A stretch of 44,698 bases of DNA from sequence record OR420686; one strand, given 5' to 3'. This document shows positions 1 through 44,698 of this stretch, piece after piece; position 1 is the stretch's first letter, and every line of letters starts with the position of its first letter. The notes beneath the pieces were generated by a model. That model saw only the letters and a list, made by a program, of their open reading frames with translations. It made no database searches and was not told where the DNA came from. This DNA comes from Shigella phage 1b. The position numbers were made by a program, and so were the translations under genes.

Positions 1-252
1 TTATTTCGTCTCCCAGCGGTCAATCGTTCTTGCTTCGGATGCAACCGCAAAGCGAACATATTCCAGATTGGAGTCTGCCCAAATATAAAAGTCGGGGTTA
101 GTAAAGGTGGTGCGCTTAATTTGCGCGGGGGTGTTACGGCGTTTATCTATTACGGCAACTCGTGACTGAAAGCTGCCGATGCGTTCGAATAGCCAATAGT
201 ACGGGCGCTGGTCGCGGGAATCCACCGCCTCAATTAGCGTGAAGCGTGCCAT
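1..252 (-). CDS. hypothetical protein (83 aa)
   Basis: Complete ORF in the track; GAGGA Shine-Dalgarno about 7 nt upstream of the ATG at 252; no motif recognised. Confidence 0.5.
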   Translation of the reverse strand: MARFTLIEAVDSRDQRPYYWLFERIGSFQSRVAVIDKRRNTPAQIKRTTFTNPDFYIWADSNLEYVRFAVASEARTIDRWETK

Positions 253-300
253 TGTCTCATCCTCTAAGAAGAGGCCCGCAGATTAGCGGGCCGGGTAATA

Positions 301-831
301 TTAGTCTTCCAGTTCGAAATAGGTTTCTACAATTTCTTTCAGATCTTTGTGGAAGTCTTCTACGTCGTCATCTTCCAGTTTAGCGATCGATTTGATCTCG
401 AACGCTTCCAGCAGGTCATCAAATTCGTCGTTCGCATCATCATCATCACCGCCTGCAATAATAGCGGCATACTGCTTGATTTCGTCGCGCATTTCTGCCA
501 GCGGATCAGCTTCTTTCTTACCTTTGCCTTTCGCTTTCTTAGTCTTCGCCGGAGCTTCTTCTTCCGCTTCGTCGTCTTCATCTTCTACTACTCCCTTCTT
601 AGCCTTACCCTTAGACTTGGTTTCTTTTGCCGCGCCTTTTTTCGTTTTAGGCGTATCTTCGACTTCGTCCTGGTCGTCGTCTTCGACTTCGGTCTCCGGC
701 TTGGCCTTGCCTTTCTTAGCAGTGCCGTTTGCTTTTGGGTCTACGGCAGCGCCAACGGTTTCATAATGTTTAGCGATGATTTCCAGTGCTACTACGCCGC
801 GAGTAATCAGGTTTACGATTTGTTCAAACAT
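301..831 (-). CDS. highly charged Lys/Asp/Glu-rich protein (176 aa)
   Basis: Track ORF 301..1059 trimmed to the internal ATG at 831 (MFEQIVNL...), which has a GGAGAT RBS; the upstream extension overlaps the predicted promoter and is not protein-like; alternating KKGKAK and DDD/EEE tracts. Confidence 0.6.
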   Translation of the reverse strand: MFEQIVNLITRGVVALEIIAKHYETVGAAVDPKANGTAKKGKAKPETEVEDDDQDEVEDTPKTKKGAAKETKSKGKAKKGVVEDEDDEAEEEAPAKTKKAKGKGKKEADPLAEMRDEIKQYAAIIAGGDDDDANDEFDDLLEAFEIKSIAKLEDDDVEDFHKDLKEIVETYFELED

Positions 832-1027
832 GGTATATCTCCGATTGGTTAAGTTTAGGTGTCGGCAGTTAACTTCGTCGGTGGCCTTAACATATTGCCT
901 GGTTACGCGTTCTCCCGTTCGGGTAGTGGACCAGGTTATATAATCACGGTTGGGAATCCTGACACTTCGATCCGGCCCCTGCGTTGCCCCTCTCCAGTTT
1001 GCGTCCTGCATCCTGTCGACGGAGTGA

Positions 1028-1056
1028 ATATTAGATTGGTTGCATGAGGGAGTCAA
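1028..1056 (-). promoter_or_regulatory. sigma70-like promoter (TTGACT-N17-TAATAT) reading leftwards toward the 831 gene
   Basis: Hexamers read on the reverse complement; an ATTGGTTGCA motif lies in the spacer. Confidence 0.4.
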
Positions 1057-1065
1057 CAACTAATT

Positions 1066-1101
1066 TAAAAAAAAAGCGCCGAAGCAAAATGCGACGGCGC
1101 T
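1066..1101 (-). terminator. rho-independent terminator-like hairpin with a 9-nt U tract on the minus strand
   Basis: agcgccg...cggcgct stem preceded on the plus strand by A9, so followed by U9 on the minus strand. Confidence 0.4.
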
Positions 1102-1171
1102 AACCAATAAGAGACAATGAGACGGGGATTATTATTACACGCGTGCGCGCCTGTTTCAATATCCAAAGGAT

Positions 1172-1200
1172 TTGACACCTTGCGGTTTTAGGTGTAGTTT
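1172..1200 (+). promoter_or_regulatory. sigma70-like promoter (TTGACA-N17-TAGTTT) for the rightward early operon
   Basis: Perfect -35 hexamer, 17-nt spacer, about 30 nt upstream of the ATG at 1232. Confidence 0.45.
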
Positions 1201-1231
1201 CATTGGTCATTAACCAACTGGGGACAGAACA

Positions 1232-1561
1232 ATGAATGTAAACGACGCAATCGAAATGTTAACTAAGACTGTTTGCAGTGAGACTAGCCGGTCCTGGGCG
1301 TATACCGATGCCGTGGGTGCGGTGCTATTTGAAATCGAACGTCTGCGCAGTGTAGAAAAAGAATTGCGCGCGAAGCTGGAATTACTCAACGGTACTGCAG
1401 CAAGCAAGCTGCAAAAGCACAATGAAGAAATGGAAGAATACAAAAAGCAGGTTATCCGTTTGCGCGCCGAGGGAAAATCCTGGGCGATGATTGCCGAGTT
1501 GACCGGAATTAATCAGAGCACAGTGCGCTCCTGGGTCCGCAATAATAAAACTTCTAAGTAA
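1232..1561 (+). CDS. helix-turn-helix DNA-binding protein (109 aa), putative transcriptional regulator
   Basis: C-terminal HTH-like segment GKSWAMIAELTGINQSTVRSWVRN; N-terminal coiled-coil-like region; first gene after the divergent promoter region. Confidence 0.6.
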   Translation: MNVNDAIEMLTKTVCSETSRSWAYTDAVGAVLFEIERLRSVEKELRAKLELLNGTAASKLQKHNEEMEEYKKQVIRLRAEGKSWAMIAELTGINQSTVRSWVRNNKTSK

Positions 1562-1571
1562 GGCCACGGCA

Positions 1572-3836
1572 ATGAGCTTAATTAAATTCGCTGTAACACG
1601 ACCCGCTAAAAAAGGCGAAAAAGCCAGGGCGGAAAACTTCCAGATGACCACCGAAGAGTTTTTCGAATTTATCAATGACGCGAAAGAAATCTCATCGGTG
1701 CACATCAACAAGACCGAGGATAAAGCCGAGTATGCGCGCCGCAAGCGTAAGGCCGATGGCATCGTAGCGTATACCAGTGACGGCTTACGCCGCAAGACCA
1801 GTGCGGTGGACCGCTCGATCCTGTTCTTCGATATTGACCGTACCGACACCCGCACCCTACGCCGCTGCCGTAAGGCTTTCATCGACGCGGGTCTGGAACA
1901 CGTATTTCACACCACAACCGGCGACCGCCACCCACTGAAAGGCGGCACGCGTTGCGCTCGCTTCCTGGTACTCACTGACAAGCCTGTACCGGCTGAAGAC
2001 CTGGGCCGTGTCCAGTATGCGCTATTACACCAACTTGGGCTGTCAGATGTGGACTTCGACGATTGCACGAAAGACACAAACCGCCTGATGTACCTGCCAC
2101 ACCAGCAGTCTGTAATAAAGTGTCACTACGGCAAACGTGCCCGCGTCCGTCGTCTGCTTCGCCTGGCGGATAAGTTGGGCGTGGAGAAAGAGGAAGTACG
2201 CCGCGAGCTTACCCAGGGCGACGACGCAGTGGCGGACGGGATTCTGGACTGGTGCTTCCAGGCAGGATTCGAGGAGTTATCTTCCGGTCGCGGTTATGAA
2301 GTGCCGTGCCCTAACGAACACCTGCACAGCGGCGAAGGGTCCACCGCCATAATGGTCAAGGATGGTGAGATCCGTTTCAAGTGTATGCACTCCGGCAACG
2401 AGTGTTGCTCGGAGCTGAACAGACACCAGCACCTGGCGCTGCGTCTTATCGGGATTCCGGACCACCTGAACGTCGAGCCACACAATATGTCCCGTAAGCA
2501 AATCGCCGCCATCCTTCCGGGACTGGACGACGAGGAAGTGGAGTCGTGCTATGAACATATTGTTGATGCGGTTGGCGACGGCGAAGAATACGGCGTGTGC
2601 ACCGATGCGGATCTGGATAACGAGCCGGTTGCGCTGTTCAGTAAGCACGACCCGATTATCGAGGGGTTGATTAACTTCAAATCGACCTGGTATATGGCGG
2701 GTGAGTCGAATATCGGTAAGTCTTTCTACGTGCTGGGTCAAATGGGCGCGGTCGCCGCGGGTATTCCGTTCGGCGGCGCGAAGGTCGTCCAGTCTCATTG
2801 CTTCTATTTCGACGCGGAAGGTGGTGAAGCCTCCAACCAGCGCAAAGAAGCATTGCAGATTAAATATGAGCACGACCTCGACAAGCTGCACATTATCGAT
2901 CTGCAATCTCGCGGCTGGGATATCACCAGCAAATCTGGCTTGCGCGAAGTTATCAGCTTTATCAACCGCACGGCTAACGGCGAGCCGGTTGGCCTGGTGG
3001 CGTTCGACTCACTCAACCAGACTGTCGCGCTGCGCTCCGCCGAGGCTAAACCGTTCGACGAGAACAACGCCAGCGATATGGGTGAAGTGGTCAAAGCGCT
3101 GAAGGCCATCGCGGAGAACACAGGCGGCAGTGCGGGCGTCATCCACCACCCGGCGAAAGGTGCAAACGGCAGCAGAACCCCACGCGGGTCCGGCGCGCTG
3201 CATGGTGCTGTCGATTCCGCTTTCTTCCTGGAACAGCCGGACGACAACCAGCCGGGTCAATTGAACCTGTATCACGAAAAGTCACGTAACGGCATCAAGC
3301 AAGCGCCGCGTGGCTTCGTCCTGCTCAAGTGCAAGGTTAAGGTGGATCTCCGCAAGTCAGAGGCGTTCGAGGCGCACCAGTCCACCAGCACCGGGCCAGA
3401 CTTCGGCGACGTGGTTGCCGGTTGGGACGTCAAGCCAATTGCCGCCACACCACGCGACGAGACTCTGTACCTCGTACCGGTCGCCCTGGCGCCGTTCGCC
3501 ATCGAACAGGCGAAGGCAGCAGGCAAGGCCGCGGTTAAGGAAGAGAACACCGCCGGACCGCGCAACGAAAAAGAGAAAGTGCTTTATGCGGCACTGGAAA
3601 AACTGATGGAAGATAACCCGGACCATACTGGATTCAGTAAATCGGCAATTGTCCGCCAGGCTGGGCTGGCAAAAGGTGGCACGTCGACGAAGGCAATCGA
3701 CGATATGGTCGAGCGCGGAGTGATAGGTTTTTACACCGATCCGCACACCGGGGCCATCTATGGGTCGTCTAATTTGGTCATCAAATCGGATATCCCCATC
3801 ACGCTTTCAGCGACCGATGACGATTTAAAAGATTAA
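1572..3836 (+). CDS. primase-polymerase (AEP-like) fused to a RecA-like helicase/ATPase (754 aa)
   Basis: N-terminal ILFFDIDRTD (hhhDhD-type) and FHTTTGDRH motifs; Cys/His zinc-binding cluster CPNEHLHSGEG...CMHSGNECC; Walker A GESNIGKS and Walker B-like LVAFDSLNQ. Confidence 0.75.
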   Translation: MSLIKFAVTRPAKKGEKARAENFQMTTEEFFEFINDAKEISSVHINKTEDKAEYARRKRKADGIVAYTSDGLRRKTSAVDRSILFFDIDRTDTRTLRRCRKAFIDAGLEHVFHTTTGDRHPLKGGTRCARFLVLTDKPVPAEDLGRVQYALLHQLGLSDVDFDDCTKDTNRLMYLPHQQSVIKCHYGKRARVRRLLRLADKLGVEKEEVRRELTQGDDAVADGILDWCFQAGFEELSSGRGYEVPCPNEHLHSGEGSTAIMVKDGEIRFKCMHSGNECCSELNRHQHLALRLIGIPDHLNVEPHNMSRKQIAAILPGLDDEEVESCYEHIVDAVGDGEEYGVCTDADLDNEPVALFSKHDPIIEGLINFKSTWYMAGESNIGKSFYVLGQMGAVAAGIPFGGAKVVQSHCFYFDAEGGEASNQRKEALQIKYEHDLDKLHIIDLQSRGWDITSKSGLREVISFINRTANGEPVGLVAFDSLNQTVALRSAEAKPFDENNASDMGEVVKALKAIAENTGGSAGVIHHPAKGANGSRTPRGSGALHGAVDSAFFLEQPDDNQPGQLNLYHEKSRNGIKQAPRGFVLLKCKVKVDLRKSEAFEAHQSTSTGPDFGDVVAGWDVKPIAATPRDETLYLVPVALAPFAIEQAKAAGKAAVKEENTAGPRNEKEKVLYAALEKLMEDNPDHTGFSKSAIVRQAGLAKGGTSTKAIDDMVERGVIGFYTDPHTGAIYGSSNLVIKSDIPITLSATDDDLKD

Positions 3837-3845
3837 ATTCTGCGC

Positions 3846-3946
3846 GCATTGGTTGCCATTATGGGAATCCCCATATCGGTAAATGATTAAATTTTGCGCG
3901 CATTGGTTGCCATTTTGCGGGCTTTTAGGTGGTCGCATTGGTTGCC
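3846..3946. repeat. three direct copies of GCATTGGTTGCC (3846, 3900, 3935), with an inverted copy at 4218-4229
   Basis: Read directly; the first two copies sit in a ~25 bp direct repeat aaatt(c/t)tgcgcgcattggttgccatt. Confidence 0.7.
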
Positions 3947-3996
3947 GTGTAGTGTAGATATAGTGAATAGTTATGCAATAAAACTGCATAAACTAA

Positions 3997-4098
3997 GCGG
4001 GACAAAAAGCGGGACAAACAAGGAGCGGGACAAAGCGGGACAGCACCCCTGTCCCGCCCCGGATGACGCGGCCTGGCGGGGAGCGGGACAGCGGGACA
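3997..4098. repeat. iteron-like array of GCGGGACA (six direct copies plus one inverted copy forming a palindrome)
   Basis: Copies at about 3997, 4009, 4025, 4035, 4083, 4091; inverted tgtcccgc at 4050. Confidence 0.75.
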
Positions 4099-4103
4099 GC
4101 ACC

Positions 4104-4160
4104 CCAGTCTTTCAGACTAGACGGGGGGTCTGGCACCCCCCTCGTCTGAGACTGCATAAA
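4104..4160. repeat. GC-rich stem-loop element ending in ctgcataa, copy A
   Basis: cagtctttcagactagacgggggg-tctggca-cccccctcgtctgagactgcataa; near-identical copy at 21390-21446. Confidence 0.7.
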
Positions 4161-4313
4161 ATCCAGTATTGCATAACGCACGGCAGCATGATGCGGATTG
4201 CGGTCGTCGATGAACTAGGCAACCAATGCGAGTTGCAGAATGGTGGGTGAGAAATGCAGTTTGCAGTCACAGCAGATAGCGATCAACTTTTTCATGCGCG
4301 TGATTAATATTGG

Positions 4314-4342
4314 TTGCGTTCGGCAAGGCGCCCTGCTATATT
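4314..4342 (+). promoter_or_regulatory. sigma70-like promoter (TTGCGT-N17-TATATT) followed by the conserved block TATATTGGTTGCACACCAAC
   Basis: Hexamers read directly; the same 20-bp block recurs in reverse at about 15527-15546 upstream of the minus-strand gene starting at 15505. Confidence 0.45.
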
Positions 4343-4370
4343 GGTTGCACACCAACATGAGGGCCGAACA

Positions 4371-4676
4371 ATGAAAGCGATTATCTGGAATTACACAATT
4401 GCGGTAGCAAAGCTGGACGAAGCGAAGGCACTAAACGGCAACGTAGACTCGGCGCTTCAGGTCGCGATACTGGCGCATCAATCACTTCGCAGCGCGCTTT
4501 ATGGTATGGGCGCCAGCATGGACGAACTGAGGCCGTTGCGTAAGGCCATCCATGCATACGCGCAGGCATTCTCCCGCGAGCGCCTGGCGTATCGCTTCGG
4601 GATCGGTGAGACGGCACTGACAAACGTCGCCCGGATTAAAGCCCAGCGCGAACTATTCGCCCAGCTTGCGAAATAA
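4371..4676 (+). CDS. hypothetical protein (101 aa)
   Basis: Track ORF trimmed to the ATG at 4371, which has a GAGGG RBS. Confidence 0.55.
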   Translation: MKAIIWNYTIAVAKLDEAKALNGNVDSALQVAILAHQSLRSALYGMGASMDELRPLRKAIHAYAQAFSRERLAYRFGIGETALTNVARIKAQRELFAQLAK

Positions 4677-4685
4677 GGGGCCAAA

Positions 4686-4955
4686 ATGAGCCGTAGGCGA
4701 GCTAAACAGCTTTCGTGGCATATTCCCCTGCATTGCATACGAATATGGGCTAAGAATGCGAATGAGGGCGATTCTGTGTTCTGGTGCTACCGCGATGAGG
4801 TGAAGCCATTAACGCAGACTCGCTACTTGCACCAGTTCGCCAGGGAGCATGGGTTAGCCATAAAAACGTCCTTGCAACCAATGGGGATCCGTATTACATT
4901 ACGCCGGAAGCCCGCCGTTGAGCGGGCGGGCAAACACTGGAGACTGAGCAAATGA
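4686..4955 (+). CDS. hypothetical protein (89 aa)
   Basis: ORF with AAGGGG RBS; tightly packed in the operon. Confidence 0.5.
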   Translation: MSRRRAKQLSWHIPLHCIRIWAKNANEGDSVFWCYRDEVKPLTQTRYLHQFAREHGLAIKTSLQPMGIRITLRRKPAVERAGKHWRLSK

Positions 4956-5140
4956 TGATTAGGCTAAGCGACCAGGTGACAGACTCCGAGCTTGCGGAGT
5001 GGATCGCCGAAGGGCGTGTCAGTTATCGTTACGGGCCGCAGGTATGGGCTATTAAGCGCTGCCGTTGTGACATGCGCCCGCATAACGTGCGCAAGTTTAT
5101 ACGCAAGCATGGGGTATTTCTGGAGGCCGAGAAATGTTAA
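4952..5140 (+). CDS. hypothetical protein (62 aa)
   Basis: ATGA start/stop overlap with the upstream gene; GGAG RBS. Confidence 0.45.
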   Translation: MMIRLSDQVTDSELAEWIAEGRVSYRYGPQVWAIKRCRCDMRPHNVRKFIRKHGVFLEAEKC

Positions 5141-5264
5141 TCGGCGGATTCTCGCAGGAGTTTATCTACCTGCACATGTGCGTACTTGACTACGAACAAA
5201 ACGGCATCGCTACGGTGTGCGATGGCGACACGAAGACTATCGAAGAGATCGAGGAGACAGAGCA

Positions 5265-5822
5265 ATGGAATTACTATTCCGCCGCAAGCATGACGGCAAA
5301 ATCCTGAAGCCGATTCAGACCCTGGATTCCTACGTCCGCTTACAAAACGCGGCAGGAAGTCGGGTCTGGTGGGCGAAGAAAGACGGGCTGTATGAAAACT
5401 TTGACGTACTGACCCACGATATCGAGCGCGGCGATGTGCTGCGTGATATCCGCGACGGTAGTATGTGGATCGTTGAATATGTCGGACTTCATGGCCTGCG
5501 TATGCAATCCCGCAAGGATGGCGTAGCTGGTATGACTTACTTCGGGCTGGTCAACTATGAGCGAGTGGGCCGAAAATACAGCCTACGCGAACGTCAGCCG
5601 CATGAGCGCGTTGAGTTCCGCAAGTCACAGCCAGCCTACGCAACCTACGACGCCCACCAGGTGCAGGCGAAGATGAAACGCGCCGCACACGAAATCGTCA
5701 ATCGCTTTGATGCCGTGACGAACGCACAACGCCATGCGCAGGAATACGGCGTTGGATTCATCCGGGTGGAACAGGACGGCAGCATGAAGGCCATAGACCC
5801 GCGCTCGGTGATTCTGAAATGA
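5265..5822 (+). CDS. hypothetical protein (185 aa)
   Basis: Track ORF trimmed to the ATG at 5265, preceded by GAGGAG at spacing about 8. Confidence 0.55.
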   Translation: MELLFRRKHDGKILKPIQTLDSYVRLQNAAGSRVWWAKKDGLYENFDVLTHDIERGDVLRDIRDGSMWIVEYVGLHGLRMQSRKDGVAGMTYFGLVNYERVGRKYSLRERQPHERVEFRKSQPAYATYDAHQVQAKMKRAAHEIVNRFDAVTNAQRHAQEYGVGFIRVEQDGSMKAIDPRSVILK

Positions 5823-5943
5823 GTGCGACAATCCGTGATATGCTCATGCACAACCGATTTGAGATAGGCGGTCGGGTGTTTCGCAATTACTTCGTGGCGC
5901 GTGCATGGGCGCGCCATATTGGCAAACCGGAAGGGGCAATACG

Positions 5944-6255
5944 ATGTTACACGATTTGATATATTGGTTTGGGTGGGCCAGCATGTTATGCCTGGTTACG
6001 GGAGTGCTGGGCGCAATATGGGTATTCCTGATATGGCCTGCAGTGGAAGCCGCCAGCATTACCCGCATGACGTTCGAGATATACAAGCGCCGCGGCATAA
6101 CGGAGCACCCTACCAGGCTGCGCATGTGGTGGCTGTGGTATCGGGATATGATAGGCGGTCGGACATTCGAAGCCGTCCGCTCATCCGGGTGGGAGTGGAA
6201 AGGCGTCTCCGGGTGGGAGTGGAAAGGCGTCGGCAAGTGGTCCATTTTCGATTAA
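5944..6255 (+). CDS. small membrane protein (103 aa) with internal tandem repeat SGWEWKGV x2
   Basis: Hydrophobic N-terminal helix; GGAAGGGG RBS; 24-bp perfect tandem duplication at about 6185-6232. Confidence 0.55.
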   Translation: MLHDLIYWFGWASMLCLVTGVLGAIWVFLIWPAVEAASITRMTFEIYKRRGITEHPTRLRMWWLWYRDMIGGRTFEAVRSSGWEWKGVSGWEWKGVGKWSIFD

Positions 6256-6278
6256 TTATGCAAGCGTGATATAGTCCC

Positions 6279-6306
6279 AGTGAGCTAAAACTTACTGGGA
6301 CTTTTT
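6279..6306 (+). terminator. rho-independent terminator
   Basis: agtcccagt / actgggact stem followed by TTTTTT. Confidence 0.5.
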
Positions 6307-6307
6307 T

Positions 6308-6598
6308 ATGGATAAGCTAAACGAGTGGTTATTCGCCCTTGCGTGCCTTGCTGGTGGCTTCGTAGGCGCACGCATTCATGGCGAGGCAACGAAAGGGCCG
6401 CTAAACTTCGTTTTATACATCGTGGTTGGCTTCCTGTGTGCCATATTTGGTGCGCCAGCTATCGCCGAGTGGGCGGGCTTATCGGGCGAGCGCACTGTCG
6501 CCGGTTTGGGCTTCGTAACTGCTATCTTCTGGATGCCAATAGCCGCCCGGATCAGGGAGACTATTGAGTCGTTCCGACTTCCGGGGGGCGCAAAATGA
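6308..6598 (+). CDS. putative holin (96 aa, multiple transmembrane segments)
   Basis: Hydrophobic helices, charged C-terminus, directly upstream of the endolysin gene. Confidence 0.5.
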   Translation: MDKLNEWLFALACLAGGFVGARIHGEATKGPLNFVLYIVVGFLCAIFGAPAIAEWAGLSGERTVAGLGFVTAIFWMPIAARIRETIESFRLPGGAK

Positions 6599-6840
6599 TT
6601 ATCACCGTCCTGTTGTTTGTTATCATAGGGGCTTCGTCCCTGTTTAACGTGTATGCGCCGTCCGTCCAGGATGGCATTTTAGGCCGGGTGTTATATCTGC
6701 TAACGGCGATGATCTGCGTTGTCGGATTGTTGCAAACAGGAGACGTATCTGACACCACCTGGACCGCGTTAATCTGGCTGTTTGCATTGCGCACGCTGCG
6801 TAATGCTGTTTTGAATGGGGTAAAACATGCGATTCAGTGA
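6595..6840 (+). CDS. membrane protein (81 aa), holin or antiholin-like
   Basis: Three hydrophobic segments; overlaps both the putative holin and the endolysin gene. Confidence 0.45.
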   Translation: MIITVLLFVIIGASSLFNVYAPSVQDGILGRVLYLLTAMICVVGLLQTGDVSDTTWTALIWLFALRTLRNAVLNGVKHAIQ

Positions 6841-7318
6841 CAACGGTCTACGATTTACGGCAGCATGGGAGCAATTCAGCCCAGTGCCGTATTTCGCGAC
6901 TAAGAAAGAGCAGGCCCGCGGCCTGTACACCTGGGGTTATGGTCACACCGGCACTAATCCGCCGCGGAGCATTACCCGAGCGGAAGCGCTGGAGCTACTT
7001 AAGCGAGATGTGGCATATGCCGAAAACTGGGTAAACAAGTACGCACACCCGAGCATCAATCAGGCGCAATTCGACGCGCTGGTGGACCTGGTCATCAATG
7101 CTGGCCCGGGTCCGATCATGCCGGACAACATTGCCAACGACTTTGACGATGCGGTGCGACTGGGTGACTGGGCGAAGGTCCGTGCTACTCTGCCGCAGTT
7201 CCGCAAGCAAGGCGGGGAAGTGCTGAAGGGTCTTGTACGCCGTGCAATCGGCAGACAGGCGTTGTTTGACGGTAAGCAGTGGGACGTTGCCGAGCGAATC
7301 GGGCGTAACGCGGCATAA
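6827..7318 (+). CDS. endolysin, T4/P22-type lysozyme (glycoside hydrolase family 24-like)
   Basis: WEQF...GLYTWGYGHTG and NQAQFDALVDLVINAG match phage lysozyme motifs (compare P22 gp19 IGVGHTG, NQNQYDAL). Confidence 0.8.
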   Translation: MRFSDNGLRFTAAWEQFSPVPYFATKKEQARGLYTWGYGHTGTNPPRSITRAEALELLKRDVAYAENWVNKYAHPSINQAQFDALVDLVINAGPGPIMPDNIANDFDDAVRLGDWAKVRATLPQFRKQGGEVLKGLVRRAIGRQALFDGKQWDVAERIGRNAA

Positions 7319-7334
7319 TACGAGGTAACACAGT

Positions 7335-7502
7335 ATGTTAAAAAGCATTCTTGATCATAACGCTGACGCGCTCGCCGCGCTGGCTAAAACCGAAGACCCT
7401 GGCGCACGCGCTATCATCGCGGACACTATCAGCCATGCAGGCGTCTTTGACGCGAAGCTGCCGAGTCCGCCACCGCCGGAAGAACCCGGCCCCGCAGCGT
7501 AA
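7335..7502 (+). CDS. small hypothetical protein (55 aa, Pro-rich C-terminus); below the track length cutoff
   Basis: ATG with GAGG RBS directly after the endolysin gene; a terminator follows. Confidence 0.3.
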   Translation: MLKSILDHNADALAALAKTEDPGARAIIADTISHAGVFDAKLPSPPPPEEPGPAA

Positions 7503-7509
7503 ACAATCA

Positions 7510-7534
7510 AGCCCGGAATTATCCGGGCTTTTTA
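7510..7534 (+). terminator. rho-independent terminator
   Basis: gcccggaattatccgggc hairpin followed by TTTTT. Confidence 0.6.
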
Positions 7535-7538
7535 TTGC

Positions 7539-7568
7539 TTGACTTGCAACCAACACAGGGGCCATACT
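7539..7568 (+). promoter_or_regulatory. sigma70-like promoter (TTGACT, 17-18 nt spacer, CATACT) flanked by two TGCAACCAA motifs
   Basis: Read directly; about 30 nt upstream of a GAGGAG RBS. Confidence 0.4.
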
Positions 7569-7597
7569 GCAACCAATCAACGAGAGGAGTAAACAAG

Positions 7598-7687
7598 ATG
7601 GCACGTAAAGATGTTTGGGTATTGGCAATCTGGACCACCGCGGCTTTTATCGGCATGGTTATTTGTGAGGTGATGTATGGCTTTTAA
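7598..7687 (+). CDS. small hydrophobic peptide (29 aa); below the track cutoff
   Basis: ATG with GAGGAG RBS at ideal spacing; encodes MARKDVWVLAIWTTAAFIGMVICEVMYGF. Confidence 0.35.
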   Translation: MARKDVWVLAIWTTAAFIGMVICEVMYGF

Positions 7688-7850
7688 ACCGCAGCGTGAT
7701 TCCCGCCCTATGGCGGACAGACCGAAGGATATCCAGATGGAGGCGTCATTCATCCAGGGGCTATCATTCCTCACTAAAAAAGAGCAGGGGAAAGTAATGG
7801 GTGAGTTCCGCCGCGTATTGGCGGAATTCAAGCAGCAAGACGCAGAATAG
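7677..7850 (+). CDS. small hypothetical protein (57 aa); below the track cutoff
   Basis: Start overlaps the preceding peptide gene; GAGGTGA RBS. Confidence 0.3.
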   Translation: MAFKPQRDSRPMADRPKDIQMEASFIQGLSFLTKKEQGKVMGEFRRVLAEFKQQDAE

Positions 7851-7914
7851 TGCCTCGCCGCCATACGGACCGTGATATATTGTCCACGGTCCACTAATCA
7901 GGAATTAATTAAAT

Positions 7915-9057
7915 ATGCACCCGCAAACTAAAATTACCGATGAGCAATTGATCGCCGAGTTGCAATCCGGCACTACCTCGAAAGATATTGCGAAGAAATA
8001 CGGGATTGCCCTACGCAATGTTTATATGCGGAAAGCCCGCCTATCGAAAAAAGGCATTGGACACGGCAACGATGCCGTAATCCGCAAGCGCGTTGCCGAT
8101 GGCTTTGGGGTTAAGCGCGTATCGGCCCTGGTGCGCGGCAATGGCGAAGAGGTCATGTCGTGGGTCATCACGGAGCAGGACAAAGAGCGCCAACTCGAAG
8201 CCATGCGCGCTGTTGTCGAGGGTATGAACAGCGAAATCACACCGGCAGCGCCAGTAAAAGCCCCGCCAGTACCGATCCAGGCGCTCGACTTGCTCAACCT
8301 GTACACCGTATCCGACTTCCACCTGGGCATGTTGGCATGGGGCGAGGAGACTGGCGAAGACTGGGATATGGCGATCGCCGAAGACCTGTTTTACCGCTGG
8401 TTTGTTGAAGCCTTCGCCCGCGCACCGGACGCAGGCACTGCCGTAATTAATATCCTCGGTGATATGGCCCACTTTGATAGCCTCGATGCTGTCACTCCGG
8501 CAAGTGGTCACATACTGGACGCTGACACCCGCTACCAGAAACTGGTCCGATACATGATTCGCATGGTGCGCAACGTCGTCGAACTGGCGCTGCAAAAACA
8601 CCACAAAGTCAAACTGCTAATCGTCCAGGGGAATCATGACGAGTCTGGCATGATTTGGCTGGCTGAAATGTTCAATACGCTGTACGAGAACGAGCCGCGC
8701 GTTGATGTGGACACGTCCCCGGACGTATACAAAATGGTGCAACACGGCAAGACCACGCTATTCTTCCACCACGGGCACAAAGCGCGCTTCGATGCTATCG
8801 AAACCGTCATGATTTCTAAATTCAGACAGGCTTTCGGATCCAGCGAGTACAGCTACGCGCATGTAGGCCACTTGCACCACCAGAAGATTGTAGAATCCCG
8901 CAACATGATTGTTGAACAGCACCGGACCCTCGCCGCGAAAGACGCATATGCCAGCCGCGGCGGTTGGATGTCCGGTCGTAGTGCCAACGTCATCACCTAC
9001 AGCGCCAATTACGGCGAAGTGGCGCGCTTAACCATTAGCCCGGAAATGTTGAAATGA
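7915..9057 (+). CDS. calcineurin-like metallophosphoesterase with N-terminal HTH domain (380 aa)
   Basis: Metallophosphatase motifs DFHLG, GDMAHFD, GNHD, HHGH, GHLHH in canonical order; N-terminal HTH-like TSKDIAKKYGIALRNVYMRKARL. Confidence 0.75.
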   Translation: MHPQTKITDEQLIAELQSGTTSKDIAKKYGIALRNVYMRKARLSKKGIGHGNDAVIRKRVADGFGVKRVSALVRGNGEEVMSWVITEQDKERQLEAMRAVVEGMNSEITPAAPVKAPPVPIQALDLLNLYTVSDFHLGMLAWGEETGEDWDMAIAEDLFYRWFVEAFARAPDAGTAVINILGDMAHFDSLDAVTPASGHILDADTRYQKLVRYMIRMVRNVVELALQKHHKVKLLIVQGNHDESGMIWLAEMFNTLYENEPRVDVDTSPDVYKMVQHGKTTLFFHHGHKARFDAIETVMISKFRQAFGSSEYSYAHVGHLHHQKIVESRNMIVEQHRTLAAKDAYASRGGWMSGRSANVITYSANYGEVARLTISPEMLK

Positions 9058-9266
9058 TTAGACAAGTATTCATGAGCACGCAGGCCGCACGCCTGAAAGA
9101 ACTACGCAAACAACTGGAAGGATTGCGCCGATTCGAACGAACGGCAGCGGCAATAGGCATGTCTATCAGTGAGCGGATCGAGATACTATCTCAAATACGC
9201 TACACAGAAGGCGCCATACGCGAAGTAGAAAGCATGTTAACCCGATACTACGGTCGCGCCGTTTAA
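9054..9266 (+). CDS. hypothetical protein (70 aa)
   Basis: ATGA overlap with the upstream gene; terminator downstream. Confidence 0.45.
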   Translation: MIRQVFMSTQAARLKELRKQLEGLRRFERTAAAIGMSISERIEILSQIRYTEGAIREVESMLTRYYGRAV

Positions 9267-9272
9267 CCCTCC

Positions 9273-9300
9273 CAGCCCGCCGATTTGGTGGGCTTTTTTG
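9273..9300 (+). terminator. rho-independent terminator
   Basis: cagcccgcc / ggtgggc hairpin followed by TTTTTT. Confidence 0.5.
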
Positions 9301-9304
9301 TGCC

Positions 9305-9313
9305 TGTTATAAT
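9305..9313 (+). promoter_or_regulatory. extended -10 promoter element TGtTATAAT upstream of the packaging/morphogenesis genes
   Basis: Exact match to the TGnTATAAT extended -10 consensus immediately after the terminator. Confidence 0.4.
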
Positions 9314-9361
9314 CCCCTTAGATGGCAGGGCCGTCTCCTATGTTGCCGATGGTCGGCGCAT

Positions 9362-9934
9362 ATGCACAAAAGGGCTTATATCATGGCAGAAATCAAAGTT
9401 AAGGGCCGACGCGCCAAACTGGACGGACGAGTAGCGGTGACTCCGCGCCGTAAACCAGGCGAGCAAACCGAACATACCAATCTCGGACCTGAGATCGAGT
9501 ACGGCAAGCGCCGTAAAGGCGGTAAATGTGGACGCCCGACCGACTACCGCACTGTGTATTGTGACCAGCTTCGTCGCTATTTCGCCGATGCCGTAGCCTG
9601 GCAGATCAACTACTCTGACAAGGGGGCCGCGCAGGTAATACCCCGCAACAAAATGCCAACCTTCGGTCGATTTGCCGCGGAAATCGGTGTGGGCGTAGCT
9701 TGCCTGTATCGCTGGGCGCGCGCACATGAGGAGTTCGCCGAGGCGATGGCGGACGCAATGGAGTTGCAGAAAACTTTCCTGATGGAAGCTGGCGGAGTGA
9801 CCATCGCTGCGGGCTTCGCGACCTTCCTGCTTAAAGCCAACCACGGCGTACGCGACGATACCCCACTGGATGACGACGAAGATGATAACGGCGACGTCGT
9901 TGTCGAACCTACCGGCAAAGGCCAGGGCGAATAA
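9362..9934 (+). CDS. terminase small subunit
   Basis: Immediately upstream of the large terminase; HTH-like PTFGRFAAEIGVGVACLYRWA; acidic C-terminus; start ambiguous between 9362 and the ATG at 9383. Confidence 0.6.
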   Translation: MHKRAYIMAEIKVKGRRAKLDGRVAVTPRRKPGEQTEHTNLGPEIEYGKRRKGGKCGRPTDYRTVYCDQLRRYFADAVAWQINYSDKGAAQVIPRNKMPTFGRFAAEIGVGVACLYRWARAHEEFAEAMADAMELQKTFLMEAGGVTIAAGFATFLLKANHGVRDDTPLDDDEDDNGDVVVEPTGKGQGE

Positions 9935-11319
9935 TGCGTAATTATGCGGCAGAACACCGCGCACTGGAGCGCACGATCGCAAAGCGCAACCGACCACCAC
10001 GCCCGACACGCGTTGCGCAGGCCGTCCGCCTGTACCAGCCTGATTGCCTTCCGCACCAGGTCGAACTACTGCGGGACACTAAGACTAAAATCCTCGGCCT
10101 GTGCTCCGGCTTCGGGGGAGGAAAGTCGTGGGTCGCTGCGCGTAAGGTAATCCAGCTTCTGACACTTAACCCCGGTCATGATGGCATCGTTACAGAACCG
10201 ACTATTCCTCTCCTGGTCAAGATCATGTACCCGGAATTGGAAAAGGCTTTCGACGAGGCTGGCTTCCGGTGGAAGTTCAATAAGCAGGACAAGATCTACA
10301 ACGTGCTGGTGAAAGGGAAATGGACCCGCGTTATCTGTGAATCAATGGAGAACTATACCCGCCTGATCGGGGTCAACGCCGCGTGGATTGTTGCCGATGA
10401 GTTCGACACCACGAAACAAGACGTCGCGCTGGCGGCATATCACAAATTGCTCGGTCGTCTGCGTGCGGGCTTCGTCCGCCAGTTCGTCATCGTGTCCACC
10501 CCGGAAGGCTACCGGGCGATGTACCAGATTTTCGAAGTGGAGAAGGATAGCCAGAAACGCTTGATCCGGGCGAAGACCACGGACAACCACCATTTACCGG
10601 CAGACTTTATTGACACGCTGCGCAGTCAGTACCCGGCTAACCTGATTGATGCGTACCTGAACGGCCTGTTTGTTAACCTTACGTCGGGCGCGGTGTACAA
10701 GATGTTTAACCGTGAGGAGAACGCCAGCACCGAAGAAGTGCAGCCGGAAGACACGCTGATTATCGGCATGGACTTTAACGTCACGAAGATGGCGGCGGTC
10801 GTGTACGTCAGACGGCAGCGCGTCACGGAGAACAAGGAGTTCCGCGACGAGATTCACGCCGTGGATGAATTTGTGGACCTGTTTGACACCCCAGCTATGA
10901 TTGAGGCGATCGAGGAGCGCTACCCCGATCATTGTGCTGCCGGTCGTGTTGTCGTTTACCCGGATAGCAGCGGCAAATCCCGCAAGACGGTCAACGCGTC
11001 GTCGTCCGATATCGCACAACTGGAAGATGCGGGCTTCGAGGTGGAGTATGACAGTGTTAACCCGCCTGTGAAAGACCGATTGATCGCGATGAATACGATG
11101 ATGTGTAACTCGAAGGGCGTGCGCCAGTATTTTGTCAACCTGGATAAATGCCCTACACTAGCGAAATGTCTGGAACAGCAGGTGTACGACCTGAAGAAAG
11201 GCGAACCGGATAAAACTGCCGGTGTGGACCACATGAACGATGCCGCGGGCTACCCAATTGCGCACCTGTTCCCTGTGATTCGTCCAATCGCCGTTGTTCC
11301 TACCGTAGATTTCTACTAA
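9934..11319 (+). CDS. terminase large subunit (ATPase plus nuclease)
   Basis: Walker A GLCSGFGGGKS, Walker B WIVADEFD, C-terminal nuclease-like region (IIGMDFN ... YPDSSG). Confidence 0.85.
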   Translation: MRNYAAEHRALERTIAKRNRPPRPTRVAQAVRLYQPDCLPHQVELLRDTKTKILGLCSGFGGGKSWVAARKVIQLLTLNPGHDGIVTEPTIPLLVKIMYPELEKAFDEAGFRWKFNKQDKIYNVLVKGKWTRVICESMENYTRLIGVNAAWIVADEFDTTKQDVALAAYHKLLGRLRAGFVRQFVIVSTPEGYRAMYQIFEVEKDSQKRLIRAKTTDNHHLPADFIDTLRSQYPANLIDAYLNGLFVNLTSGAVYKMFNREENASTEEVQPEDTLIIGMDFNVTKMAAVVYVRRQRVTENKEFRDEIHAVDEFVDLFDTPAMIEAIEERYPDHCAAGRVVVYPDSSGKSRKTVNASSSDIAQLEDAGFEVEYDSVNPPVKDRLIAMNTMMCNSKGVRQYFVNLDKCPTLAKCLEQQVYDLKKGEPDKTAGVDHMNDAAGYPIAHLFPVIRPIAVVPTVDFY

Positions 11320-11330
11320 GGAAACCGACC

Positions 11331-12851
11331 ATGACCGTTAACGTTGACAACCAGCACCCACTTTATGCGCGCATCGCGCCAGAGTGGAAAATGATCCGTG
11401 ACTGCGTAGCGGGGGAGCGCGCCGTTAAGGCGTGCGGCCCCTTGTACCTGCCACACCCCGCAAGCGGCGACACCACCGACCCGAAATCACGGGCACGGTA
11501 TAATGCGTATAAGCAACGTGCGGTATTCCTGAACGCCACCGCCCGCACACTGAATGCACTGTTAGGCGTTGCCTTCGCCAAACCGGTGAGTATGGACCTT
11601 TCCGGGGCGATGGCTGACCTGATTGATGACGTTGACGGCAGCGGTATGCCGCTGGCGCAACTCCTGCGCGGTGCTATGTCTGAAGTTCTGCAATCAGGCC
11701 GTGCCGGTTTTATGGTCGACTACGACCGCCAGGCGCATTTTGACGAACTGGGTAACGTAGTACCGCAGACCGCCGCTGAAATGACAGCACACCGCCCGCT
11801 CATCCGCCTGTATACGGCTGAACAGATCATTAACTGGCGGCAGACCCACGGGGTCGACACGCTAATCGTGCTGAAGGAGACGGACGAAATCAGCACCGAA
11901 GACCCGGACGACTTCGCAAACCACGAAGTAACTATCTGGACTGAGCTTCGCATGATTTCAGGAAAGGCCCACGCCCGCCGCTGGTTTTACAACGCGGACA
12001 CGTCCGAGGTGCAAATGGACTTGCCGCGTGGATTCACCCGCACCGATCTTGTACCGCTGGTGGATGCCTCCGGTAATGCGCTAACTCAACTGCCATTTTG
12101 CTGGTGTGGCGCGGTGGACAACAACGCGACACCGGACGCCGCACCACTGGCGGATATCGCGTCCATCAACATTAAGCACTACAACGCCGAAGCCGACGTC
12201 GCCGAGATTGCGCACATCGTGGGGCAACCTACCCTCATTGCGACCGGTCTGACTCAATCATGGGCGGACAAGAACCTGAAAGGCGGCATCGCGCTCGGGG
12301 CAACTAAGGGCGTTATCCTGGGCCAGAACATGGACGCCAAACTGCTTCAGGCGGAGGAGCGCAACTTGTCTGTTGCACTGTGTGAGCGCCGCGAATTGCA
12401 AATGGCTAAACTGGGCGCGGCCCTGGTCGAGAAGGGGACCGCACCTAAGACGGCAACCGAGGCGGCCTACGATGCGCAGACAGATAACAGTATCCTGTCA
12501 CTGATTGCCGGTAACGTTGAGAAGGCTTTCAACCGTGCGCTGCAAATCGTCAAGCTGTTCACTGGCGACACCGCAGATCAACGCGTAACGCTGAATAAGT
12601 TCTACACCGAAATCACGGTTGACGCACAGCTTATGACCGCAATGATGTCGGGGGTGCAGACCGGTACTATCCGTCTGGCTGACTTTATCAAGTGGATGAT
12701 GGCCCAGGGCGTTATTGACGACTCGCAAACCGTCGAGCAGGTGGAAGACGAACTGCGAAATCAGAATCCATTGCCTCAAATGTCCCCTGATGCGGTAGAA
12801 TCTACCGAAGAAGACCCGGACAAGGTAGCGGACAATGGCGAAGACAATTAA
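11331..12851 (+). CDS. portal protein
   Basis: 506 aa ORF directly after the large terminase; AAGGAA RBS; acidic C-terminus; assigned by position and size. Confidence 0.6.
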   Translation: MTVNVDNQHPLYARIAPEWKMIRDCVAGERAVKACGPLYLPHPASGDTTDPKSRARYNAYKQRAVFLNATARTLNALLGVAFAKPVSMDLSGAMADLIDDVDGSGMPLAQLLRGAMSEVLQSGRAGFMVDYDRQAHFDELGNVVPQTAAEMTAHRPLIRLYTAEQIINWRQTHGVDTLIVLKETDEISTEDPDDFANHEVTIWTELRMISGKAHARRWFYNADTSEVQMDLPRGFTRTDLVPLVDASGNALTQLPFCWCGAVDNNATPDAAPLADIASINIKHYNAEADVAEIAHIVGQPTLIATGLTQSWADKNLKGGIALGATKGVILGQNMDAKLLQAEERNLSVALCERRELQMAKLGAALVEKGTAPKTATEAAYDAQTDNSILSLIAGNVEKAFNRALQIVKLFTGDTADQRVTLNKFYTEITVDAQLMTAMMSGVQTGTIRLADFIKWMMAQGVIDDSQTVEQVEDELRNQNPLPQMSPDAVESTEEDPDKVADNGEDN

Positions 12852-13938
12852 TCAATATATGGCGGATCGAATGATCCGCCGACACATCTTCACCCAGCGC
12901 CTGAGCAATGACCAGGCGCGAAGGGTGCTTGCTATGTGGGAGAAGTTCCGGCCCACGTTACTGGGTAAGCTGACCGAGTTACTTGATGGCAAAAAGTCCA
13001 TGAACAACAAGGCACTTACCACTTTGTTAACGCAACTCGACAAGACCGTTAAAGCAGAATTGCGCACCGAGTTTAAGTCGTTGGCGGAAAGCCTTCAGGA
13101 GTTTGCCGACACCGAGGCCGATTATCTCGCCGACACATTGACGGCAGCGATCCAGCCGGTGGTCGCCGTACCTGCGGTCGAGGTGGTTGGCGTAGTGACC
13201 GGTGCGCAGATCGCAGCTACGGCAATGAAAAACCCGTTCCAGGGTAATACGATGATGCAATGGCCTGACTCACTTTCTGAGTGGACCAGGACGCAGATCG
13301 GCAATCAGGTGCGCGCCGGATTCATCCAGGGCAAGCCGACTATGGAAATTATTGCGGACGTGAGGCGCGCGCTAGGCGGTCGTAGTGCGCAAGCTATCTC
13401 GAGCGTTGTTAAATCCGCAGTAAACCACTATGCGGCGACGGCCCGCGAACTAATGGTAAAAGCAAATGACGATATTCTCGAAGGTCGCCAATGGTTATCT
13501 ACATTGGACACGCATACTTCTCCCATGTGCCAGCTACGCGATCGCCTGTTTTATCCGGTTGATGTTACTCCCGATACGAAAGGGAAGCGAGGTGGGAAAG
13601 TGGTGGCGGGGTCACAATATGGCGCTGGTCCGGGCAAGCTACATTATTGCTGCCGTTCGACGGAGACGTGGAAAGTCAAAGGCATGGAAGATTGGCCCAG
13701 TGGTAAGCGTCCGGCACTGAAGGCCGACGCAGGCAGATTGCTGAGTGAGCAAGTCGACGCGCAGACTGATTTCTTCTCATGGGTGCAGCGCCAGCCGCGC
13801 CATATCCTGGAGGAATTATATGGAGTGCAACGCGCCGACCAGATTATGCGCGGCGTGAAAGTGCCGAAGATGTTTACCGATTCTGGCGAACTGATGACTA
13901 TCGCACAGCTTAAAAACCGGGGGTTATGGCGTGATTAA
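12835..13938 (+). CDS. head morphogenesis protein (minor head protein, Mu F-like)
   Basis: 367 aa ORF after the portal gene; assigned by position. Confidence 0.45.
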   Translation: MAKTINQYMADRMIRRHIFTQRLSNDQARRVLAMWEKFRPTLLGKLTELLDGKKSMNNKALTTLLTQLDKTVKAELRTEFKSLAESLQEFADTEADYLADTLTAAIQPVVAVPAVEVVGVVTGAQIAATAMKNPFQGNTMMQWPDSLSEWTRTQIGNQVRAGFIQGKPTMEIIADVRRALGGRSAQAISSVVKSAVNHYAATARELMVKANDDILEGRQWLSTLDTHTSPMCQLRDRLFYPVDVTPDTKGKRGGKVVAGSQYGAGPGKLHYCCRSTETWKVKGMEDWPSGKRPALKADAGRLLSEQVDAQTDFFSWVQRQPRHILEELYGVQRADQIMRGVKVPKMFTDSGELMTIAQLKNRGLWRD

Positions 13939-14239
13939 ATATGCAGCGATCGGACTGGTTATCGGTCTGGTGGTAGGATTCTGGCAGGGCGATTCCTATC
14001 GCGCTGGCGTAGTGGCGAGAGCGGCGCAAGAAGCGCAAGCGAAAGCCCAACGGCAGCAAACTAAGGTCGTCGAGGGGTCTGTGCAGGCCGAACAGGCCCG
14101 CGACGTGGAATATCGGACTATCACGAAAGAGGTTGTGAAATATGTTACGCGTCCTAACCGTACTGATTGCCGTTTTGATGATGAGCGCGTGCGGATCAAG
14201 CAACGTGCCATCGACGCCGCTAACAGAGTCGGTCTATAG
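13931..14239 (+). CDS. i-spanin (Rz-like), putative
   Basis: GTG start; N-terminal transmembrane helix (IKYAAIGLVIGLVVGFW) then Ala/Gln-rich helical periplasmic domain; partner lipoprotein gene overlaps out of frame. Confidence 0.55.
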   Translation: MIKYAAIGLVIGLVVGFWQGDSYRAGVVARAAQEAQAKAQRQQTKVVEGSVQAEQARDVEYRTITKEVVKYVTRPNRTDCRFDDERVRIKQRAIDAANRVGL

Positions 14240-14372
14240 ACCGCCTTGCACCTTTGAGAATGCCTCGGCAGATCCAGACGAAGACTTGCTGGTTGATGTT
14301 AAGAATATGGAGTGTGGTGCTAAGCTGAGGGCGCAGGTCCTGGAGTTGCAGCAAATAATTAAGGGGCCGTAA
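14142..14372 (+). CDS. o-spanin (Rz1-like outer-membrane lipoprotein), putative
   Basis: Signal peptide with lipobox LMMSAC-G; Pro-rich mature region; starts inside the i-spanin gene in another frame (overlapped architecture). Confidence 0.55.
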   Translation: MLRVLTVLIAVLMMSACGSSNVPSTPLTESVYRPPCTFENASADPDEDLLVDVKNMECGAKLRAQVLELQQIIKGP

Positions 14373-14384
14373 TGGCCCCTTTTT
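14364..14384. terminator. GC-rich hairpin between convergent genes, with T-run on the plus strand
   Basis: ggggccgtaatggcccc followed by ttttt; lies between the o-spanin stop and the stop of the minus-strand gene 14387..15151. Confidence 0.6.
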
Positions 14385-14386
14385 CG

Positions 14387-15151
14387 TTAGCGCGGAATAC
14401 CGCAAATCTCGTTGAGAGTTTTCACATCCAGCGCCACCGCCGTGGACTTCGGCTTGTCCGGGTAAGGGATGAATTGCTCAACTTCAGGCCATGCATTAAT
14501 CAGCTTCGTATCGGTATTGTGCATATCCAGCACGCCGGTAACAGTTAGTTTGAACGCGTCATACTTAGCCCGCAACTCACGGCGGGCCTTGTCGTTACGG
14601 TCCAGGCGCTTGCAGAAATCATGGTCCGCCGGGTAGTCTACGCGACCGCGCGGAAGATATATCGGCAGCGATTTTCCGTCCTCGTCCACTTCGCACACTG
14701 AAGCCAGCATAACTTCCTCGTACCCCGGTACGATATCGCCGAGATCGGGAGATAGCTTATTCATGTATTTATATTCCCAGTATCCGCGATGTACGCGGTA
14801 TTGGCGACCGTCACCGCTCATGGACAAGGTGCGCACATTTCCGCCTGCGTTGATTTCGAAAGTGGCGTCATAAACGCTGCCGATACCGTTCGGGCTGTCG
14901 GCGTCATAACGATACGTCGCCTTGTTGGTGTAGACGCAGACGCAGTACATTGGCGACTTGGCACCTTCTAGTGCTTCAATATATGCGCGTAACTCGGCGA
15001 ACGTGCGAATGCCTTCCGGCATACAGTCCAGCGTAATGGCATAAGCCAGGTCGCGCGAGTCCACCATGATTTGTTTGGCTTCGGTTGCGATTTCATGGTC
15101 GCGCAGGATGTTAGCCAGGATCTGATTTTTAATGACTTTCGTCAGTCTCAT
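14387..15151 (-). CDS. hypothetical protein (254 aa), opposite strand to the surrounding morphogenesis genes
   Basis: Long ORF with GAGGA RBS; no recognisable motif. Confidence 0.6.
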   Translation of the reverse strand: MRLTKVIKNQILANILRDHEIATEAKQIMVDSRDLAYAITLDCMPEGIRTFAELRAYIEALEGAKSPMYCVCVYTNKATYRYDADSPNGIGSVYDATFEINAGGNVRTLSMSGDGRQYRVHRGYWEYKYMNKLSPDLGDIVPGYEEVMLASVCEVDEDGKSLPIYLPRGRVDYPADHDFCKRLDRNDKARRELRAKYDAFKLTVTGVLDMHNTDTKLINAWPEVEQFIPYPDKPKSTAVALDVKTLNEICGIPR

Positions 15152-15190
15152 TTTTATGTCCTCATTTTAGGGGCTTCCGCCCCGTTTGGT

Positions 15191-15505
15191 TTAGTTGAAT
15201 TTGATGTTGCCGCCGGTGGAAGTTAAGCGAGCACATACAGCTTCAACGGCATCGACGCACATGAAATCGTTAAAGGCTTCGACCAGGGCGTTAATGAAAG
15301 ATGCCGGAACCAGGCCGCAAGCCGGATTATCGAATGTCGCGGAGTTGATCGCCGCTTTTGCCGCTTCGGAAGCATTCATGCTCTGGCACAGATTCAGCGC
15401 TTCCGCGTTACGCATTGCGTGAAAGGTAAAGGTATTCGCTACGGTAGCTTTATTGAAACGGGCCATTGCGGCGTCTACTGGAGTTGCTACGGTCATGTTA
15501 GTCAT
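15191..15505 (-). CDS. hypothetical Ala-rich protein (104 aa), first gene of the divergent two-gene unit
   Basis: Track ORF trimmed to the ATG at 15505, which has an AAGGAA RBS; promoter-like block upstream. Confidence 0.55.
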   Translation of the reverse strand: MTNMTVATPVDAAMARFNKATVANTFTFHAMRNAEALNLCQSMNASEAAKAAINSATFDNPACGLVPASFINALVEAFNDFMCVDAVEAVCARLTSTGGNIKFN

Positions 15506-15540
15506 CTTGTTTTCCTTCATATCTCTGTTGGTGTGCAACC

Positions 15541-15570
15541 AATATAGCGCAACCAACTCCCGCAGTGCAA
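15541..15570 (-). promoter_or_regulatory. sigma70-like promoter (TTGCAC-N18-TATATT) for the minus-strand two-gene unit
   Basis: Read on the reverse complement; shares the block TATATTGGTTGCACACCAAC with the promoter at 4314-4342. Confidence 0.45.
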
Positions 15571-15660
15571 GCGAATTTTGCGATTATTTTTATCGCTGAT
15601 AATATTAGAAGCGTGAAGTCGAGCGGGTGGCCTGCTCTGCCACAATCCCAGGGGGATAGC

Positions 15661-16362
15661 ATGAAACTTACTAAAGCAGAATATGACGCGTTGCCGGAAG
15701 GTATGAAGGCGCTTTTTGTTGCCGATGGCGACGGGTATAAATCAACGTTCATGACCGCAGAAGAAGTACAGGCGGAAATCAAGGGTCTGAAAGACAACAA
15801 CGCTAAGCTGGTGAGCGAGAAGAAAGCAGAAGCCGAACGCCGCGCCGAAGCTGAGCGCCTTGCGAAAGAGAAAGAGGAAGCCGCCGCGCGCAAAAATGGC
15901 GACCTCGAAGCGATCGACAAGTCCTGGAAAGATAAGTTTGCGAAACACGAAGCAGACACATCGGGAAAAATCGAAGCCTACCGCAAGCAGATCCACGATC
16001 TAACCATCGGCAGCGCTGCCAAAGACCTGGCATCGAAGCTATTCGGTAAGAATGCCGGGATCATGCAACGCCACGTAATGGACCGACTGACGCTGGAAGA
16101 CGGCGAAGACGGCAGCTTGAAAGTGCGGGTATTGCAGGATGGTAAACCGTCCGCGCTGACTATGGAAGAGCTTGAAAAAGAGTTCCGTAATAACGCCGAT
16201 TTTGCATCCGTCCTGGCAGGCACGCCAGCCGGTGGCGTGCCGAGCAAACCGACGCAGGTCGTCGAAGATGTGAAGTCTAAAATCACTATGGGCCACAGCT
16301 TCGGCATCACTGACTTAACGAAACAGGCCGGTGAAATCATCGCTAAAATGGGCGACGAGTAA
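15661..16362 (+). CDS. scaffolding protein, putative
   Basis: Track ORF trimmed to the ATG at 15661 (AGGGGGA RBS); charged coiled-coil sequence (KAEAERRAEAERLAKEKEEAAARK); immediately upstream of the major capsid gene. Confidence 0.5.
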   Translation: MKLTKAEYDALPEGMKALFVADGDGYKSTFMTAEEVQAEIKGLKDNNAKLVSEKKAEAERRAEAERLAKEKEEAAARKNGDLEAIDKSWKDKFAKHEADTSGKIEAYRKQIHDLTIGSAAKDLASKLFGKNAGIMQRHVMDRLTLEDGEDGSLKVRVLQDGKPSALTMEELEKEFRNNADFASVLAGTPAGGVPSKPTQVVEDVKSKITMGHSFGITDLTKQAGEIIAKMGDE

Positions 16363-16459
16363 GCACATTGCCCGCGAAAGCGGGCGATTTTGCGAGCGCG
16401 TAAATCTAAGGTAACATTAACGGTACTGGGCGAATGCTCACAACTCAAAGGATTTCGAT

Positions 16460-17560
16460 ATGTCATTAACAGTGTTCCAGCGTAAACTCGTTACCGCGGT
16501 TACGCAAATGATCCCCGACAACCTGAACGTGTTCAACGCTGCCGCTAACGGTGCTGTTGTTCTCGGCACGGGTGAAGTGCTGAAGGACGTTGTAGAAAAA
16601 ATGTCCGTAGGCTTGATCGCCAACCTCGTTACCGACCGTAACGCCTACGCCCCTGTAGGTACTCCGGCGACCGCAAAAGTGCTGGCGCGTATGCTGACCA
16701 ACTCCGTTAACCTTTCCGCGAAAGTGGGTCCGGTAGCAATCACGAAGGCCATGATGGCTAAAATCGAAACCAACGTTAACAGCGTTGCGGCTGAGATTGC
16801 GGCGCAGGCCACTCAAGCGATTTTGCTGCATTACCTGAAAGCGGGTATCGGTGCTGGTAAAGCGGCGATCGAAAGCAACGCAGCGGCAAAATACACCCAA
16901 CCGGCGCGCGTTGACGGCGTTGGCGGTCGTACCTTCCCGACCCTGGCAGACTTCCCGCTGGCGGCTTCTAAGTTCGGCGATCAGGCGTCTTTGATTAAGT
17001 CCTGGTTTATGGACGGCGTTACCTGGGCAAACTTCATTGCGTACCAGGCACTCCCTTCCGCTGAACAGGTATTCGCGATTGGCGACCTCCAGGTAATGGG
17101 CGATGGCCTGGGCCGTCGCTTCATTATCTCCGATGCCGCTGCCGATGCTATGGGTGCCGGTAACATGCTGGGTCTGGTCCCTGGCGCGGTTGCAGTTACC
17201 ACCAATGGTCTTGATATGCTGGCGCAGGAAAAAGGCGGCAACGAGAACATTGAGCGCTGGTGGCAGGGTGAGTTCGACTTCAACGTGGCTGTTAAAGGCT
17301 ATCGTCTGAAGGCGTCCGCTCGTACTCCGATCGAAGGTGTACGCTCGTTCAAACTGGACGATATCACCACTAAGGATAACTGGGAACTGGACCAGGGCCA
17401 GGTAGACAACGCACCGGCAACCGTTCAAGATGTTGGCGCGGTTGGTGACGGCGATACTAAAGGCCGTCGTAAAACCCAGGCTGCGCAGGCAGTGCCTACC
17501 CGTCACATCAAGGAAACGGCGGGCGTACTGGTTACGCTGACTGCGACTACCGCGTCTTAA
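16460..17560 (+). CDS. major capsid protein, putative
   Basis: 366 aa ORF after the scaffold gene; AAAGGA RBS; strong terminator downstream; assigned by position and size. Confidence 0.6.
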   Translation: MSLTVFQRKLVTAVTQMIPDNLNVFNAAANGAVVLGTGEVLKDVVEKMSVGLIANLVTDRNAYAPVGTPATAKVLARMLTNSVNLSAKVGPVAITKAMMAKIETNVNSVAAEIAAQATQAILLHYLKAGIGAGKAAIESNAAAKYTQPARVDGVGGRTFPTLADFPLAASKFGDQASLIKSWFMDGVTWANFIAYQALPSAEQVFAIGDLQVMGDGLGRRFIISDAAADAMGAGNMLGLVPGAVAVTTNGLDMLAQEKGGNENIERWWQGEFDFNVAVKGYRLKASARTPIEGVRSFKLDDITTKDNWELDQGQVDNAPATVQDVGAVGDGDTKGRRKTQAAQAVPTRHIKETAGVLVTLTATTAS

Positions 17561-17577
17561 CGGGCGCACATCCCAAA

Positions 17578-17603
17578 TGGGCGGGCTTATGCCCGCCTTT
17601 TTT
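17578..17603 (+). terminator. rho-independent terminator
   Basis: ggcgggcttatgcccgcc followed by TTTTTT. Confidence 0.65.
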
Positions 17604-17618
17604 ATAGGAGTGAATGAA

Positions 17619-18119
17619 ATGTATGGCGACCCGCAAACATTTGTCGATTATGCCGCGGCGCGAGGAGTTGAAGTCACGCTGAGCGATGCAACGCGACACC
17701 TTACCGTAGTTAATGACTTCCTCAACGGCATCACCTGGATCGGCGAACAAGCGGACCAGACAGGAATCGACGCATGGCCCCGCATCAACTACCTATCGGA
17801 CGGTAAGCCGGTACTGAACACGCTTACTGAAGATTTGGCAGTAGTCCCCGCTGGGCAGATTGTAGATTTCGCATCAATCCCCGTTGCCGTTGAACAAGCC
17901 GTTTACCGGCTGGCAATGCTGGTGGCTGACGATGTCGATATTTCTCCGATCGGCGATGGAAAGGAGACTATCCGCGAAACGGTAGGCCCGATCACGATGG
18001 AGTATGACGCCGCGTCGATTGGTAGCGGGGTGTCTTTCCCGTGGTGGGATGGTCTGCTGGGCTACTGGGTGAACACAGACGGCAACGCCGCCGGTAACTT
18101 TGACGTGTACAGGGGCTAA
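17619..18119 (+). CDS. head-tail connector/head completion protein, putative (166 aa)
   Basis: Track ORF trimmed to the ATG at 17619 (AGGAG RBS); position between capsid and tail genes. Confidence 0.4.
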   Translation: MYGDPQTFVDYAAARGVEVTLSDATRHLTVVNDFLNGITWIGEQADQTGIDAWPRINYLSDGKPVLNTLTEDLAVVPAGQIVDFASIPVAVEQAVYRLAMLVADDVDISPIGDGKETIRETVGPITMEYDAASIGSGVSFPWWDGLLGYWVNTDGNAAGNFDVYRG

Positions 18120-18220
18120 TATGAATCCGGCATTACTCGCGGCTATTATCGCCGCAAACACCAAACAGCCACCGGAACCGGAGCCGGAACCAGTACCACC
18201 GGCACAGGAGAGTGAAGAAG

Positions 18221-18574
18221 ATGGCGGGCTTTAATTACGCAGGATTAAAGCGGAAAGTGAATCTGCTGATTAAAAAATTCGGCATGACCGTTACGGTTAC
18301 GCGTCCGGGATCGGTCGACCGTGTAGACGGCGACGAAGTGGTAATCCCGCCAACGTCGTTTGACGTTATAGGGCTTCGCGAGGAGTACAAGCCTAGCGAG
18401 ATCGACGGGACGCGTATCGTTGCCGGGGATGTGAAGTTTTTGTGCCAGGCCGTCAAGCCGGTGAAGGTAGGGGATTTGGTCCGCCTGAACGGCACTGACT
18501 ACAGGGTCATCAACCCTAACCCACTGCAACCGGCGGGCACTACCATGCTGTTTCAACTACAGCTAAGGGGCTAA
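18221..18574 (+). CDS. hypothetical structural protein (117 aa)
   Basis: Track ORF trimmed to MAGFNYAG; position in the head-tail joining region. Confidence 0.4.
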   Translation: MAGFNYAGLKRKVNLLIKKFGMTVTVTRPGSVDRVDGDEVVIPPTSFDVIGLREEYKPSEIDGTRIVAGDVKFLCQAVKPVKVGDLVRLNGTDYRVINPNPLQPAGTTMLFQLQLRG

Positions 18575-18575
18575 T

Positions 18576-19169
18576 GTGGCTGAAGTCTACTCATTCGCCG
18601 CCACTATTGCTACATGGGTGGATAAGACGAAGGAGAACAACGATAAGGCGGTGCGGGCGTACGGGATGCAAATACTCGGACGCCTAATCGAGATCTCCCC
18701 GGTGGGCGACCCTCGCCGGTGGAAAATTAACAGGGCTTACGCGCTGGCCCGCCAGCACGCGAACAAGGTGAACGCCGCGCAGCGTCGCAAGAATGGCGGC
18801 AAACTGAAGCGCGGGCAGAAAAAGCACGCCAGCGTGCTGGTGTCATTCAAGACTAAAAACGGCAACGTCACGTTCCGCCAGCGTGGCTGGGCTGCGAAGA
18901 ATTACACCGGCGGACGCTTCCGGGGAAACTGGCAGGTGACGTTCGACCGCCCGGCTGTTGGCGCTATTGACCGCGTGGACAAGGCCGGAACGGCAACATT
19001 AGCCGCTGGGCGTGAAGTGTTGGCGCACTATGATTCGAGTGAATACGGGTCGATCTGGTTTACTAACAACGTGCCATACGCGCAGCGACTTGAGTATGGC
19101 TGGAGTAAACAAGCGCCAGCGGGGATTGTTCGCGTCGTAGCGGCAGAAATTAATTCGAAGGTGAAATAA
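18576..19169 (+). CDS. hypothetical structural protein (197 aa), possible head-tail joining protein
   Basis: GTG start with AAGGGG RBS; position. Confidence 0.4.
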   Translation: MAEVYSFAATIATWVDKTKENNDKAVRAYGMQILGRLIEISPVGDPRRWKINRAYALARQHANKVNAAQRRKNGGKLKRGQKKHASVLVSFKTKNGNVTFRQRGWAAKNYTGGRFRGNWQVTFDRPAVGAIDRVDKAGTATLAAGREVLAHYDSSEYGSIWFTNNVPYAQRLEYGWSKQAPAGIVRVVAAEINSKVK

Positions 19170-19591
19170 TGAGCAATACCGCAATCCGCAAAGCGCTTAA
19201 CAGCGTGGTTGAAGAGTTATCGGCAAGCCTGAGCACAAGCCAGCGTCCGATTAGGGTTAACTGGGAGAACGTGAGCGGCGACCACGCAAACGGCAGCGGT
19301 GTCTACCTGGAGCCGTACCTGCTTCCGGCACCGACCCAGTTTGTGGGCTTCCAGCAGAAGGGCCGGATCTATGCAGGCGTGTATCAGGTCGCCGTGGTAT
19401 TTCCTGCTGGTACGGGCACACAGTATGCGAGTGAACTGGCGGACGCCATTGCGACGTCTGACAAGTGGCAGGCCGTAAGGCTTACCGGCGCTGCATTCCA
19501 GCTTCAGGACGCGCCATACACCAGTTCGGTGATTGAGGATGTTGACCGCGCCCGCATCGTGGTTACAGTGCCCTATTCCTGTTGTGCCTGA
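19169..19591 (+). CDS. hypothetical structural protein (140 aa), possible tail terminator/completion protein
   Basis: Immediately upstream of the major tail protein gene. Confidence 0.4.
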   Translation: MSNTAIRKALNSVVEELSASLSTSQRPIRVNWENVSGDHANGSGVYLEPYLLPAPTQFVGFQQKGRIYAGVYQVAVVFPAGTGTQYASELADAIATSDKWQAVRLTGAAFQLQDAPYTSSVIEDVDRARIVVTVPYSCCA

Positions 19592-19652
19592 TTTGGCGCA
19601 ATTCTGCGCGTGCTGTATCATTAAACCGTATATCTAAACAGGAGCGTTCATT

Positions 19653-20378
19653 ATGGGTTATCAACTTCCCAACGGGTCCAGCGTCCAGATTGGGTCCGTA
19701 TTAGGCAGCGGCATCGCTGTTACGGCAGCTACCAACGCCGCCGCGTCGATCTCCGACCTTACGCAAGGTTGCGTAATTACCTGTGCGGCTTCGCATGGCT
19801 TGGTTGTTGGCGACGTTGTTATGTTCACTAAAACCCCGTGGGTCCGAGCGCTTAACCGCGCATTCATCGTGGGTAAAGTATCCGAGAACGACGTTACGCT
19901 GGCGCGCTTCGACACCTCGGACGCCACCAAATACCCGACCGGTGCTTTCGGCGCAGGCACACCAGGCGAAGTGGTGAAGGTGTCGAATTTTATCGATTTC
20001 CCGTTTATCACTAACGTCGCCGTGTCTGGTGGCGACCAGCAGACCACCACTTTCCAGCCGTTGCAGGTGAATACCGCGATCAGTCTGAACACCACGAAAA
20101 ACCCGTTGGTACAGACCTACACTTTCACCCACGACGAAGAAGACCCGATCCGCCCAATCCTGGAAGACCTGGACGACACACAGAAAACCACTGTGATTAA
20201 GTTCACTAACCCGGCAGCGGCAAGCGGCAAAGGTGAAATCCGTATTTACCCGGCTAAGGTGTCTTTCCGCAAGATTCCGTCGGCTGAAGTAAACAACGTG
20301 GAGACGGTGGAGTCCACCCTCACTATGCAGTCCGATATGGTTATCTACCGTAAGGATCTTGTCGAGGCATTGTCTTGA
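19653..20378 (+). CDS. major tail protein, putative
   Basis: 241 aa; strong AGGAG RBS; terminator downstream; precedes the chaperone and tape measure genes. Confidence 0.6.
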   Translation: MGYQLPNGSSVQIGSVLGSGIAVTAATNAAASISDLTQGCVITCAASHGLVVGDVVMFTKTPWVRALNRAFIVGKVSENDVTLARFDTSDATKYPTGAFGAGTPGEVVKVSNFIDFPFITNVAVSGGDQQTTTFQPLQVNTAISLNTTKNPLVQTYTFTHDEEDPIRPILEDLDDTQKTTVIKFTNPAAASGKGEIRIYPAKVSFRKIPSAEVNNVETVESTLTMQSDMVIYRKDLVEALS

Positions 20379-20408
20379 TTTGGTCGCTTAAATAGCGAGT
20401 GATAATAT

Positions 20409-20432
20409 GGGGCCAGCACGGCCCCTTTTTAT
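20409..20432 (+). terminator. rho-independent terminator
   Basis: ggggccagcacggcccc followed by TTTTT. Confidence 0.65.
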
Positions 20433-20446
20433 TGGAGAATTACATA

Positions 20447-20809
20447 ATGGCTAAATCACCACTCTTCACACTTGACCCTAAACCGACCTTTAAGCTGCCG
20501 ATTGAGATCCCGCGCCCTGGAGAAAACGAACCGGGCAAAATGACGTTTACCGTCCGTCACCGCCCGATCGACGAATTTTCGCAGACCATGCAGGACACTG
20601 AACGCAAGCTGTCGGAATATGACGACAACGACCCGGAAGGCTTTAACGTTATGGTCGAGGCCATCATGCACGTCGCTGAAGGCTGGAATCTGCCAGATGA
20701 ATTTAACGCGGAGAACGTCCGCCGCCTGGTGGTTAACTACCCTCGCGCGTTCGGTGTGTTCCACACGTCGTACTATCTCGAACTGATGGGACTGCGTGAA
20801 AAAAACTAA
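20447..20809 (+). CDS. tail assembly chaperone (G-like)
   Basis: Small acidic protein between the major tail and tape measure genes; ends at the slippery heptamer A_AAA_AAC. Confidence 0.6.
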   Translation: MAKSPLFTLDPKPTFKLPIEIPRPGENEPGKMTFTVRHRPIDEFSQTMQDTERKLSEYDDNDPEGFNVMVEAIMHVAEGWNLPDEFNAENVRRLVVNYPRAFGVFHTSYYLELMGLREKN

Positions 20810-21126
20810 TTGAGGCGGCGCGACGCTTTTATGGCCCGCCGCCACCCTCCGAAGATTTAGCCGCAAGTTTATGGGGTGCGGCCCCCGAAGATGTTTGCCC
20901 GCCGGTTGCGCTATGGCCCGACAACGCGAAGATCGTCGCAGTCTTCACAGATTGCGCCACGCAATGGCGCACCGGATTCGGTGGCGCATACGGCATCGAC
21001 TACGGTGTTCTGGAATGGCTATTTAAGATGCACGGCATCGAAAACGCGCAACGTGCGTTTAAAGATATCAAGCTAATGGAACGAATCGCGCTTGATGAAA
21101 TGGCGCAGCAGAACCACGCACAGTGA
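20447..21126 (+). CDS. tail assembly chaperone frameshift product (GT-like), via programmed -1 frameshift near 20800-20806
   Basis: Slippery A_AAA_AAC in the zero frame at the last codons of the G-like ORF; the -1 frame is open for about 107 codons to the TGA at 21124-21126 and encodes a T-domain-like sequence (LWPDNAKIVAVFTDCATQWRTGFGGAYGIDYGVLEWLF...). Confidence 0.55.
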
Positions 21127-21127
21127 A

Positions 21128-21386
21128 GCGGGACAAAACGGGACGTCCCGCTTTGTCCCGCCTCTGTAAAACTGCATATCTAATCACTTCCATTGCATAA
21201 ACCAAAAGCGGGACAGGCGGGACGTCCCGTTTTGTCCCACCCCATAAATGTGCATATCTATTCGCATTTCGTGCATAAAACAAACGGGACAAAAAGCGGG
21301 ACAGACCGGGGGCGGGACAAAGCGGGACAGCACCCCGTCCCCGCCAGTGCTGCCGCTGGTTTCAGCCGATCGGGACAGGCGGGACA
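21128..21386. repeat. iteron-like array of GCGGGACA/CGGGACA repeats (about 10 copies, including two ~34-bp palindromic units centred on GGGACGTCCC)
   Basis: Palindromes at about 21128-21162 and 21208-21240; direct copies at about 21284, 21294, 21312, 21322, 21371, 21379. Confidence 0.75.
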
Positions 21387-21389
21387 AAG

Positions 21390-21446
21390 CCCAGTCTTTC
21401 AGACTAGACGGGGGTCAATGGCCCCCCTCGTCTGAGACTGCATAAT
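21390..21446. repeat. GC-rich stem-loop element ending in ctgcataa, copy B
   Basis: cagtctttcagactagacggggg-tcaatgg-cccccctcgtctgagactgcataa; near-identical to 4104-4160. Confidence 0.7.
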
Positions 21447-21508
21447 GTTTGTTTTAAATTCGCTGATACAATGAACGACGGCAACTGCATAAAAAGGGGG
21501 ACTGCATA

Positions 21509-24151
21509 ATGGCAGATCAGGCAGCGGGCATCACGCTCAAGGCGGACGTCGCGCAAATTAAAACGGCTAATACTGTGCTGGACACATTTGCGCAGAAATC
21601 CGAGAACACAGAACAGAAAGTAAAGAAATTAAACGACACACTCGGCAAGTCGAAAAAGGTTACTGGCGACGCCGCGGGCGGAATGGAAAAATTAGCGACT
21701 GAATCGCAGCGCGCCGCCGACGGCATGACGAAGCAAGAGCGACTAGCCAGCCGATTAGGCATGTCTACCAAAAACCTGGGATTCGCATCGCGGAACGCGG
21801 CATTCCAGTTACAGGATATCGCGGTTACGCTTGAGATGGGTATGCCGGTGCACCGCGTTATGCTTCAGCAGTTACCACAGCTTACTGGGGCGTTCGGTGG
21901 ATTTGGTAACACGCTGCGTTATGTTGCGGGCTTCCTCGGTCCGGTAGGGATCGGCATTGCAGCACTAACGGCAACGTTAGGCGTAGGAGTGGCGGTTACG
22001 TCCCGTGCCGAAAACCAGGTAGCAGCGCTTAACAAGACGCTGGCGCTGTCGGGTAACATTTCCGGACTCACAGCAAACCAGATCCTGGTGCTATCCGAGA
22101 ACGCCGAGCGCATGGGCGGGTCATTCCGCAAGACGCGTGACACAATCCAGGCGCTGGCGGCGGCGGGTGTGAAAGCTGGTGCTGACTTCGGCGCGCTGGC
22201 GAAGGTAGTTAATGACTTTGCGAAGGCGTCTAATCAGCCGATTTCGGACGTGGTTGAATCAATCTCAAAATTGTCGAACGACCCGGTCGGCGGACTGCGT
22301 GCGCTGGCGGATAAGTATCATGTCGTGACCGAAGCGCAGATCCAGCAGGTGCAATCGCTTGTAAATATGGGGCGTGAAACGGACGCGGTGGCGCTGGCTA
22401 ACAAAACCGCCGCTGCGTCGTTTACCACTATGACCAACGATATTAAGTCCAACATGGGTACGCTTGAACGGTCGATGAACGTCGTCACATCGGCAGCTAA
22501 ATCTATGTGGGATGCCATCCTGGATGTTGGGCGCGCGCAGTCCTCGAATGATTCCGAGATGAAAGCGCGTGAGTCCTTGCAGCGCATGACCACGGCTTAC
22601 TATGCCGAGATGAAAGCGGTAAACGCTGCCGGTGGGGTGATGACCGAAGCGCAGAAAGCGCGTATTAACATGCTTTACAGCGAACTGGTCGCCCAGGAGA
22701 AGGTGGTGGCGTCGCTTACTCTGCGCAACCGTGCCGAGCGAGACAACGCAAGTGCCGCTGACGAAGCAGCAAAGGCGAACGAGGAGGCCAACCGCACCGC
22801 CCGCGACCGCGCCGCGTTTGAGAAGGAGTACGCAACCAACGCTAAGCGGCGAGCCGACGAGATCGCCCGCCTCAATTTGCTGAATAAGCGCGGTGTTATT
22901 AACGAGAAAGAACTAGCCGAGGCGGTGAAGCAGGTCAACGAACGCTACAAAGACCCCGCCCCCAAAAAGGCGGCGGCAGTTCGCGTCGATGCCGGTGTCA
23001 AAATGCTGGAGGTCGCACGGAGTGAACTGGCCCAGCTTAAAGCGTCCGGAAAGCAAATCGAGTCAAACTCCGCAACACAGACCCGAGCGCAACGCGCTCA
23101 ATCAGCCCTTAACAAGCTGATCGCGGATCATGAACAGTTAATCGCAGCGAGCAAAGAAAGGGCGCTTACGGCGGCAGAAAAGCAGCAAATGGCGGAGTTC
23201 GAGTCGGTTAAATCTGTACGCGAGCAGATCGTAGAAGAAGCCAAATTGCTGGACGCGAAAGAGAAGCAGATCAAGGCACACGCCCAGGTCGAGGCCTTCA
23301 TCAAGAACCAGAACGCCGAGCTAAAAGCCACCGCGGCGGGCTATGCGCTTTCTACTCGCGAAGCGGCTAACCTGCGCGAAGAATTGCAGCTAATTGACCG
23401 CCTTCAGCGTGCCGGTGCTAACGATACCGATATCGACAAGGCGGTGTCTAAGCTGCGTGAAGTTCAGGACGCACAGACCGGTGCTAACGCCTCATTATGG
23501 GATGGATTCAGTCGCGGGCTTCGCGATAGCGTTGATGAAATGGGTAACGGCTATACGCAGATGACGTCACTCACAAAATTCACGTTCGGCGCTATGCAGG
23601 ACACGATGACCGAGTTTTTCGAGACTGGCAAGCTGAACGCAAAGGATATGGTTAAATCCATCCTGAGCGAGTTAATCAAGTTGGCTACCTCGCAGGCATT
23701 CAAGTCCATCATTAGCGCTTTCGGCGGTGACGGCGGCAAAAACGGATTGTTCGGCGCTATCTTCTCCGGCCTCACTAAGAATGCGGACGGCGGAGCGTAC
23801 GCAGGAGGCAATCTCGCGGCCTATTCTGGGAAAGTGGTAAGCCAGCCAACCTTTTTCAGTTATGGTGTCCAGGCGTTCGCTAAGGGCGCAGGATTGATGG
23901 GGGAGGCTGGGCCTGAGGCCATCATGCCGCTGAAGCGCGGGCCAGACGGTAAACTGGGCGTTGCCGCTGCCGGAGGGGTCGGTGGGATGATTGTAACGAC
24001 CAACGTTAACATGGGGACCGGTAAGACGGATACCAGTGTTAGCGGACCGGACCCGCGCACCGCTCAGGCGTTCGGAAAGCAAATCACCGAGTCGGTCAAG
24101 GCCGAGATCGTGAAGGCGACGAAACCGGGTGGTGTACTTTACAAACGATGA
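21509..24151 (+). CDS. tail tape measure protein
   Basis: 880 aa; Ala/Gln/Lys-rich helical sequence with Gly-rich hydrophobic segments; canonical position after the chaperone genes. Confidence 0.8.
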   Translation: MADQAAGITLKADVAQIKTANTVLDTFAQKSENTEQKVKKLNDTLGKSKKVTGDAAGGMEKLATESQRAADGMTKQERLASRLGMSTKNLGFASRNAAFQLQDIAVTLEMGMPVHRVMLQQLPQLTGAFGGFGNTLRYVAGFLGPVGIGIAALTATLGVGVAVTSRAENQVAALNKTLALSGNISGLTANQILVLSENAERMGGSFRKTRDTIQALAAAGVKAGADFGALAKVVNDFAKASNQPISDVVESISKLSNDPVGGLRALADKYHVVTEAQIQQVQSLVNMGRETDAVALANKTAAASFTTMTNDIKSNMGTLERSMNVVTSAAKSMWDAILDVGRAQSSNDSEMKARESLQRMTTAYYAEMKAVNAAGGVMTEAQKARINMLYSELVAQEKVVASLTLRNRAERDNASAADEAAKANEEANRTARDRAAFEKEYATNAKRRADEIARLNLLNKRGVINEKELAEAVKQVNERYKDPAPKKAAAVRVDAGVKMLEVARSELAQLKASGKQIESNSATQTRAQRAQSALNKLIADHEQLIAASKERALTAAEKQQMAEFESVKSVREQIVEEAKLLDAKEKQIKAHAQVEAFIKNQNAELKATAAGYALSTREAANLREELQLIDRLQRAGANDTDIDKAVSKLREVQDAQTGANASLWDGFSRGLRDSVDEMGNGYTQMTSLTKFTFGAMQDTMTEFFETGKLNAKDMVKSILSELIKLATSQAFKSIISAFGGDGGKNGLFGAIFSGLTKNADGGAYAGGNLAAYSGKVVSQPTFFSYGVQAFAKGAGLMGEAGPEAIMPLKRGPDGKLGVAAAGGVGGMIVTTNVNMGTGKTDTSVSGPDPRTAQAFGKQITESVKAEIVKATKPGGVLYKR

Positions 24152-24186
24152 TAAAATGGCCCTCACTACAACGTGGGGGCTTTTTT

Positions 24187-24786
24187 ATGTCACAAGGTAC
24201 AATCACTCTAACGAACGGAAGTAAGACCGTCACGGGCGCGGGAACGGCGTTCCTGAGCGAGATCGGGAAGGTACGCGTATTTGCCCGCATCGACGGCAAC
24301 GACTATACCGGAAAAATCGCCGCATTCAACTCTAACACCGTCATCACCCTGGCGGATAACTGGGCCGGACCGACAAAAGCCGGTGCAGCTTATGATCTAA
24401 TCGAAGCGCACGACCCGCGATCAAACGAATGGCCCTATTACTGGCACATGCAATTGCAAGGCGGCGGAGACGTGCAGTTGGCTTTCCGGTCCGAGGAATT
24501 GCAGTTTGGTAACGGTTACGGTCAGAACATCGCGGACGGTCCGAACGCCGAAACGAAACAGTTCCCCGTGCAATTCATCGGACTGACTACTGACAAGTGG
24601 TGCAACCCTAAACTGGTTTACAACTTCCTTCGCGGGCACTTCGTCAAACCGTTTGTCGTCACCGCGCCGGATGGCGAAACAGGTTTATTCGTGGTCGAGC
24701 GTTCTAGCTTATCGTACACTGACAACGGGCACTACACGGCAACGGTATCCGCCACCCTTAAGACTGCTATTGGATTCGTAAGATGA
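24187..24786 (+). CDS. minor tail protein (lambda M-like) with a fibre-like N-terminal extension
   Basis: Track ORF trimmed to MSQGTITL; C-terminal part resembles lambda gpM (FGNGYGQ vs FGDGYSQ); N-terminal GTITLTNGSKTVTGAGTAF resembles the tail fibre N-terminus in this window. Confidence 0.55.
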   Translation: MSQGTITLTNGSKTVTGAGTAFLSEIGKVRVFARIDGNDYTGKIAAFNSNTVITLADNWAGPTKAGAAYDLIEAHDPRSNEWPYYWHMQLQGGGDVQLAFRSEELQFGNGYGQNIADGPNAETKQFPVQFIGLTTDKWCNPKLVYNFLRGHFVKPFVVTAPDGETGLFVVERSSLSYTDNGHYTATVSATLKTAIGFVR

Positions 24787-25571
24787 ATAAACTCTATCGT
24801 GAAGCGACGCGCTTTGACCCCTCTGGACGCGTTCGCCTGATTCACATTGACGCGCAGGACGTGGAACCCGGCGACGGCGCGATCGGCGCGGGCCACCACT
24901 ATTTTCATTACTGCTTCATCCCACACACTGCGGAGGATATTGCTGCCGCTGGCGGTGACGAGGATAAGCTAAAACCTAAATCAATCTTCTTCGGGGGGCA
25001 GGAGTTTGAATTCTGGCCCTTCGATCTGTCAGGCCTCAACTTTTCCACATCGACGGCAGCAGAACCGCAACTAACAATCGTCGATATTGGCGGCATAATA
25101 ACCCGGCTGTCGCTGAATCACGACCAGCTACTGGGCGCGAAGGTTGAAATAATCGACACATTCGCGAAGTTCCTGGATAACGGGTCGGACCCAGACCCGA
25201 CACAAAAACGTGTCCAGGAGTATTACATAGACTCACAGGTCGGACGCAATCCGGGCAAGCAAATCACCTTCGCATTATCCTCCCCCGCGGATATGGAAGG
25301 GCAGGTCGTTCCCCGTCGCCAGATCATGAACATGTGCGAATGGGCGCTAAATGGGAAGTATGCCAGTGGGGACGGTTGCACGTGGAACCTTGCACAGCCG
25401 GGCATCAAGTATTACGACGAGCGCGGAAACGAAGTCATCGCGATGAATATGGACCGATGTGGCGGCTGTTTGTCGGATTGCTATCTTCGTTTTGGACAGG
25501 GGCTTGCGGACCCAAAAGCGGCGGTGCTGGATTTCGGCGGTTTTCCAGGGTCAAAATTAATCAAGGGGTAA
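24783..25571 (+). CDS. minor tail protein (lambda L-like)
   Basis: Position after the M-like gene; C-terminal Cys cluster (CEW...GDGCTW...DRCGGCLSDC) consistent with the gpL iron-sulfur motif. Confidence 0.65.
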   Translation: MNKLYREATRFDPSGRVRLIHIDAQDVEPGDGAIGAGHHYFHYCFIPHTAEDIAAAGGDEDKLKPKSIFFGGQEFEFWPFDLSGLNFSTSTAAEPQLTIVDIGGIITRLSLNHDQLLGAKVEIIDTFAKFLDNGSDPDPTQKRVQEYYIDSQVGRNPGKQITFALSSPADMEGQVVPRRQIMNMCEWALNGKYASGDGCTWNLAQPGIKYYDERGNEVIAMNMDRCGGCLSDCYLRFGQGLADPKAAVLDFGGFPGSKLIKG

Positions 25572-25573
25572 CC

Positions 25574-26314
25574 ATGTTAACGAAAAAGGTTAAAAGCGAT
25601 ATCGCCGCGCACGTTGCGGCATGTCTGCCTGAAGAAGCCTGCGGCCTGGTTGTCATGGTGGGCCGCAAACAAGTATTTGTCCCGTGCATGAACGTATTTG
25701 AAGACCCGACCGGCGTGCGCTCGCGAAAGGACGCGTTTACAATTAGTGATATGGCCTGGATGGATGCCGAGGATATGGGCGACGTCGTGCGCGTAGTCCA
25801 CTCGCACCCAGGTCAGCGCGAGTTAACCCCGTCATTGGGCGACGTTAACGGATGCAACGGCAGCGGCGTTGTATGGACAATTACCAATGAGTATGGCGAC
25901 TTTATCGAGATCGACCCGGAAGACCCGCCGCTGGTAGGACGCCGATTTGTTCTCGGGGTTACTGACTGTTACGGCCTCATCATGGCCTGGCATAAAAAGC
26001 AGGGCGTGATTCTGCCAGACTTCCGCGTGCCGTACAACTGGTGGGAGACTGGCGAAAACCTGTATATGGACAATTGGTACGGTGCGGGCTTCAGGGAGTG
26101 TGAGGAGAATACGCCGGGGGCGATGGTCATCATGCAGATTAGCGCGCCGGTTCCTAACCATGCCGGGATATTCCTTCCAGGCAACCAACTACTACACCAT
26201 ATCTACGGCAGCCTGTCGAGCGTGATACCCTTCCGGTCGGGATTTTTCCGGGACAATGTGGTTAAATGGGTACGTCATAAAGACCTACCGGGGAATATAA
26301 CAGAATGGCAATGA
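25574..26314 (+). CDS. tail assembly protein (lambda K-like; MPN/JAMM plus NlpC/P60 domains)
   Basis: Track ORF trimmed to MLTKKV (AAGGGG RBS); HSHP motif typical of MPN/JAMM; Cys/His-containing C-terminal domain. Confidence 0.7.
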   Translation: MLTKKVKSDIAAHVAACLPEEACGLVVMVGRKQVFVPCMNVFEDPTGVRSRKDAFTISDMAWMDAEDMGDVVRVVHSHPGQRELTPSLGDVNGCNGSGVVWTITNEYGDFIEIDPEDPPLVGRRFVLGVTDCYGLIMAWHKKQGVILPDFRVPYNWWETGENLYMDNWYGAGFRECEENTPGAMVIMQISAPVPNHAGIFLPGNQLLHHIYGSLSSVIPFRSGFFRDNVVKWVRHKDLPGNITEWQ

Positions 26315-26922
26315 CCACATTTAAATTATACGGCGTTTTAGGACGTCGATTCGGTAAAGTGCATAAGCTGGACTGCTTCACACCGGGAGAGGGTATCACC
26401 GGCCTGTGCGTGAAGTTACCCGGCTTACAGGACTTTCTAATGTCGGCCCACCTGGACAACATAATGTTCAAGGTGCGCAAAGGCGACCACACGATGACCG
26501 GCTATGATGAGCTTGGCGAGTTCCACGGCAACCGCGTCGTCACCATCGCGCCGGTTATGACTGGCGCAAAAAGAGGGTTGGGGCAATTGCTGGCGGGTGT
26601 CGCGATCGTAGTGGCGTCGTTCTATACGGGCGGACTTGCTACTGCCGCTTTTGGAGCTTCGGCTGCGACCGCTGCCGCTATCGGTACGGCGACGTTTTCG
26701 TTCGGAATGTCGATGGCGCTGGGTGGCGTTATGCAATTGCTGTCGCCACAACCGAAAGGATTGCAGACAAGGCAGGATGTGGATAATAAGGCGTCTTATG
26801 CGTTCGGTGGCCCAGTAAACACGACCGCGCAAGGCACGGCACTTGGTGTATTATGGGGAGAGCGTGAGATCGGCGGCGCTATTATTTCAGCCGGAATCGT
26901 AACCGAGGATTTGAACGAATGA
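26305..26922 (+). CDS. tail assembly protein (lambda I-like)
   Basis: 205 aa with Gly/Ala-rich hydrophobic central region; lies between the K-like and J-like genes. Confidence 0.6.
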   Translation: MAMTTFKLYGVLGRRFGKVHKLDCFTPGEGITGLCVKLPGLQDFLMSAHLDNIMFKVRKGDHTMTGYDELGEFHGNRVVTIAPVMTGAKRGLGQLLAGVAIVVASFYTGGLATAAFGASAATAAAIGTATFSFGMSMALGGVMQLLSPQPKGLQTRQDVDNKASYAFGGPVNTTAQGTALGVLWGEREIGGAIISAGIVTEDLNE

Positions 26923-29900
26923 CGATTATCTACGACGTCACAGGGCATAAAGGCGGCGGCGGCAAACAGCACACCCCACAGGAGACGCCCGATAGCCTGC
27001 ATTCGCTGGCTAAAATCCGCATCTTGCTCGCACTGGGTGAAGGGGAATTCGAAAGTATTACCAGCGCCAGCGAATTGCGTCAGCGTGTATATCTGGACGG
27101 AACACCGATCCAGAACGCGGATCTGTCCGAAAACTTCCCCGGCGCGCGCGTGGAGTTCCGCCCAGGTACACAGCACCAGGATGTGATCCACGGATTTTCG
27201 GCGGTGGAAAGTGAGCAATCTGTCGGCGTAAAACTGGAAAACGGCACGCCGTGGGTGCGCCAGATTAACGATACCAGTCTGGACGCCGTGCGCATTCGAA
27301 TCGGTATTCCGGCCCTGTACACTAGCGAAGATAATGGCGACCTTGTGGGCGGGCGCATCGACTATAAGATCGTTGTGTATACAGATAACGCAGACCCGCG
27401 TGAGTTTACATTCGCTGCCGTTGGTAAAACTATGTCGCTGTACGAGCGCGATCACCGCATCGAACTACCGCCGAACGTAAATACCGGCTGGCGCGTAGAG
27501 GTGCACCGCATAACGGCGGACTCCACATCGGCAAAAGTGGTTAACGATATCCAGGTGCAATCTATCACTGAGATTATCGACGCCCGTCTTCGCTACCCGC
27601 TAACCGCGCTGTTGTTTGTGGAGTTCGACGCCAAAGCGTTCCAGAACATCCCGCGCGTGTCCATCAAGTGCAAAGGCCGCAAAGTTCTAATACCGAACAA
27701 CTACGACCCGATTAATCATACCTATTCCGGGGACTGGGACGGCACGTTTAAACGCGCATGGACGGATAACCCTGCGTGGCACTGGTACGATATTTGTATT
27801 ACTGAGCGCTTCGGCCTCGGTCGGCGTATCAAACCGCAAATGCTAAACCGGTACGCGCTCTACCAGATTGCGCAGCGCTGCGACCAGTTGGTCAGCGACG
27901 GCAACGGCGGACGGGAAATACGATTTAAGAATGATATGTACATCCAGTCGCAGACAGACGCCTGGACAGTGCTTAAGGATTTGGCTGCCATCTTCGCCGG
28001 AATGACCTGGTGGGGCAACCAGATGTTGAATATCGTCAGTGACCAACCGGTCGCAGCAGTGTCGCACACTATCACCAACGCCTCGGTTATTGATGGTCGA
28101 TTCGACTACGCATCTGGCAGCCAGAAAACGCGCTATTCCACATTCGCGGTAGCATACGGCAATCCGAAAAACCACTATGATGATGCCATCGCAACGGGGC
28201 AACGTGTAGAACTGGTACGCCGCCATAAGATTAACCGTCTTGATATTACGGCGATCGGCTGTACGCGTGAATCTGAAGCGCAACGACGCGGGCACTGGGC
28301 GCTAATCTCAAACCAGCTTGACCAGCAAGTTAGTTTTAAGGTGGGTATGGAGGGGTTATTCTTTATCCCCGGTAGCGTAGTCGCGATCGCAGATACTAAT
28401 ATTTCTGGCGGATTCGAGACTCGTGGCGGGCGACTGTTGTCGGACCCCGGAACGCGTACCGTGCTGAACACGGACGGCGAAATCACGTTCCGCCCCGGTG
28501 ATAAATTCCTGGTACGCACCGATAGCGGTAATGTGGAGACTCGCGAGATCGTCAGCGTCAACGGCAACAAGGTTACACTAAAAACCGCACTGGACGCCGA
28601 CCCGATCCCTGACCAGCCGTTTTGCGTTGATGGCGATGATATCCAGTTGCAGAAATTCCGCATCACCGACCTTGAATATGACGACTCTACCAGCACCTTT
28701 TCAGTGCGCGGGATCGAGTACAACGACAGCAAATATGATGCCGTTGATAATGGCGCTCGTCTTGACCCGGGCATCTTTACGCAAGTGCCTGACGGCGTAA
28801 TGAAGGGGCCGGAGTCCGTGACCATCACCCCTTCGCAGATTTCATCGCAAGGCCAGCTAATCACCAACGTGGATATTGTTTTCCCACCGGTGAAGGATGC
28901 CGTTGTCTATGAAATCCAGTGGCGACGCACCAGCTTGCAGAATCTGGAAATCCAGTGGGGAAACGACTGGGTGAACATCCCACGCACGGCATCGAACGGT
29001 GCGCACATCCCTAACGTGTTCTCCGGTAACTATCAGGCACGCGTCCGCGCAATCGGTATGGGCGAAATCTCGTCCCCGTGGGTGTCGTCCCCCATCACGC
29101 CGGTGGAAGGTCGCCTCGGTGGTCTTAACGCGCCTATCATCACCAACGCGATTTCTGGCCTCCACCAGATCCTATGGAAGTGGAATCACAACAACGCCGC
29201 GACGGATATTTCATACACCGAGCTCGAAGTGCGCAAGACCGGTGAAACGGAATGGAAATTTCTTACCAACGTCCCATATCCGGGGGCGGAGTATGCGCAA
29301 ACGTCGCTGGAGTTCGGGATCTACCAGCAGTTGCGCGCCCGCGTAGCAGATAAAATCGGCAACCTGTCAGACTGGTCGGCCCCGTTTGAAGGCCAGGTGA
29401 GTGACAAAGTTGACGAGTACATGAAGGGGCTTGATGACGAGTTCTTGACTTCCGAGGATGGAAAACACTTCCAGGAAGCAATAGACACCATTCCGCAAGG
29501 CATTTATGAATCAATGCTTACGGATGCTCAGCAGCTATTCAATGCCCGATCCGAGTATAAAGGGATTTATGCGGAAATCACGGTGGCGTATAACGTGGCA
29601 GCGGATGCCCACAAGGCGGTCGCGCAACTTGAGACGTTGATCGGCACGCGCCTTGACGATGCGGAAGCGGCGATCCACACGTTGCAGACCGCGCAAAGCA
29701 CGCATGAACAAGCCTTCGCCCAGTACCAACAAACTGTTGCCGCTAAGTTCGGGGAACAGGAAGCTGCAATCCAGCAGGTACAAACGGCAACGGCAGACGT
29801 AGCGGGCGCGCTGGCGGAGTACAAGACCCAGGTGGCGGCACAGTTCGGTCAGCAGTCTGCCGCTATTGAGCAGAAGATGACGTCAACGTTTAACCATGCC

Positions 29901-30338
29901 GGTGGCAACGCCACATACAGCCTTAAGGCGGGCGTGACATATAACGGGACTTACTATGACGCCGGTATGCAGCTTTCCGTAGTGGCGGAAGGCGGCGCGG
30001 TTAAATCCCGCATCGCATTCAAAGCAGACCAATTCTACATAATGCACCCATCTAACGGGTCGCTTTCGTCCGCGTTTATCGTAGACGGCGGCGCGGTGTA
30101 TATTGACACGGCACGCATCAAAGACGCGACTATCAACTTCGCGCAGATCACGGACACGTTGCAATCTAATAACTATGACGGCAACACGCGTGGTTGGCGC
30201 TTAGGGAAAGACGGAACGTTTATCAACCTGGGGACTGGAAGCGGTGGTGGTACAAAGCAGACCAACACCAACTACAGCGTTAAAGACGAGAACGGTGTTT
30301 TACGCGTGCAAATTGGCGAGCTTACTGGTCGCTGGTAG
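26919..30338 (+). CDS. central tail fibre / host specificity protein (lambda J-like)
   Basis: 1139 aa; N-terminal MTIIYDVTGHKGGGGK...LHSLAKIRILLALGEGE typical of gpJ-family proteins; canonical position. Confidence 0.85.
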   Translation: MTIIYDVTGHKGGGGKQHTPQETPDSLHSLAKIRILLALGEGEFESITSASELRQRVYLDGTPIQNADLSENFPGARVEFRPGTQHQDVIHGFSAVESEQSVGVKLENGTPWVRQINDTSLDAVRIRIGIPALYTSEDNGDLVGGRIDYKIVVYTDNADPREFTFAAVGKTMSLYERDHRIELPPNVNTGWRVEVHRITADSTSAKVVNDIQVQSITEIIDARLRYPLTALLFVEFDAKAFQNIPRVSIKCKGRKVLIPNNYDPINHTYSGDWDGTFKRAWTDNPAWHWYDICITERFGLGRRIKPQMLNRYALYQIAQRCDQLVSDGNGGREIRFKNDMYIQSQTDAWTVLKDLAAIFAGMTWWGNQMLNIVSDQPVAAVSHTITNASVIDGRFDYASGSQKTRYSTFAVAYGNPKNHYDDAIATGQRVELVRRHKINRLDITAIGCTRESEAQRRGHWALISNQLDQQVSFKVGMEGLFFIPGSVVAIADTNISGGFETRGGRLLSDPGTRTVLNTDGEITFRPGDKFLVRTDSGNVETREIVSVNGNKVTLKTALDADPIPDQPFCVDGDDIQLQKFRITDLEYDDSTSTFSVRGIEYNDSKYDAVDNGARLDPGIFTQVPDGVMKGPESVTITPSQISSQGQLITNVDIVFPPVKDAVVYEIQWRRTSLQNLEIQWGNDWVNIPRTASNGAHIPNVFSGNYQARVRAIGMGEISSPWVSSPITPVEGRLGGLNAPIITNAISGLHQILWKWNHNNAATDISYTELEVRKTGETEWKFLTNVPYPGAEYAQTSLEFGIYQQLRARVADKIGNLSDWSAPFEGQVSDKVDEYMKGLDDEFLTSEDGKHFQEAIDTIPQGIYESMLTDAQQLFNARSEYKGIYAEITVAYNVAADAHKAVAQLETLIGTRLDDAEAAIHTLQTAQSTHEQAFAQYQQTVAAKFGEQEAAIQQVQTATADVAGALAEYKTQVAAQFGQQSAAIEQKMTSTFNHAGGNATYSLKAGVTYNGTYYDAGMQLSVVAEGGAVKSRIAFKADQFYIMHPSNGSLSSAFIVDGGAVYIDTARIKDATINFAQITDTLQSNNYDGNTRGWRLGKDGTFINLGTGSGGGTKQTNTNYSVKDENGVLRVQIGELTGRW

Positions 30339-30340
30339 TA

Positions 30341-30361
30341 TGGGGCTTCGGCCCCTTTTTA
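30341..30361 (+). terminator. rho-independent terminator
   Basis: ggggcttcggcccc followed by TTTTT. Confidence 0.65.
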
Positions 30362-30373
30362 ACGAGGTTATTT

Positions 30374-30676
30374 ATGGCATTCGGTATCGCAACGTGGGAC
30401 GCGCAAGGACGCCCAAACAACTACGGCATTAAACCGGTAAGCGTGATCGGAAGGATTCATCTTGCGGAAGGACAAAAATCAGGCGCATGGTCATTCCCTG
30501 TACCGGCGGGGATGAAAGTCGGATACGTGGTCGCACTGGATAAAGGCGCGGTCGGGCCCGGACGCAGAATAACCGCCAGCGGGAACACTATCACGGTTTC
30601 CGCGGCAAGTGAGGTTGGTGGCGGGGTTTACTCCGCATCTGAATGTGACGTTATTGTTTTTGTGGAGCGAGCATAA
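30374..30676 (+). CDS. hypothetical protein (100 aa)
   Basis: GAGG RBS; downstream of the J-like gene. Confidence 0.5.
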   Translation: MAFGIATWDAQGRPNNYGIKPVSVIGRIHLAEGQKSGAWSFPVPAGMKVGYVVALDKGAVGPGRRITASGNTITVSAASEVGGGVYSASECDVIVFVERA

Positions 30677-31350
30677 TGGCTAATTACGGCGCGTTGATTG
30701 ACTTACCAAACGGCAACCCGTTTATCACGCCAGAATCGACGCCGTTTTGTCTATTCCGCCGTGTGGTTGTTGGGTCTTCGGCTAACGGCACTGCGCAGTC
30801 GGCGGCTGCCGATATTAATTTGGGTGGTGACTACCCGGCAATAGCGTTTGTGAAAACTACGCACACCGCCCAGCCGACCGTCGTAGGGTCTTCTCGCGTT
30901 GGTAATGTGGTGAAGGTGAGCGCCAGCAATCCATTCGGGCAAGGCTTCACGATGACGGCTTACATCTTTGCCGTATTCCCACAGACCCTTCCGCGGTGGG
31001 GCTTCGCTATTTGGGATAAGACGGGCAAGCTAGTGCTTACTAATGAGAGTCGCGTACTAAGTGATTTAGTTACCGTCGGATCGCCAGGCGCTAACGGGGG
31101 GATTAACATTGACCAGACGCTAAACGGCAGCTACGCCGTCGCTCCGGGCATATTGGGGTCTACGCTGATCCGGTTTTTTGTGCAGGGCCAGCCGCAAGTA
31201 ATATCGGTGACGGCGTACACGGGGGCCAGATTTGATGGGTCGCGAACACGTATATCGGCAGCGTCGTCGGGGAACGCCGCGGGGGATGTGGTGGGGTATA
31301 CTAACAACGGCAACGCGATTATGGCGATTAACACTGCCAATTATGATTGA
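30676..31350 (+). CDS. hypothetical protein (224 aa), Gly/Ser/Thr/Asn-rich, possibly tail-associated
   Basis: Composition resembles fibre/receptor-binding accessory proteins; position. Confidence 0.45.
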   Translation: MANYGALIDLPNGNPFITPESTPFCLFRRVVVGSSANGTAQSAAADINLGGDYPAIAFVKTTHTAQPTVVGSSRVGNVVKVSASNPFGQGFTMTAYIFAVFPQTLPRWGFAIWDKTGKLVLTNESRVLSDLVTVGSPGANGGINIDQTLNGSYAVAPGILGSTLIRFFVQGQPQVISVTAYTGARFDGSRTRISAASSGNAAGDVVGYTNNGNAIMAINTANYD

Positions 31351-31369
31351 AGAAAGCCCCTTTCGGGGC

Positions 31370-31588
31370 TTACTTGCAGGTGGTGCTTTTGAAGTGGTCT
31401 ACCGACACATACTGGAAGTTGAACGGATACCCAGCCCGTAACATTTTATGACCGCTAACGTCTGCAACCCCAAACACCGGGACTGAATACTCCATGCCAC
31501 TATTCATGTATGTCGCGTCGCAGATTTTAGACGGCATGTTGGCACAACCTGACAAAAGAACCGCACAAATCATAATTAAAGTTTTCAT
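31370..31588 (-). CDS. small lipoprotein (72 aa), candidate superinfection-exclusion factor
   Basis: Track ORF trimmed to MKTLIMICAVLLSGC (signal peptide plus lipobox LLSGC); AGGAGAT RBS; opposite strand to the flanking tail genes. Confidence 0.55.
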   Translation of the reverse strand: MKTLIMICAVLLSGCANMPSKICDATYMNSGMEYSVPVFGVADVSGHKMLRAGYPFNFQYVSVDHFKSTTCK

Positions 31589-31668
31589 GGTATCATCTCC
31601 TATATTTGGTTGGGTTTTAGTATTGCACCTCTCAACCAAGAATGCAACCAATTTATGAGGATTCAGCT

Positions 31669-33264
31669 ATGGCAGCGGGTACACTATCCGTAACGAATAA
31701 CAGCAAGGCGGTAGTCGGTGTCGGCACAACGTTTACCGCGCTTAAAGCTGGCGACTTTCTGTCGCTGGTAGTGGGGCAAGTCCCTTATACTGTTGCTATT
31801 GCGTCCGTCGAAAGCAACACCGCGCTTACGCTGGTGCTGCCGTTCGACGGCCCTACGGCAACCGGCCTTGGTTGGGATAGCGTAGCGCGCGATACCATGT
31901 CGCTGGCGACGATGGGTGTAACCGTCCAGGCACAGAAAGCACTTCGTATGCTGATCGCGGACGAAAACAACTGGCGTGCAATCTTCGGAGACGCTGAAGA
32001 AATCTCTGTCACGCTGCCTAATGGTCAGGTAATGCAGGGCATGTCCTGGGGCTACCTGTCGCAATTGCTGAAGGACGTAGACCCCGTTGAGATGCGCAAC
32101 CTGCAACAGCAAGCGGCCGCATCGGAAGCCGCCGCGCAAGGATTTCGCAATGAGGCCGAAGGCTTCAAGACTGAGACGGCAGGGATTCGCGACGACACCG
32201 ACCGGATTAAGGCGGATACGCAGGCCATCAAAGACCAGACGAACCAGATCAAGACTGACACCGGCGCTATGCGGGACGAGGCCAACACCGCCAATACTGC
32301 CGCGCAAGCCGCCAACACTGCCGCGCAAGCCGCCAGCGCTGCCGCGCAGGGGTACCGGAACGAGGCCGAACAATTCAAGAATGAGATCGACCCGTCGAGA
32401 TTGCTGGCAAAGGCCAACAACCTGAGCGACGTTGCCGACACAACGGCAGCGCGGGGTAACTTAGGCTTGGGGTCTGCGGCGACGCTAGATGCCGGCACGT
32501 CTGGGAATAAAGTGCCAAAACTAAACAATGCAAACACATGGTCGCGGCCGCAAACTTTCATAACCCCATTAGCGGTCGAGTCTGGCGGTACTGGCGTAAA
32601 CAGGGTCGAGGATCTATGGCCCGTGGTACGACCGCTCGATGTGTTTGGTAACGTCGGACGCTTTTTTGGAATACCGGACAGTATTCCCAAAAACCACATC
32701 TGGATGTGGAACCCGGCGGACACGCCGGCGTCAGGTTGGGCGAACTATTTAGAAGGCGGATGGTTCAATGGCGCGTGGCGTATCGGTGGTATACGTGGTT
32801 CAGGTCAGGATATGGCAGCATGCCAACTGTCAGTTTACAGCGGTCAGGGTATGAATAGCGACTATGTATTCAATAACAACGGCACCGCAAGCGCCGCAAA
32901 CTGGGTCAACACATCCGACATAAGAGTAAAACGCGATATAGCTAAAATAGAAGACCCGCTAACTAAGATGCGCTCTATTCGAGGCGTATCATGGACTATG
33001 CGCTTCAAAAACAACCCCCTTAAAGGTTTCGGTTTTATCGCACAGGAAGTGCAAAAGTATTTTCCTGATGCTGTTAGAGTGGTAAACCAAAACCCTGTCA
33101 CACTTGAAGACGATACCGTTGTTGAGGATGTAATGAGCGTTGACACCGCGGGAGTGTCCGCCGCGCTACATCACGAAGCCATACTAGCACTGATGGATAA
33201 AATGGAGGATATGCAGAAAGAACTGGAGGCGTTGAAAGCCGAGCTAGCGGCGATGAGGAAATAA
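31669..33264 (+). CDS. tail fibre protein with C-terminal intramolecular chaperone (S74-like) domain
   Basis: Track ORF trimmed to MAAGTLSV (GAGGA RBS); fibre repeat GTLSVTNNSKAVVGVGTTF; Ala/Gln coiled-coil region; C-terminal SDIRVKRDIAKIEDPL...GFGFIAQEVQKYFP typical of auto-cleaving chaperone domains. Confidence 0.75.
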   Translation: MAAGTLSVTNNSKAVVGVGTTFTALKAGDFLSLVVGQVPYTVAIASVESNTALTLVLPFDGPTATGLGWDSVARDTMSLATMGVTVQAQKALRMLIADENNWRAIFGDAEEISVTLPNGQVMQGMSWGYLSQLLKDVDPVEMRNLQQQAAASEAAAQGFRNEAEGFKTETAGIRDDTDRIKADTQAIKDQTNQIKTDTGAMRDEANTANTAAQAANTAAQAASAAAQGYRNEAEQFKNEIDPSRLLAKANNLSDVADTTAARGNLGLGSAATLDAGTSGNKVPKLNNANTWSRPQTFITPLAVESGGTGVNRVEDLWPVVRPLDVFGNVGRFFGIPDSIPKNHIWMWNPADTPASGWANYLEGGWFNGAWRIGGIRGSGQDMAACQLSVYSGQGMNSDYVFNNNGTASAANWVNTSDIRVKRDIAKIEDPLTKMRSIRGVSWTMRFKNNPLKGFGFIAQEVQKYFPDAVRVVNQNPVTLEDDTVVEDVMSVDTAGVSAALHHEAILALMDKMEDMQKELEALKAELAAMRK

Positions 33265-33266
33265 TA

Positions 33267-33289
33267 GGGGCCGTATGGCCCCATTTTTA
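33267..33289. terminator. bidirectional terminator hairpin between convergent transcription units
   Basis: ggggccgtatggcccc followed by atttttag on the plus strand; lies between the tail fibre stop and the stop of minus gene 33287..33862. Confidence 0.6.
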
Positions 33290-33862
33290 GTTTGAGTTTT
33301 CCCAGTCCATTTTGCGACGCACCAGCGGGCTTTCGTAGTATTCCTTACCGTCCACTTCCACCAGAGGCCAGTCGTTCACAATCACGTATGGCTCCGCGAT
33401 ATCCTCGATCACGCCGTGCGCGCTTTGCGGCCCTAACGATACGCCCACCAGGATAACACCGGCAACGCGACGGGTAAGGTATTCGCGAGCGCAACGTGCC
33501 TCAACCAGACCGCGACGGATGCCGCTGGTGGCCTTAACCTCGTAAGTCCATACGGCATCGATCACATGCTCGCGGAAGTCGGGGCCGGACTTAACCTTGC
33601 GTTTGCCGACCATGATAATATCGCCGCGGTCGATTGTGTTAGCGCTAAACAGGCCGGTACGCATTAGCAAACCTTGCGGGATACAGCTACGCCCGCCCGC
33701 CTGCCCTTCGAGGTACATGCCTGCAAACATCTCGCCAAGCACACCGACAAGACGGCTTTGCTTGCACGCGTCAGACTTGTATCGCCACTGGTCAAACTCG
33801 ATGCTTGCAATCATTGCCGCCAGGTGGAATTGTTTACCGGTTATTTCGTATTCGCCATACAT
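33287..33862 (-). CDS. hypothetical protein (191 aa); possible PD-(D/E)XK-like nuclease fold
   Basis: GAGGG RBS; D...EVK arrangement (IDRGDIIMV ... TYEVKA) loosely resembles the PD-(D/E)XK core. Confidence 0.5.
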   Translation of the reverse strand: MYGEYEITGKQFHLAAMIASIEFDQWRYKSDACKQSRLVGVLGEMFAGMYLEGQAGGRSCIPQGLLMRTGLFSANTIDRGDIIMVGKRKVKSGPDFREHVIDAVWTYEVKATSGIRRGLVEARCAREYLTRRVAGVILVGVSLGPQSAHGVIEDIAEPYVIVNDWPLVEVDGKEYYESPLVRRKMDWENSN

Positions 33863-33903
33863 TGTGAATCCCTCATTGATGCGGGCCTAAGCCCGCGATT
33901 AAA

Positions 33904-34461
33904 TTATTTAAGTGCGCCAGTCACCAGTGTTTTTTCCATGTTACGGAAATCTTCCTGCGTCATGCAGATTTTAGATCCGTCTTCGCCCATGAGCACGACC
34001 ATAGGCTGGACGTCTTGGGCTACAACCCCAAAATCGTTGGCCTTCACCGTCTTGCCCGCGGAAGAATGCCCGCCTTTGAGGCTGTCGAATTGTGCTGCCG
34101 TTGTATCGATCTGAATCTCACCGTCGAGACGCACGGACAGGCCTTTGAGGCTATCGCATTGCGCTGCCGTTATGTCGATTTGAATCTCGTCATGCACGGT
34201 CATGTAAGACTCGCCCAGCAGGGCGGCATACGCCACCAGGTCCACGATATTATCTTCCTGGTGCTTACGGTGCTGGCGCACCAGCTTCAGACAGATCAGG
34301 AAGGTCCAGGCTTCTTGCTCGGTAAGGTCGCGCCCGGTAAGCGCGTTAAACACGGCAGCGATTTGTTTAGCGATGCGTTCTTCATGGTCGTCATAGCCGT
34401 TTTCTTTCCCGCGCTGTTCCATAGTGGTGGCGGCGTTTTTGCAGTATTCGTATGCTTTCAC
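33904..34461 (-). CDS. hypothetical protein (185 aa) with an internal 23-aa tandem repeat
   Basis: GTG start with AAGGG RBS; 69-bp tandem duplication at about 34072-34209 encodes EIQID(I/T)TAAQ(C/F)DSLKG twice. Confidence 0.55.
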   Translation of the reverse strand: MKAYEYCKNAATTMEQRGKENGYDDHEERIAKQIAAVFNALTGRDLTEQEAWTFLICLKLVRQHRKHQEDNIVDLVAYAALLGESYMTVHDEIQIDITAAQCDSLKGLSVRLDGEIQIDTTAAQFDSLKGGHSSAGKTVKANDFGVVAQDVQPMVVLMGEDGSKICMTQEDFRNMEKTLVTGALK

Positions 34462-34507
34462 AGTATTACCCTTTTAGTGAGGGGGCTGTATTGCCCCCGA
34501 CACGTTT

Positions 34508-34537
34508 ACTATAGTGCAACCAACCTATTGGTTGCAA
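34508..34537 (-). promoter_or_regulatory. sigma70-like promoter (TTGCAA-N18-TATAGT) containing the palindrome TGCAACCAA-ccta-TTGGTTGCA
   Basis: Read on the reverse complement; perfect 9-bp inverted repeat with 4-bp spacer at about 34515-34536 sits in the spacer. Confidence 0.5.
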
Positions 34538-34995
34538 GTGAATTTTGCAACGTTTATTGCGTAAATTTTAGGGACCAAATCACCACACGCCCGACGAATT
34601 GCCGCGATGTTCTTCTCGCAATCTTCAATGATGACCAGTTCAGACACGTCCGCGTAACAGACCATTTTGAACACGGCGCACGCCTTAAACTCTGGCGGCG
34701 GGGTGTCGTCCAGCATGTGGCGCATAAACAACCGGCCTGTCGGGAATACTTCCAGTTGTTCGGCGGTGGTGTCCCAACATTCTCGCTGCCGGTTGGTCAG
34801 ATACGCGATCTCGAAGCCTTGCGCTTTATACATGCGCAACAGCGGCAGCATATCCATGTTCAGATCTTCGCGTGTATGCGCTTTGTGCCACTTCGCCCAG
34901 AAGGTGGATTTTGTTTTTATACCCGGCACCAGGTCGGCCCGCGCATCGCTTGAACCGTTAATAACGCCATCCAAATCGCAAATCAGTAATTTCAT
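34525..34995 (-). CDS. HAD-superfamily hydrolase (putative phosphatase/nucleotidase)
   Basis: N-terminal MKLLICDLDGVI matches HAD motif I; GAGGAA RBS. Confidence 0.6.
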   Translation of the reverse strand: MKLLICDLDGVINGSSDARADLVPGIKTKSTFWAKWHKAHTREDLNMDMLPLLRMYKAQGFEIAYLTNRQRECWDTTAEQLEVFPTGRLFMRHMLDDTPPPEFKACAVFKMVCYADVSELVIIEDCEKNIAAIRRACGDLVPKIYAINVAKFTCNQ

Positions 34996-35225
34996 TTCAA
35001 TTCCTCGATCAGATTCATACGAACAACACGGGCAGAAAAAGCGTCACACACAAGATGGCAACGGGCGGTCATTACAAGCCAGCCGGTAAGGTCCATGCCG
35101 AGCAATTGCTCCGGGCGACTGACCCGCAGCACTTTGTTCTCCCTCGGGTTAATTTGGTAGCGTTTAACAATTTCGTCCACGACGCGCATACTGCGGTCAA
35201 CGACTAAGATATTCATGTAGCTCAC
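34992..35225 (-). CDS. hypothetical protein (77 aa)
   Basis: GTG start per track; overlaps neighbouring genes by a few bases. Confidence 0.4.
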   Translation of the reverse strand: MSYMNILVVDRSMRVVDEIVKRYQINPRENKVLRVSRPEQLLGMDLTGWLVMTARCHLVCDAFSARVVRMNLIEELK

Positions 35226-35682
35226 TCTCGCTCATTATTTCAATTTGTGCGCTGCCGATTGGTGGCGCTTCGTCAAAGATTATCAATTGCTGGCACTTGT
35301 TATTGCTCGGCCCGACTTCACCGGTGACAGCATGTATAAATCGTATCCGCCAGTCCAGAAGAATTATCAGGTTTGCAGTCTTCCGGGCCAACTTCGCCCA
35401 CTTCGTCGACGTGTCCTGATTCAGCAGCATGACAGTCCGTCGTCCGTGCGCTGCGCACTCGACCCACGGCAGCGGATCGGAATACGGCGGGTTGCACCAC
35501 TTCCACCCTTTCAACTCTGACCAGTCCACATCGAGCGCGCTGTTCTCCGCCGTGAAGTAACGCGGCAGCAGGTGGTTGGCGTCGCTCGCCGCCATATCGT
35601 AACGGAATCGGTACTTACGACGCAGTGGTTTAAATAAAGCTGGCGGCGTGCGCCAGCTATCTTTTTGCTCACTCTTCTGCAT
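35197..35682 (-). CDS. DNA N6-adenine methyltransferase (phage Dam family)
   Basis: DSWRTPPALF...YDMAASDANH...WCNPPYS: the NPPY catalytic motif and the N-terminal DxWxTP signature of phage Dam-type methyltransferases. Confidence 0.75.
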   Translation of the reverse strand: MQKSEQKDSWRTPPALFKPLRRKYRFRYDMAASDANHLLPRYFTAENSALDVDWSELKGWKWCNPPYSDPLPWVECAAHGRRTVMLLNQDTSTKWAKLARKTANLIILLDWRIRFIHAVTGEVGPSNNKCQQLIIFDEAPPIGSAQIEIMSESELHEYLSR

Positions 35683-36133
35683 GGTCGGTGTCTATCGCAT
35701 ACAGGGCGATTTTATTGCCGGTTTTGAGAATGCGTTGCACGCGCTTTGTCTCCTCAGCACTAAGCGGGCGCGCGTCCGGGTAGAAGCTGCCATTTGTAGG
35801 GTTGCGCCACGCCATAAGCACCAAATCTTTACGGTCAACCTTAGACTGGCGACCTTTGGGGGGCACGTATCCCTCGGCGCGTTTGCATTGCTCGCGCAGA
35901 CCTTCGGCAGTGATGCGGTTTAGTGCAACGCTGGTGGTGTATCCGGTGCGCTGCATAATCCCCATCAATTCGAATAGCAGTTCGAAGCGCTCCTCTAACT
36001 CCTTGCGCACTTTCTTCTCTCCTTCATATAGCGCCTGGTTGGTGTCCGCCAACGCGTTCGCACGTTCGGCCTGTTCACGGGCTTCGAAGCATTGCGCGGC
36101 CCAGTATGCTTTTTCTTCTTGTAAAATTTTCAT
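35669..36133 (-). CDS. hypothetical protein (154 aa), coiled-coil N-terminus
   Basis: GGAGA RBS; no motif recognised. Confidence 0.5.
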   Translation of the reverse strand: MKILQEEKAYWAAQCFEAREQAERANALADTNQALYEGEKKVRKELEERFELLFELMGIMQRTGYTTSVALNRITAEGLREQCKRAEGYVPPKGRQSKVDRKDLVLMAWRNPTNGSFYPDARPLSAEETKRVQRILKTGNKIALYAIDTDHAEE

Positions 36134-36152
36134 CGTGATGTCTCCAGGTATT

Positions 36153-36178
36153 AAAAAGGGCGTCCAAACCGGACACCC
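36153..36178 (-). terminator. terminator-like hairpin with U tract on the minus strand, in the 5' region of gene 35669..36133
   Basis: gggtgtccggtttggacgccc followed by TTTTT on the minus strand; lies immediately downstream of the predicted promoter at 36181-36209. Confidence 0.4.
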
Positions 36179-36180
36179 TC

Positions 36181-36209
36181 AATATAATGCAACCAATATG
36201 ATTATGCAA
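36181..36209 (-). promoter_or_regulatory. sigma70-like promoter (TTGCAT-N17-TATATT) with two direct TGCAACCAAT motifs
   Basis: Read on the reverse complement; motif copies at about 36188-36197 and 36205-36214. Confidence 0.45.
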
Positions 36210-36214
36210 CCAAT

Positions 36215-36538
36215 TTACGAATAAAAATTTGGATCGCGCGCTACGTCTACCAGATACAGATTGCTGATTCTGTTGCCGTAGTGGCCTGGTGTGCGCTGGC
36301 GGCACACAACGGCGTAGCCTGGAGGAATTGTATTGCCTGTCGCGATGATCCACGCCACGCGTGCGCCAGACAGCGTCTTGCCGTTGCATTCGATGCGCGT
36401 GCCGCCATCGGCAGTGTTAAGGTTGCCGATCTTGCAGCCTGTGGACTTCAGGCGAATGACGCCGGTTTTGCTGTCGTAGGAGAATAACTGGTTAGTCATT
36501 GCGACCGAAAAATCAATGGCTTCGAATGTAGTATTCAT
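36215..36538 (-). CDS. HNH_3/AP2-like protein, apparently degenerate (catalytic His not evident)
   Basis: YDSKTGVIRLKSTG...GARVAWIIATGNTIPPGYAVVCRQRTPGHYGNRISNLYLV follows the layout of HNH_3-type phage endonucleases, but the usual aHR and VDHxN positions are replaced. Confidence 0.4.
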   Translation of the reverse strand: MNTTFEAIDFSVAMTNQLFSYDSKTGVIRLKSTGCKIGNLNTADGGTRIECNGKTLSGARVAWIIATGNTIPPGYAVVCRQRTPGHYGNRISNLYLVDVARDPNFYS

Positions 36539-36720
36539 TTTAAATTTTCCTCATTGACTGCTATCGCGAAGCCGCGCGGGGTGAGCGACCTGATTAATTT
36601 GGTGCGGGCTGATTTGCCTCCGAGGCGACTATACTGCTTCGAGTACCCATTTTCAACGAAAACAGGTTTCTTCTCTGGCATACGGAAGCCGCTGCCGTCA
36701 AATAATGACCAGATAATCAT
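36535..36720 (-). CDS. hypothetical protein (61 aa)
   Basis: Small ORF overlapping both neighbours by 4 bp. Confidence 0.4.
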   Translation of the reverse strand: MIIWSLFDGSGFRMPEKKPVFVENGYSKQYSRLGGKSARTKLIRSLTPRGFAIAVNEENLK

Positions 36721-38141
36721 TTGCGCGCCTTTTTAGCTTTCATGTATTCCATCAAATCGTCCTGAATATCCCGCTTACTGTCGCGACGCTCGGCGACCAG
36801 TTCGTCAAGTGTGCCGCGCGCCTGGATAATGTAGACGAATACCGGACGAGGGTGTCCGGCTTGCATCTGGCGAACCGGCCCTATACGCTCCACAATCTGC
36901 GAAAAGTGCTCAAAGTTCCATGTGTCTGAGAAGATAGCAAGGTGGTGCCCACCATCCTGCAAGTTAAGGCCGTGACCCGCCGATGCCGGGTGCGCGAACA
37001 TGATGGGGATCTCGCCCCTGTTCCACGCTTCCATATCCTTATTGCCCTGCTTACCTTTACCCAACGCAACGCCGTGCGGAAATTTCTTCTTGAGACGCGC
37101 AAGATCATGCTTGTACTGGTACGCGACGAGCAACGGTGCGCCGTTCAACTCCTCCACGATACTTTCCAGCGCGTCCAGCTTAGCGTCGTGAATCTTCACC
37201 CATTCGTCGGTGCGCTCACCGTCTTCGTCCACCTTATACACGGCCCCGGAAGCAAGCTGAAGGCACTTGATAGTCTTCGACGCAGCGTTCGCCGCCTCCA
37301 CTGTTCCGCTTTCCAGTTCCGCAAATAGCTCCGCTTCGAACTGGTCATAAATCTTGCGGGCTTTCTTCGGCAGGTCCACAACAACCGGCGTATATATTGG
37401 CTTGTCACATCCGAAGTATTCAGCCGCATCAACGGTTAGCGACACGTCTGACAGGCGTTGTTGTATTTCTTTCTCGGAGTTTTTTAGCGGGGCGTGCTGC
37501 ATAGTGAAGCTGCCAGGCTTAACCGGCTTGCTAATAAACCAGCGGTCTGTGAACGCCTTATAGCTACTGCCGAGGCGTTCTCCACCGTCGACAAACCACG
37601 TCTGACCCCATAGGTCTTTCAGTCCGTTTGGTGCGGGTGTGCCGGTAAGGTTAATCCAGCGTTTGACGTGCTTATGCGCAATAGCCGCCAGGGCGCGGGC
37701 GCGCTTACTGCCCTGCTTGCTGCGGTAGCCTTTCAGCTTAGTGGATTCATCGGCAACAACGACCGTAAAGGGCCACTCGTCGCCGCAATAGTCAACCAGC
37801 CACTCAACCACATCATAGTTAACACAAACCACGTTAGCGTCGCTCTCAAGCGCAGCGATGCGGTCCTTCTCTGGTCCGGTGCCGTCTACTACCAGCAGGG
37901 CAGGGAAGCGCCATTTTTCTTGCTCCGGGGGCCATGTACCGGACGCAACGCGCAGCGGGGCCAGCACCAGTACGCGGTCCTCCTGGTTGGACAGGATGCC
38001 AGTCTGGAACATTTTATTCAGTGCCCACATGGTCGCGCCGGTTTTACCCGACCCCATTGTCGCCCATATATTGCATCGCTTGTGCTTGAGGATGAACGCG
38101 GTTATCAACTTCTGATATTCGCGACGTCGGAAACGTGCCAT
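36717..38141 (-). CDS. SNF2-family (DEAD/DEAH-like) helicase
   Basis: Track ORF trimmed to MARFRRREYQ; Walker A WATMGSGKTG, DExx box VVADESTKLK, TGTPAPNGLKDL motif, C-terminal helicase domain (FAHPASAGHGLNLQ). Confidence 0.85.
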   Translation of the reverse strand: MARFRRREYQKLITAFILKHKRCNIWATMGSGKTGATMWALNKMFQTGILSNQEDRVLVLAPLRVASGTWPPEQEKWRFPALLVVDGTGPEKDRIAALESDANVVCVNYDVVEWLVDYCGDEWPFTVVVADESTKLKGYRSKQGSKRARALAAIAHKHVKRWINLTGTPAPNGLKDLWGQTWFVDGGERLGSSYKAFTDRWFISKPVKPGSFTMQHAPLKNSEKEIQQRLSDVSLTVDAAEYFGCDKPIYTPVVVDLPKKARKIYDQFEAELFAELESGTVEAANAASKTIKCLQLASGAVYKVDEDGERTDEWVKIHDAKLDALESIVEELNGAPLLVAYQYKHDLARLKKKFPHGVALGKGKQGNKDMEAWNRGEIPIMFAHPASAGHGLNLQDGGHHLAIFSDTWNFEHFSQIVERIGPVRQMQAGHPRPVFVYIIQARGTLDELVAERRDSKRDIQDDLMEYMKAKKARK

Positions 38142-38145
38142 ATCT

Positions 38146-38370
38146 TTATTCCGCCTTTTTCCAGACTTCGGTTTCACTGTTCCAGTTCCTTTTTGTGGCG
38201 TCGTAGTTGGTGCTGTGCCCGACGTGCACACCCGTCGCCCGGAAGCTCTTAAATTTTTGCCAGCACACCGTCAACGGCAGCGGGGAATTCATGCCAGCAA
38301 TAAACCATACGCGATCGCCTGGTTTACATTCGCCCAGCTTGGTGAGTCGGTAATGTTCTTTCATCGTCAT
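38146..38370 (-). CDS. hypothetical protein (74 aa)
   Basis: GGAGAC RBS; stop 5 nt before the helicase start. Confidence 0.5.
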   Translation of the reverse strand: MTMKEHYRLTKLGECKPGDRVWFIAGMNSPLPLTVCWQKFKSFRATGVHVGHSTNYDATKRNWNSETEVWKKAE

Positions 38371-38407
38371 GTCTCCGAAAAATGGCGGGACAAGCCCGCC
38401 GTATTAA

Positions 38408-38581
38408 TTATTTTTGCTCTGCGCGGTAGCGGCGCTGCCGTTCGCGCTCTTTTTTATTGCGGCATGATTTGCACTCTGCCCGATACCCGTCCGGGCTTCG
38501 CGCAGTCTTACCGGTGTATTTATGGAACTGGGATAGCGGTTTAACGCAGCCGCAATTACTGCAGCGTTTTTCTTCAATCAT
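38408..38581 (-). CDS. small zinc-ribbon protein (57 aa) with basic C-terminus
   Basis: Track ORF trimmed to MIEEKRCSNCGC (GAGGA RBS); two CxxC pairs; resembles the N-terminal zinc-ribbon repeats of the HNH protein at 38897..39499. Confidence 0.5.
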   Translation of the reverse strand: MIEEKRCSNCGCVKPLSQFHKYTGKTARSPDGYRAECKSCRNKKERERQRRYRAEQK

Positions 38582-38621
38582 TTCGAAAATCCTCGATAGT
38601 GCTAACCGGCCCACTATACCG

Positions 38622-38900
38622 CTATGCGACCAATTCAGCAACCAATAAATCACAGTCGGCTATGTTGTCGATGACGCGAACGTCCGCACCGCGGCGGGCC
38701 ATTCGCTCATGTTCTCGTACCTGGTGCGGCTTCGGTTTGCCACCGGGGCGCTTCACTTCGACGAACACTATTTTGCCGTTGATGATAATAATCAGGTCGG
38801 GCGCACCTGCGCGCCCCTCCCATGCCAGTTTTCGGCAGAATCCGCCAACGGCTTTAACCAGCTTCATCAGGTGACTTTGAATTTTGCCTTCTGGAGTCAT
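38622..38900 (-). CDS. VRR-NUC domain nuclease
   Basis: Track ORF trimmed to MTPEGKIQ (AAGGAAAAG RBS); PDLIII...VFVEVKRPGG...EHER matches the VRR-NUC PD-(D/E)XK pattern. Confidence 0.7.
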   Translation of the reverse strand: MTPEGKIQSHLMKLVKAVGGFCRKLAWEGRAGAPDLIIIINGKIVFVEVKRPGGKPKPHQVREHERMARRGADVRVIDNIADCDLLVAELVA

Positions 38901-39499
38901 TGTCGGCTTTTCCTTACGGCAGCTATGGCGGGGCCAATAAACTTCCGCATTTCGTCCGGGGTAAACCGGTCCCCGCGGGCTATGTTGCACTCTACGCAGC
39001 ACGGTACGCAGTTATCCTTCGTATGACCTACCGTGTTGTCGAGTCGGTCCGCGCCATTGTCACCGGAGAACCCGCAGTATGCGCACGGCTGAGAAGTAAG
39101 GCGCAGCACGTCATCTGTAGTAAGGTCGGTGTTTAGCCCTTTCCTTTCGTCTGCCTTACGGTACTGAAAGAGCTTATAGTAAGCGCGGATCTCTGGTGTC
39201 CGGTGGTTGTACTCACGGCGGGACTTATTAGAGCACGATCGGCATTCTTTACGAATATGTGACCCGTTTGCCCGGCTTCCGGGCCGGAAGTTTTCCGGCG
39301 TGAGCGGCTTGCGCTCACCGCACGTACGGCATGTTACGATCTCCCCGGTGTACTCTCGCCATACTTCTCTCGGCGGCGCTCCTCTTTCCTTATCCCGTCT
39401 CTCTTTCTTATATGCCGCCATGCATTTGGCGCACCACGACTGGCCCTTGTTGAAAGCGGACTCATCTTTATCCGTATTACAACGCCCACAATGTTTCAT
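38897..39499 (-). CDS. HNH endonuclease with two N-terminal zinc-ribbon repeats
   Basis: Track ORF trimmed to MKHCGRCNTD (GGGGGTG RBS); C-terminal CAYCGF...DRLDN...GHT.DNCVPCCVECN is a canonical HNH motif. Confidence 0.8.
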   Translation of the reverse strand: MKHCGRCNTDKDESAFNKGQSWCAKCMAAYKKERRDKERGAPPREVWREYTGEIVTCRTCGERKPLTPENFRPGSRANGSHIRKECRSCSNKSRREYNHRTPEIRAYYKLFQYRKADERKGLNTDLTTDDVLRLTSQPCAYCGFSGDNGADRLDNTVGHTKDNCVPCCVECNIARGDRFTPDEMRKFIGPAIAAVRKSRQ

Positions 39500-39566
39500 A
39501 TACACCCCCGAAAAAGAAAACGCCAGACAATAATGCCCGACGTTTCCGCTAAAAGCAACATTTCCG

Positions 39567-41858
39567 CTACTTGCGGTAGCGATACATGCAATCGCCCTCT
39601 GCGGCAAGCGGGAAGCCTTTCGCCCAAACAGGCAGGTCGCACATCAGCGCGCATAGCTCCTCGGTCGTGTAGTCGTCAGTATCCGGCACTTCGGTTATCA
39701 ATTCATCGTGCACTGACAGTACGATCTCATAGCCCGCGGCTTCAACACCCGGCATGGACCATGCGAGAATATCGCGACACAGCGCCTGCACGATGTTCTC
39801 CGTCAGTTTGCCGCCGTAGGTATACTGGAAGCCCCACTGGCGCGTAGTCTGATTCTCGCCCTGGTATTTGATGCGGGTACTTGTGCGCTTCTTGCCGGTG
39901 TCTTCGTCGATCTCAGTCGTGACAGACAGCGCGATGCCGGGATAGCTCATGATGCGCCCCGACGGCAACTCAATTTTCAACCACCACCCTGCGGCGTTCG
40001 GGTCGTCGCGCTCCTCGTCGAAGGTTGGGTCATGCTTCGACTTCGTGCGGACTATCTTGAGCGCTTTCTTACCATCCGGGCGAACGTTCGCACCCGCCCA
40101 GTATGCTTTGCCAGGATTGCGGATTGCGCAGAGCACCGCGTCTTCCAGTTCGGCCCAAAATGCAACCGTCATCGGGTGAGACTCACGCCACATGCGTTTG
40201 ATCGCGTCACACGTCAACCACACGTTTTTCGGCAGTATGTAAGTTGGGCGCTCGTCTTTCTTGCCAGGCTTCGGCGGGCGCTTGGCTTCGTTAATGCGGG
40301 CATACTCATAACCACGTTTCGCCGCGGCCCAAATATGATCGGGGAATGTGCCCTTCATGACGTCCGCCATCGCATACAGGTCGAGGCCCAGGTTTTTAGC
40401 AAACTGCAGGAACGCTGCAACACCGCCACCATAGCCCAACCCCAATTCGCACGCCTTACCAATCTGGCGCAAGTCTTTGCGGTTGGCTTTGATGTATTCC
40501 GGGTCGAGGCCAAACATCTTACCGGCAGTCTCACAATAGATATCACGACCGGCCTTAAACACCATTAGCGCGGTTTTCTCGCCAGCGATCCAGGCAAGCC
40601 CGCGACCTTCCACGTTAGAATAGTCAGCTACAACAAACTTCTTGCCCTTAGCCGGAATAATGCACCCGCGAACGGTCGAGGCCGTTAACTTCGATATGTC
40701 ATACGCCCAGTGCGCTGTCCCGCGTAACAGGGAGTTGATGCCGTTGGTGAGCATGTGCGACCGGACCCAAAAAGAAACGTCGCTCTCTCCCTCGCGGCGC
40801 TTAATCTTCCCTTCGTGGTCGTCGCTATACTCGCCGCGCGCCAGGTTTTGCGGCTGGAAGCCTTTACCCGCCCAGCGTAGCGTGCGTTTTGCCCCACCAT
40901 ACTGGAGACACCCACGACGGCGACCATCGGCGGATAAGCCATTCACGAGCGGATTATACTTAGTCGATGCCGTTGATGACGCACCGAGGCGCATCTCGAT
41001 AAGCACTTTGCCTTCGTCGGGGAAGTCCGGGTCTTCCAGCAGGTCGTTAAGTGTGGATTTCTGCGCGTTGTGGATTGTGAACGCAGGCGCCAGGTCGCGC
41101 AGCGCTGGCAGGAAGTCATTGCCGGTCAGCTTACCGCCGAAGCGCTCCCATGCTTCTTCCTTCAATTCTTCCTTATGCGCCTGCACCGCTTTGATCGCGG
41201 CGTTCGCCAGGTCAACGTCCACATAGAAGCCGCGGTCGTTGATCAACTGGTCAATAAGCAGGATTTCATCTTCCTTCGGCGTGTTGCCCCAGTCCGGTAT
41301 ACGCCAATAGACTTCCCTCATCGCGATGATATCCAGCGCGGCATAGCGCAGGAATTTAGCCCATTCGTCAGGGTGCGTCTCGCGGGTGTAGCGGCGAATT
41401 TTGTATGTCTTAGGGGTAGGCTTACAGAAGCGTTTGATCAGCGCCTTGCCCGCCTTATCCTTCGCGTGCTCTGCGTCAACGCCCAGCACCTGGCACTGCA
41501 TATCGAGGCTACCAGGAAGCGCGTGGCGAAAGGCCATAATCATGGTATCTTCAATCTGGCTTACCGGCAGGTCGATTCCCCACTTCTCACGGATAACCAG
41601 GCGGTCAAACAGGAGGCCGTTAGCCATCACGATTTTTGCTTTCTTGCGGGATACCTGGCGGAGCGCCTTGCGCAGTTCACGCGGCATTGTTGGGGATTCA
41701 GTGGCGTCCCATGTCTGCACGCGGCCCTCGTCGATGGCGTATGTGCAAATCATAATCTCGGTTGTTGGGTGCTCTGCGTAGGCGTACGCCCCTACTTTCT
41801 TCAGGTCCACCCCGCTAAATGTCTCGGTATCGAGAAATAGGCGTTCGAAGTCTTTCAT
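39567..41858 (-). CDS. family A DNA polymerase (Pol I-like) with 3'-5' exonuclease domain
   Basis: N-terminal exonuclease motif FLDTETF; polymerase motifs including RQIGKACELGLGYGGG and VLSVHDELITEV; GAGGA RBS. Confidence 0.9.
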   Translation of the reverse strand: MKDFERLFLDTETFSGVDLKKVGAYAYAEHPTTEIMICTYAIDEGRVQTWDATESPTMPRELRKALRQVSRKKAKIVMANGLLFDRLVIREKWGIDLPVSQIEDTMIMAFRHALPGSLDMQCQVLGVDAEHAKDKAGKALIKRFCKPTPKTYKIRRYTRETHPDEWAKFLRYAALDIIAMREVYWRIPDWGNTPKEDEILLIDQLINDRGFYVDVDLANAAIKAVQAHKEELKEEAWERFGGKLTGNDFLPALRDLAPAFTIHNAQKSTLNDLLEDPDFPDEGKVLIEMRLGASSTASTKYNPLVNGLSADGRRRGCLQYGGAKRTLRWAGKGFQPQNLARGEYSDDHEGKIKRREGESDVSFWVRSHMLTNGINSLLRGTAHWAYDISKLTASTVRGCIIPAKGKKFVVADYSNVEGRGLAWIAGEKTALMVFKAGRDIYCETAGKMFGLDPEYIKANRKDLRQIGKACELGLGYGGGVAAFLQFAKNLGLDLYAMADVMKGTFPDHIWAAAKRGYEYARINEAKRPPKPGKKDERPTYILPKNVWLTCDAIKRMWRESHPMTVAFWAELEDAVLCAIRNPGKAYWAGANVRPDGKKALKIVRTKSKHDPTFDEERDDPNAAGWWLKIELPSGRIMSYPGIALSVTTEIDEDTGKKRTSTRIKYQGENQTTRQWGFQYTYGGKLTENIVQALCRDILAWSMPGVEAAGYEIVLSVHDELITEVPDTDDYTTEELCALMCDLPVWAKGFPLAAEGDCMYRYRK

Positions 41859-42025
41859 TGCTTAATCCTCACTACGGCGTCAGCGCTGCCGATCATGGAG
41901 AAGATACCGTCGGAAAGGGTTATCTCCTCGCCGTTGTTGCGAATCTCGGCAACGGTGAAATACTCGCCCAGCAATTTAGACCATACTCGCATTCCGACTT
42001 TTACTTCGCTGGCTTTAATGCGCAT
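41855..42025 (-). CDS. small hypothetical protein (56 aa); below the track cutoff
   Basis: ATG with AGGA RBS; TGA stop overlaps the polymerase ATG (ATGA arrangement). Confidence 0.3.
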   Translation of the reverse strand: MRIKASEVKVGMRVWSKLLGEYFTVAEIRNNGEEITLSDGIFSMIGSADAVVRIKQ

Positions 42026-42039
42026 TTTTCATTGTCCTA

Positions 42040-42064
42040 TTAAAAAGCCCGCATTAAGCGGGCC
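42040..42064 (-). terminator. rho-independent terminator downstream of the SSB-like gene
   Basis: ggcccgcttaatgcgggc followed by TTTTT on the minus strand. Confidence 0.5.
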
Positions 42065-42083
42065 TGAATAGTGGGCTTTGCCC

Positions 42084-42869
42084 TTAACGGCGGCGACGTT
42101 TGCGTGGTGCTTCGTCTTCGTCGTCGTCCTCATCATCTTCGTCATCGCGTGGCTTACGACGTTTACGAGGTTTCTCGTCTTCGTCTTCGTCATCGTCATC
42201 GCGGCGCTTGGATTTTTTGGACTTGCGCGGTTTGTCGTCTTCGTCATCGTCATCACGACGTTTTGACTTTTTGGACTTACGCGGGCTTTCGTCTTCGTCA
42301 TCGTTGTCCAGGTCTTCGTCGGAACATGAAGACCCGCCACCGCCGAAGGCTTCGCCGTCTTCACGGAATCGCAGACCCAGCAAGCCCGCCCCAAGACCCT
42401 TGCCGTTGGTATTGTTCCACGCCCAAATATCGAGGGACACGTTGCAATAACAACCGGAATAGATCTCCTGGCCTTCGATCTCGTCGCCTTCTACGGTCAG
42501 ACCTTGTTCCGTCTGCTTCTCGCCCAGTGACGTTTGGATGTTAGGCTGTTTGAACGATTTAGCGTTGATGTACAACATGCCTTCAAATTCTTCGGTTACT
42601 TCGTCACGCTCGTCACCGTCGCGAACTGCGCATTCCTTAGAATCCTGGGCGTAGTGGCGGTCCATCCACTTATCGGCATTCTTCTCGGATTTCAGCTTGT
42701 CGGTGAGCACTGCGCGCGCTGCCGCTTCCACTTTGTCCACCTGCGGATCTTCTTTATCAAGAAGAATCACGGCGCGGTATGCCGGTTTTTGTCCATCCTG
42801 TTTAGGGGTGTCACGTTCCCAAATTTTCAGGAAACATACGCGCACATTTTTCAGGTTGACTTTCGCCAT
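42084..42869 (-). CDS. ssDNA-binding-like protein (DUF2815/T7 gp2.5-like) with a long repetitive acidic/basic C-terminal tail
   Basis: Track ORF trimmed to MAKVNLKNVRVCF (GAGGAG RBS); N-terminus typical of phage gp2.5-like SSBs that pair with a DUF2800-type exonuclease; C-terminal 90 aa are alternating DDDDEDE and KSKKSKRR tracts. Confidence 0.5.
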   Translation of the reverse strand: MAKVNLKNVRVCFLKIWERDTPKQDGQKPAYRAVILLDKEDPQVDKVEAAARAVLTDKLKSEKNADKWMDRHYAQDSKECAVRDGDERDEVTEEFEGMLYINAKSFKQPNIQTSLGEKQTEQGLTVEGDEIEGQEIYSGCYCNVSLDIWAWNNTNGKGLGAGLLGLRFREDGEAFGGGGSSCSDEDLDNDDEDESPRKSKKSKRRDDDDEDDKPRKSKKSKRRDDDDEDEDEKPRKRRKPRDDEDDEDDDEDEAPRKRRRR

Positions 42870-42934
42870 TTTCCAACTCCTCATTTTCACATGTATCGGG
42901 GTTATTGGAAGCCACCCCGTTCGGCTTGGTTGCT

Positions 42935-42963
42935 AATTTACTTGGTTGCGCCTAAGCGGTCAA
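42935..42963 (-). promoter_or_regulatory. sigma70-like promoter (TTGACC-N17-TAAATT) with two TTGGTTGC motifs
   Basis: Read on the reverse complement; motif copies at about 42926-42933 and 42942-42949. Confidence 0.4.
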
Positions 42964-43202
42964 GCGTTTTTATTAAAAAGATTTCTGGTAACGTAGTTGG
43001 TCGCGTTCTCGATCCAGCTTAACGGCGGGCGGTTGATGTTCTTCTCCACCCAATCGACGGCAGCTTCGCTATAGCCGTCATCCAGCCAGCGGGTCGGATG
43101 TCGAATCATCCACGCCACCATTAACACGCCTTGCACGCAATGCAGGATAAATCCAAGCGCGCCGATAACAAACATCAATAAGATTGCGAATACTTTATTC
43201 AT
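42960..43202 (-). CDS. small membrane protein (80 aa)
   Basis: N-terminal hydrophobic helix (VFAILLMFVIGALGFIL); GAGGA RBS. Confidence 0.5.
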   Translation of the reverse strand: MNKVFAILLMFVIGALGFILHCVQGVLMVAWMIRHPTRWLDDGYSEAAVDWVEKNINRPPLSWIENATNYVTRNLFNKNA

Positions 43203-44631
43203 TACTTAAGTCCTCGTCGGTAGCTTCAGACCACGCGGGGCGCGGGTCGTCGATAGGAGCTAATACCGGTTTAGCCGGTGCGCGCGTGATTTTATCACAT
43301 AATTTTGCCCACACTTTCGGCTTCTCGTCCTTAAGTACCTTCTCAGCGTCGGTAGGACTGAGCAATGTTTCTTTGTACATCACATCGCGCTTGATCCTGG
43401 CCTTCGTGAAGATTTCGATCACTTCGCTTTCGTCCGCCCACTTGCGAATCCCTTCCTTTCCGGCAACCATCTTGAGGCCCAGCGATTCGCCATCCCCCGC
43501 CATTACCGCTTTGAATACCGCGGACTCGATAGCTTTGATGTGCTGGCGCATTGCGTCCAGGCCCTCATAAGCCTTGCGCAGTTCCGCAGCGCTCATAGCG
43601 CCGGGGGCCGCTTCTTTCTTACCACGCTTCGCACGTCGTGCCGCCTTCCGGGCTTCGCGGGCCATATTGCGGTCGTGATTGGCGCATTCTTCCTCTGTCG
43701 CAATACTCACGTCGTCGCCCAGGTCTTCGTCTGTTGCCGTTGGTGGGGTCATCGTGTCGATTGCGGCCTTCGCCCGGGCGCTGCACTGGTCTGCAAATCG
43801 GCACCACTGGCACGCATCGACGCTGGGCCGGAAGTCCGCGCGGGTTAGCCCCTTCTTGCCGCGGGCGTATGCATCGAGCGCGGCGATAGCACGCTTGGAC
43901 GCAAACTTCGCGAATATCTCCAGCGCTTCCACGGTAATATCCCACTCCGACGCCCCGCCGCAATACGGCTGGAAGATGACCAGGCGCACGGTTGTTATGT
44001 CGTACATAGTTTGCAGCTTGCGCAGCAGGCCGAGCGCGTACAACATAAGCTGTTTGTTTTCTTTCGCCTCGACCTTATGCCGCCCAGTCTTCAGGTCGCC
44101 AACAATCAGCATGTACGTACCGTCGGTCTTCTTCATGACCATGACCATATCGGCGGTGCCGAATGTCTTAACCCGGTTGCCGTCGATCTCGAAGCCAGAG
44201 TGTAGGACGCGGGTTAGTTCGGCGCGCATCTCAAGCTGAACAAACTCCGCCACTTCGAGGAGCGGTCGCCAGTGGTCGATGTACGCGTCGCACTGTTTCA
44301 CCATATCGTCATTGACCAGTACGCCGCCTTTCGGCGCTTTCGGGTGTGCCTTTACTGGCCCCTTACCTTCGTTCTCGACGTAACATCCTTTATATGTCTT
44401 TGCGGTTATCGTCTTTTCACCGGCGATAATGCGGTTTAGCACCACTTCAGATACGGTGTGCATACTCGTACCGTTAATCGCGGCCTGCCCGGATTCGTTC
44501 GGGATATCTTTTTCTACCACCAGGGCGGCAGGGCAACCCATCCATTTTTTAGCACCGGATGGACCAAGTAATGAGTGTTCCGTATTGCTACCGGATTGCG
44601 TTTTACGTTTTGGTTTAATCGCCATGGACAT
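43195..44631 (-). CDS. PD-(D/E)XK exonuclease (DUF2800/RecB-Cas4-like) with C-terminal Cys cluster
   Basis: N-terminal LLGPSGAKKWMGCPA signature, GTADMVMV and IVGDLKTGRHK...QLMLYALG nuclease core, CQWCRFADQC cysteine motif. Confidence 0.7.
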   Translation of the reverse strand: MSMAIKPKRKTQSGSNTEHSLLGPSGAKKWMGCPAALVVEKDIPNESGQAAINGTSMHTVSEVVLNRIIAGEKTITAKTYKGCYVENEGKGPVKAHPKAPKGGVLVNDDMVKQCDAYIDHWRPLLEVAEFVQLEMRAELTRVLHSGFEIDGNRVKTFGTADMVMVMKKTDGTYMLIVGDLKTGRHKVEAKENKQLMLYALGLLRKLQTMYDITTVRLVIFQPYCGGASEWDITVEALEIFAKFASKRAIAALDAYARGKKGLTRADFRPSVDACQWCRFADQCSARAKAAIDTMTPPTATDEDLGDDVSIATEEECANHDRNMAREARKAARRAKRGKKEAAPGAMSAAELRKAYEGLDAMRQHIKAIESAVFKAVMAGDGESLGLKMVAGKEGIRKWADESEVIEIFTKARIKRDVMYKETLLSPTDAEKVLKDEKPKVWAKLCDKITRAPAKPVLAPIDDPRPAWSEATDEDLSNE

Positions 44632-44698
44632 TCTTTGGGTTGGTGATGAAATTGTAATTGACTTCCCACAAGAATATTGTGAACCTGAGTATCTATAA

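Follow-up and report, generated by a model that had tools for sequence, protein, structure and literature searches.

In bacteriophage T7, the acidic tail of gp2.5 interacts with the T7 DNA polymerase/helicase. Charged contacts of this type between tail and partner organise the T7 replisome, in which, as in the phages considered here, a gp2.5-type SSB works alongside a Pol I-type polymerase. The 'duf2800-gp2.5-polA module' is widespread (PMC8093625), and the cassette of DUF2800, gp2.5-like protein and Pol I is among the commonest cassettes for replication and recombination in tailed phages, occurring in those of Gram-negative, Gram-positive and Bacteroides hosts. The SSB of this module is a known trigger of Retron-Eco8 and Hachiman defence (bioRxiv 10.1101/2022.08.27.505566), and a defence-escape study of SECphi4, a Dhillonvirus, found mutations in SSB and polymerase, with none reported in the gene described below. 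The C-terminal domains of phage single-strand-annealing proteins (SSAPs) dock onto SSB tails or onto a partner exonuclease (PMC11846896, PMC6393309).

Two further kinds of charged protein bear comparison with the one described here. T7 Ocr, T7 gp5.9, lambda Gam and ArdA are small, very acidic and helical, and share with our locus a host-type promoter. HMGA and HMGB join basic DNA-binding elements to an acidic tail, and HMGA and the HMGA-like domain of Myxococcus CarD carry AT hooks plus an acidic region. The gene analysed here encodes a highly charged protein at the head of a DUF2800/gp2.5-like/PolA module, and we tentatively suggest that its product may be a non-enzymatic, non-virion accessory protein of that module.

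The gene and its setting

The window, that is the whole stretch of DNA analysed, is the complete genome of an E. coli siphovirus from the genus Dhillonvirus (44,698 bp). Over 3 kb, UAE_MI-01, NHEP3, EC115 and SSL-2009a are 92-94% identical to it, and 177 GenBank phage records were matched. The sequence is permuted, such that the leftward operon starting from ~1056 leaves the left edge of the window and resumes at its right end. The initial annotation had described an open reading frame for 176 residues as the first gene of this operon, behind a strong promoter and a ~190-nt leader, and all of these elements were recovered (Table 1). The frame is present in the ORF list and its translation (ATG at 831-829, stop TAA at 301-303, minus strand), the gene is indeed the first of the operon, and both promoter hexamers are kept, or improved to the consensus TTGACA, in 16 related genomes. 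The position of the promoter predicts a transcription start near 1021 and therefore a leader of the length claimed.

Table 1. Features of the charged-protein locus and its module (positions in the window)
Feature	Position	Strand	Basis or remark
Sigma-70-like promoter, TTGACT-N17-TAATAT	1028..1056	-	9/12 consensus matches; conserved in relatives
5' leader, 190 nt (start point predicted)	832..1021	-	hairpin 898-935 inside
Shine-Dalgarno GGAG, 7 nt before ATG	839..842	-	kept in all aligned loci
CDS, 176-aa charged protein, PHROG 3127	301..831	-	stop included; full-length profile match
N-helix, residues 1-29, MFEQIVNLITRGVVALEIIAKHYETVGAA	745..831	-	alignment, AF2, dN/dS
Blocky polyampholyte linker, residues 30-108	508..744	-	KGK motifs KKGKAK, KSKGKAK, KAKGKGKK
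Hyper-acidic three-helix C-domain, residues 109-176, net -20	304..507	-	AF2, composition
GC-rich hairpin, 7 bp, directly after stop, then weak T tract	273..292	-	sequence
83-aa protein, PHROG 4965, next gene downstream	1..252		
DUF2800 PD-(D/E)XK nuclease	43195..44631		same operon, downstream
gp2.5-like SSB/annealase, PF10991 (DUF2815), proposed partner	42084..42869	-	same operon

A longer frame extends back to TTG 1059 or ATG 1011, and many GenBank records annotate products of 207-247 aa accordingly. This extension is non-coding: it is broken by stops or deleted in 7 of 19 loci, and the N-terminus of the 176-aa form starts MFEQ in all 19 loci compared, so that the 176-aa form is the correct one. 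Across the same 19 Dhillonvirus loci, dN/dS comes to 0.09 over the 30 codons at the N-terminal end and to 0.04 over the 68 at the C-terminal end, and these low values at both ends therefore identify a real gene under purifying selection.

The leader is itself well conserved, with a mean pairwise difference of 3.2% as against 16-34% at the synonymous sites of the gene, and the central pair of its hairpin (933/900) covaries, being seen as AU, UA, CG and UG. The whole leader was no more stable than shuffled sequences, an Rfam search of the leader and upstream region matched nothing, and a block of ~130 nt is missing from the leader in 4 of the 19 loci. Just upstream is a conserved promoter-plus-terminator unit, with the terminator at 1067-1100. 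At the other end of the gene, the hairpin following the stop codon is possibly a partial terminator or an mRNA stabiliser placed before the next gene.

Expression of the protein

Proteomics of the Dhillonvirus EE09 found no more than four phage proteins in cells 25 min post-infection, namely CDS29, CDS40, CDS56 and CDS61 (PMC10673088), of which CDS56 is the orthologue of the charged protein, annotated in its long form, and CDS61 is the gp2.5-like SSB. The cell-free lysates of the same phage yielded 24 proteins, 16 of the 17 predicted structural proteins among them, and CDS56 was absent (PMC10673088). The protein is therefore abundant and not detectably present in particles, and its absence from the lysates argues against a structural role as well as against the injected role that the initial annotation had entertained, which is now disfavoured. 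Lack of any transcript or peptide had been named there as grounds for rejecting the gene, and the peptides of CDS56 from infected cells answer this (PMC10673088): the 176-aa protein is a real, abundantly made phage product. The promoter type alone suggests early expression. The homologue in Salmonella phage MB78 carries the name 'late protein', and our search of the literature on that protein and on Dhillonvirus transcriptomics found nothing usable. Among the non-structural proteins of these phages, the charged protein and the gp2.5-like SSB are taken to be the two made in the largest amounts.

Three-part anatomy and charge pattern

Alignments of 24 Dhillonvirus homologues, and of a second set of 31 sequences that includes distant relatives, together with an AF2 model divide the protein into an amphipathic N-helix, a disordered charged linker and a hyper-acidic helical C-domain. 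A shallow alignment gave a poor AF2 model, and the helix assignments given here are those obtained with a deeper one. The N-helix is nearly invariant in Dhillonvirus, reads M[LF][ED]KFLxLLERFVVAHELIAAN in distant relatives and is predicted to span residues 2-29 (pLDDT 75-79). What had been called a short hydrophobic N-terminal segment is instead an amphipathic, heptad-like helix with charged residues and no membrane anchor; indeed, a reading as a TolA/TonB-like anchor was rejected because the helix holds conserved charges at D/E3, K4, E10, R11 and E17.

The linker (residues 30-108) has a pLDDT below 50 in both models, and is thus predicted to be disordered. Over residues 31-108 it has a net charge of -1 with 55% of its residues charged, and the Lys-rich and acidic blocks noted initially are all found within the protein (KKGKAK, KTKKGAAKETKSKGKAKKG, KTKKAKGKGKK, EVEDDDQDEVED, EDEDDEAEEE and GGDDDDANDEFDD). 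Their alternation is beyond what chance would give, with a charge segregation 7.3 sd above that of 5000 composition-preserving shuffles, none of which (0/5000) was as high. The length of the linker ranges from ~0 to ~80 residues among Dhillonvirus homologues, changing via indels, and blockiness recurs (z >3 in most lineages, divergent relatives included) though the linker sequence itself is unconserved. The protein offers a compact natural case of selection on charge patterning rather than on sequence. At the DNA level the linker of this genome holds no strong tandem repeat, in contrast to the SSB tail described below.

The C-domain is predicted with high confidence (pLDDT ~90) to form helices at residues 110-127, 131-143 and 154-172, and the protein as a whole has a net charge of -22 and a pI of 4.5. 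Some relatives have two C-domains. A reading of the GDSDEC loop as the DSL motif of an ACP was dropped, as the Ser is unconserved (Asp in Dhillonvirus) and no ACP match was obtained.

Family membership and probable remote relatives

The protein matches PHROG 3127 over its full length (E 1.9e-49, its residues 1-176 aligning with positions 1-178 of the profile). This function-unknown family, also pVOG VOG1545, is the one to which the '13.88 kDa late protein' known from Salmonella phage MB78 belongs, and the MB78 protein (Q9T1Z8) and eiAU gp46 were both recovered by Foldseek against BFVD. Searches of Pfam, NCBIfam and PDB sequences with the protein and with family profiles found no relative, and hence none of the structural or housekeeping homology that would have spoken against the initial reading. 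Their matches to KIF9, BUD22, nucleoplasmin, UTP23 and ACP desaturase were discounted as composition-driven or insignificant, and fold searches returned generic helical bundles only.

A word-indexed search gathered 105 homologue clusters, every one of them on contigs of ~44 kb, and an exhaustive search with the C-domain profile gave 37 representatives of clusters with E<=0.001. Almost all of the latter are short (115-212 aa, with a few fragments besides) and carry the domain at their C-terminus, and among the 37 there was no fusion of the C-domain to another domain; the single outlier, of 5435 aa, was matched only through a brief acidic run and is apparently an artefact of composition. By tblastn the family is found in 528 GenBank phage records, its carriers being Dhillonvirus, Jerseyvirus and Kagunavirus among the Guernseyvirinae, and phages of Serratia, Klebsiella and Edwardsiella. 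GenBank labels for its members are 'hypothetical' and '13.88 kDa late protein', with 'prohead core protein' in UDS3lw.

Beyond these, a 180-aa protein encoded two genes upstream of DUF2800 in Kosakonia Kc259 matches the family profile (E 4.5e-10), and, as it matches both PHROG 3127 and PHROG 18562, bridges the two. Streptococcus Javan102, Gardnerella AB1, and Terrisporobacter, Faecalimonas and Bacteroides phages each have, directly upstream of DUF2800, a gene for a protein of ~100 aa belonging to PHROG 408, 18562, 3709 or 5053. Run against 720 ORFs, the family profile ranks these proteins as its top non-family matches (E 2e-4 to 0.1), and in the reverse direction a profile of the ~100-aa proteins finds Kc259 (4e-5) and Otaku (8e-4). 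Over the C-domain, hhalign of the family against the ~100-aa proteins gave 82% probability and P 1e-5, the profile matches being weak. Sequence comparison thus makes remote homology to the PHROG 408/18562 proteins probable. They resemble the family in module position and in having an N-helix, a P/K/E-rich linker and a C-terminal helical domain, but they differ in being only ~100 aa long, in a short, weakly blocky linker and in a near-neutral C-domain, and the SSBs of their phages keep the canonical acidic DDDFLA tip.

A conserved place in the replication and recombination module

Downstream of the genes listed in Table 1, the operon continues with DNA polymerase I (PolA, 39567-41858), an SNF2 helicase and a Dam methylase, while the genes for an HTH protein and for a primase-helicase (1572-3836) run divergently from it. 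The order family gene, DUF2800, DUF2815, PolA, with the divergent HTH and primase-helicase genes, is kept in every group examined: the window, other Dhillonviruses, Jerseyvirus, Serratia phage Otaku, metagenomic relatives and Kosakonia Kc259.

In both sequence and structure, the C-domain comes closest, if only weakly, to the C-terminal domains of SSAPs. Against that of 80alpha Sak (8qe9), hhalign of the family C-domain gave 63% with a single sequence and 76% with a profile (P 2e-5 to 7e-5, the lower value with the profile), and the similarity is weak in that the Sak chain appeared in two PDB HMM searches at E 0.2-0.4 only and at rank 6 in Foldseek. Comparison with the Red-beta C-terminal domain by hhalign gave no match (0.15% probability), the Gram-positive relatives did not match the Sak domain, and no annealase core (Rad52-like or RecT) was present in the protein or in the 37 family representatives. 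Like the C-terminal domain of 80alpha Sak, the Red-beta CTD (6m9k) and lambda Orf/NinB (1pc6), the C-domain is predicted to be a flexibly tethered helical bundle of ~60 residues in a phage recombination setting, and the genes for a PD-(D/E)XK exonuclease and an SSB/annealase follow closely downstream of its own. Unlike the SSAP domains, to which homology is putative, it has no annealase core attached but a helix of 29 residues and the polyampholyte linker, and its much greater acidity (net -20) would be suited to an SSB tip that is basic and not acidic.

Such a basic tip is present. The gp2.5-like SSB, the first highly charged protein of the initial annotation, has a tail of alternating acidic and basic blocks, built from an 18-aa unit that derives from a 54-nt tandem repeat (42181-42304) and ending in PRKRRRR. 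Arg/Lys-rich SSB tips are also found in Jerseyvirus, Otaku, Kc259 and metagenomic relatives, and in this clade both the charged protein and the SSB possess blocky polyampholyte disordered regions. With a basic SSB tip (+5 or +6) goes a C-domain net charge of -9 to -21, and with the acidic DDDFLA tip one of -4 to +1, a co-variation that amounts essentially to two clades and so to about two independent observations. This co-variation fits a direct, charge-complementary contact of the C-domain with the SSB tip.

A possible adaptor for the SSB tail

We propose, as a tentative model, that the charged protein is a stoichiometric adaptor or organiser of the replication-recombination module whose acidic C-domain engages the Arg-rich tip of the SSB, a function we infer from the combined evidence of synteny, core conservation, abundance, weak similarity to annealase C-terminal domains, charge co-variation and matching blocky regions in the two proteins. 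In this model, the C-domain would act as do the C-terminal domains of the SSAPs 80alpha Sak and Red-beta, with the charges reversed, binding the Arg/Lys-rich tip of the tail of the phage's own SSB or another basic surface within the module. The N-helix may serve for self-association or for intramolecular docking, and the blocky linker could touch both DNA and the SSB tail, which is just as blocky, through electrostatic contacts that are multivalent and of low specificity. The combined effect would be to concentrate and organise SSB-coated phage DNA together with the recombination and replication proteins. The arrangement would recall that of T7 gp2.5, with the difference that the T7 acidic element is the SSB's own tail, whereas in the present module, where the tip of the SSB is basic, a separate protein would supply it. 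The partner of the acidic domain could equally be the polymerase, the primase-helicase, the nuclease or a host protein.

An extended form of this model, which we consider speculative and rather improbable, starts from the two blocky proteins and from an SSB tip that has switched from acidic to Arg-rich, and holds that the charged protein, SSB and ssDNA together form an electrostatic multivalent network (a complex coacervate) that makes up a membrane-less replication/recombination compartment, the charged protein being a fourth core component of the module, its SSB-tail adaptor, that has so far been missed.

Alternative readings

The initial annotation had pointed to DNA mimicry and host takeover, and the most durable alternative, although unlikely, is of this kind: the acidic C-domain, perhaps oligomerised through the N-helix, would act as a decoy that fills the DNA site of RecBCD, of a restriction enzyme or of H-NS, and would so shield the linear genome. 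The strongly negative charge of the protein and of its C-domain is what such a mimic would show, the gene stands first behind a host-type promoter and is expressed in large amounts (PMC10673088), and there is no credible Gam-like inhibitor nearby, the adjacent 109-aa 'nuclease inhibitor gamma' having HTH support only. This reading fits poorly with a conserved, syntenic core gene of a replication module found in distant phage groups. Anti-defence genes are usually variable accessory genes, whereas this one is fixed at the head of the module in phages of very different hosts, and its probable Gram-positive relatives have near-neutral C-domains. Furthermore, none of the mimics, Ocr, ArdA, Gam and gp5.9 included, was matched in sequence or in fold by Foldseek and PDB searches, and the Lys-rich blocks, which set the protein apart from Ocr, gp5.9, Gam and ArdA, would be left unexplained. 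Were the protein only a host-takeover decoy, it would simply add to the acidic inhibitors already known and hold no more than ordinary interest.

A role as an architectural DNA binder, HMGA- or histone-like, is a doubtful prospect. The KGK/RGR blocks would grip the minor groove of AT-rich phage DNA, for instance in the origin/promoter region between the divergent operons, with the acidic domain moderating the binding or recruiting replication proteins. As in HMGA and CarD, a disordered region carries repeated basic, G-centred motifs beside acidic stretches, and the protein is abundant. Across the family, 40 instances of [KR]G[KR] were counted where shuffles gave 6.1 +/- 2.4 (6.5-fold), and AT-hook-like cores are found in some relatives (VKRGRPAKPK, with a KRGRP core, and KPKRGRKP twice in Serratia phage Otaku). 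The motif is however missing from about half of the relatives, and the window protein has KGK only and no RGRP core, the RGRP/KRGRK cores being those of relatives such as L019 and Otaku; any DNA binding is putative. Moreover, the linker is net neutral with an acidic block beside each basic one, in a protein that is strongly acidic overall. It is almost gone in the Dhillonviruses P0078 and P0093 and short in the Gram-positive relatives, the terminal domains being the conserved parts, and HMGA lacks the folded, conserved end domains of the window protein. Pfam gave no DNA-binding domain, and neither Pfam, NCBIfam nor PDB a match to the domains with which HU/IHF, H-NS, TF1 or p6 bind DNA. Of the histone-like character suggested initially, the AT-hook-like KGK/RGR motifs in the linker survive, and the net charge of the whole protein (-22) tells against the remainder.

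It is quite improbable that the protein regulates its own operon, be it in transcription, anti-termination or translational autoregulation, by way of the conserved leader or of host RNA polymerase. The gene is the first of its operon, the leader is unusually conserved and structured with the promoter-plus-terminator unit just upstream, and faint Foldseek matches were obtained to entries for the RNAP beta-flap and T4 gp33 (E 1.6). These RNAP-related matches are insignificant, a regulator seldom ranks with the handful of phage proteins made in the largest amounts, and the protein is unchanged in the 4 of 19 genomes that lack the block in the leader.

Some scaffolding and internal head proteins are likewise charged and disordered. 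A structural or morphogenetic protein, or one packaged and injected with the DNA, as the single 'prohead core protein' annotation in phage UDS3lw would have it, is nevertheless almost negligible in probability given a gene that belongs to the replication operon and lies a long way from those for morphogenesis, a sole PHROG match to a function-unknown rather than a structural family, and an orthologue absent from lysates in which nearly all predicted structural proteins were seen (PMC10673088). The probability that remains is assigned to something else beyond the adaptor and these four readings.

Relevance of the charged protein to the module

The sequence is not new, being already present, unnamed, in hundreds of deposited genomes. 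What is new is its recognition as a component of the module with probable relatives across phyla, the selection on its charge patterning and the link to an SSB tail of reversed polarity. If the protein is truly an SSB-tail adaptor or organiser, it would extend by one component the current picture of recombination-dependent replication of the gp2.5 type, and it may be of relevance to recombineering tools and to the sensing of these phages by defence systems. A small, abundant protein seems to accompany one of the commonest cassettes of tailed phages and to have been overlooked under the labels hypothetical, 'rrp5', 'late protein' and 'prohead core'. The second of these labels is met in Gram-positive and Bacteroides phages, where the proteins of PHROG 408, 18562, 3709 and 5053 are often mislabelled 'rRNA biogenesis protein rrp5'.

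Non-coding elements around the 176-aa gene

The 5′ leader of the gene encoding the 176-aa charged protein is conserved far above the synonymous sites of the gene that follows it, with a mean pairwise difference of 3.2% against 16-34% at those sites. The hairpin within the leader has a stem of the form CCNGG...CCNGG, in which the central pair is seen as A-U, U-A, C-G and U-G, and a search of the leader against Rfam returned no match. Despite this conservation, a leader block of ~130 nt is cleanly missing in 4 of 19 related genomes.

Further upstream lies a second promoter-like site, which is a better promoter-like match than the operon promoter itself and is followed, beginning ~25 nt past it, by a strong intrinsic terminator. 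Both elements are kept in all genomes compared (16/16), and the unit they form (1067-1159, minus strand) could act as an attenuator through which the operon is fed, or could instead produce a small RNA of ~55 nt. At the other end of the gene, the hairpin between the first and second cistrons may raise the abundance of the first above that of the remaining operon, which would agree with the proteomics of cells infected by Dhillonvirus EE09.

Coordinates of features in the phage 1b genome
Feature	Position	Strand	Remarks
Intercistronic hairpin	273-292	-	7 bp, all GC, poor T tract; between 176-aa gene and next gene (1-252)
5′ leader	832-1021	-	contains hairpin 898-935
Mis-annotated N-terminal extension	832-1059	-	GenBank examples OL615010 gp47, OR756193 CDS56
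Intrinsic terminator	stem 1100-1076, U9 1075-1067	-	folding z -3.3
Promoter-like site	1159-1131	-	TTGAAA-N17-AATAAT, extended TG; directly upstream of operon promoter
109-aa protein gene	1232-1561	+	divergent from operon of 176-aa gene
SSB tail	42084-42304	-	poly-D/E blocks alternating with PRKSKKSKRR blocks

Annotation of the region

Many deposited annotations set the start of the 176-aa gene 60-76 codons too early, giving products of 207-247 aa; the resulting extension overlaps the operon promoter and is disrupted in 7 of 19 relatives. The divergent 109-aa protein is labelled, depending on the record, transposase, resolvase or "DNA recombination nuclease inhibitor gamma". As its only supported feature is a C-terminal HTH (HTH_23, HTH_28, sigma-70 region 4), a small DNA-binding regulator is more likely than any of these labels.

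Related proteins and records

In some members of the 176-aa protein family (P0109, P0112 and P0113) one N-helix is followed by the C-terminal domain in tandem duplicate, an arrangement which suggests that this domain is an independent, valency-adding module. In a phage of Bacteroidota (Phocaeicola phage BD26P2_00047; L031, 285-953), the profile of the Gram-positive small proteins also picks up a 222-aa protein that sits further upstream (E 5e-6 among 720 ORFs), hinting that the superfamily includes larger forms too.

A 54-nt tandem repeat present in 2.3 copies codes for the tail of the gp2.5-like SSB/annealase. This tail ends in RKRRRR, a polarity opposite to that of the acidic, aromatic-ended tails of both T7 gp2.5 and the Gram-positive DUF2815 proteins. 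Basic-ended tails are also present in Jerseyvirus, Otaku and Kc259.

Among the records matching this coliphage, the unannotated 35-kb "Campylobacter phage A144" (MG065648.1) shares 91.7% identity with it across 3 kb, and one Acinetobacter and one Sodalis record likewise appear; all three are probably contaminants or have wrongly assigned hosts.

Follow-up and report, generated by a model that had tools for sequence, protein, structure and literature searches.

Introduction

Why a phage should keep a predicted strong terminator upstream of, rather than behind, the promoter of an early operon is the question raised by the control region of Shigella phage 1b (OR420686). The window, that is the whole 44,698-bp stretch of DNA analysed here, holds the complete genome, in circularly permuted form, of a Dhillonvirus; this group of E. 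coli siphophages is typified by HK578, SSL-2009a, EP23 and SO-1. The original prediction placed a hairpin followed by U9 on the minus strand and proposed that a short RNA, started at a promoter nearby, ends at this site. The hairpin and promoter sit as a module within the divergent early control region (Table 1). The operon to the left, on the minus strand, encodes the acidic protein, small ORFs, an exonuclease, SSB and DNA polymerase and wraps past the start of the window, and to the right the HTH gene is followed by a gene for a 754-aa primase-helicase with an AAA_25 domain. Positions 800-1600 of the window match 175 phage records, mostly at 90-97% identity.

Table 1. Features of the divergent early control region, in coordinates of the window.
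Feature	Position	Strand	Basis or remark
Second leftward terminator-like hairpin	273..292	minus	between leftward genes 1 and 2; scan
Acidic 176-aa protein (leftward gene 1)	831-304	minus	ATG 831-829
Structured 5'-terminal leader RNA, 160 nt	861..1020	minus	covariation, blastn; adjoins the small-RNA unit, not part of it
PL2, leftward early operon promoter	1028..1056	minus	scan 9/12; conserved
Intrinsic terminator (predicted)	1067..1101	minus	fold, T-run rank, covariation, WF5505 annotation
Predicted small RNA, ~57 nt (55-58)	1067..1124	minus	ends deduced from promoter and terminator positions
PL1, sigma-70-type promoter	1131..1159	minus	scan, 10/12 matches with TG; activity presumed
PR, presumed rightward promoter	1171..1199	plus	read from the sequence; putative
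Palindrome TTGGTCATTAACCAA	1203..1217		at ~+1 of presumed PR; putative operator
109-aa HTH protein	1232-1561	plus	Pfam HTH_23/HTH_28

Results and discussion

A terminator-like hairpin downstream of the best promoter match in the genome

Folding of the minus-strand RNA and comparison with shuffled sequences confirmed a hairpin followed by U9 at 1101-1067. The RNA of positions 1101-1075 reads 5'-AGCGCCG-UC-GCA-UUU-UGC-UU-CGGCGCU-3' and is followed by U9 (1075-1067) and AAAUUAG; seven GC-rich pairs make up the outer stem (1101-1095 with 1081-1075) and three pairs the inner one (1092-1090 with 1086-1084). The minimum free energy (MFE) of the structure is -16.2 kcal/mol, which corresponds to z scores of -3.1 to -3.4 relative to dinucleotide shuffles, none of 200 being as good. 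The U9 tract is the only T-run of at least nine on either strand of the 44.7-kb genome, and our own genome scan ranks the site among the four strongest combinations of a hairpin with a T-run. A simple terminator scan skipped this hairpin, whose outer loop exceeds 8 nt. In the record of one relative from GenBank, WF5505, a putative terminator is marked at this hairpin. Read on the plus strand, the stem runs into AACCAAUAAG and no U-tract, so the terminator would work one way only, leftward. The stretch 1101-1067 is a predicted intrinsic terminator, in which a GC-rich stem directly adjoins U9, the geometry is canonical for termination and the pairing has been kept up in evolution (see below). 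It ends 11 nt upstream of the -35 hexamer of PL2 (1056-1028). As had been argued at the outset, a terminator upstream of the leftward promoter cannot be the one that ends the early-left operon.

The promoter originally read as TTGAAA-N16-TAATAA (at about 1130-1160) was recovered by the scan in a slightly different register, as TTGAAA-17-AATAAT at 1159-1131, with 10/12 matches to the consensus. PL1 thereby consists of a -35 hexamer TTGAAA (1159-1154), a GC-rich spacer of 17 nt and an extended -10 element TGT-AATAAT (1139-1131). Re-scoring of the whole genome makes it the top sigma-70 consensus match: only three sites reach at least 10/12, and PL1 alone among them has the TG of an extended -10 element. 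The second-best match, TTGAAA-17-TATAGT at 36628-36656 on the minus strand (10/12), lies inside the leftward operon, of which it could be an internal promoter. The hexamers of PL1 are constant across the relatives aligned.

Transcription from PL1 is predicted to start at ~1124/1123. The best promoter-like site and the most canonical terminator of the genome are co-oriented, with ~35 nt between the -10 element and the hairpin, and the chance of finding a promoter of at least 10/12 within 60 nt upstream of this terminator and in the same orientation is ~0.002 by a rough estimate (~89 kb, both strands). The two signals had been expected to yield a transcript of ~60 nt, and their positions give 55-58 nt. 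In the MFE fold, the predicted RNA opens with an unpaired stretch of ~23 nt (GUCUCAUUGUCUCUUAUUGGUUA, 1123-1101), which leads into the hairpin of the terminator and ends in a U-tail. Features typical of Hfq-type small RNAs can be recognized in this layout, that is a promoter of its own and a terminator with a long U-tail, both at the level of consensus signals only, and a conserved single-stranded seed, 1123-1101 being unpaired in the MFE fold.

Judged by its sequence in the relatives, the region 1067-1124 is non-coding, since a 1-nt deletion in one lineage and the variable length of the T-run shift any reading frame. A 37-aa ORF that runs across the small-RNA gene (1065-1178, minus) was rejected as a gene, its frame being broken by indels in relatives, and so was a 252-aa TTG-start extension in frame with the acidic protein (301-1059, minus), which spans a leader that is absent in some relatives. 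Several GenBank records call a 'hypothetical protein' in these two minus-strand frames. The pattern of indels and a leader that some relatives lack speak against these calls across the leader and the small-RNA gene, which look spurious.

The hairpin is maintained by compensatory changes

The 116-bp module, reckoned from the -35 hexamer of PL1 to that of PL2, is present at full length in 154/154 matching phage records with 85-98% identity, and none was found outside Dhillonvirus. Our comparative set comprised 42 loci from IMG/VR, metagenomes and GenBank, which represent 24 distinct sequences. When the HTH protein was used as an anchor to look for more remote relatives, only close Dhillonviruses came up (15 IMG/VR and 12 metagenome loci). 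In one alignment of 12 distinct sequences, the RNA body (1122-1101) is invariant; a lineage outside this alignment, made up of L016, L032 and L036 (phage Ioannina), carries a 1-nt deletion in it. Variable are the bases just after the -10 element of PL1, the hairpin loop and the length of the T-run (8-13). One metagenome contig (OQVL01056812.1), in which the Illumina adapter ACACTCTTTCCCTACACGACGCTCTTCCGATCT replaces the 3' half of the terminator, is an assembly chimera and not a natural variant.

The original prediction had looked to covariation across related phages and had staked itself on conservation of the hairpin. The hairpin is indeed kept across relatives, and the pairing of its stem is preserved through compensatory changes. 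Of all cells in the stem alignment, 95.8% are paired as compared to 42-53% when the partners are slid against each other, and none of 500 shuffles reaches the observed covariation score. GC pairs are replaced by UA in three sequences and by CG in four, and AU by GU in three. In the Ioannina lineage, the stem AGCGCCG/CGGCGCU has become AUCCCCG/CGGGGAU by two compensatory double changes, and an inner A-U pair has turned into G-U, which pairs in the minus-strand RNA only and leaves a mismatch on the other strand. Independent covariation events are few (three lineages), the relatives being close to one another.

The most divergent relative, L019 from IMG/VR, whose control region has no relative among GenBank phages, carries at the same position an unrelated stem, AAUCCCCAG/CUGGGGAUU, followed by U13 (-20.4 kcal/mol, z -4.0). 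Its upstream promoter-like site is weaker (TTGCGC-17-TATTAT, 8/12) and falls below the scan threshold. Even L019 has retained the motif CUCAUUGUCU, which spans +3/+4 to +12/+13 relative to the predicted start. In phage CHD5UKE2, the module is unchanged although the rightward HTH gene has been replaced by a different gene.

Promoters, palindromes and a second terminator around the module

PL2 reads TTGACT (1056-1051)-17-TAATAT (1033-1028) and is predicted to start transcription at ~1021/1020. The T-run of the terminator and the adjoining AAATTA make up an unbroken stretch of 15 A/T bases at -54 to -40 of PL2, the U-tract itself occupying -54 to -46. Going by its position and A/T content only, the T-run probably doubles as an UP-like tract for PL2. 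On the plus strand, the presumed PR (TTGACA 1171-1176, 17-nt spacer, TAGTTT 1194-1199) has a conserved -35 hexamer and falls below the scan threshold because its -10 hexamer matches at only 3/6 positions. PR and PL1 are arranged back to back, their -35 hexamers being 11 bp apart. The palindrome ATCCAAAGGAT between these two hexamers was considered as an operator and discarded, for it is not conserved.

The palindrome TTGGTCATTAACCAA holds two half-sites of the form (A/G)TTGGT(T/C)A and could be an operator-like site for autoregulation by the adjacent HTH protein. The half-site recurs at 1102-1108 within the small-RNA gene, at 1035-1041 in the spacer of PL2 and at 844-850 ahead of the SD sequence of leftward gene 1. 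TTGGTCATTAACCAA is missing in phage CHD5UKE2, in which an unrelated ORF of 149 aa has taken the place of the HTH gene.

The hairpin at 273-292 (GGCCCGC-6 nt-GCGGGCC with a U-rich tail) is annotated in WF5505 at -17.2. Relatives share its stem but differ in its loop, and in L019 an unrelated hairpin occupies the same place (~720-745). With such a terminator-like hairpin in their path, the downstream replication genes would depend on read-through or partial termination.

A 160-nt structured leader at the 5' end of the leftward transcript

The leader of the leftward operon had been put at ~190 nt, which is correct (~1021 to 832). Its first 160 nt form a structured element in which the closing helix P1 (1020-1013 with 868-861) begins at +1/+2 of PL2 and encloses an invariant core of ~50 nt (995-944) as well as helices P4 (935-930 with 903-898) and P5 (926-912, with a tetraloop). 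The element is single-copy in the window (nhmmer E = 1.4e-50). By blastn, its centre (944-995) shows 92-94% identity with intergenic DNA of T1-like Tempevirinae that bears no annotation, and longer stretches are ~78% identical to Jilinvirus and Murrayvirus phages. In our set, copies outside the window reside in L003 (2409-2584), L004 (2447-2623), L051 and L063-L067. The element is always on the coding strand, the 5' arm of P1 begins 1-4 nt after a predicted promoter start in all four phage groups, and the start codon of an unrelated small protein follows 35-66 nt after the element.

The arms of P1 are wholly different between lineages and still complementary, P4 occurs with eight arm pairs that differ in sequence and are each perfectly complementary (three are from Dhillonvirus itself), and P5 has a covarying 3-bp stem that is mostly capped by a GNRA loop. 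RNAalifold under-called the helices on the raw MAFFT alignment owing to register slips, and therefore anchor-based extraction and a gap-free sub-alignment were used. In the latter, both partners have changed in 8/11 pairs, and pairing holds in 98.3% of cells as compared to ~40% with slid partners, a result that none of 500 shuffles reaches. Phage Sponge carries a partial tandem duplication of ~30 nt (GTCGACAACCAATCTATCGCAAACTGGAGAGACAGG) at the 5' edge of the leader (~1396-1440 of its locus, minus strand), which displaces the 5' arm of P1.

Within Dhillonvirus, the element is optional, and it is unannotated. It is absent in 13 of the related loci fetched, including WF5505, YD-2008.s, L005, L016 and L019, which have a leader of ~50 nt at the identical junction; relatives without the element keep a terminator of the 273-292 type after leftward gene 1. 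Rfam gave no match to the leader, the copy of phage Arya included. Nor did we find a paper with the core sequence in the searchable literature; a catalogue of >10,000 candidate phage RNAs has been compiled (PMC10690425). As the leader precedes unrelated genes, a gene-specific riboswitch is unlikely, and a general role at the level of the transcript fits better, be it put-like antitermination or anti-pausing, stabilization of the 5' end, or release of a stand-alone RNA by processing.

Target search for the predicted small RNA

The small RNA forms predicted duplexes of about -17 kcal/mol with three neighbouring sites of translation initiation: the SD region at leftward gene 1 (UUAACCAAUCGGAGAUA), the start codon of leftward gene 2 and the SD region of the HTH gene. 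Shuffled small RNAs were as good in 4/2000, 49/2000 and 43/2000 cases, respectively (p 0.002-0.025). When the sites of leftward gene 1 and the HTH gene were ranked against the genome, ~2.7% of random windows paired equally well, and the best sites of a genome-wide RNAduplex search were GC-rich coding windows, not ribosome-binding sites. In one lineage the duplex with leftward gene 1 is weaker (-12.7). The RNA of L019 pairs with its own gene-1 site at -17.6, as do 18/2000 shuffles, and other windows of L019 pair better. Comparison of cognate with non-cognate duplexes in three lineages was suggestive in two and not in the third, and the complement of the seed, AGACAATGAG, occurs with up to two mismatches at 28 sites versus 27 expected.

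At the start of leftward gene 2 (250-258, minus), GAGACAAUG offers nine contiguous nucleotides complementary to the 5' motif CAUUGUCUC of the RNA. It is kept in nearly all relatives that have this gene, one of which has GAGATAATG instead, and the probability of such a 9-nt match arising by chance is estimated at ~0.1. Part of the complementarity between RNA and targets stems from AACCAAT, a motif present in 18 copies versus 6 expected, which cluster as CGCATTGGTTGCC in the repeat-rich stretch 3845-4348. Over-represented and clustered in repeats, AACCAAT looks like a DNA-binding site and is probably a protein-binding DNA motif. No target of the predicted RNA emerged as convincing, and anti-RBS pairing is a tentative idea.

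The stretch concerned belongs to the repeat-rich intergenic region after the primase-helicase gene (3826-4350), in which CGCATTGGTTGCC is found in three direct copies and one inverted copy (3845, 3899, 3934, 4218), AGCGGGACA in ~7 copies (3996-4100), and ATATTGGTTGC twice (~4306 and ~4337), overlapping a promoter-like TTGCGT-17-TATATT. The motif ATTGGTTGC of this region also occurs in the PL2 spacer (1035-1043). These repeats may represent an origin or a cluster of operators.

Comparison with known phage RNAs

The oop RNA of phage lambda, 77 nt in length, is transcribed from promoter Po, ends at an intrinsic terminator and is antisense to the 3' end of cII. The RNA predicted here is likewise a short phage RNA that would be made by the host polymerase from its own promoter in the early control region and end at an intrinsic terminator. 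In contrast to oop, there is no gene on the opposite strand of 1067-1124 and no relationship by sequence or Rfam family. Cis-antisense action of the oop or sar type finds no counterpart at the locus: no gene overlaps 1067-1124, and the presumed PR start (~1206) lies to the right and points away. On the plus strand to the left of 1067-1124, no promoter-like site reached the threshold of the scan, which is insensitive to weak promoters.

The lambda PR'-tR' 6S unit resembles our module in that a strong constitutive promoter is closely trailed by a strong terminator upstream of an operon. It differs in that a separate conserved promoter, PL2, stands here between terminator and genes, which moreover serve early replication and are not late genes, and in that neither a protein like Q nor a site for its binding was identified. 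With DicF (53 nt), P22 sar, P1/P7 c4 and P4 CI, the predicted RNA shares a length of ~50-80 nt, a single-stranded seed with a terminator hairpin and U-tail, and phage origin. Unlike these RNAs, it has no Rfam match, C4 included, no E. coli homologue, and a target complementarity that hardly stands out from the genomic background. Rfam searches, run with 4.5 kb and, with lax filters, with 306 nt, gave best scores of 15-22 bits as compared to gathering thresholds of 42-72, and these sub-threshold matches aligned only to generic terminator hairpin portions of unrelated families. Neither the small RNA nor the leader matched in 5,426 complete E. coli genomes by blastn, and both can therefore be regarded as neither captured host sequence nor prophage element. 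A transcript map, RNA-seq or end mapping for Dhillonvirus was not found in the searchable literature. The ~57-nt RNA is a candidate phage small RNA that nothing known matches.

The leader invites comparison with the put elements of phage HK022, antiterminator RNAs whose read-through effect in cis goes by way of the zinc-binding domain of the RNA polymerase beta-prime subunit. HK022 putL lies just downstream of early PL and folds from ~+3 of the transcript, and put RNAs, which measure ~70 nt and have two stem-loops, act in cis on RNA polymerase so that terminators are read through in a long early operon (PMC9378689). The leader, too, folds from +1/+2 of an early promoter, occupies the 5' end of an early transcript and precedes an operon with a terminator after its first gene. 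It differs by its length of ~160 nt, the closing helix, a long three-helix arm and the invariant 50-nt core, and does not show the put format of ~70 nt with two stem-loops. By this comparison of sequences and folds, HK022 put resembles the leader in position only, not in size or architecture.

What the unit may do

The explanation that we consider probable, if by no means assured, is that PL1 and the terminator form an autonomous unit which makes a ~57-nt small RNA, also insulates PL2 and probably boosts PL2 through the UP-like tract. It builds on the observed sequence signals, their rank in the genome, their conservation and the covariation of the stem. Host sigma-70 RNA polymerase would start at PL1 (~1124), transcribe ~57 nt, stop at the hairpin and U9 and free the small RNA. 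We infer from the signals that PL1 fires and that termination is efficient. Most likely, the RNA would function as a regulator in trans whose production sets in within the first minutes of infection; such a regulator is favoured because the layout, with its single-stranded 5' segment, GC-rich terminator hairpin and long U-tail, matches that of enterobacterial Hfq-type RNAs. A regulatory function through base-pairing is plausible. In addition, the terminator would stop PL1 transcription from running into PL2. Since the structured leader closes on the first nucleotides of the PL2 transcript, this transcript has to start precisely at the PL2 start site. Counting against this explanation are the weak promoter-like site of L019 (8/12), the failure of the target search to yield a convincing partner, the share of AACCAAT in the complementarity and the small number of independent covariation events among close relatives.

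It could instead be the act of transcription that matters, with the RNA as a by-product: PL1 and PR would be coupled by supercoiling or by competition for upstream DNA, and the terminator would serve solely to insulate PL2 and its 5'-exact leader. We regard this as unlikely, though deserving of attention. The 11-bp distance between the -35 hexamers of PL1 and PR, the end of the terminator 11 nt before the PL2 -35 hexamer and the closing helix at +1/+2 of the leader are compatible with it, no RNA target stands out, and a terminator directly upstream of a promoter is also present in BUCT618 and Arya. However, the RNA body is invariant bar the 1-nt deletion in one lineage whereas nearby non-signal positions vary, the first 10-nt motif is kept in L019 where everything else is different, and the DNA between the two -35 hexamers is variable. 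An improbable arrangement, in our estimation, is a regulated attenuator, in which PL1 and PL2 would be tandem promoters of the operon and a phage or host factor would permit later read-through, comparable to lambda PR'-tR' and Q. Promoter, short transcript, strong terminator and operon do follow one another on one strand, and the second terminator after leftward gene 1 (273-292) implies some control by read-through. Yet a conserved promoter separates terminator and operon, the leader folds from the 5' end provided by PL2 itself, and in three other phage genera this leader likewise sits behind a promoter of its own; moreover, U9 with a GC-rich stem makes for a strong terminator, and no gene resembling Q or N was noticed in the vicinity of the control region.

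That the locus is an element of DNA only, without termination, appears very improbable. The T-run with AAATTA would then be an UP element of PL2, and the palindrome and the ATTGGTTA motif would be protein-binding or origin sites. The 15 consecutive A/T bases at -54 to -40, the over-represented AACCAAT with its iteron-like repeats at 3845-4348 and a GC-skew minimum near the region, which also follows gene orientation, can be read in this way. But an UP element needs no hairpin, and yet pairing has been kept via compensatory changes and through replacement of the stem in L019, one A-U to G-U change leaves a mismatch on the other strand, and the geometry of hairpin and U-run is canonical for termination. 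Coming back to the autonomous small-RNA unit, a more far-reaching version would have two unannotated functional RNAs at this locus, and we give it a rather small chance. The PL1 small RNA (~57 nt) would tune translation of flanking early genes or of host genes, and the 160-nt leader, passed horizontally between four or more genera of virulent phages of enterobacteria, would front unrelated early genes and act on a conserved host machine, for instance by put-like antitermination or anti-pausing that requires no protein, or by serving RNases or defence systems as a decoy.

Implications for Dhillonviruses

Dhillonviruses are common E. coli phages, of which more than 150 have been sequenced, some are included in the BASEL collection and several have been proposed for therapy. 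Their early regulation is little charted, and the module of PL1 and terminator is unannotated in almost every record. The leader RNA is the more novel and unusual of the two items described here and the larger prize, given its covariation, its 50-nt core, its constant location at the 5' end and the unrelated genes that it precedes in four phage groups. This pattern is in keeping with an RNA whose binding partner in the host is something general, and isolates that naturally have or lack the element could be ready-made controls. As for the ~57-nt RNA, should it be real, it would probably rank first among the phage transcripts in promoter strength and would provide an easy entry into early gene expression of a virulent siphophage that relies on host RNA polymerase alone.

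Follow-up and report, generated by a model that had tools for sequence, protein, structure and literature searches.

A conserved repeat-and-hairpin module downstream of the helicase-primase gene of a Dhillonvirus: a candidate iteron-type replication origin with a second copy in the tail-gene block

Sequence features of the region downstream of the helicase-primase gene

According to DNA similarity searches, the window (the whole 44,698-base stretch of DNA analyzed) is a complete genome of a Dhillonvirus, a group of HK578/SO-1-like E. coli siphophages; across the region of interest, the best DNA matches exhibit 88-91% identity. The helicase-primase reading frame (1572-3836, plus strand) terminates with TAA at 3834-3836, and the ATG of the next gene is located at 4371: the gap 3837-4370 (locus A) is the entire intergenic interval and begins at the base right after the stop codon. 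Two open reading frames overlap the gap (3894-4250 on the plus strand and 3993-4181 on the minus strand), which a preliminary description of this DNA had already considered not to be genes; they are interrupted or frame-shifted in 15 and 12 of 16 relatives, respectively, and the gap is therefore regarded as non-coding. All elements listed for the gap in that description, namely repeats, AT-rich stretch and GC hairpin, are present in the positions given, far above chance expectation.

The core of the gap is a module of ~170 nt comprising an AT-rich stretch, CGGGACA repeats (four direct, one inverted and two direct copies) and a hairpin ending in CTGCATAA (Table 1). Seven CGGGACA copies are accommodated inside 102 bp; in the form GCGGGACA, six direct copies (3997, 4009, 4025, 4035, 4083, 4091) and one inverted copy (4050) are found in the gap. 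Genome-wide, GCGGGACA occurs 17 times versus 2.2 expected, with 14 of the 17 copies in locus A and a second locus described below (locus B), and CGGGACA is essentially limited to the modules of these two loci. The 40-mer that constitutes the AT-rich stretch has a nearest-neighbour energy of -43.5 kcal/mol and is the second least stable one of the 44.7-kb genome; it carries the block GTGAATAGTTATGCA-N7-TGCATAAA, in which TTATGCA and TGCATAA form an inverted repeat around a spacer; across 17 relatives the block is invariant and the spacer variable. The hairpin (DNA folding energy -15.1 kcal/mol; z = -4.4 versus shuffled sequences) is foldable from either strand, and its exact 22-mer was seen solely in Dhillonvirus contigs. 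The motif CTGCATAA occurs six times in the genome (1.15 expected), five of these inside the two loci.

Table 1. Positions of the features of locus A, of the proposed initiator gene and of the paralogous locus B in the window
Feature	Position	Strand	Remarks
Helicase-primase gene, proposed initiator	1572..3836	+	754 aa; AAA_25 core aa 357-531; predicted C-terminal winged helix ~aa 665-735 (nt ~3564-3776)
54-bp tandem duplication	3826..3917 (copies 3826-3863, 3880-3917)	+	92% identity; one CGCATTGGTTGCC per copy
Three direct copies of the 13-mer CGCATTGGTTGCC	3845-3857, 3899-3911, 3934-3946	+	left flank of the core
AT-rich stretch, candidate DNA-unwinding element	3958..3997	.	75% AT; abuts the first iteron
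Iteron array	3997..4098	+	CGGGACA direct at 3998, 4010, 4026, 4036 (spacing 12/16/10); inverted at 4050-4057; direct at 4084, 4092
Imperfect 50-nt hairpin/cruciform	4105..4154	.	CAGTCTTTCAGACTAGACGGGGGG, loop, CCCCCCTCGTCTGAGACTG; stem invariant, loop variable
Short conserved motifs CTGCATAA and TGCATAA	4152..4159, 4170..4176	+	also bracket the modules of the second locus
Inverted copy of CGCATTGGTTGCC	4218..4230	-	right flank of the core; kept in close relatives
Sigma-70-like promoter for downstream genes	4310..4357	+	TTGCGT 4314-4319, 17-nt spacer, TATATT 4337-4342; read from the sequence
Paralogous locus B	21127..21508	+	between the tail-assembly-chaperone genes and the tape-measure gene
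Palindromic CGGGAC clusters of locus B	21127-21163, 21207-21243	+	upstream of the locus B module
Full module of locus B, 171 nt	21273-21443	+	hairpin at 21392-21440
Extended -10-like TGATACAAT	21464-21472	+	downstream of the locus B module

No intrinsic terminator was detected in the interval 3700-4500, the hairpin being followed by GCATAAAATCC with neither U-tract nor T run, and a consensus promoter scan gave no call in locus A or locus B. A sigma-54 promoter in the hairpin loop (TGGCAC) was ruled out, as the loop varies between relatives. The GC skew does not mark the interval 3837-4370: it tracks the direction of transcription and switches near 1.1 kb and 33 kb, and is uninformative for the location of an origin because it follows gene orientation.

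The core is flanked by a second class of repeats. CGCATTGGTTGCC, the 13-mer form of GCATTGGTTGCC, is present at four sites versus 0.16 expected, none of them being located outside locus A in the entire genome. The tandem duplication at the left border of the gap repeats the last codons of the helicase-primase gene and represents a presence/absence indel among the 17 relatives, about half of which are without it; because the duplication holding the first copy is missing in the latter, the GCATTGGTTGCC copy number (1-3) is not conserved. The core of GCATTGGTTGCC, TTGGTTGC, has 22 sites genome-wide versus 2 expected, which are mostly intergenic, often paired and in several places overlap the hexamers of sigma-70-like promoters. 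Two further TTGGTTGC copies are located in the gap, at 4310 and 4341: one overlaps each hexamer of the promoter at 4314-4342, which is followed by the leader TTGGTTGCACACCAA, able to form a small hairpin. The hexamers of this promoter are conserved in the relatives, with a variable spacer, and the strict consensus scan made no promoter call; its TATATTGGTTGCACACCAACA recurs on the minus strand at 15535-15556. In more distantly related phages (see below), the counterparts of TTGGTTGC are identical or deviate by one or two bases (TTGGTTGC in 37P2 and eiAU-183, TTGGCTGC in St162, TTGGCCGC in L132, TTGGCAGC in L133) and are clustered on both sides of the equivalent region.

Based on this distribution, the TTGGTTGC/CGCATTGGTTGCC sites are read as a separate, genome-wide candidate protein-binding motif and not as origin iterons; they probably control transcription around the putative origin. 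Since the GCATTGGTTGCC repeats belong to the genome-wide, promoter-linked TTGGTTGC motif, they are treated here as a separate control layer, and, more speculatively, the genome-wide sites could represent a phage-specific promoter/operator code that couples transcription to origin firing.

Conservation of the module and its second copy in the tail-gene block

Separate alignments were made of locus A (17 Dhillonvirus contigs) and of locus B (15 contigs), followed by a joint alignment of 33 distinct module copies. The module measures 169-172 nt in all 33 copies, with identical number and spacing of the iterons, and this constancy extends to the lineage of contigs L019 and L130, the helicase-primase of which is only 66-68% identical. 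The variable parts are the hairpin loop and a central segment of ~45 nt; the stem of the hairpin is essentially unchanged across the 33 sequences, two to three of which break single pairs. In the comparison with the relatives, as proposed in the preliminary description, number and spacing of CGGGACA as well as the hairpin were retained in all relatives examined, whereas the number of GCATTGGTTGCC copies varied from one to three.

Analysis of the 33 modules with RNAalifold revealed no compensatory change in any of the 30 predicted pairs (0 of 30). As the stem is invariant, covariation can prove neither RNA nor DNA pairing; selection appears to act on the hairpin sequence itself and not on its pairing alone. 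These data bear on the possibility that the module encodes a structured non-coding RNA in two copies, with antitermination or another regulatory function, transcribed from the AT-rich region through repeats and hairpin. The fixed length of 169-172 nt, the stable hairpin (z about -4) and the same orientation of both copies would be in agreement with such an RNA. Nevertheless, we regard it as very unlikely: compensatory changes are absent from the predicted pairs and the divergent lineage breaks one stem pair; the RNA fold of the full module is only marginally better than that of shuffled sequences (z = -1.95 and -2.66); no upstream promoter was called; no match at the Rfam gathering score was obtained in the whole genome, with only sub-threshold, miRNA-like noise at both loci in E-value mode; and in other phages the repeats are also located within the coding sequences of initiator genes.

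The preliminary description had dealt with a single locus. This locus is real but not unique: a paralogous copy is present 17 kb away in the block of tail genes, and this locus B holds half of those GCGGGACA copies of the genome that are clustered in the two loci. The locus B module aligns base for base with 3986-4157 and shares with it the four direct CGGGACA copies (12/16/10), the downstream repeat pair, the hairpin stem and CTGCATAA. Both modules are co-oriented with transcription, and a promoter-like site follows each of them; a terminator-like call on the minus strand of locus B (21229-21209) is within chance expectation. An origin inside a tail operon would be unusual.

Matching places, 352 in total, were found in 158 phage records, approximately two per genome; the module had no match in the plasmid collection. 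In the record of Sodalis phage SO-1 (GQ502199 / NC_013600), the orthologous loci are annotated as repeat_region features, 'region A' and 'region B', and the annotation by the depositors of GQ502199 refers to direct, inverted and palindromic repeats and to the similarity of the two regions to each other. The orthologous core of SO-1 is 95% identical, with locus B of the present genome corresponding to its 'region A'. Within a genome, modules A and B resemble each other slightly more than modules from different genomes do (0.827 versus 0.810; permutation p = 0.008), which hints at an occasional exchange of sequence between the two.

The helicase-primase and the repeats in related and unrelated phages

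The gene that directly precedes the gap encodes a protein assigned to PHROG 3228 ('replicative helicase-primase') with a Pfam AAA_25 match (E = 2.5e-19). For its C-terminal domain, a winged-helix fold is predicted: the AlphaFold2 model of residues 607-754 displays the succession helix-helix-helix-strand-strand at a pLDDT of 80-89, and the top matches of a Foldseek search against the PDB are all winged-helix DNA binders (MarR, ArsR-like, IclR, Rio2 N-domain, histone H1, ORC), although these matches are generic (probability up to 0.99 at weak E-values of 0.03-0.4). The sequence search against the PDB yielded a marginal match to RepA (1g8y; E = 0.47). A protein search with the C-terminal domain alone retrieved just two matches; the full-length query was required. 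In phage HK578, mutants escaping the OLD system have been mapped to two places, the helicase-primase gene and the promoter of the gene that immediately precedes it (bioRxiv 10.64898/2026.07.10.737580).

In related genera, the gap after the orthologous gene contains other repeats. Salmonella phage St162 possesses GGGGAGA repeats, the AATAGTTATG block at the equivalent place and a hairpin; Klebsiella phage 37P2 and contig L132 contain TTGCGAGT/ACTCGCAA repeats and a long hairpin, and contig L133 contains GGGGATC repeats. The architecture is therefore conserved, with a lineage-specific repeat sequence. The idea of a G-quadruplex or R-loop on the G-rich strand as a general explanation was dropped, because the equivalent iterons of 37P2 and L132 (TTGCGAGT) are not G-rich. 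37P2 likewise possesses a pair of paralogous iteron-plus-hairpin modules, the first following the helicase-primase gene and the second situated in the late region; the two hairpins have different sequences, and each of them folds. The second module occupies a lineage-dependent position: in Dhillonvirus it precedes the tape-measure gene, in 37P2 it follows the head-morphogenesis gene.

The C-terminal 100 residues of the helicase-primases cluster in correspondence with the iteron type: the CGGGACA phages form one group, 37P2 and L132 (TTGCGAGT) a second (57% identity to each other versus 34-38% to the others), and St162 and L133 (GGGGAGA/GGGGATC) a third (49%). In Edwardsiella phage eiAU-183, the C-terminal domain of the related helicase-primase is replaced, and the 900-bp downstream gap is without a CGGGACA array. 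Recognition of the repeats by the C-terminal domain is suggested by this pattern, which is suggestive only because it is confounded with phylogeny: the association of iteron type and C-terminal domain also follows the overall phylogeny. Among the small upstream HTH proteins, the similarity is nearly uniform (48-53%), and they do not discriminate between iteron types. The preliminary description had suggested both HTH proteins as candidates to be tested for binding to GCGGGACA, but the small upstream HTH gene does not track the iteron type.

An exact-pattern scan with CGGGACANAAANCGGGACA across 2.9 million viral contigs identified 53 loci outside Dhillonvirus, many of which comprise dense (C)GGGACA direct-repeat arrays that run into inverted copies forming a GC hairpin. 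At 21 of the 53 loci, representing about ten lineages, a RepA-like AAA_25 helicase gene with 24-27% identity to the Dhillonvirus one is situated upstream. In most of these 21, the end of the helicase-core match is located on the same strand at a distance of 300-575 nt upstream of the pattern, which corresponds to one C-terminal domain; according to the ORF calls, eight loci of six lineages have an array that begins at the stop codon or immediately behind it, an exception being locus L156 with an array ~2 kb downstream of the helicase gene. The AAA_25 domain was recovered in the five proteins tested (Pfam E = 1e-33 to 1e-37), their N-termini being different (primase-like, DnaB-N, or none). At four other loci, the arrays are located within genes that are classified by PHROGs as 'replication initiation O-like' or 'DnaD-like helicase loader'. 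The same pattern matched 120 loci in a control set of bacterial genomes; these were mostly isolated matches, with an initiator-like match in 3 of the 120. Of the bacterial arrays, the densest (16 GGGAC motifs) is again located behind an AAA_25 helicase gene, and the next densest (12 motifs) is without an initiator-like match.

The recurrence of the repeat 3' of or inside initiator genes of different architectures is best explained by a function as an origin iteron. Profile-profile comparison of the Dhillonvirus domain with its C-terminal counterparts in the unrelated helicases that carry this repeat detected no homology (hhalign probability 2.6%), and the shared repeat could therefore be convergent.

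The same comparison is relevant to two other interpretations of the modules. In the first, the modules control transcription: the arrays would bind a phage transcription factor, the hairpin would serve as barrier or as processing signal where early and late transcription units meet, and the downstream promoter would restart transcription. The orientation of the modules with the genes and the promoter-like sites after each of them (TTGCGT-N17-TATATT at 4314-4342 and TGATACAAT at 21464-21472, both just downstream) also fit a transcriptional role, as does the clustering of the promoter-associated TTGGTTGC sites in the region. In contrast, the hairpin is devoid of a U-tract and no terminator was called, the second module is placed differently in Dhillonvirus and 37P2, and the unrelated phages tie the repeats to helicase and O-like initiator genes rather than to regulators; we consider transcriptional control improbable as the function of the modules. 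In the second interpretation, the arrays would be a pac site or a recombination site recognized by a recombinase or by the terminase. The combination of repeat arrays and inverted flanking sites is reminiscent of the multi-site pac regions that certain headful-packaging phages possess, as generally known from SPP1, and locus A is located upstream of the late genes. The terminase genes, however, begin ~5 kb downstream of the gap (from 9362), two copies at a distance of 17 kb would yield two packaging series, and the linkage across lineages concerns helicase and initiator genes, not terminases; a packaging or recombination function is thus hardly to be expected.

A candidate origin and its relation to known replication systems

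Taken together, locus A is in our view probably an iteron-type replication origin that is bound by the helicase-primase and is located directly after the gene of its own initiator; locus B would be an auxiliary or second origin. The candidate origin of the preliminary description is supported, albeit not proven, by the conservation of the module, by the cross-lineage linkage of the repeat to initiator genes and by the suggestive pattern of the C-terminal domains; the GCATTGGTTGCC repeats, which had been included in it, are not simple origin-specific iterons. In the proposed mechanism, the helicase-primase (primase-like N-terminus, RepA-like hexameric core, C-terminal winged helix) would bind CGGGACA through its winged helix, and several bound subunits would assemble or oligomerize on the array; the adjacent AT-rich stretch (3958-3997) and/or the invariant hairpin would open, the helicase would load itself and the primase domain would start DNA synthesis. 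The module of locus B might act as second origin or as cis-acting helper, comparable to crr of P4 or oriR of SPP1.

Several well-characterized systems display similarities to this arrangement. The alpha protein of satellite phage P4 combines primase, helicase and a C-terminal winged-helix DNA binder and recognizes 8-bp repeats at ori and at the cis-acting crr; the proposed Dhillonvirus system would follow a P4-like logic with one multidomain protein and short repeats at two separate loci. However, the P4 helicase belongs to a superfamily different from that of the AAA_25 core, the type I iterons of P4 are TGTTCACC as opposed to CGGGACA, and the Dhillonvirus loci are 17 kb apart with an invariant hairpin at each. 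P4 alpha was matched neither by the sequence search against the PDB (marginal RepA match only) nor by Foldseek (generic winged-helix matches only): the resemblance to P4 is in logic only.

The archetype of the AAA_25 helicase family is RepA of RSF1010. The oriV of RSF1010/R1162 contains iterons, an AT-rich stretch and the conserved hairpins ssiA and ssiB, which are primase start sites, and is served by RepA, RepB' and RepC. The Dhillonvirus locus shares with it the AAA_25 helicase and the combination of iterons, AT-rich stretch and hairpin; in contrast to the three separate proteins, 20-bp iterons and two opposed hairpins of RSF1010, one proposed fused protein, repeats of 7-8 bp and one hairpin per module are present here. 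Since the hairpins of RSF1010 serve as primase start sites, this is a plausible role also for the invariant Dhillonvirus hairpin.

In the pri-rep-ori cassette of staphylococcal pathogenicity islands (SaPI) and in the lambda ori within gene O, initiator-specific repeats and an AT-rich stretch are situated immediately 3' of or inside the initiator gene. The repeat-plus-AT locus of Dhillonvirus likewise adjoins the proposed initiator gene, and GGGACA arrays are found inside O-like genes of other viral contigs; the protein families and the repeats are different, and Dhillonvirus additionally has the invariant hairpin and the duplicate copy. Bacillus phage SPP1 contains initiator-binding repeats at the replication genes and in the late region (oriL/oriR), the initiator G38P being a separate protein that recruits the helicase via a loader. 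The presence of two distant repeat loci in one phage genome is thus common to SPP1 and Dhillonvirus, whereas the SPP1 repeats are unrelated and G38P is separate from the helicase.

A further-reaching reading would be that CGGGACA array and hairpin constitute a portable origin cassette. In many phages unrelated to one another, this cassette would either travel with RepA-like helicases and O-like initiators or have been adopted by them through convergence, and the Dhillonviruses would run two functional, sequence-exchanging copies, of which the one in the middle of the tail operon could be an enhancer in the manner of P4 crr or a separate origin for the late phase. This reading we put forward as speculative and, in its entirety, rather doubtful.

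Iteron-type origins are a well-known kind of element, unmapped in this phage group: no publication on origins, repeats or transcriptomes that bears on these loci was found for Dhillonvirus, HK578, SO-1 or Guernseyvirinae. Features of moderate interest are the duplicate copy inside the tail operon and the repeat type common to many unrelated phage replicons. Dhillonviruses belong to the most frequently isolated E. coli phages and are used in phage-therapy work and in screens for defence systems. The present analysis provides a concrete origin candidate that names the putative binding site, the putative binding domain and a second locus. If true, minimal replicons and engineered phages could be built, and the interpretation of defence systems that sense replication initiation would be facilitated, e.g. 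in the case of the OLD escape in HK578; moreover, the occurrence of one short repeat beside diverse helicase genes would offer a simple rule to find origins in the genomes of uncultured phages.

Locus B and related modules

The second, paralogous locus in the tail genes (locus B) contained three CTGCATAA motifs, 13 copies of CGGGAC, a pair of palindromic clusters (CGGGACGTCCCG) and a complete copy of the 170-nt module of CGGGACA repeats plus GC hairpin, with the same hairpin; an extended −10-like TGATACAAT was located a short distance 5' of the start codon of the tape-measure gene. Two paralogous modules were likewise present in Klebsiella phage 37P2, composed of TTGCGAGT/ACTCGCAA repeats and long hairpins with CGATCAC...GATCGTATCAT as flanks; the two copies were unlike in their hairpin arms, but each still folds (z = −4.9 and −3.2).

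Coordinates of the features in the phage 1b genome (window) and in the compared viral contigs
Feature	Sequence	Position	Length	Context
Non-coding gap (locus B)	window	21127-21508	380 bp	between tail-chaperone genes and tape-measure gene
Tandem duplication	window	3826-3917	54 bp	includes helicase-primase gene 3' end
Protein	window	1232-1561	109 aa	immediately upstream of helicase-primase
TTGGTTGC example sites	window	1036, 7546/7569, 15535/15549, 34516/34528, 36189/36206, 38638, 42926/42942		
Gap	L189 (Edwardsiella phage eiAU-183)	3960-4856	900 bp	3' of helicase-primase
Paralogous modules (two)	L083 (Klebsiella phage 37P2)	10881-11215 and 1561-1900		

Replication genes and their surroundings

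The tandem duplication, which is present in some close relatives and missing from others, copies one CGCATTGGTTGCC site as well as the 3' end of the helicase-primase gene (its final four codons plus stop codon). The 109-aa protein, labeled 'transposase' in GenBank records, carries a C-terminal HTH with matches to HTH_23 and sigma-70 region 4; its position is occupied in Guernseyvirinae relatives by an unrelated HTH protein of Cro/CI type. In four other viral contigs (L141, L146, L142, L184), GGGACA repeat arrays are located within O-like or DnaD-like replication initiator genes, where they encode Gly-Thr-rich linkers (e.g. IGTESGTG...) immediately preceded by a winged-helix-like segment.

The genome-wide TTGGTTGC motif

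The gap of Edwardsiella phage eiAU-183, situated behind a helicase-primase with a replaced C-terminal domain, was devoid of CGGGACA; it contained ten TTGGTTGC sites, and the complement of GCCCCGGGGGCACTTATTGATTTATAAGG recurred ~270 bp from that sequence, giving an inverted repeat of long range. In the window, TTGGTTGC occurred at 22 sites (ten-fold over-representation) that are for the most part intergenic, overlap promoter hexamers and are frequently paired at varying distance. On the minus strand at 7530-7576, two TTGGTTGC copies are followed by a terminator-like hairpin (GCCCGGATAATTCCGGGC plus T-rich tail). A promoter-plus-leader element, TATATTGGTTGCACACCAACA, was found near-identical at 4337-4357 (+) and 15535-15556 (−), i.e. 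5' of two different genes on opposite strands; a small TTGGT/ACCAA hairpin is possible in its leader.

The TTGGTTGC sites lie on the plus strand in the arc that starts at 42.9 kb and continues past the end of the window to 4.3 kb, and on the minus strand over 4.2-38.6 kb, with the plus site 34528, which forms a palindromic pair with the minus site 34516, as sole exception: Independent of gene direction, the motif orientation flips at locus A, the candidate replication origin 3' of the helicase-primase gene.

What the first reader, a model, noticed from the sequence alone, without database searches (positions are those of the whole stretch)
7915..9057. HTH domain fused to a calcineurin-like metallophosphoesterase
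All five metallophosphatase motifs are present (DxH, GD, GNHD, H, GHxH) behind an N-terminal HTH-like segment. The gene sits between the lysis genes and the terminase genes, preceded by a hairpin. The fusion could be a DNA-targeted nuclease or phosphatase (SbcD/Mre11-like GNHD rather than the GNHE of protein phosphatases) or a regulator with enzymatic activity; it could also be packaging-associated given its neighbours.
Basis: partly seen in the sequence, partly recalled or inferred. Interest (0 to 1): 0.45.

Follow-up and report, generated by a model that had tools for sequence, protein, structure and literature searches.

The report
HTH-tethered Mre11-like phage nuclease gene
This is an intact gene of a Dhillonvirus-type E. 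coli phage encoding a DNA-binding helix-turn-helix fused to a two-metal phosphoesterase most like the Mre11/SbcD/T4-gp47 nucleases; the family is common and already catalogued in phages, but nobody seems to have tested what it does.

Summary
ORF 7915-9057 (+, 380 aa) carries all five metallophosphoesterase motifs, and their metal ligands are invariant across 77 homologs of 32-80% identity. Its N-terminus is a confident three-helix HTH of the LuxR/NarL/resolvase type.

The protein is not new. It is 99.7% identical to an annotated phage protein, matches PHROG 704 ("DNA repair exonuclease") end to end (E 4.8e-161), and belongs to a family of about 4,650 clusters at 50% identity. About 94% of full-length representatives carry the same HTH fusion.

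Adjacency to terminase is specific to Dhillonviruses (2 of 23 lineages), so a packaging role is not supported. The upstream "hairpin" is not significant; its conserved core looks like an extended -10 promoter.

Best reading: a partner-less, HTH-tethered DNA nuclease of phage DNA metabolism. This is inferred, not demonstrated. It is an ordinary member of a known but uncharacterised family.

The parts
7509..7530 (+). Terminator-like GC-rich hairpin followed by a T-run. It closes the lysis cassette and marks the upstream boundary of the small unit that holds the gene.
   Evidence: 9-bp stem, 6 GC pairs, tail TTTATTGCTT; conserved in slur05 and L010
7539..7568 (+). Sigma-70-like promoter match, TTGACT-18-CATACT
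   Evidence: 9 of 12 matches; the region's count is not above the shuffle expectation, so this is weak; sequence conserved in slur05 and L010
7598..7687 (+). Small conserved hydrophobic ORF (MARKDVWVLAIWTTAAFIGMVICEVMYGF), first ORF of the unit
   Evidence: conserved in slur05 and L010; function unknown
7867..7892 (+). Not statistically distinguishable from shuffled sequence and only partly conserved.
   Evidence: z = -1.27
7873..7881 (+). Conserved TGnTATATT, an extended -10-like promoter element 33 nt upstream of the ATG. Promoter function is inferred.
   Evidence: CCGTG(A/G)TATATTG is the conserved core in all five aligned relatives. Reading it as an extended -10 rests on established knowledge of the TGnTATAAT consensus.
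7915..9057 (+). CDS, 380 aa: the HTH-metallophosphoesterase fusion (PHROG 704)
7915..8064 (+). aa 1-50: basic (pI 10.1) three-helix HTH of LuxR/NarL/resolvase type
8095..8235 (+). aa 61-107: family-specific beta-hairpin (64-73 and 79-88; conserved G77 and W83) plus a long helix (90-105/107). No specific structural match. It is retained even in the HTH-less Campylobacter phage homolog.
8275..9054 (+). aa 121-380: binuclear metallophosphoesterase domain with motifs I-V plus family-specific blocks (T194-P195...L201-D202...R206 and T338...G350...R355). There is no capping domain.
9054..9266 (+). 70-aa ORF whose ATG overlaps the stop codon of the gene (ATGA). PHROG 20931, unknown function, found only in Dhillonviruses, so it is not a conserved partner of the family.
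9274..9294 (+). Terminator-like hairpin plus T-run separating this unit from terS and terL
   Evidence: 9-bp stem, 6 GC pairs, tail TTTTTGTGCC

Best explanation
The gene encodes a stand-alone, metal-dependent (probably Mn2+/Mg2+) phosphodiesterase of the Mre11/SbcD/T4-gp47/PolD-DP1 nuclease branch of the calcineurin-like superfamily. The active site has the full set of two-metal ligands: D134, H136, D183, N240, H286, H319 and H321, with H241 as the catalytic histidine of motif III.

It has no Rad50/SbcC/gp46-type ATPase to hold it on DNA. Instead it carries its own nucleic-acid handle: a basic LuxR/NarL-type HTH joined through a beta-hairpin, a helix and a flexible linker.

The most likely job is exo- or endonucleolytic processing of DNA during phage DNA metabolism. 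That could mean trimming ends or branches of replicating and recombining concatemers, degrading host DNA to nucleotides, or both. These are the two roles known for T4 gp46/47.

Shown here: the intact catalytic motifs, the fold, the HTH, how widespread and constant the fusion is, the absence of a partner ATPase, and the variable synteny. Inferred: that the substrate is DNA, that the enzyme is a nuclease, that the HTH binds DNA, and the biological role.
For: - Motifs I-V are invariant across 77 homologs and across phage genera down to 27% identity.
- The model is confident (pLDDT 93.5).
- hhalign of the family profile against T4 gp47 gives E 2.3e-5 over 186 columns. The alignment covers DxHLG, GD, GNHD, GH and GHxH and a shared extra block, TLAAxDAYAxRGGW against TLTAGDENDPRGFW. 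Against a gp47 family alignment it gives E 5.7e-5.
- Motif II is GDxxH and motif I is DxHLG, as in Mre11/SbcD (sequence; the Mre11 consensus is from my own knowledge).
- The HTH is supported and has pI 10.1. The fusion is present in 132 of 141 full-length representatives.
- Neighbours in other phages are DNA and nucleotide-metabolism genes: endonuclease VII, 5'-3' exonuclease, a split PNKP and ATP-dependent ligase in Erwinia phage S2; ligase and a Holliday-junction resolvase in a Campylobacter phage; dCMP deaminase and thymidylate synthase in a Ruegeria phage; Dam methylase in a T1-like phage.
- PHROG 704 is annotated "DNA repair exonuclease".
Against: - No biochemical or genetic study of any family member was found.
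- The hhalign probability against gp47 is only 66-76%, and E. coli SbcD aligns over just 15 columns.
- Pfam Metallophos and Metallophos_2 matches are below their gathering scores. There is no match to the SbcD/Mre11 NCBIfam models or to Pfam SbcD_C or Mre11_DNA_bind.
- There is no capping domain and no Rad50-like partner, both of which matter for substrate handling in true Mre11 enzymes.
- In three lineages the gene sits next to lysis genes (late region), which says nothing specific about DNA metabolism.
Confidence: 0.55

Rival explanations
1. End-healing enzyme. The metallophosphoesterase acts as a 2',3'-cyclic phosphodiesterase or 3'-phosphatase on broken RNA or DNA ends, working with polynucleotide kinase and ligase to repair damage from host nucleases (for example tRNA anticodon nucleases). 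Precedents are the metallophosphoesterase module of bacterial Pnkp and some mycobacteriophage Pnkp enzymes.
For: - In 4-5 of 23 lineages the gene is immediately followed by a HAD_PNKP phosphatase-domain protein (Pfam 55.9 bits against a 27.6 cut-off) and a P-loop kinase-like protein. An ATP-dependent DNA ligase is nearby in 3 lineages.
- A metallophosphoesterase domain in an RNA-repair Pnkp is established (PMC3675462, found).
Against: - Those same loci already encode a dedicated HAD-type 3'-phosphatase, which would make a second phosphatase redundant.
- The window phage and most lineages have no PNK next to the gene.
- The best matches are nucleases.
Confidence: 0.15
2. Anti-defence phosphodiesterase. 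The enzyme degrades a nucleotide second messenger (cyclic mono-, di- or oligonucleotides) made by host immune systems, like class III cyclic-nucleotide phosphodiesterases of the same superfamily.
For: - The gene lies in accessory, indel-rich regions in several phages.
- The family is very widespread across unrelated phage genera.
Against: - A conserved DNA-binding-type HTH (94% of representatives) has no obvious role in hydrolysing a small molecule.
- Nucleases outrank phosphodiesterases in both fold searches.
- There is sequence-level similarity to gp47.
- There are no PADLOC or defence-related matches, and no literature link was found.
Confidence: 0.1
3. Transcription regulator. The HTH is the functional part, binding phage or host promoters or RNA polymerase as a sigma region 4 mimic. 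The enzyme domain would be a sensor or have a secondary role.
For: - Some GenBank records already call the protein "transcriptional regulator" or "HTH luxR-type domain-containing protein".
Against: - All catalytic residues are invariant across the family, so the enzyme is under strong selection.
- The HTH is the least conserved part: 21-59% identity against 29-86% for the catalytic domain. It is missing altogether in the Campylobacter phage members.
- The HTH-less members keep the catalytic core, so the enzyme is the essential module.
Confidence: 0.08
4. Packaging accessory. The protein helps terminase by recognising or cutting pac DNA, as its position just upstream of terS/terL suggests.
For: - Adjacent to terS/terL in Dhillonviruses.
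Against: - Terminase is a neighbour in only 2 of 23 lineages.
- Elsewhere the gene sits by Dam methylase and holin (T1-like phage), inside the tail-gene block next to an HNH endonuclease (Jerseyvirus), or among replication and repair genes.
- A terminator-like site separates it from terS.
- The phage has its own terS and terL.
Confidence: 0.04

Closest known systems
PHROG 704 ("DNA repair exonuclease"), i.e. GenBank phage proteins annotated as calcineurin-like phosphoesterase, putative phosphoesterase or HTH luxR-type domain protein (e.g. Escherichia phage BMA1, slur05 gp35, YD-2008.s ORF43)
   Same: - Full-length profile match, aa 5-380 on profile positions 2-390, E 4.8e-161.
- 95-99.7% identity to many Dhillonvirus proteins.
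- Same length, same synteny and same fusion.
   Different: Nothing of substance; the window protein is an ordinary member. The family name is a homology-based label, and no experiment behind it was found.
T4 gp47 (the SbcD/Mre11-like nuclease subunit of the gp46/gp47 recombination and host-DNA-degradation nuclease)
   Same: - Motifs I-V align over 186 columns (E 2.3e-5).
- An extra C-terminal block is shared, TLxAxD...RGxW.
- Both are phage-encoded.
   Different: - No gp46 (Rad50/SbcC-like) partner in the window or in a close relative. The listed gp46 homologs are all in phages of roughly 100 kb or more.
- No C-terminal capping or partner-binding region; only about 60 residues follow motif V.
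- It has an N-terminal HTH plus beta-hairpin/helix module that gp47 lacks.
- It has an insert between motifs II and III (T194...R206) that gp47 lacks.
Mre11 / SbcD nucleases and the PolD DP1 proofreading exonuclease (cellular)
   Same: - GNHD motif III and the DxHLG / GDxxH forms of motifs I and II.
   Different: - 12-18% identity. E. coli SbcD aligns to the profile over only 15 columns.
- No capping domain, no SMC-type ATPase partner, and no match to the SbcD or Mre11 NCBIfam or Pfam accessory-domain models.
Partner-less bacterial metallophosphoesterase nuclease MPE/PdeM (P. putida, PDB 6nvo; ligase-associated DNA damage response)
   Same: It works alone as a metallophosphoesterase DNA endonuclease and is linked to ligase and repair genes, which is a functional analogy for a partner-less nuclease.
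LuxR/GerE-NarL-type and resolvase-type HTH domains (sigma-70 region 4 clan)
   Same: - Three-helix HTH superposes at rmsd 1.2-1.7 A over 42-44 residues.
- A homolog passes the Pfam GerE and Sigma70_r4_2 cut-offs.
- The profile's best PDB sequence match is GerE (E 0.036).
   Different: - The HTH is N-terminal and fused to an enzyme rather than to a receiver or ligand-binding domain.
- There is no fourth (dimerisation) helix in the model.
- The window protein's own sequence match is below threshold.

Membership tests
Calcineurin-like binuclear metallophosphoesterase superfamily | Five motifs: DxH, GD, GNH[DE], H, GHxH, with their metal-ligand residues | tested here: met
   D134/H136, G182-D183, G239-N240-H241-D242, H286 and G318-H319-x-H321 are present. 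Ten of these positions are invariant in 77 homologs.
Calcineurin-like binuclear metallophosphoesterase superfamily | Alpha/beta sandwich metallophosphoesterase fold | tested here: met
   [not shown]
Calcineurin-like binuclear metallophosphoesterase superfamily | Pfam Metallophos (PF00149) or Metallophos_2 (PF12850) above the gathering score | tested here: not met
   20.1 bits against 21.5, and 22.4 bits against 27. One close relative carries a precomputed PF12850 hit (P0118). This is a divergent branch; membership of the superfamily rests on the motifs and the fold.
PHROG 704 | Full-length match to the family profile | tested here: met
   E 4.8e-161, aa 5-380 on profile positions 2-390 of 390
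Mre11 / SbcD / gp47 nucleases | Nuclease-type metallophosphoesterase core as nearest structural and sequence relatives | tested here: met
   [not shown]
Mre11 / SbcD / gp47 nucleases | C-terminal capping (DNA-specificity) domain after the phosphoesterase domain | tested here: not met
   Only about 60 residues follow motif V, and they form the closing strands of the sandwich. No Pfam SbcD_C or Mre11_DNA_bind match at E <= 1.
Mre11 / SbcD / gp47 nucleases | Rad50/SbcC/gp46 SMC-like ATPase partner encoded with it | tested here: not met
   tblastn of gp46 against the window finds nothing (best E 3.2). The 58 genes of the close relative slur05 include none. None appears among the recurrent neighbour clusters annotated from the 85 analysed loci.
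Mre11 / SbcD / gp47 nucleases | Match to the curated SbcD or Mre11 family models (NCBIfam) | tested here: not met
   No SbcD or Mre11 model among NCBIfam matches at E <= 1
Mre11 / SbcD / gp47 nucleases | Mn2+-dependent exo/endonuclease activity on DNA | not testable with these tools
   Needs biochemistry
PPP Ser/Thr protein phosphatases (lambda phosphatase, calcineurin, PP1) | Signatures GDxHG, GDxVDRG and GNHE | tested here: not met
   [not shown]
LuxR/GerE-type HTH | Three-helix HTH fold with helix 2-turn-helix 3 | tested here: met
   [not shown]
LuxR/GerE-type HTH | Pfam GerE (PF00196) above the gathering score | tested here: inconclusive
   The window protein scores 14.8 bits against 23.5. 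One homolog's N-terminus scores GerE 36.1 and Sigma70_r4_2 40.6, both above cut-off, while two others are below.
LuxR/GerE-type HTH | Sequence-specific DNA binding | not testable with these tools
   Needs EMSA or footprinting. The only indirect support is pI 10.1 for aa 1-50.
Terminase-associated / packaging proteins | Conserved linkage to terS/terL across the family | tested here: not met
   TerL is within five genes in only 2 of 23 lineages. Contexts differ in T1-like, Jerseyvirus, Vibrio, Erwinia, Ruegeria and Campylobacter phages.

The most novel reading that the evidence does not exclude
The family could be a distinct solution to the Mre11 problem. A gp47-like nuclease core has lost the Rad50-type ATPase clamp and the capping domain and is instead directed to DNA by a covalently attached, fast-evolving and recombinationally swappable HTH. 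That would make it a sequence- or structure-targeted nuclease. It might selectively destroy host DNA, or remove hairpins and free ends from phage DNA that would otherwise trigger end- or palindrome-sensing host defences such as RecBCD or Lamassu-type systems. Nothing here tests the targeting or the anti-defence part.
Probability: 0.15. Interest if true: 0.6.

Novelty: new member of a known kind. Interest (0 to 1): 0.27.

Why it matters
The gene itself is routine. It is a near-identical copy of a protein annotated in hundreds of coliphage genomes.

The family's reach is the notable part. It has thousands of clusters and appears in more than 2,000 phage records across Dhillonvirus, Kagunavirus, Jerseyvirus, T1-like Drexlerviridae, Autographiviridae, N4-like and Campylobacter phages. 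It is labelled "DNA repair exonuclease" purely by homology, and no experiment was found.

If the inferred activity is right, many small therapeutic-type siphophages carry a minimal, partner-less Mre11-like nuclease. That bears on how they process DNA and host chromosomes, including transduction risk. It would also give a compact model for how an Mre11-type active site works without Rad50.

Tried and rejected
- **PDB sequence search with the single protein.** The top hits were designed armadillo-repeat proteins (4rv1, E 2.9e-6). I rejected them as a repeat-summing artefact: each of the nine stretches has an individual E-value above 100 and covers only aa 67-101.
- **NCBIfam.** Only negligible matches (PdeM E 0.084, UhpA E 0.12).
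- **PADLOC.** No match.
- **The search for related loci with the broad alignments A2 and A1.** Both failed for lack of a conserved 7-10 column stretch. A six-sequence alignment (A3) worked.
- **Partner hunt.** The 70-aa ORF that overlaps the stop codon occurs only in Dhillonviruses, and no +1 gene is conserved across lineages. No gp46/SbcC-like gene was found. could not settle whether Campylobacter phages pair their HTH-less homolog with a gp46.
- **Hairpin as terminator or operator.** Rejected.
- **Literature.** Eight searches and four papers opened. They yielded only genome-annotation mentions (e.g. PMC5893235, ORF43 "putative phosphoesterase") and no functional data.
- **Profile comparison with E. 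coli SbcD and lambda phosphatase.** Essentially negative, so the family cannot be filed as an SbcD orthologue or as a PPP phosphatase.
Full report
**What the window is.** The 5 kb around the finding is 91-92% identical in DNA to many Escherichia Dhillonvirus genomes (AV129, PC2, Sponge, slur05). The local gene order is holins and endolysin (6308-7318), a 55-aa ORF (7335-7502), the gene in question (7915-9057), a 70-aa ORF (9054-9266), terS (9362-9934), terL (9934-11319) and portal.

**Checking the observation.** ORF 7915-9057 on the + strand encodes 380 aa.
- In an alignment of 77 homologs at 32-80% identity to the window protein, the invariant columns are D134, H136, G182, D183, T194, N240, H241, H286, G318 and H321.
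- These columns also hold across phage genera down to 27% identity.
- The active site is therefore intact and under strong selection, not a chance motif match.
- An AlphaFold2 model built on that alignment is confident (mean pLDDT 93.5, pTM 0.79). It shows three N-terminal helices (9-17, 22-29, 33-45), a beta-hairpin (64-73 and 79-88), a long helix (90-105), a less confident linker, and an alpha/beta sandwich domain (121-380).

**The HTH.**
- The window protein's own Pfam GerE match is below threshold (14.8 bits against 23.5).
- A homolog's N-terminus passes the curated cut-offs of Sigma70_r4_2 (40.6 bits) and GerE (36.1 bits). The family profile's best PDB sequence match is GerE itself (E 0.036).
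- The segment is strongly basic (pI 10.1 for aa 1-50, against 6.0 for the catalytic domain).
- The beta-hairpin and helix (61-107, with conserved G77 and W83) have no specific structural relative.

**The hairpin.** An 8-bp perfect stem exists at 7867-7892, but it folds no better than shuffled sequence (z = -1.27; 23 of 200 shuffles do as well).
- It lacks a T-run and was not called by the terminator scan.
- Its 3' arm varies without compensation in relatives.
- What is conserved in all five aligned relatives is CCGTG(A/G)TATATTG. I read this as an extended -10 promoter element (TGnTATATT, 7873-7881), 33 nt before the ATG. That reading is an inference from the known consensus.
- Terminator-like hairpins with T-runs at 7509-7530 and 9274-9294 bracket a small unit. 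The unit holds a tiny hydrophobic ORF, a window-specific insertion, this gene and the 70-aa ORF.

**It is a known, very large family.**
- The protein matches PHROG 704 ("DNA repair exonuclease") end to end at E 4.8e-161.
- tblastn finds it in 2,062 phage records. These include Dhillonvirus (95-99.7%), Kagunavirus (73-80%), Jerseyvirus (about 49%), Erwinia Autographiviridae (48%), T1-like Drexlerviridae and Klebsiella relatives (43-47%), Vibrio (33%), N4-like Ruegeria (27%) and Campylobacter Fletchervirus (29%).
- GenBank labels include "calcineurin-like phosphoesterase", "DNA repair exonuclease", "putative phosphoesterase", "transcriptional regulator", "HTH luxR-type domain-containing protein" and "winged helix-turn-helix domain-containing protein".
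- An exhaustive search of 1.84 billion representatives gives 4,658 clusters at E <= 1e-3 and 1,135 at E <= 1e-30. Most are 370-420 aa.
- Of 141 full-length representatives among the best 150, 132 score for the HTH module and 130 for the hairpin/helix module. The fusion is the family's standard architecture, not an oddity of this phage.
- The Campylobacter phage members lack the HTH but keep the hairpin/helix and the catalytic core.

**Which kind of metallophosphoesterase.**
- Non-nuclease enzymes follow closely: LpxH 13.8, MJ0936 13.4, YfcE 12.8, Rv0805 12.2.
- PPP phosphatases are distant (PP5 9.1), and the partner-less nuclease MPE of P. putida scores 9.3.
- Foldseek agrees: Mre11 E 1e-8, Rv0805 4.9e-8, DP1 9e-8.
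- At sequence-profile level, the family aligns with T4 gp47 over 186 columns covering all five motifs, plus a further shared block (TLAAxDAYAxRGGW against TLTAGDENDPRGFW), at E 2.3e-5. Against an alignment of T4-like gp47 proteins it gives E 5.7e-5.
- E. coli SbcD aligns only around GNHD (15 columns, E 0.015). Lambda Ser/Thr phosphatase does not align meaningfully.
- The PPP signatures GDxHG, GDxVDRG and GNHE are absent. The sequence has SDFHLG, GDMAHFD and GNHDES.
The margin over other phosphodiesterases is modest and the hhalign probability is only 66-76%.

**Why it is not a member of Mre11/SbcD proper.**
- No capping domain: only about 60 residues follow motif V, and they close the sandwich.
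- No Pfam SbcD_C or Mre11_DNA_bind match and no NCBIfam SbcD or Mre11 match.
- No Rad50/SbcC/gp46-type ATPase. None is present in the window (tblastn best E 3.2), in the 58 annotated genes of slur05, or among the recurrent neighbour clusters of the 85 loci analysed.
- The listed gp46 homologs occur in large phages of roughly 100 kb or more.
- The family also has its own conserved insert between motifs II and III (H186, D188, T194, P195, L201, D202, R206), which gp47 lacks.

**Genomic context across the family.** I took 80 IMG/VR loci plus six GenBank loci, called ORFs, and clustered the neighbours. One locus had no usable ORF call, which left 85 loci. They form 23 lineages at 65% identity.

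| Neighbour | Lineages (of 23) | Note |
|---|---|---|
| HAD_PNKP phosphatase-domain protein | 4 | at +1, 12 loci |
| P-loop dNMP/nucleotide-kinase-like protein | 5 | at +2 |
| HNH endonuclease | 4 | at +1 |
| Endolysin | 3 | |
| Anti-repressor Ant | 3 | |
| 5'-3' exonuclease | 3 | |
| ATP-dependent DNA ligase | 3 | |
| Helicase | 3 | |
| TerL | 2 | within five genes |

- No neighbour is universal.
- Individual examples:
  - Erwinia phage S2: 5'-3' exonuclease, endonuclease VII, this gene, PNK, kinase, ligase.
  - Campylobacter phage: ligase, this gene.
  - T1-like Sfin-3: Dam methylase ... this gene ... holin, endolysin.
  - Jerseyvirus: an island with HNH and Ant inside the tail genes.
- The packaging idea is therefore not supported. 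The recurring theme is DNA and nucleotide metabolism, with frequent placement near lysis genes.
- The 70-aa ORF that overlaps the stop codon (ATGA at 9054-9057) is confined to Dhillonviruses.

**Most likely mechanism.** This is a two-metal phosphodiesterase of the gp47/Mre11 nuclease lineage that acts on DNA without an ATPase partner. A basic LuxR-type HTH on a flexible tether brings it to its substrate. Its role would be end or branch processing of replicating and recombining phage DNA, breakdown of host DNA, or both, which are the two known roles of T4 gp46/47 (as the T4 record itself notes). I put this at about 0.55. The active site, fold, HTH, fusion, lack of partner and context are shown. 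The substrate, the nuclease chemistry, the DNA binding and the biological role are inferred.

**Rivals.**
- End-healing phosphatase or cyclic phosphodiesterase working with PNK and ligase (0.15).
- Hydrolase of a small-molecule signal, acting as anti-defence (0.10).
- Primarily a transcription factor (0.08).
- Packaging accessory (0.04).

**Novelty.** The sequence, the family and even the HTH annotation are already in public databases. No functional study turned up in eight full-text searches or in the four papers opened. I file it as a new member of a known kind, meaning an uncharacterised, partner-less, HTH-bearing branch of Mre11-like phage nucleases. Interest is low to moderate.

Noticed in passing
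window 7683-7853 (ORF 7677-7850, +): An insertion of about 170 bp relative to slur05, L009 and L010, sitting between the small hydrophobic ORF and the gene. It carries a 57-aa ORF (MAFKPQRDSRPMADRPKDIQ...) with no PHROG or Pfam match. L010 has a different insertion slightly upstream, so this intergenic stretch is a hotspot for small-ORF indels.
   Followed up: partly
window 7598-7687 (+): A 29-aa hydrophobic ORF (MARKDVWVLAIWTTAAFIGMVICEVMYGF). It comes directly after a terminator (7509-7530) and a promoter-like site (7539-7568), has a strong Shine-Dalgarno-like GAGAGGAG upstream, and is conserved in slur05 and L010. It may be a small membrane peptide; its function is unknown.
   Followed up: partly
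A1 alignment: P0005 (Salmonella phage SGPC), L003:4989-6140 (Jerseyvirus KE17), P0119 (Raoultella phage RP180): The N-terminal modules look shuffled between genera. P0005 shares aa 1-46 (the HTH) identically with the Jerseyvirus protein, yet its catalytic domain is 86% identical to the window protein against 50% for the Jerseyvirus one. The Jerseyvirus hairpin/helix segment instead matches RP180. This suggests recombination at the domain boundaries.
   Followed up: partly
L007:5175-6367 (Erwinia phage S2) and 12 IMG/VR loci: Downstream of the homolog lies what looks like a split polynucleotide kinase-phosphatase: a HAD_PNKP phosphatase-domain protein (Pfam 55.9 bits), then a separate P-loop kinase-like protein (PHROG 139). 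In S2 an ATP-dependent DNA ligase follows. Together these form an end-healing and sealing module.
   Followed up: partly
L003:6159-6659, L004:6010-6519 and two other lineages: An HNH endonuclease (PHROG 99) sits immediately downstream of the homolog in 4 of 23 lineages. It is probably a mobile homing endonuclease using this conserved gene as a landing site.
   Followed up: no
window 9054-9266 (+): A 70-aa ORF whose ATG overlaps the TGA of the phosphoesterase gene (ATGA), which suggests translational coupling. It matches PHROG 20931 (unknown function) and was found only in Dhillonviruses.
   Followed up: partly
GenBank records: OQ221563.1 and PQ843332.1: "Acinetobacter phage NJ01" is 91% identical in DNA to E. 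coli Dhillonviruses, so its host label looks doubtful. "Escherichia phage P-GXEC-L2P5" is 88.6 kb with three matching places, about twice the usual genome length, so it may be a concatenated or duplicated assembly.
   Followed up: no

Follow-up and report, generated by a model that had tools for sequence, protein, structure and literature searches.

The locus at 13931 to 14372 raises the question of whether two overlapping genes that follow a head morphogenesis gene encode the spanins of this phage and, if so, why they lie so far from the holin and endolysin genes. The window (the whole 44,698-nt stretch that was analyzed) is the DNA of a Dhillonvirus-type Escherichia coli siphophage, 90 to 94% identical to many deposited genomes. 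The pair very probably represents an overlapped two-component spanin of the "Jersey" family, which is common to Dhillonvirus and Guernseyvirinae siphophages; the proposed spanin function rests on homology and gene anatomy. The pair is real but ordinary and catalogued, and a large set of phages of E. coli and Salmonella carries it at this location.

The lysis genes of the window fall into two loci (Table 1). The sequence-only reading had placed holin-like genes and an endolysin at 6308 to 7318, and these identities are borne out by matches to PHROG families and PF00959. No hydrophobic N-terminal segment was seen by eye in the endolysin, so the enzyme is probably soluble and holin dependent. The spanins are the last cistrons of the terminase-portal-head morphogenesis block, which lies downstream of the holin/endolysin cassette, and 6.6 kb separates the endolysin stop from the i-spanin start. 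The pair is thus unlinked from the cassette, as first proposed, and stands between the head morphogenesis gene and a divergent insert of two minus-strand genes (14387 to 15556), after which come the scaffold and major capsid genes.

Several features flank these loci. Directly 3′ of the endolysin gene, within the hairpin-bounded lysis cassette, lies the phrog_11068 ORF, the product of which has a Pro-rich C terminus and, by eye, neither a hydrophobic segment nor a lipobox; an accessory role in lysis is possible. Gluttony lacks some 320 bp that follow the cassette terminator here (7535 to 7900). A promoter-like site (7539 to 7568) and a 57-aa ORF (7677 to 7850) lie in this segment, together with an ORF for a 29-aa membrane peptide with a strong ribosome-binding site (7598 to 7687), and no PHROG match was obtained for either ORF. 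In phage EP23, the second slot of the divergent insert holds a RusA-like resolvase, indicating that 14387 to 15556 is a variable cargo site. In phages Ent2, Schulenburg, and Smarc3, the spanins run directly into the scaffold gene, and in Shemara and AH01, one small minus-strand gene lies between them.

Table 1. Features of the window that bear on the lysis genes, with positions counted from its first nucleotide
Feature	Position	Strand	Details
Helicase-primase	1572-3836	+	followed by small ORFs
Terminator-like hairpin	6273-6302	+	12-bp stem, T-run; ends 5 nt before the holin ATG at 6308
Holin 1	6308-6598	+	96 aa; phrog_2359 at 9.6e-32; annotated holin in Gluttony (gp29)
Holin 2	6595-6840	+	81 aa; phrog_2508 at 8.4e-27; annotated holin in Gluttony (gp30)
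Endolysin	6827-7318	+	163 aa, phage-lysozyme fold; PF00959 at 8.7e-21; phrog_7 at 3.4e-36
Conserved ORF	7335-7502	+	55 aa; phrog_11068, 6.7e-39, unknown function
Terminator-like hairpin	7509-7530	+	
DNA repair exonuclease	7915-9057	+	
Terminator-like hairpin	9274-9294	+	
TerS	9362-9934	+	
TerL	9934-11319	+	
Portal	11331-12851	+	
Head morphogenesis	12835-13938	+	367 aa
Spanin pair	13931-14372	+	
i-spanin gene	13931-14239	+	GTG start; 102 aa; from ORF list and sequence
o-spanin gene	14142-14372	+	ATG start, GAGG before ATG; 76-aa precursor; from ORF list and sequence
Bidirectional terminator-like hairpin	14361-14381	.	9-bp stem, then T-run; between the convergent o-spanin and Nmad5 genes
Nmad5 nucleotide-modification-associated protein	14387-15151	-	PF18757, 1.7e-54
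phrog_24635 protein	15191-15556	-	121 aa
Terminator-like hairpin	17579-17598	+	
Cor-type superinfection exclusion lipoprotein	31370-31588	-	72 aa; MKTLIMICAVLLSG followed by C; phrog_1119, 1e-28

Anatomy and coding of the pair

The two genes were compared with the spanin class criteria of Summer 2007 and Kongari 2018. An overlapped pair at exactly these coordinates was the core of the sequence-only reading, and it is upheld by PHROG searches, in which both products match spanin families. The i-spanin gene, the GTG start of which overlaps the stop of the upstream head morphogenesis gene, encodes a protein that matches phrog_2536 ("Rz-like spanin") at 4.9e-36. Its N terminus, IKYAAIGLVIGLVVGFWQG, reaches a maximum mean Kyte-Doolittle value of 2.37 (15-residue window at residue 1), and residues 1 to 20 are hydrophobic; of the other 82 residues, 35% are charged and one is a cysteine (C80). 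One N-terminal transmembrane domain followed by a periplasmic, largely helical C-terminal domain is predicted, and the single-sequence AF2 model (low confidence, pLDDT of 61) has a helix at residues 3 to 72, a break at 73 to 81, and a second helix at 82 to 99. In the homologue alignment, the motif EVVKYV..P.R..C.F..ERV..K..A...AN is conserved across genera, and the cysteine is present in 9 of 10 homologues.

The o-spanin gene lies on the same strand in the +1 frame with respect to the i-spanin gene, and 98 nt are common to both. Its product matches phrog_5672 at 2.6e-25 and phrog_1267 at 8e-12. The precursor begins with MLRVLTVLIAVLMMSA followed by CGSS; that is, a short SPII-type signal peptide with the lipobox MSAC is followed by Cys17, with Gly at +2. 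Since residue +2 is Gly and not Asp, the 76-aa product would be sorted to the outer membrane. The mature protein is 60 aa long and has further cysteines, residues 36 and 58 of the precursor, and the pair therefore has at least one cysteine in its predicted periplasmic parts (C80 in the i-spanin, C36 and C58 in the o-spanin). The –3 Met of MSAC lies outside the strict [LVI][ASTVI][GAS]C lipobox consensus, whereas relatives have Leu at this position (LSAC, LSGC); catalogued o-spanins include nonconsensus lipoboxes, and complementation was obtained with one of these, AWAC, in a u-spanin test (PMC6139136). The body of the o-spanin had been described as Pro rich, which overstates its composition: 6 of the 60 residues of the mature part (10%) are proline, and the C terminus is predicted to be helical at low confidence; in the single-sequence AlphaFold model (pLDDT of 52), the signal helix is followed by an unstructured region and then by a C-terminal helix (residues 55 to 73). 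Both models, read for secondary structure only because their confidence is insufficient for fold searches, are compatible with a spanin pair. A unimolecular spanin of the T1 gp11 type was set aside, as no C-terminal hydrophobic segment is visible by eye in the 76-aa product and the other lipoprotein of the window is Cor only.

Conservation was followed in 11 homologues from Dhillonvirus, Jerseyvirus, Kagunavirus, and Cornellvirus and from Serratia, Pantoea, and Klebsiella phages; the lipobox cysteine and both periplasmic cysteines of the o-spanin are invariant in all of them. Variable sites were counted by codon position among five Dhillonvirus copies in the singly coding parts of the two genes. 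The counts at positions 1, 2, and 3 are 8, 6, and 27 in the i-only part (27/41 third) and 7, 5, and 24 in the o-only part (24/36 third), and neither frame dominates in the overlap region. Both spanin frames carry this apparent signature of purifying selection.

The coding pattern bears on a different reading of the locus, according to which the 76-aa ORF is untranslated or does not encode a lipoprotein and the 102-aa product is a membrane-anchored factor for head assembly or another accessory task, without a role in lysis. The position of the pair among head genes would suit such a factor, as would the public records, several of which give a truncated product of 48 to 52 aa or no o-spanin at all, and no functional test of any member of the "Jersey" family was found in the literature. 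However, the full-length ORF is retained with its signal peptide and lipobox cysteine intact in 11 of 11 homologues, although the overlap varies from 8 to 155 nt, and substitutions in the o-only part fall mainly on the third codon position of that frame, as counted above. A GAGG ribosome-binding site precedes the o-spanin ATG, no other spanin candidate occurs in the window, and phages of Gram-negative hosts in which no spanin was found make up only a limited set (Kongari et al., PMC6139136). We consider a lysis-unrelated accessory factor highly improbable and regard the genes as a spanin pair.

Uniqueness, spread, and inherited position

A scan for lipoprotein signals over the whole window returned 13 ORF starts, compared with 2.45 in shuffled sequences, and a Shine-Dalgarno-like motif lies upstream of only two of them, the o-spanin and Cor. 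The Cor gene, antisense among the tail genes, encodes the sole other credible lipoprotein of the window. Neither the scan nor the ORFs beside the endolysin gene yielded a second spanin candidate anywhere in the window, so the claim that this is the only convincing spanin pair, with no different pair near the endolysin, stands. The plus-strand ORFs 7335 to 7502, 7535 to 7687, and 7677 to 7850 were rejected as spanins adjoining the endolysin, showing by eye no lipobox and no pairing of a type II membrane protein with a lipoprotein. The minus-strand ORF 7338 to 7628 (96 aa, with a lipobox-like LIGC) appears spurious: it has a TTG start, runs antisense to the phrog_11068 gene, and spans the hairpin at 7509 to 7530, and its N terminus falls in DNA that is not conserved in Gluttony. 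No match in Pfam (E ≤ 0.01) or NCBIfam was obtained for either spanin or for the holins; both proteins thus fall outside PF03245 and PF06085, which we take to be the lambda Rz and Rz1 families, respectively.

Both subunits are homologous to listed members of the "Jersey" family and of PHROG 2536 with 5672/1267. By tblastn, the o-spanin is 81.6% identical to that of EP23 and 43% identical to that of Ent2, the i-spanin is 90% identical to that of JL1, and the pair is found in 641 to 676 phage records, mostly of Salmonella and Escherichia siphophages. Public annotation and the published spanin catalogue already contain both the assignment as spanins and the split layout. KarlBarth gp05 and gp06, at equivalent coordinates and in the same position, are annotated as i-spanin and o-spanin, and the same genes in the same position are annotated as "Rz-like spanin" in Gluttony and EP23. 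Kongari et al. (2018) list HK578, EP23, JL1, SSL-2009a, and SO-1 in the overlapped "Jersey" family and place Jersey, SETP3, the Ent phages, and K1G in the same family for both subunits; the entry is bioinformatic (PMC6139136). For the spanins of the BASEL paper, annotation was done with the SpaninDataBase (PMC8594841). In Dhillonvirus vB_EcoS_P78, the two holins, the endolysin, and the Rz-like spanin are genes 31, 32, 33, and 40, with the same spacing (PMC12677095), and in Jerseyvirus SeF1, holin PHROGs 2359 and 2508 co-occur with spanin PHROGs 2536 and 5672 (PMC9409062).

The position of the pair is shared as widely as its sequence. In Jerseyvirus Ent2, it lies between the head morphogenesis/decoration genes and the scaffold gene, and the holin-holin-endolysin block is found about 1.5 kb upstream of TerS. 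In Kagunavirus Schulenburg and Serratia phage Smarc3, the pair is located between the head morphogenesis and scaffold/capsid genes, and in Cornellvirus Shemara and Pantoea phage AH01, it is found no more than about 500 bp upstream of the scaffold gene. The unlinked position is therefore inherited, being part of the head-gene module in every related phage group examined. Such remoteness from the holin/endolysin cassette is an established feature of these phages, and the significance of the locus beyond correct annotation is small. Lysis engineering in Dhillonvirus or Jerseyvirus has to allow for a cassette whose parts are spread over about 7 kb.

Annotation of the o-spanin varies among public records. 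Truncated entries of 48 to 52 aa, without signal peptide or lipobox, are found in Gluttony (L002:9714-9872), EP23 (L005:1573-1731), Ent2 (L003:6332-6478), and Schulenburg (L004:6882-7028), and the o-spanin is unannotated in the slur06 record; full-length lipobox ORFs are present in all five genomes. The 47-position phrog_5672 profile appears to reflect such truncated entries. The coordinates given here cover the full o-spanin gene, of which several related public records carry the truncated version.

Hairpins and transcription

Four of the terminator-like hairpins (6273 to 6302, 7509 to 7530, 9274 to 9294, and 14361 to 14381) are conserved in Gluttony. The last of these has a folding energy of –18.6 kcal/mol (z = –2.65); the final codons of the o-spanin gene (K-G-P) make up one stem arm, and the stop codon falls within the loop. 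Gluttony retains this hairpin (L002:9862-9880), with sequence differences in each arm. The stop codon within the loop indicates that this hairpin marks the end of the TerS-to-spanin block. Taken together, the positions and the conservation of the hairpins argue that the spanins end a TerS-to-spanin module, of which the holin/endolysin cassette is independent; location in separate modules is plausible, and the hairpins say nothing about timing.

Timing is where the sequence-only reading had gone further, suggesting that the lysis genes are divided between early and late transcription units. The holins and endolysin would then be expressed early or in the middle period with the helicase-primase and the exonuclease, between which the cassette indeed lies, and the spanins late with the head genes, so that spanin supply would be regulated separately from the lysis trigger. 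The boundaries formed by the four conserved hairpins fit such a division, and T4 offers a precedent for spanin genes located away from the holin and endolysin genes. However, the holin, endolysin, terminase, portal, head morphogenesis, and spanin genes are all on the plus strand, with no opposite-strand gene between them, and no convincing promoter intervenes, promoter-like sites being at chance level (15 found versus 13.9 expected).

The hairpin ahead of the first holin, which is identical in Gluttony (L002:2293-2322), also speaks against early expression. Because it ends only 5 nt before the holin ATG, transcription has to read through it to reach the holin. In lambda, tR′ ahead of S is a late-operon arrangement, and the layout at 6273 to 6302, which recalls it, could mark the start of antitermination-controlled late transcription. 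In Ent2, the homologous holin-holin-endolysin block, upstream of TerS, shares its strand with the structural genes and is opposite to almost all replication genes, which counts against an "early" lysis cassette. Expression data for early or late lysis genes were not found in the literature for Dhillonvirus or Guernseyvirinae, and the paper on the temporal transcriptome of the related Kagunavirus K1B4 makes no mention of holin, endolysin, or spanin. On balance, a temporal split of the lysis genes seems unlikely. That the pair closes the packaging/head morphogenesis block in all related groups examined might also reflect a regulatory design, which we consider slightly less likely still. In that case, spanin synthesis would follow structural-gene transcription, and the holin/endolysin cassette would be gated on its own by the upstream hairpin at 6273 to 6302, so that the timing or dose of each half of the lysis machinery would be set independently.

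Proposed mechanism and comparison with known systems

The preferred reading, an overlapped spanin pair of the "Jersey" family, suggests a mechanism by analogy with Rz/Rz1 of lambda and PseT.3/PseT.2 of T4, from which we infer membrane topology, lipidation, complex formation, and the role in lysis. The 102-aa protein would be held in the inner membrane by its N-terminal helix, its largely helical domain reaching into the periplasm, and the 76-aa product would lose its signal peptide, receive its lipid at Cys17, and travel to the outer membrane. Binding between the two subunits in the periplasm may then create a bridge that passes through the peptidoglycan meshwork and is probably stabilized by disulfides among the three periplasmic cysteines. 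Release of the soluble endolysin by the two holins, of which holin 1 is the putative functional partner of the spanins, would lead to degradation of the wall, whereupon the freed complexes would disrupt the outer membrane and complete lysis.

The closest counterparts are the other members of the "Jersey" family, in which both subunits are homologous to those described here. Amino acid identity to the Dhillonvirus copies is 78 to 97%, and that of the o-spanin to the Jerseyvirus, Kagunavirus, and Cornellvirus copies is 34 to 43%. The +1-frame overlapped layout, the conserved cysteines, and the motifs are shared, as is the position in the head module; where annotation covers both neighbors, the pair stands between the genes for head morphogenesis and scaffold. 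There are, however, differences in detail: the overlap is 98 nt here compared with 119 to 155 nt in EP23, Ent2, and Schulenburg and 8 nt in Shemara and AH01; the lipobox –3 residue is Met rather than Leu; and the i-spanin, lacking a C-terminal tail, is shorter (102 aa compared with about 119 to 128 aa).

The lambda Rz/Rz1 pair shares with the present one a type II inner-membrane protein and an outer-membrane lipoprotein encoded in the +1 frame, periplasmic cysteines for disulfides, and a helical periplasmic domain of the i-spanin with a break. In lambda, the o-spanin gene is fully embedded, whereas the genes studied here overlap and have neither a holin nor an endolysin gene as a neighbor. Mature lambda Rz1 contains about 25% proline and has no predicted helix, unlike the o-spanin of this phage, with its 10% proline and predicted C-terminal helix. 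Since neither protein matches the Pfam or NCBIfam models, the relation to Rz/Rz1 is architectural, with no detectable homology.

PseT.3/PseT.2 of T4 resemble the pair in an o-spanin with two periplasmic cysteines and a helical element, and the T4 spanin genes likewise lie apart from those for the holin (t) and endolysin (e) (PMC6139136). On the other hand, the two T4 genes do not overlap but are separated, and they fall into another catalogued spanin family (PMC6139136), and the T4 i-spanin has no cysteine, whereas the i-spanin of this phage has one.

Follow-up and report, generated by a model that had tools for sequence, protein, structure and literature searches.

An opposite-strand accessory slot carrying nmad5 among the head genes of a Dhillonvirus, with the Tmn escape residue inside a constrained C-terminal module

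The opposite-strand unit carrying nmad5 in the window (the whole stretch of 44,698 nucleotides analysed here) is a slot for dispensable accessory genes: promoter-like region and terminator are constant among relatives and the cargo genes between these fixed boundaries are exchanged. The window is the genome of an E. coli Dhillonvirus with 90-92% DNA identity to approximately 150 GenBank phages, including ΦSM_A8. Dhillonviruses are popular candidates for phage therapy, and a single Nmad5 residue decides whether they are sensitive to Tmn. Our analysis locates the constrained module that carries this escape residue, K216, and separates nmad5 from the base-modification story; Nmad5 is a common phage protein whose name implies an enzymatic role. 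We lean slightly towards an explanation in which the nmad5 accessory slot is self-contained, Nmad5 is a non-catalytic binder with K216E as a gain of function, and the neighbouring 104-aa protein is independent. The locus and the nmad5 gene have already been described and are genus-wide; this is not a new kind of system.

Both minus-strand genes that the first-pass annotation had placed between the spanin pair and the scaffold gene were found there, and all of the flanking genes run on the plus strand (Table 1) and carry identical names in the annotated relatives. The two ORFs are real genes. Purifying selection acts on nmad5 (dN/dS 0.14, 10 Dhillonvirus genomes) and on the 104-aa gene (dN/dS 0.07, 4 genomes), and the good ribosome-binding sites reported for both are present (GAGGA, 7 nt ahead of the ATG of nmad5, and AAGGA, 8 nt ahead of the ATG at 15505 of the 104-aa gene). 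The description of the 104-aa protein as Ala-rich was also correct (21% Ala). The two ORFs share a frame, but a normal state of readthrough or fusion was rejected, because a stop, 13 codons and a separate ribosome-binding site lie between them and each gene is found without the other. Recent import signalled by deviant composition was rejected as well, as the GC content of nmad5 (0.531) and of the 104-aa gene (0.511) is near the genome value (0.545). A search of Rfam for non-coding RNA at the locus gave nothing above noise.

Table 1. Positions of the nmad5 unit, its putative signals and its flanking genes in the window.
Feature	Position	Strand	Description
Head morphogenesis gene	12835-13938	+	Flank
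Spanin pair	13931-14239 and 14142-14372	+	Flank
Bidirectional terminator hairpin	14361-14384	both	GGGGCC-N5-GGCCCC and T-run; shared by the Nmad5 unit (-) and the spanin operon (+), which are convergent
nmad5	14387-15151	-	254 aa; Pfam PF18757 Nmad5, phrog_1965; ortholog of ΦSMA8 CDS7
Conserved C-terminal module of Nmad5	14390-14641	-	Residues 171-254
Lys216 codon	14504-14506	-	HNTDTK216LINAW present; escape-site Lys kept in the window Nmad5
Fast-evolving patch of Nmad5	14912-15031	-	Residues 41-80; dN 0.15-0.16 in 30-codon windows; variable block in the alignment
Small hairpin GGGGC-GGAA-GCCCC	15170-15183	-	3' boundary of the cassette, behind the upstream cargo gene; -11.4 kcal/mol
104-aa cargo gene	15191-15505	-	21% Ala; phrog_24635, a PHROG without a functional label; between promoter-like site and nmad5
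Leader and RBS of cargo gene (AGAGATATGAAGGAAAACAAG)	15506-15525	-	Cassette 5' boundary
23-nt block	15526-15548	-	Exact match to 4335-4357(+); blastn-short E 9e-8
Two copies of over-represented motif (A)TTGGTTGC	15535-15543, 15549-15556	-	From motif counts
Promoter-like site of nmad5 unit	15541-15570	-	-35 TTGCAC (15565-15570), 18-nt spacer, -10 TATATT (15541-15546); read from sequence
Divergent promoter-like site for scaffold and capsid genes	15578-15605	+	TTGCGA-16 nt-TAATAT, TG upstream of -10; putative, read from sequence
Scaffold gene	15661-16362	+	Flank
Major capsid gene	16460-17560	+	Flank

The unit had been credited with its own sigma70-like promoter. The promoter scan gave no sigma-70 site for the unit at its threshold; TTGCAC-18 nt-TATATT lies below that threshold yet is conserved in all of the relatives examined. 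The 155-nt intergenic region that holds it is almost invariant, even in a relative whose Nmad5 is only 62% identical, and the claim is retained here for a conserved promoter-like site. A second promoter-like site, which would serve the scaffold and capsid genes in the opposite direction, falls within the same 155 nt and was likewise not called by the scan. The conserved block said to be common to another promoter is indeed an exact 23-nt match. Moreover, the (A)TTGGTTGC motif is strongly over-represented (15 vs. 0.55 expected; 22 vs. 2.0 expected), and the unit's promoter-like site is one of five TTGCNN-N17/18-TATA(T/G)T sites with the TTGGTTGC motif in the genome. The anti-Tmn homolog is preceded by the same architecture, as is a 57-aa Zn-ribbon gene with 'Lar-like restriction alleviation' as its best PHROG label. 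By analogy with the look-alike promoters of these two genes, we infer that the unit's putative promoter is early-type. The terminator scan placed the hairpin expected at the end of the unit at 14361-14381 and called it on both strands; the folding energies are -16.3 and -15.9 kcal/mol (z about -2.4 to -2.7), with a good T-run on the plus strand and only a moderate one on the minus strand. Terminator look-alikes occur at 20408 and 33266.

Nmad5 is encoded at this position in ~145 of the ~158 Dhillonvirus-type records (capsid genes are present in 158). This distribution and the non-deviant GC content speak against a recent arrival of the unit, which had been described as an insert. Among the relatives, SM_S22, SECphi18, WFI and L008 have nmad5 alone between putative promoter (P) and terminator (T), while the 104-aa gene lies between P and nmad5 in the window, SSL-2009a, Bas85 and Zumzum. 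Its place is taken in Zar3M by a 135-aa gene, with leader and hairpin as in the window, and in EP23 by a clamp-like gene followed by a remnant of the 104-aa gene (P-clamp-like-[104aa remnant]-nmad5-T). The order is P-nmad5-T-clamp-like-T in phage rolling, where the terminator hairpin is duplicated and flanks both sides of the inserted gene, and P-135aa-T, without nmad5, in HK578. The clamp-like cargo, of 170 aa, shows a weak similarity to the central domain of the sliding clamp (E 2.6e-5, below the Pfam cut-off). An identical AAACCAAACGGGGCGRAAGCCCC trails the different 135-aa gene in Zar3M, and in EP23 it trails the remnant of the 3' end of the 104-aa gene. Leader AGAGATATGAAGGAAAACAAG is also found ahead of the 135-aa gene of Zar3M, which is unrelated and is read in a different frame from the ATG of the common leader; this supports 15505 as the start of the 104-aa gene. 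In cargo-less relatives, the sequence diverges exactly after CACCAAC.

The first-pass annotation had read the unit as a moron with a role in phage-host conflict. Morons, in the sense of Juhala/Hendrix 2000, are extra genes with their own promoter and terminator, lying between conserved genes of lambdoid and HK97-type phages. The nmad5 unit resembles them in having a terminator and a putative promoter of its own in a late operon, in a cargo that is present or absent among close relatives, and in the hairpins that flank inserted genes. However, slot and main cargo are kept in ~90% of the genus and composition is not deviant. In addition, the phage is virulent, so that the logic of lysogenic conversion is inapplicable to the unit. 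The earlier reading is thus largely borne out, by the opposite-strand position, the conserved promoter-like region, the terminator, the variable cargo, the absence of structural homologs and the published results on the ortholog (Tmn escape by K216E, dispensability and apparent toxicity on cloning).

The two genes do not form a fixed pair. The 104-aa gene is present in ~60 of the Dhillonvirus-type genomes, and in 63-71 phage records against ~145 with Nmad5; it is absent in SM_S22, SECphi18, WFI and L008, and it occurs without Nmad5 in unrelated phages (Pantoea Dibbivirus AAM37, Ackermannviridae). Its product matches phrog_24635 (E 1.1e-67) and gave no match in Pfam, NCBIfam, PADLOC or the PDB by sequence and profile searches. 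H29, C63, C83 and C91 are invariant, and the AF2 model is unusable (pLDDT 51). The statement that neither protein has a recognisable motif therefore holds for the 104-aa protein, which has no family beyond its PHROG, but not for the 254-aa protein, which matches Pfam PF18757 Nmad5 with E 1.7e-54 and 185.5 bits (gathering cut-off 27 bits), residues 1-253 aligning to profile positions 1-206, and phrog_1965 with E 3.8e-58. Searches of Pfam and PHROG found no homology of either protein to capsid, scaffold, decoration or maturation families, in agreement with the earlier view that these are not ordinary structural or assembly proteins.

Nmad5 is 83-93% identical in ~145 phage records. The family signature is complete in the window protein (N-terminal xRLT, G104, T213, K216-L217, W221-P222-E223, L246-N247 and G251-(L/I)-P253), and its columns are 65-100% conserved among 100 diverse members. 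Constraint is concentrated in the C-terminal module, formed by a long helix, T213-x2-K216-L217-x3-W221-P222-E223, a Pro-rich linker and a terminal L246-N247-x3-G-(L/I)-P helix. In a sliding window, dN/dS was 0.02-0.04 in residues 171-254 vs. 0.30-0.37 in residues 41-80, and the last 20 residues are identical even where overall identity is 36%. Three stand-alone proteins (P0057, P0135 and P0186) consist of the C-terminal module only. The AF2 model scores pLDDT 88 and pTM 0.81, and no known fold, enzyme-like fold or PDB relative was found for Nmad5; nor were a DNA-binding or known replisome-interaction motif, a PADLOC match, or similarity to known toxins or defence-related families. Residues conserved across the family are few and mostly hydrophobic, with sparse polar ones, although H177 (60%) and the D/E columns may leave room for an unrecognised active site. 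The family search yielded 364 representative clusters at 50% identity, with members in Dhillonviruses, in lambdoid phages (Stx-converting ones among them) and in phages of Pseudomonas, Bordetella, Klebsiella and Vibrio; a word-indexed profile search added few further distant members.

The nmad5 genes of the Dhillonviruses ΦSMA8 (CDS7) and ΦSMS22 (CDS6) were described by Yamashita et al. (2025, Commun Biol 8:290; PMC11846954). In that study, K216E in ΦSMA8 Nmad5 (K296E in the ΦSMS22 annotation) led to escape from the Tmn defence, and only K216E, not wild-type Nmad5, gave protection from Tmn. Deletion of nmad5 was viable, with no growth defect reported, and did not give Tmn escape; cloning of the gene failed, with apparent toxicity. 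The authors read Nmad5 as a DNA modification enzyme (PMC11846954); in the window genome, our analysis gave nothing in favour of catalysis. We found no essential difference between these genes and that of the window: gene and opposite-strand site between spanin and scaffold genes are the same, at ~90% DNA identity, and the 104-aa gene is likewise present in ΦSM_A8 (99% identical). We rejected the 334-aa 'long Nmad5' of ΦSMS22, an ORF over-extended upstream through the promoter; the 80-residue offset makes K296 of ΦSMS22 the same residue as K216. This lysine sits inside the conserved C-terminal motif. Column 216 is K/R in 76% of the 100 diverse family members, and the neighbouring L217 is 99% conserved. 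HK578, which naturally lacks Nmad5, agrees with its dispensability.

For the genomic contexts of Nmad5 we drew on annotated phages plus three contigs from metagenomes; the position of the gene differs widely among the other phages. In the M6-like Pseudomonas phages (M6 gp56 and SN1_019) and in Bordetella phage CN2 (gp15), the protein belongs to the same Pfam family (E 2.2e-33 for M6 gp56) and has the same C-terminal signature, but it is 186 aa long and lacks the ~50-residue beta insert of the window protein. There, the gene lies between aGPT-Pplase and dUMP hydroxymethylase, in clusters for 5-hmdU-derived thymidine hypermodification. The dUMP hydroxymethylase (a thymidylate-synthase homolog), the 5-hmdU DNA kinase and the aGPT-Pplase of that system are beside Nmad5 in M6 and CN2 and absent in the window. 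A Pfam scan of the 35 non-structural ORFs of the window found Dam, PolA, SNF2, DUF2800, an Enc34-type SSB and phosphatases. Hydroxymethylase, 5-HMUDK, aGPT-Pplase, glycosyltransferase and radical SAM proteins were all missing from this set, and no hypermodification partner genes were found in the annotated relative Bas85. The window genome is without a thymidine-hypermodification pathway. Membership of the Nmad5 family stands nonetheless, because the association with modification genes is contextual and not a sequence criterion.

Elsewhere, Nmad5 keeps other company. In lambdoid phages (HK542 gp33 and Stx1/Stx2-converting phages; same family, E 3.2e-72) it is a single accessory gene. The slot of HK542 gp33 is typical of exclusion or anti-restriction genes and has no modification cluster nearby, as in the window; unlike the window gene, it immediately follows N in the pL early operon, shares the strand of its neighbours, and encodes 207 aa without the insert. 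Nmad5 adjoins dCTP deaminase and dNMP kinase in L007, heads an exonuclease-SSB-DNA polymerase operon in Klebsiella phage VLCpiS11a, and adjoins DUF2800 nuclease, SNF2 helicase and primase-polymerase genes in the metagenomic loci. Given its neighbours in M6, CN2 and L007, the role of the family may be tied to modified nucleotides; the replication and recombination neighbours fit an accessory role at the replisome or in recombination as well as counter-defence. One Vibrio myophage has the gene within its tail module.

In the explanation towards which we lean, the nmad5 unit would be transcribed early by the host RNA polymerase, along with the counter-defence genes of like promoter architecture. 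Nmad5 would be a non-catalytic binding protein and not a 'DNA modification enzyme', and its C-terminal module (residues ~171-254; TxxKL-x3-WPE and the tethered LNxxxG(L/I)P helix) would contact a conserved partner, possibly a host or phage component of DNA metabolism or immunity. K216E would be a gain of function, in which a changed binding specificity neutralises Tmn or ceases to provoke it; this would fit the failure of nmad5 deletion to give Tmn escape, a negative deletion result from one paper. Residues 41-80, which evolve fast, may be the side of the protein that host surveillance meets. The 104-aa protein would be an independent small accessory factor rather than an obligate partner of Nmad5.

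Nmad5 could instead be an accessory factor of replication or recombination that binds DNA intermediates or the exonuclease, Gp2.5/Enc34-type SSB, DNA polymerase or clamp; the link to Tmn would then be indirect, with K216E altering a replication-dependent state that is sensed. We judge this unlikely, though a serious possibility. The VLCpiS11a operon and the metagenomic neighbourhoods point to it, the window has this module as well (DUF2800, Enc34-type SSB, PolA and SNF2), the alternative 170-aa cargo is weakly clamp-like, and Dhillonviruses escape many defence systems via mutations in replication genes. However, nmad5 is dispensable (PMC11846954) and absent from HK578, it is physically apart from the replication module in Dhillonviruses and lies in the accessory slot after N in HK542, and none of the DNA-binding or replisome-interaction motifs searched for was found. 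That Nmad5 serves to modify DNA or nucleotides, as an enzyme or as a cofactor, and that Tmn senses the modification made, is improbable in our view. The family name, the thymidine-hypermodification clusters of M6, SN1 and CN2, the neighbours in L007 and the interpretation of the authors of PMC11846954 argue for it. Yet neither the window nor the HK542 locus has the partner enzymes, there is no enzyme-like fold or PDB relative and conserved polar residues are sparse. Moreover, reconstitution of the M6 pathway used gp51-gp55, and that paper never mentions gp56, the Nmad5 homolog; Dhillonviruses are comparatively RM-sensitive, described as resisting type I and II RM less than the 7-deazaguanine-modified Queuovirinae do. 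The Tmn sensitivity of Δnmad5 is unchanged, contradicting a modification made by Nmad5 as the trigger.

We give equally little credence to the unit as a source of host-takeover toxins (Nmad5, perhaps also the 104-aa protein) that shut down host replication, transcription or the envelope, with Tmn escape as a side effect of altered timing. The failed cloning of nmad5, the accessory slot with its own putative promoter and the homologs in early operons (HK542 and VLCpiS11a) are consistent with this, but the toxicity is only apparent, no growth defect was reported on deletion, and nothing resembling known toxins or defence-related families came out of the searches. That both proteins are structural or head-assembly accessories is hardly credible: the position between the head-morphogenesis/spanin genes and the scaffold gene, and the tail-module gene of the Vibrio myophage, would suggest it, against the opposite strand, the unit's own putative promoter and its terminator, PHROG families of unknown function without structural homology, viable deletion, the lack of Nmad5 in HK578, exchangeable cargo and homologs in early operons elsewhere.

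A bolder reading, speculative and rather unlikely as a whole, would make the C-terminal ~80-residue module a widespread autonomous 'immune-interface' domain of phages. Its binding to NTPase defence proteins, KAP-type (Tmn-like) or others, would be allele-specific, and a single exchange like K216E would switch the phage between sensed and protected. The unit would be a cassette-exchange site dedicated to counter-defence, where recombination swaps cargo bounded by hairpin and leader (104 aa, 135 aa or the clamp-like 170 aa) and the ATTGGTTGC promoter motif ties its regulation to that of the anti-Tmn and Lar-like genes. The mechanism of Nmad5 is now directly testable, and the slot is a natural insertion site for engineering Dhillonviruses.

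Other Dhillonvirus immune triggers are Ksap1, which triggers KpAvs2 and is a 74-aa gene between methyltransferase and phosphatase genes, and the portal, which triggers RAZR; Borvo and Retron-Eco8 escapers are in polymerase and SSB. All of these map elsewhere and were rejected as occupants of the nmad5 unit. In Dhillonviruses, the outcome against Tmn is decided at one other locus besides nmad5, the anti-Tmn of ΦSMS22 (ORF35); its protein is unrelated to Nmad5 and inhibits Tmn as wild type, whereas wild-type Nmad5 does not. We took SM_S22 CDS0035 to be this ORF35, an inferred match, because CDS0035 is nearly absent from SM_A8. The homolog of CDS0035 in the window (35669-36133, minus strand) is 81% identical, has the same promoter type and belongs to phrog_10530, with no Pfam match.

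The two minus-strand genes between the spanin pair and the scaffold gene form an autonomous accessory unit with exchangeable cargo, largely in line with the moron-like layout proposed in the first-pass annotation: the promoter region and the terminator are constant, while the content between them varies. Both ORFs were found where that annotation had placed them, each behind a Shine-Dalgarno sequence as it had described, and are genuine genes: dN/dS was 0.14 for nmad5 (pairwise NG86, 10 genomes) and 0.07 for the 104-aa gene (pairwise NG86, 4 genomes). The terminator scan also recovered the expected hairpin, terminator-like on both strands. A promoter scan of the unit made zero calls at its threshold, but a minus-strand TTGCAC-18 nt-TATATT sequence lies inside a 155-nt intergenic region that was nearly invariant in every relative examined, down to the metagenomic phage L008 with just 62% identity in Nmad5. 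The conserved block said to be common to another promoter is a perfect 23-nt match. The 104-aa ORF and nmad5 lie in one reading frame, and in the 87-aa metagenomic protein P0053 an apparent in-frame deletion has fused the 104-aa protein's N-terminus with the final 46 residues of Nmad5. Look-alike terminators (GGGGCC-N5-GGCCCC-TTTTT) close the spanin, major-tail and tail-fibre units.

Positions in the window of the unit, its signals and the other features discussed
Feature	Position	Strand	Remark
nmad5	14387-15151	-	254 aa; unit headed by motif-bearing site 1 of 5
104-aa gene	15191-15505	-	21% Ala; frame shared with nmad5 over 15151-15505
Terminator hairpin	14361-14381	both	fold ~-16 kcal/mol; first-pass position 14364-14384
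Promoter-like sequence	15570-15541	-
23-nt block	15526-15548	-	matches 4335-4357 (+)
ATTGGTTGC / TTGGTTGC motifs	1036, 3849/3903/3938, 4226/4310/4341, 4881, 7553/7576, 15542/15556, 31651, 34523/34528, 36196/36213, 38645, 42926/42942
phrog_9839 gene	4371		headed by site 2 of 5
DUF6378 gene	34461		headed by site 3 of 5
154-aa gene	35669-36133	-	headed by site 4 of 5
57-aa zinc-ribbon gene	~38408-38578	-	headed by site 5 of 5
109-aa HTH gene	1232-1558	+
Look-alike terminators	14362, 20408, 33266
77-aa ORF	34992-35225	-
Direct repeat	3985-4159, 21130-21445		143 nt, 78% identity
Inverted repeat	21130-21151, 21217-21238		22 nt, perfect
Tandem repeat	32288-32350		21 nt, three copies
Acidic and basic-coding units	42094-42320		54-63 nt, repeated

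The 13900-15700 region of the window matched 153 GenBank phage records at 80-92% identity, nearly all of them Escherichia/Shigella Dhillonviruses (e.g. SSL-2009a, JLBYU60, Bas83/85, SM_A8 and EP23). Annotated relatives show the order terminase, portal, head morphogenesis, spanins, two minus-strand hypothetical genes, scaffold and major head protein; matches and gene order together identify the window as a complete or near-complete Dhillonvirus genome. Between promoter region and terminator, nmad5 stands alone in SM_S22, SECphi18, WFI and the related loci L008/L009, and it is preceded by the 104-aa gene and a hairpin in the window, SSL-2009a, Bas85, Zumzum and SM_A8. In Zar3M, an unrelated 135-aa gene precedes nmad5, lying between leader AGAGAYATGAAGGAAAA and trailing hairpin AAACCAAACGGGGCGRAAGCCCC as the 104-aa gene does in the window. 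EP23 carries a clamp-like 170-aa gene, then a remnant of the 3' end of the 104-aa gene (GGCGGCATCAAATTCAACTAA) and the hairpin, then nmad5 (L019 3110-3206). In rolling, nmad5 is followed by the clamp-like gene with the terminator hairpin duplicated, one on each side of it (L016 3955-4700), and in HK578, the type species, the 135-aa gene is present and nmad5 absent (L023 1679-2101). The HK578, EP23 and rolling arrangements are footprints of repeated cassette exchange. In JL1, nmad5 is reduced to a fragment.

The comparison across related phages that the first-pass annotation had proposed found Nmad5 in 143-145 records of the phage collection and the 104-aa cassette in ~60, compared to 158 with the scaffold and capsid DNA; the clamp-like gene was present at ≥80% identity in 16 records, and the 135-aa gene in 7 Escherichia records, which cover four phages with several duplicate entries. 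The cargo genes are all found in unrelated phages too (the 104-aa gene in a Pantoea Dibbivirus and in early regions of Ackermannviridae, the 135-aa gene in Serratia and Erwinia phages, and the clamp-like gene commonly among other siphophages, from Salmonella, Klebsiella and Escherichia), which makes the 104-aa gene a probable mobile accessory gene in its own right rather than a dedicated Nmad5 partner. Its protein has the invariant residues H29, C63, C83 and C91 and is helical by prediction, at a confidence too low for use.

The gene family, the locus and its link to the bacterial defence system Tmn have been published before, and the genus, to which the window adds one member, is well sampled. 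Yamashita et al. 2025 (PMC11846954) dealt with exactly this nmad5 gene. Nmad5 K216E (K296E in ΦSMS22 numbering) was common to Tmn-escape mutants of ΦSMA8 and ΦSMS22Δanti-Tmn; its reversion restored Tmn sensitivity and its introduction conferred resistance, while deletion of nmad5 gave no escape (PMC11846954). The window Nmad5 carries K216, and its two-gene layout is also that of ΦSM_A8. The 80-residue offset in ΦSMS22 numbering comes from an annotated ORF whose upstream extension crosses the promoter and overlaps with the scaffold gene; we rejected this long start in favour of the family-wide MRLT. Our analysis adds the case against catalysis in this genome, a constraint map, the anatomy of the cargo slot with its conserved boundaries, and the common promoter motif, additions that are useful but incremental.

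The first-pass annotation recognised no motif in either protein. This did not hold for the 254-aa protein, which is a full-length match to Pfam PF18757 ('Nucleotide modification associated domain 5', E 1.7e-54) and also matches phrog_1965. Among 1.84 billion representative proteins, a profile search gave 364 family members at E<=1e-3, most of 180-230 aa, so the Dhillonvirus Nmad5 is a form with an insert of about 50 residues; proteins consisting of the C-terminal module alone also exist (e.g. 85-95 aa). The AF2 model was confident (pLDDT 88, pTM 0.81). The chain opens with a helical hairpin, passes through a beta region at ~79-126, most of which is the insert, and a long helix at 178-209, and then runs via short helices and a Pro-rich linker into a terminal helix at 243-250. 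The PDB gave no match to sequence or profile queries, and a BFVD search returned only Nmad5 family members. Among 100 diverse members, the strongly conserved columns were G104, T213, L217, W221, P222, E223, L246 and N247, together with K216 (76% K/R), P229 and G251-(L/I)-P253. This signature is short and mainly hydrophobic, and does not form an evident set of catalytic residues. Identity over the last 20 residues is complete even in a homolog at 36% overall, and dN/dS is very uneven (0.02-0.04 at residues 171-254 vs. 0.30-0.37 at 41-80), in a gene whose dN is ~5x that of the flanking capsid genes. Conservation and dN/dS place the Tmn-escape residue within the constrained core of the family; the most constrained module of Nmad5 thus holds the escape site.

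We lean towards Nmad5 acting by binding rather than catalysis: it would bind through the C-terminal module, and K216E would alter binding specificity. Such a gain of function is consistent with the failure of nmad5 deletion to give escape. It is considerably less probable that Nmad5 is a replication or recombination accessory factor, as its place at the head of an exonuclease-SSB-polymerase operon in Klebsiella phage VLCpiS11a might suggest. Nmad5 is non-structural and, according to the work on the published ortholog, dispensable (PMC11846954); a structural role is very improbable. The gene was not clonable, apparently through toxicity (PMC11846954); we consider a host-takeover toxin unlikely.

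A modification enzyme or cofactor is equally doubtful. In keeping with its name, Nmad5 lies within the thymidine-hypermodification cluster of M6, SN1 and CN2, and adjoins dCTP deaminase and dNMP kinase genes on one metagenomic contig. Unlike those systems, the window lacks the corresponding enzymes: a Pfam scan of its 35 non-structural ORFs found Dam, PolA, SNF2, DUF2800, an Enc34-type SSB, phosphatases and HTH proteins, but no hydroxymethylase, kinase, aGPT-Pplase or radical SAM enzyme. The VLCpiS11a operon also speaks against modification, as does lambdoid HK542, where N in the pL operon is immediately followed by the homolog (E 3e-72). Moreover, the paper on reconstitution of the M6 pathway names gp51-gp55 but at no point gp56, Dhillonviruses reportedly resist type I/II RM systems less well than the modified Queuovirinae do, and the Tmn sensitivity kept after nmad5 deletion argues against Tmn sensing an Nmad5-made modification. 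Because most evidence for this genome points away from it, the label 'DNA modification enzyme' is unsupported here.

Chance predicts 0.55 copies of motif ATTGGTTGC and 2.0 of TTGGTTGC, but 15 and 22 are present, mostly in pairs 14-31 nt apart in intergenic promoter-like regions. Five sites of the form TTGCNN-N17/18-TATA(T/G)T contain the motif, with an RBS and start codon 3' of each; it resembles a phage-specific promoter or operator element. The 154-aa protein is 81% identical to SM_S22 CDS0035, whose gene is full-length in 152 phage records. In Tmn-sensitive SM_A8 it is cut to a 36-residue remnant, which fits the published anti-Tmn ORF35 (PMC11846954); CDS0035 is probably that ORF. The PHROGs label 'DNA ligase' for this family looks wrong (no Pfam match, coiled-coil-like N-terminus). 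The 57-aa Cys4 zinc-ribbon protein (MIEEKRCSNCGC...), encoded by the first gene 3' of its motif-bearing promoter, has 'Lar-like restriction alleviation' as best PHROG label (E 6.5e-17) and also matches zinc-ribbon parts of endonuclease families. The promoter type common to the Nmad5 unit and such genes hints that the unit may be regulated along with counter-defence functions. One candidate for a regulator binding ATTGGTTGC is a 109-aa protein with HTH_23/HTH_28/Sigma70_r4_2 matches, which is encoded just upstream of the helicase-primase gene and called 'transposase' in Bas85.

Elsewhere, the Dam gene and a HAD-phosphatase/PNK-like gene flank a 77-aa ORF, which sits where Ksap1, the SECphi18 trigger of KpAvs2, has been described (PMC11564622). 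The direct repeat is accompanied by GGGAC-rich arrays, and its two copies follow the helicase-primase gene and precede the tape-measure gene, respectively; hairpins match between the two regions (GGGGGT...CCCCCC-TCGTCTGAGACTGCATAA), and an inverted repeat is also present. Further repeats were found within the tail-fibre gene and in the region of the minus-strand Enc34-type SSB gene, at its upstream end.
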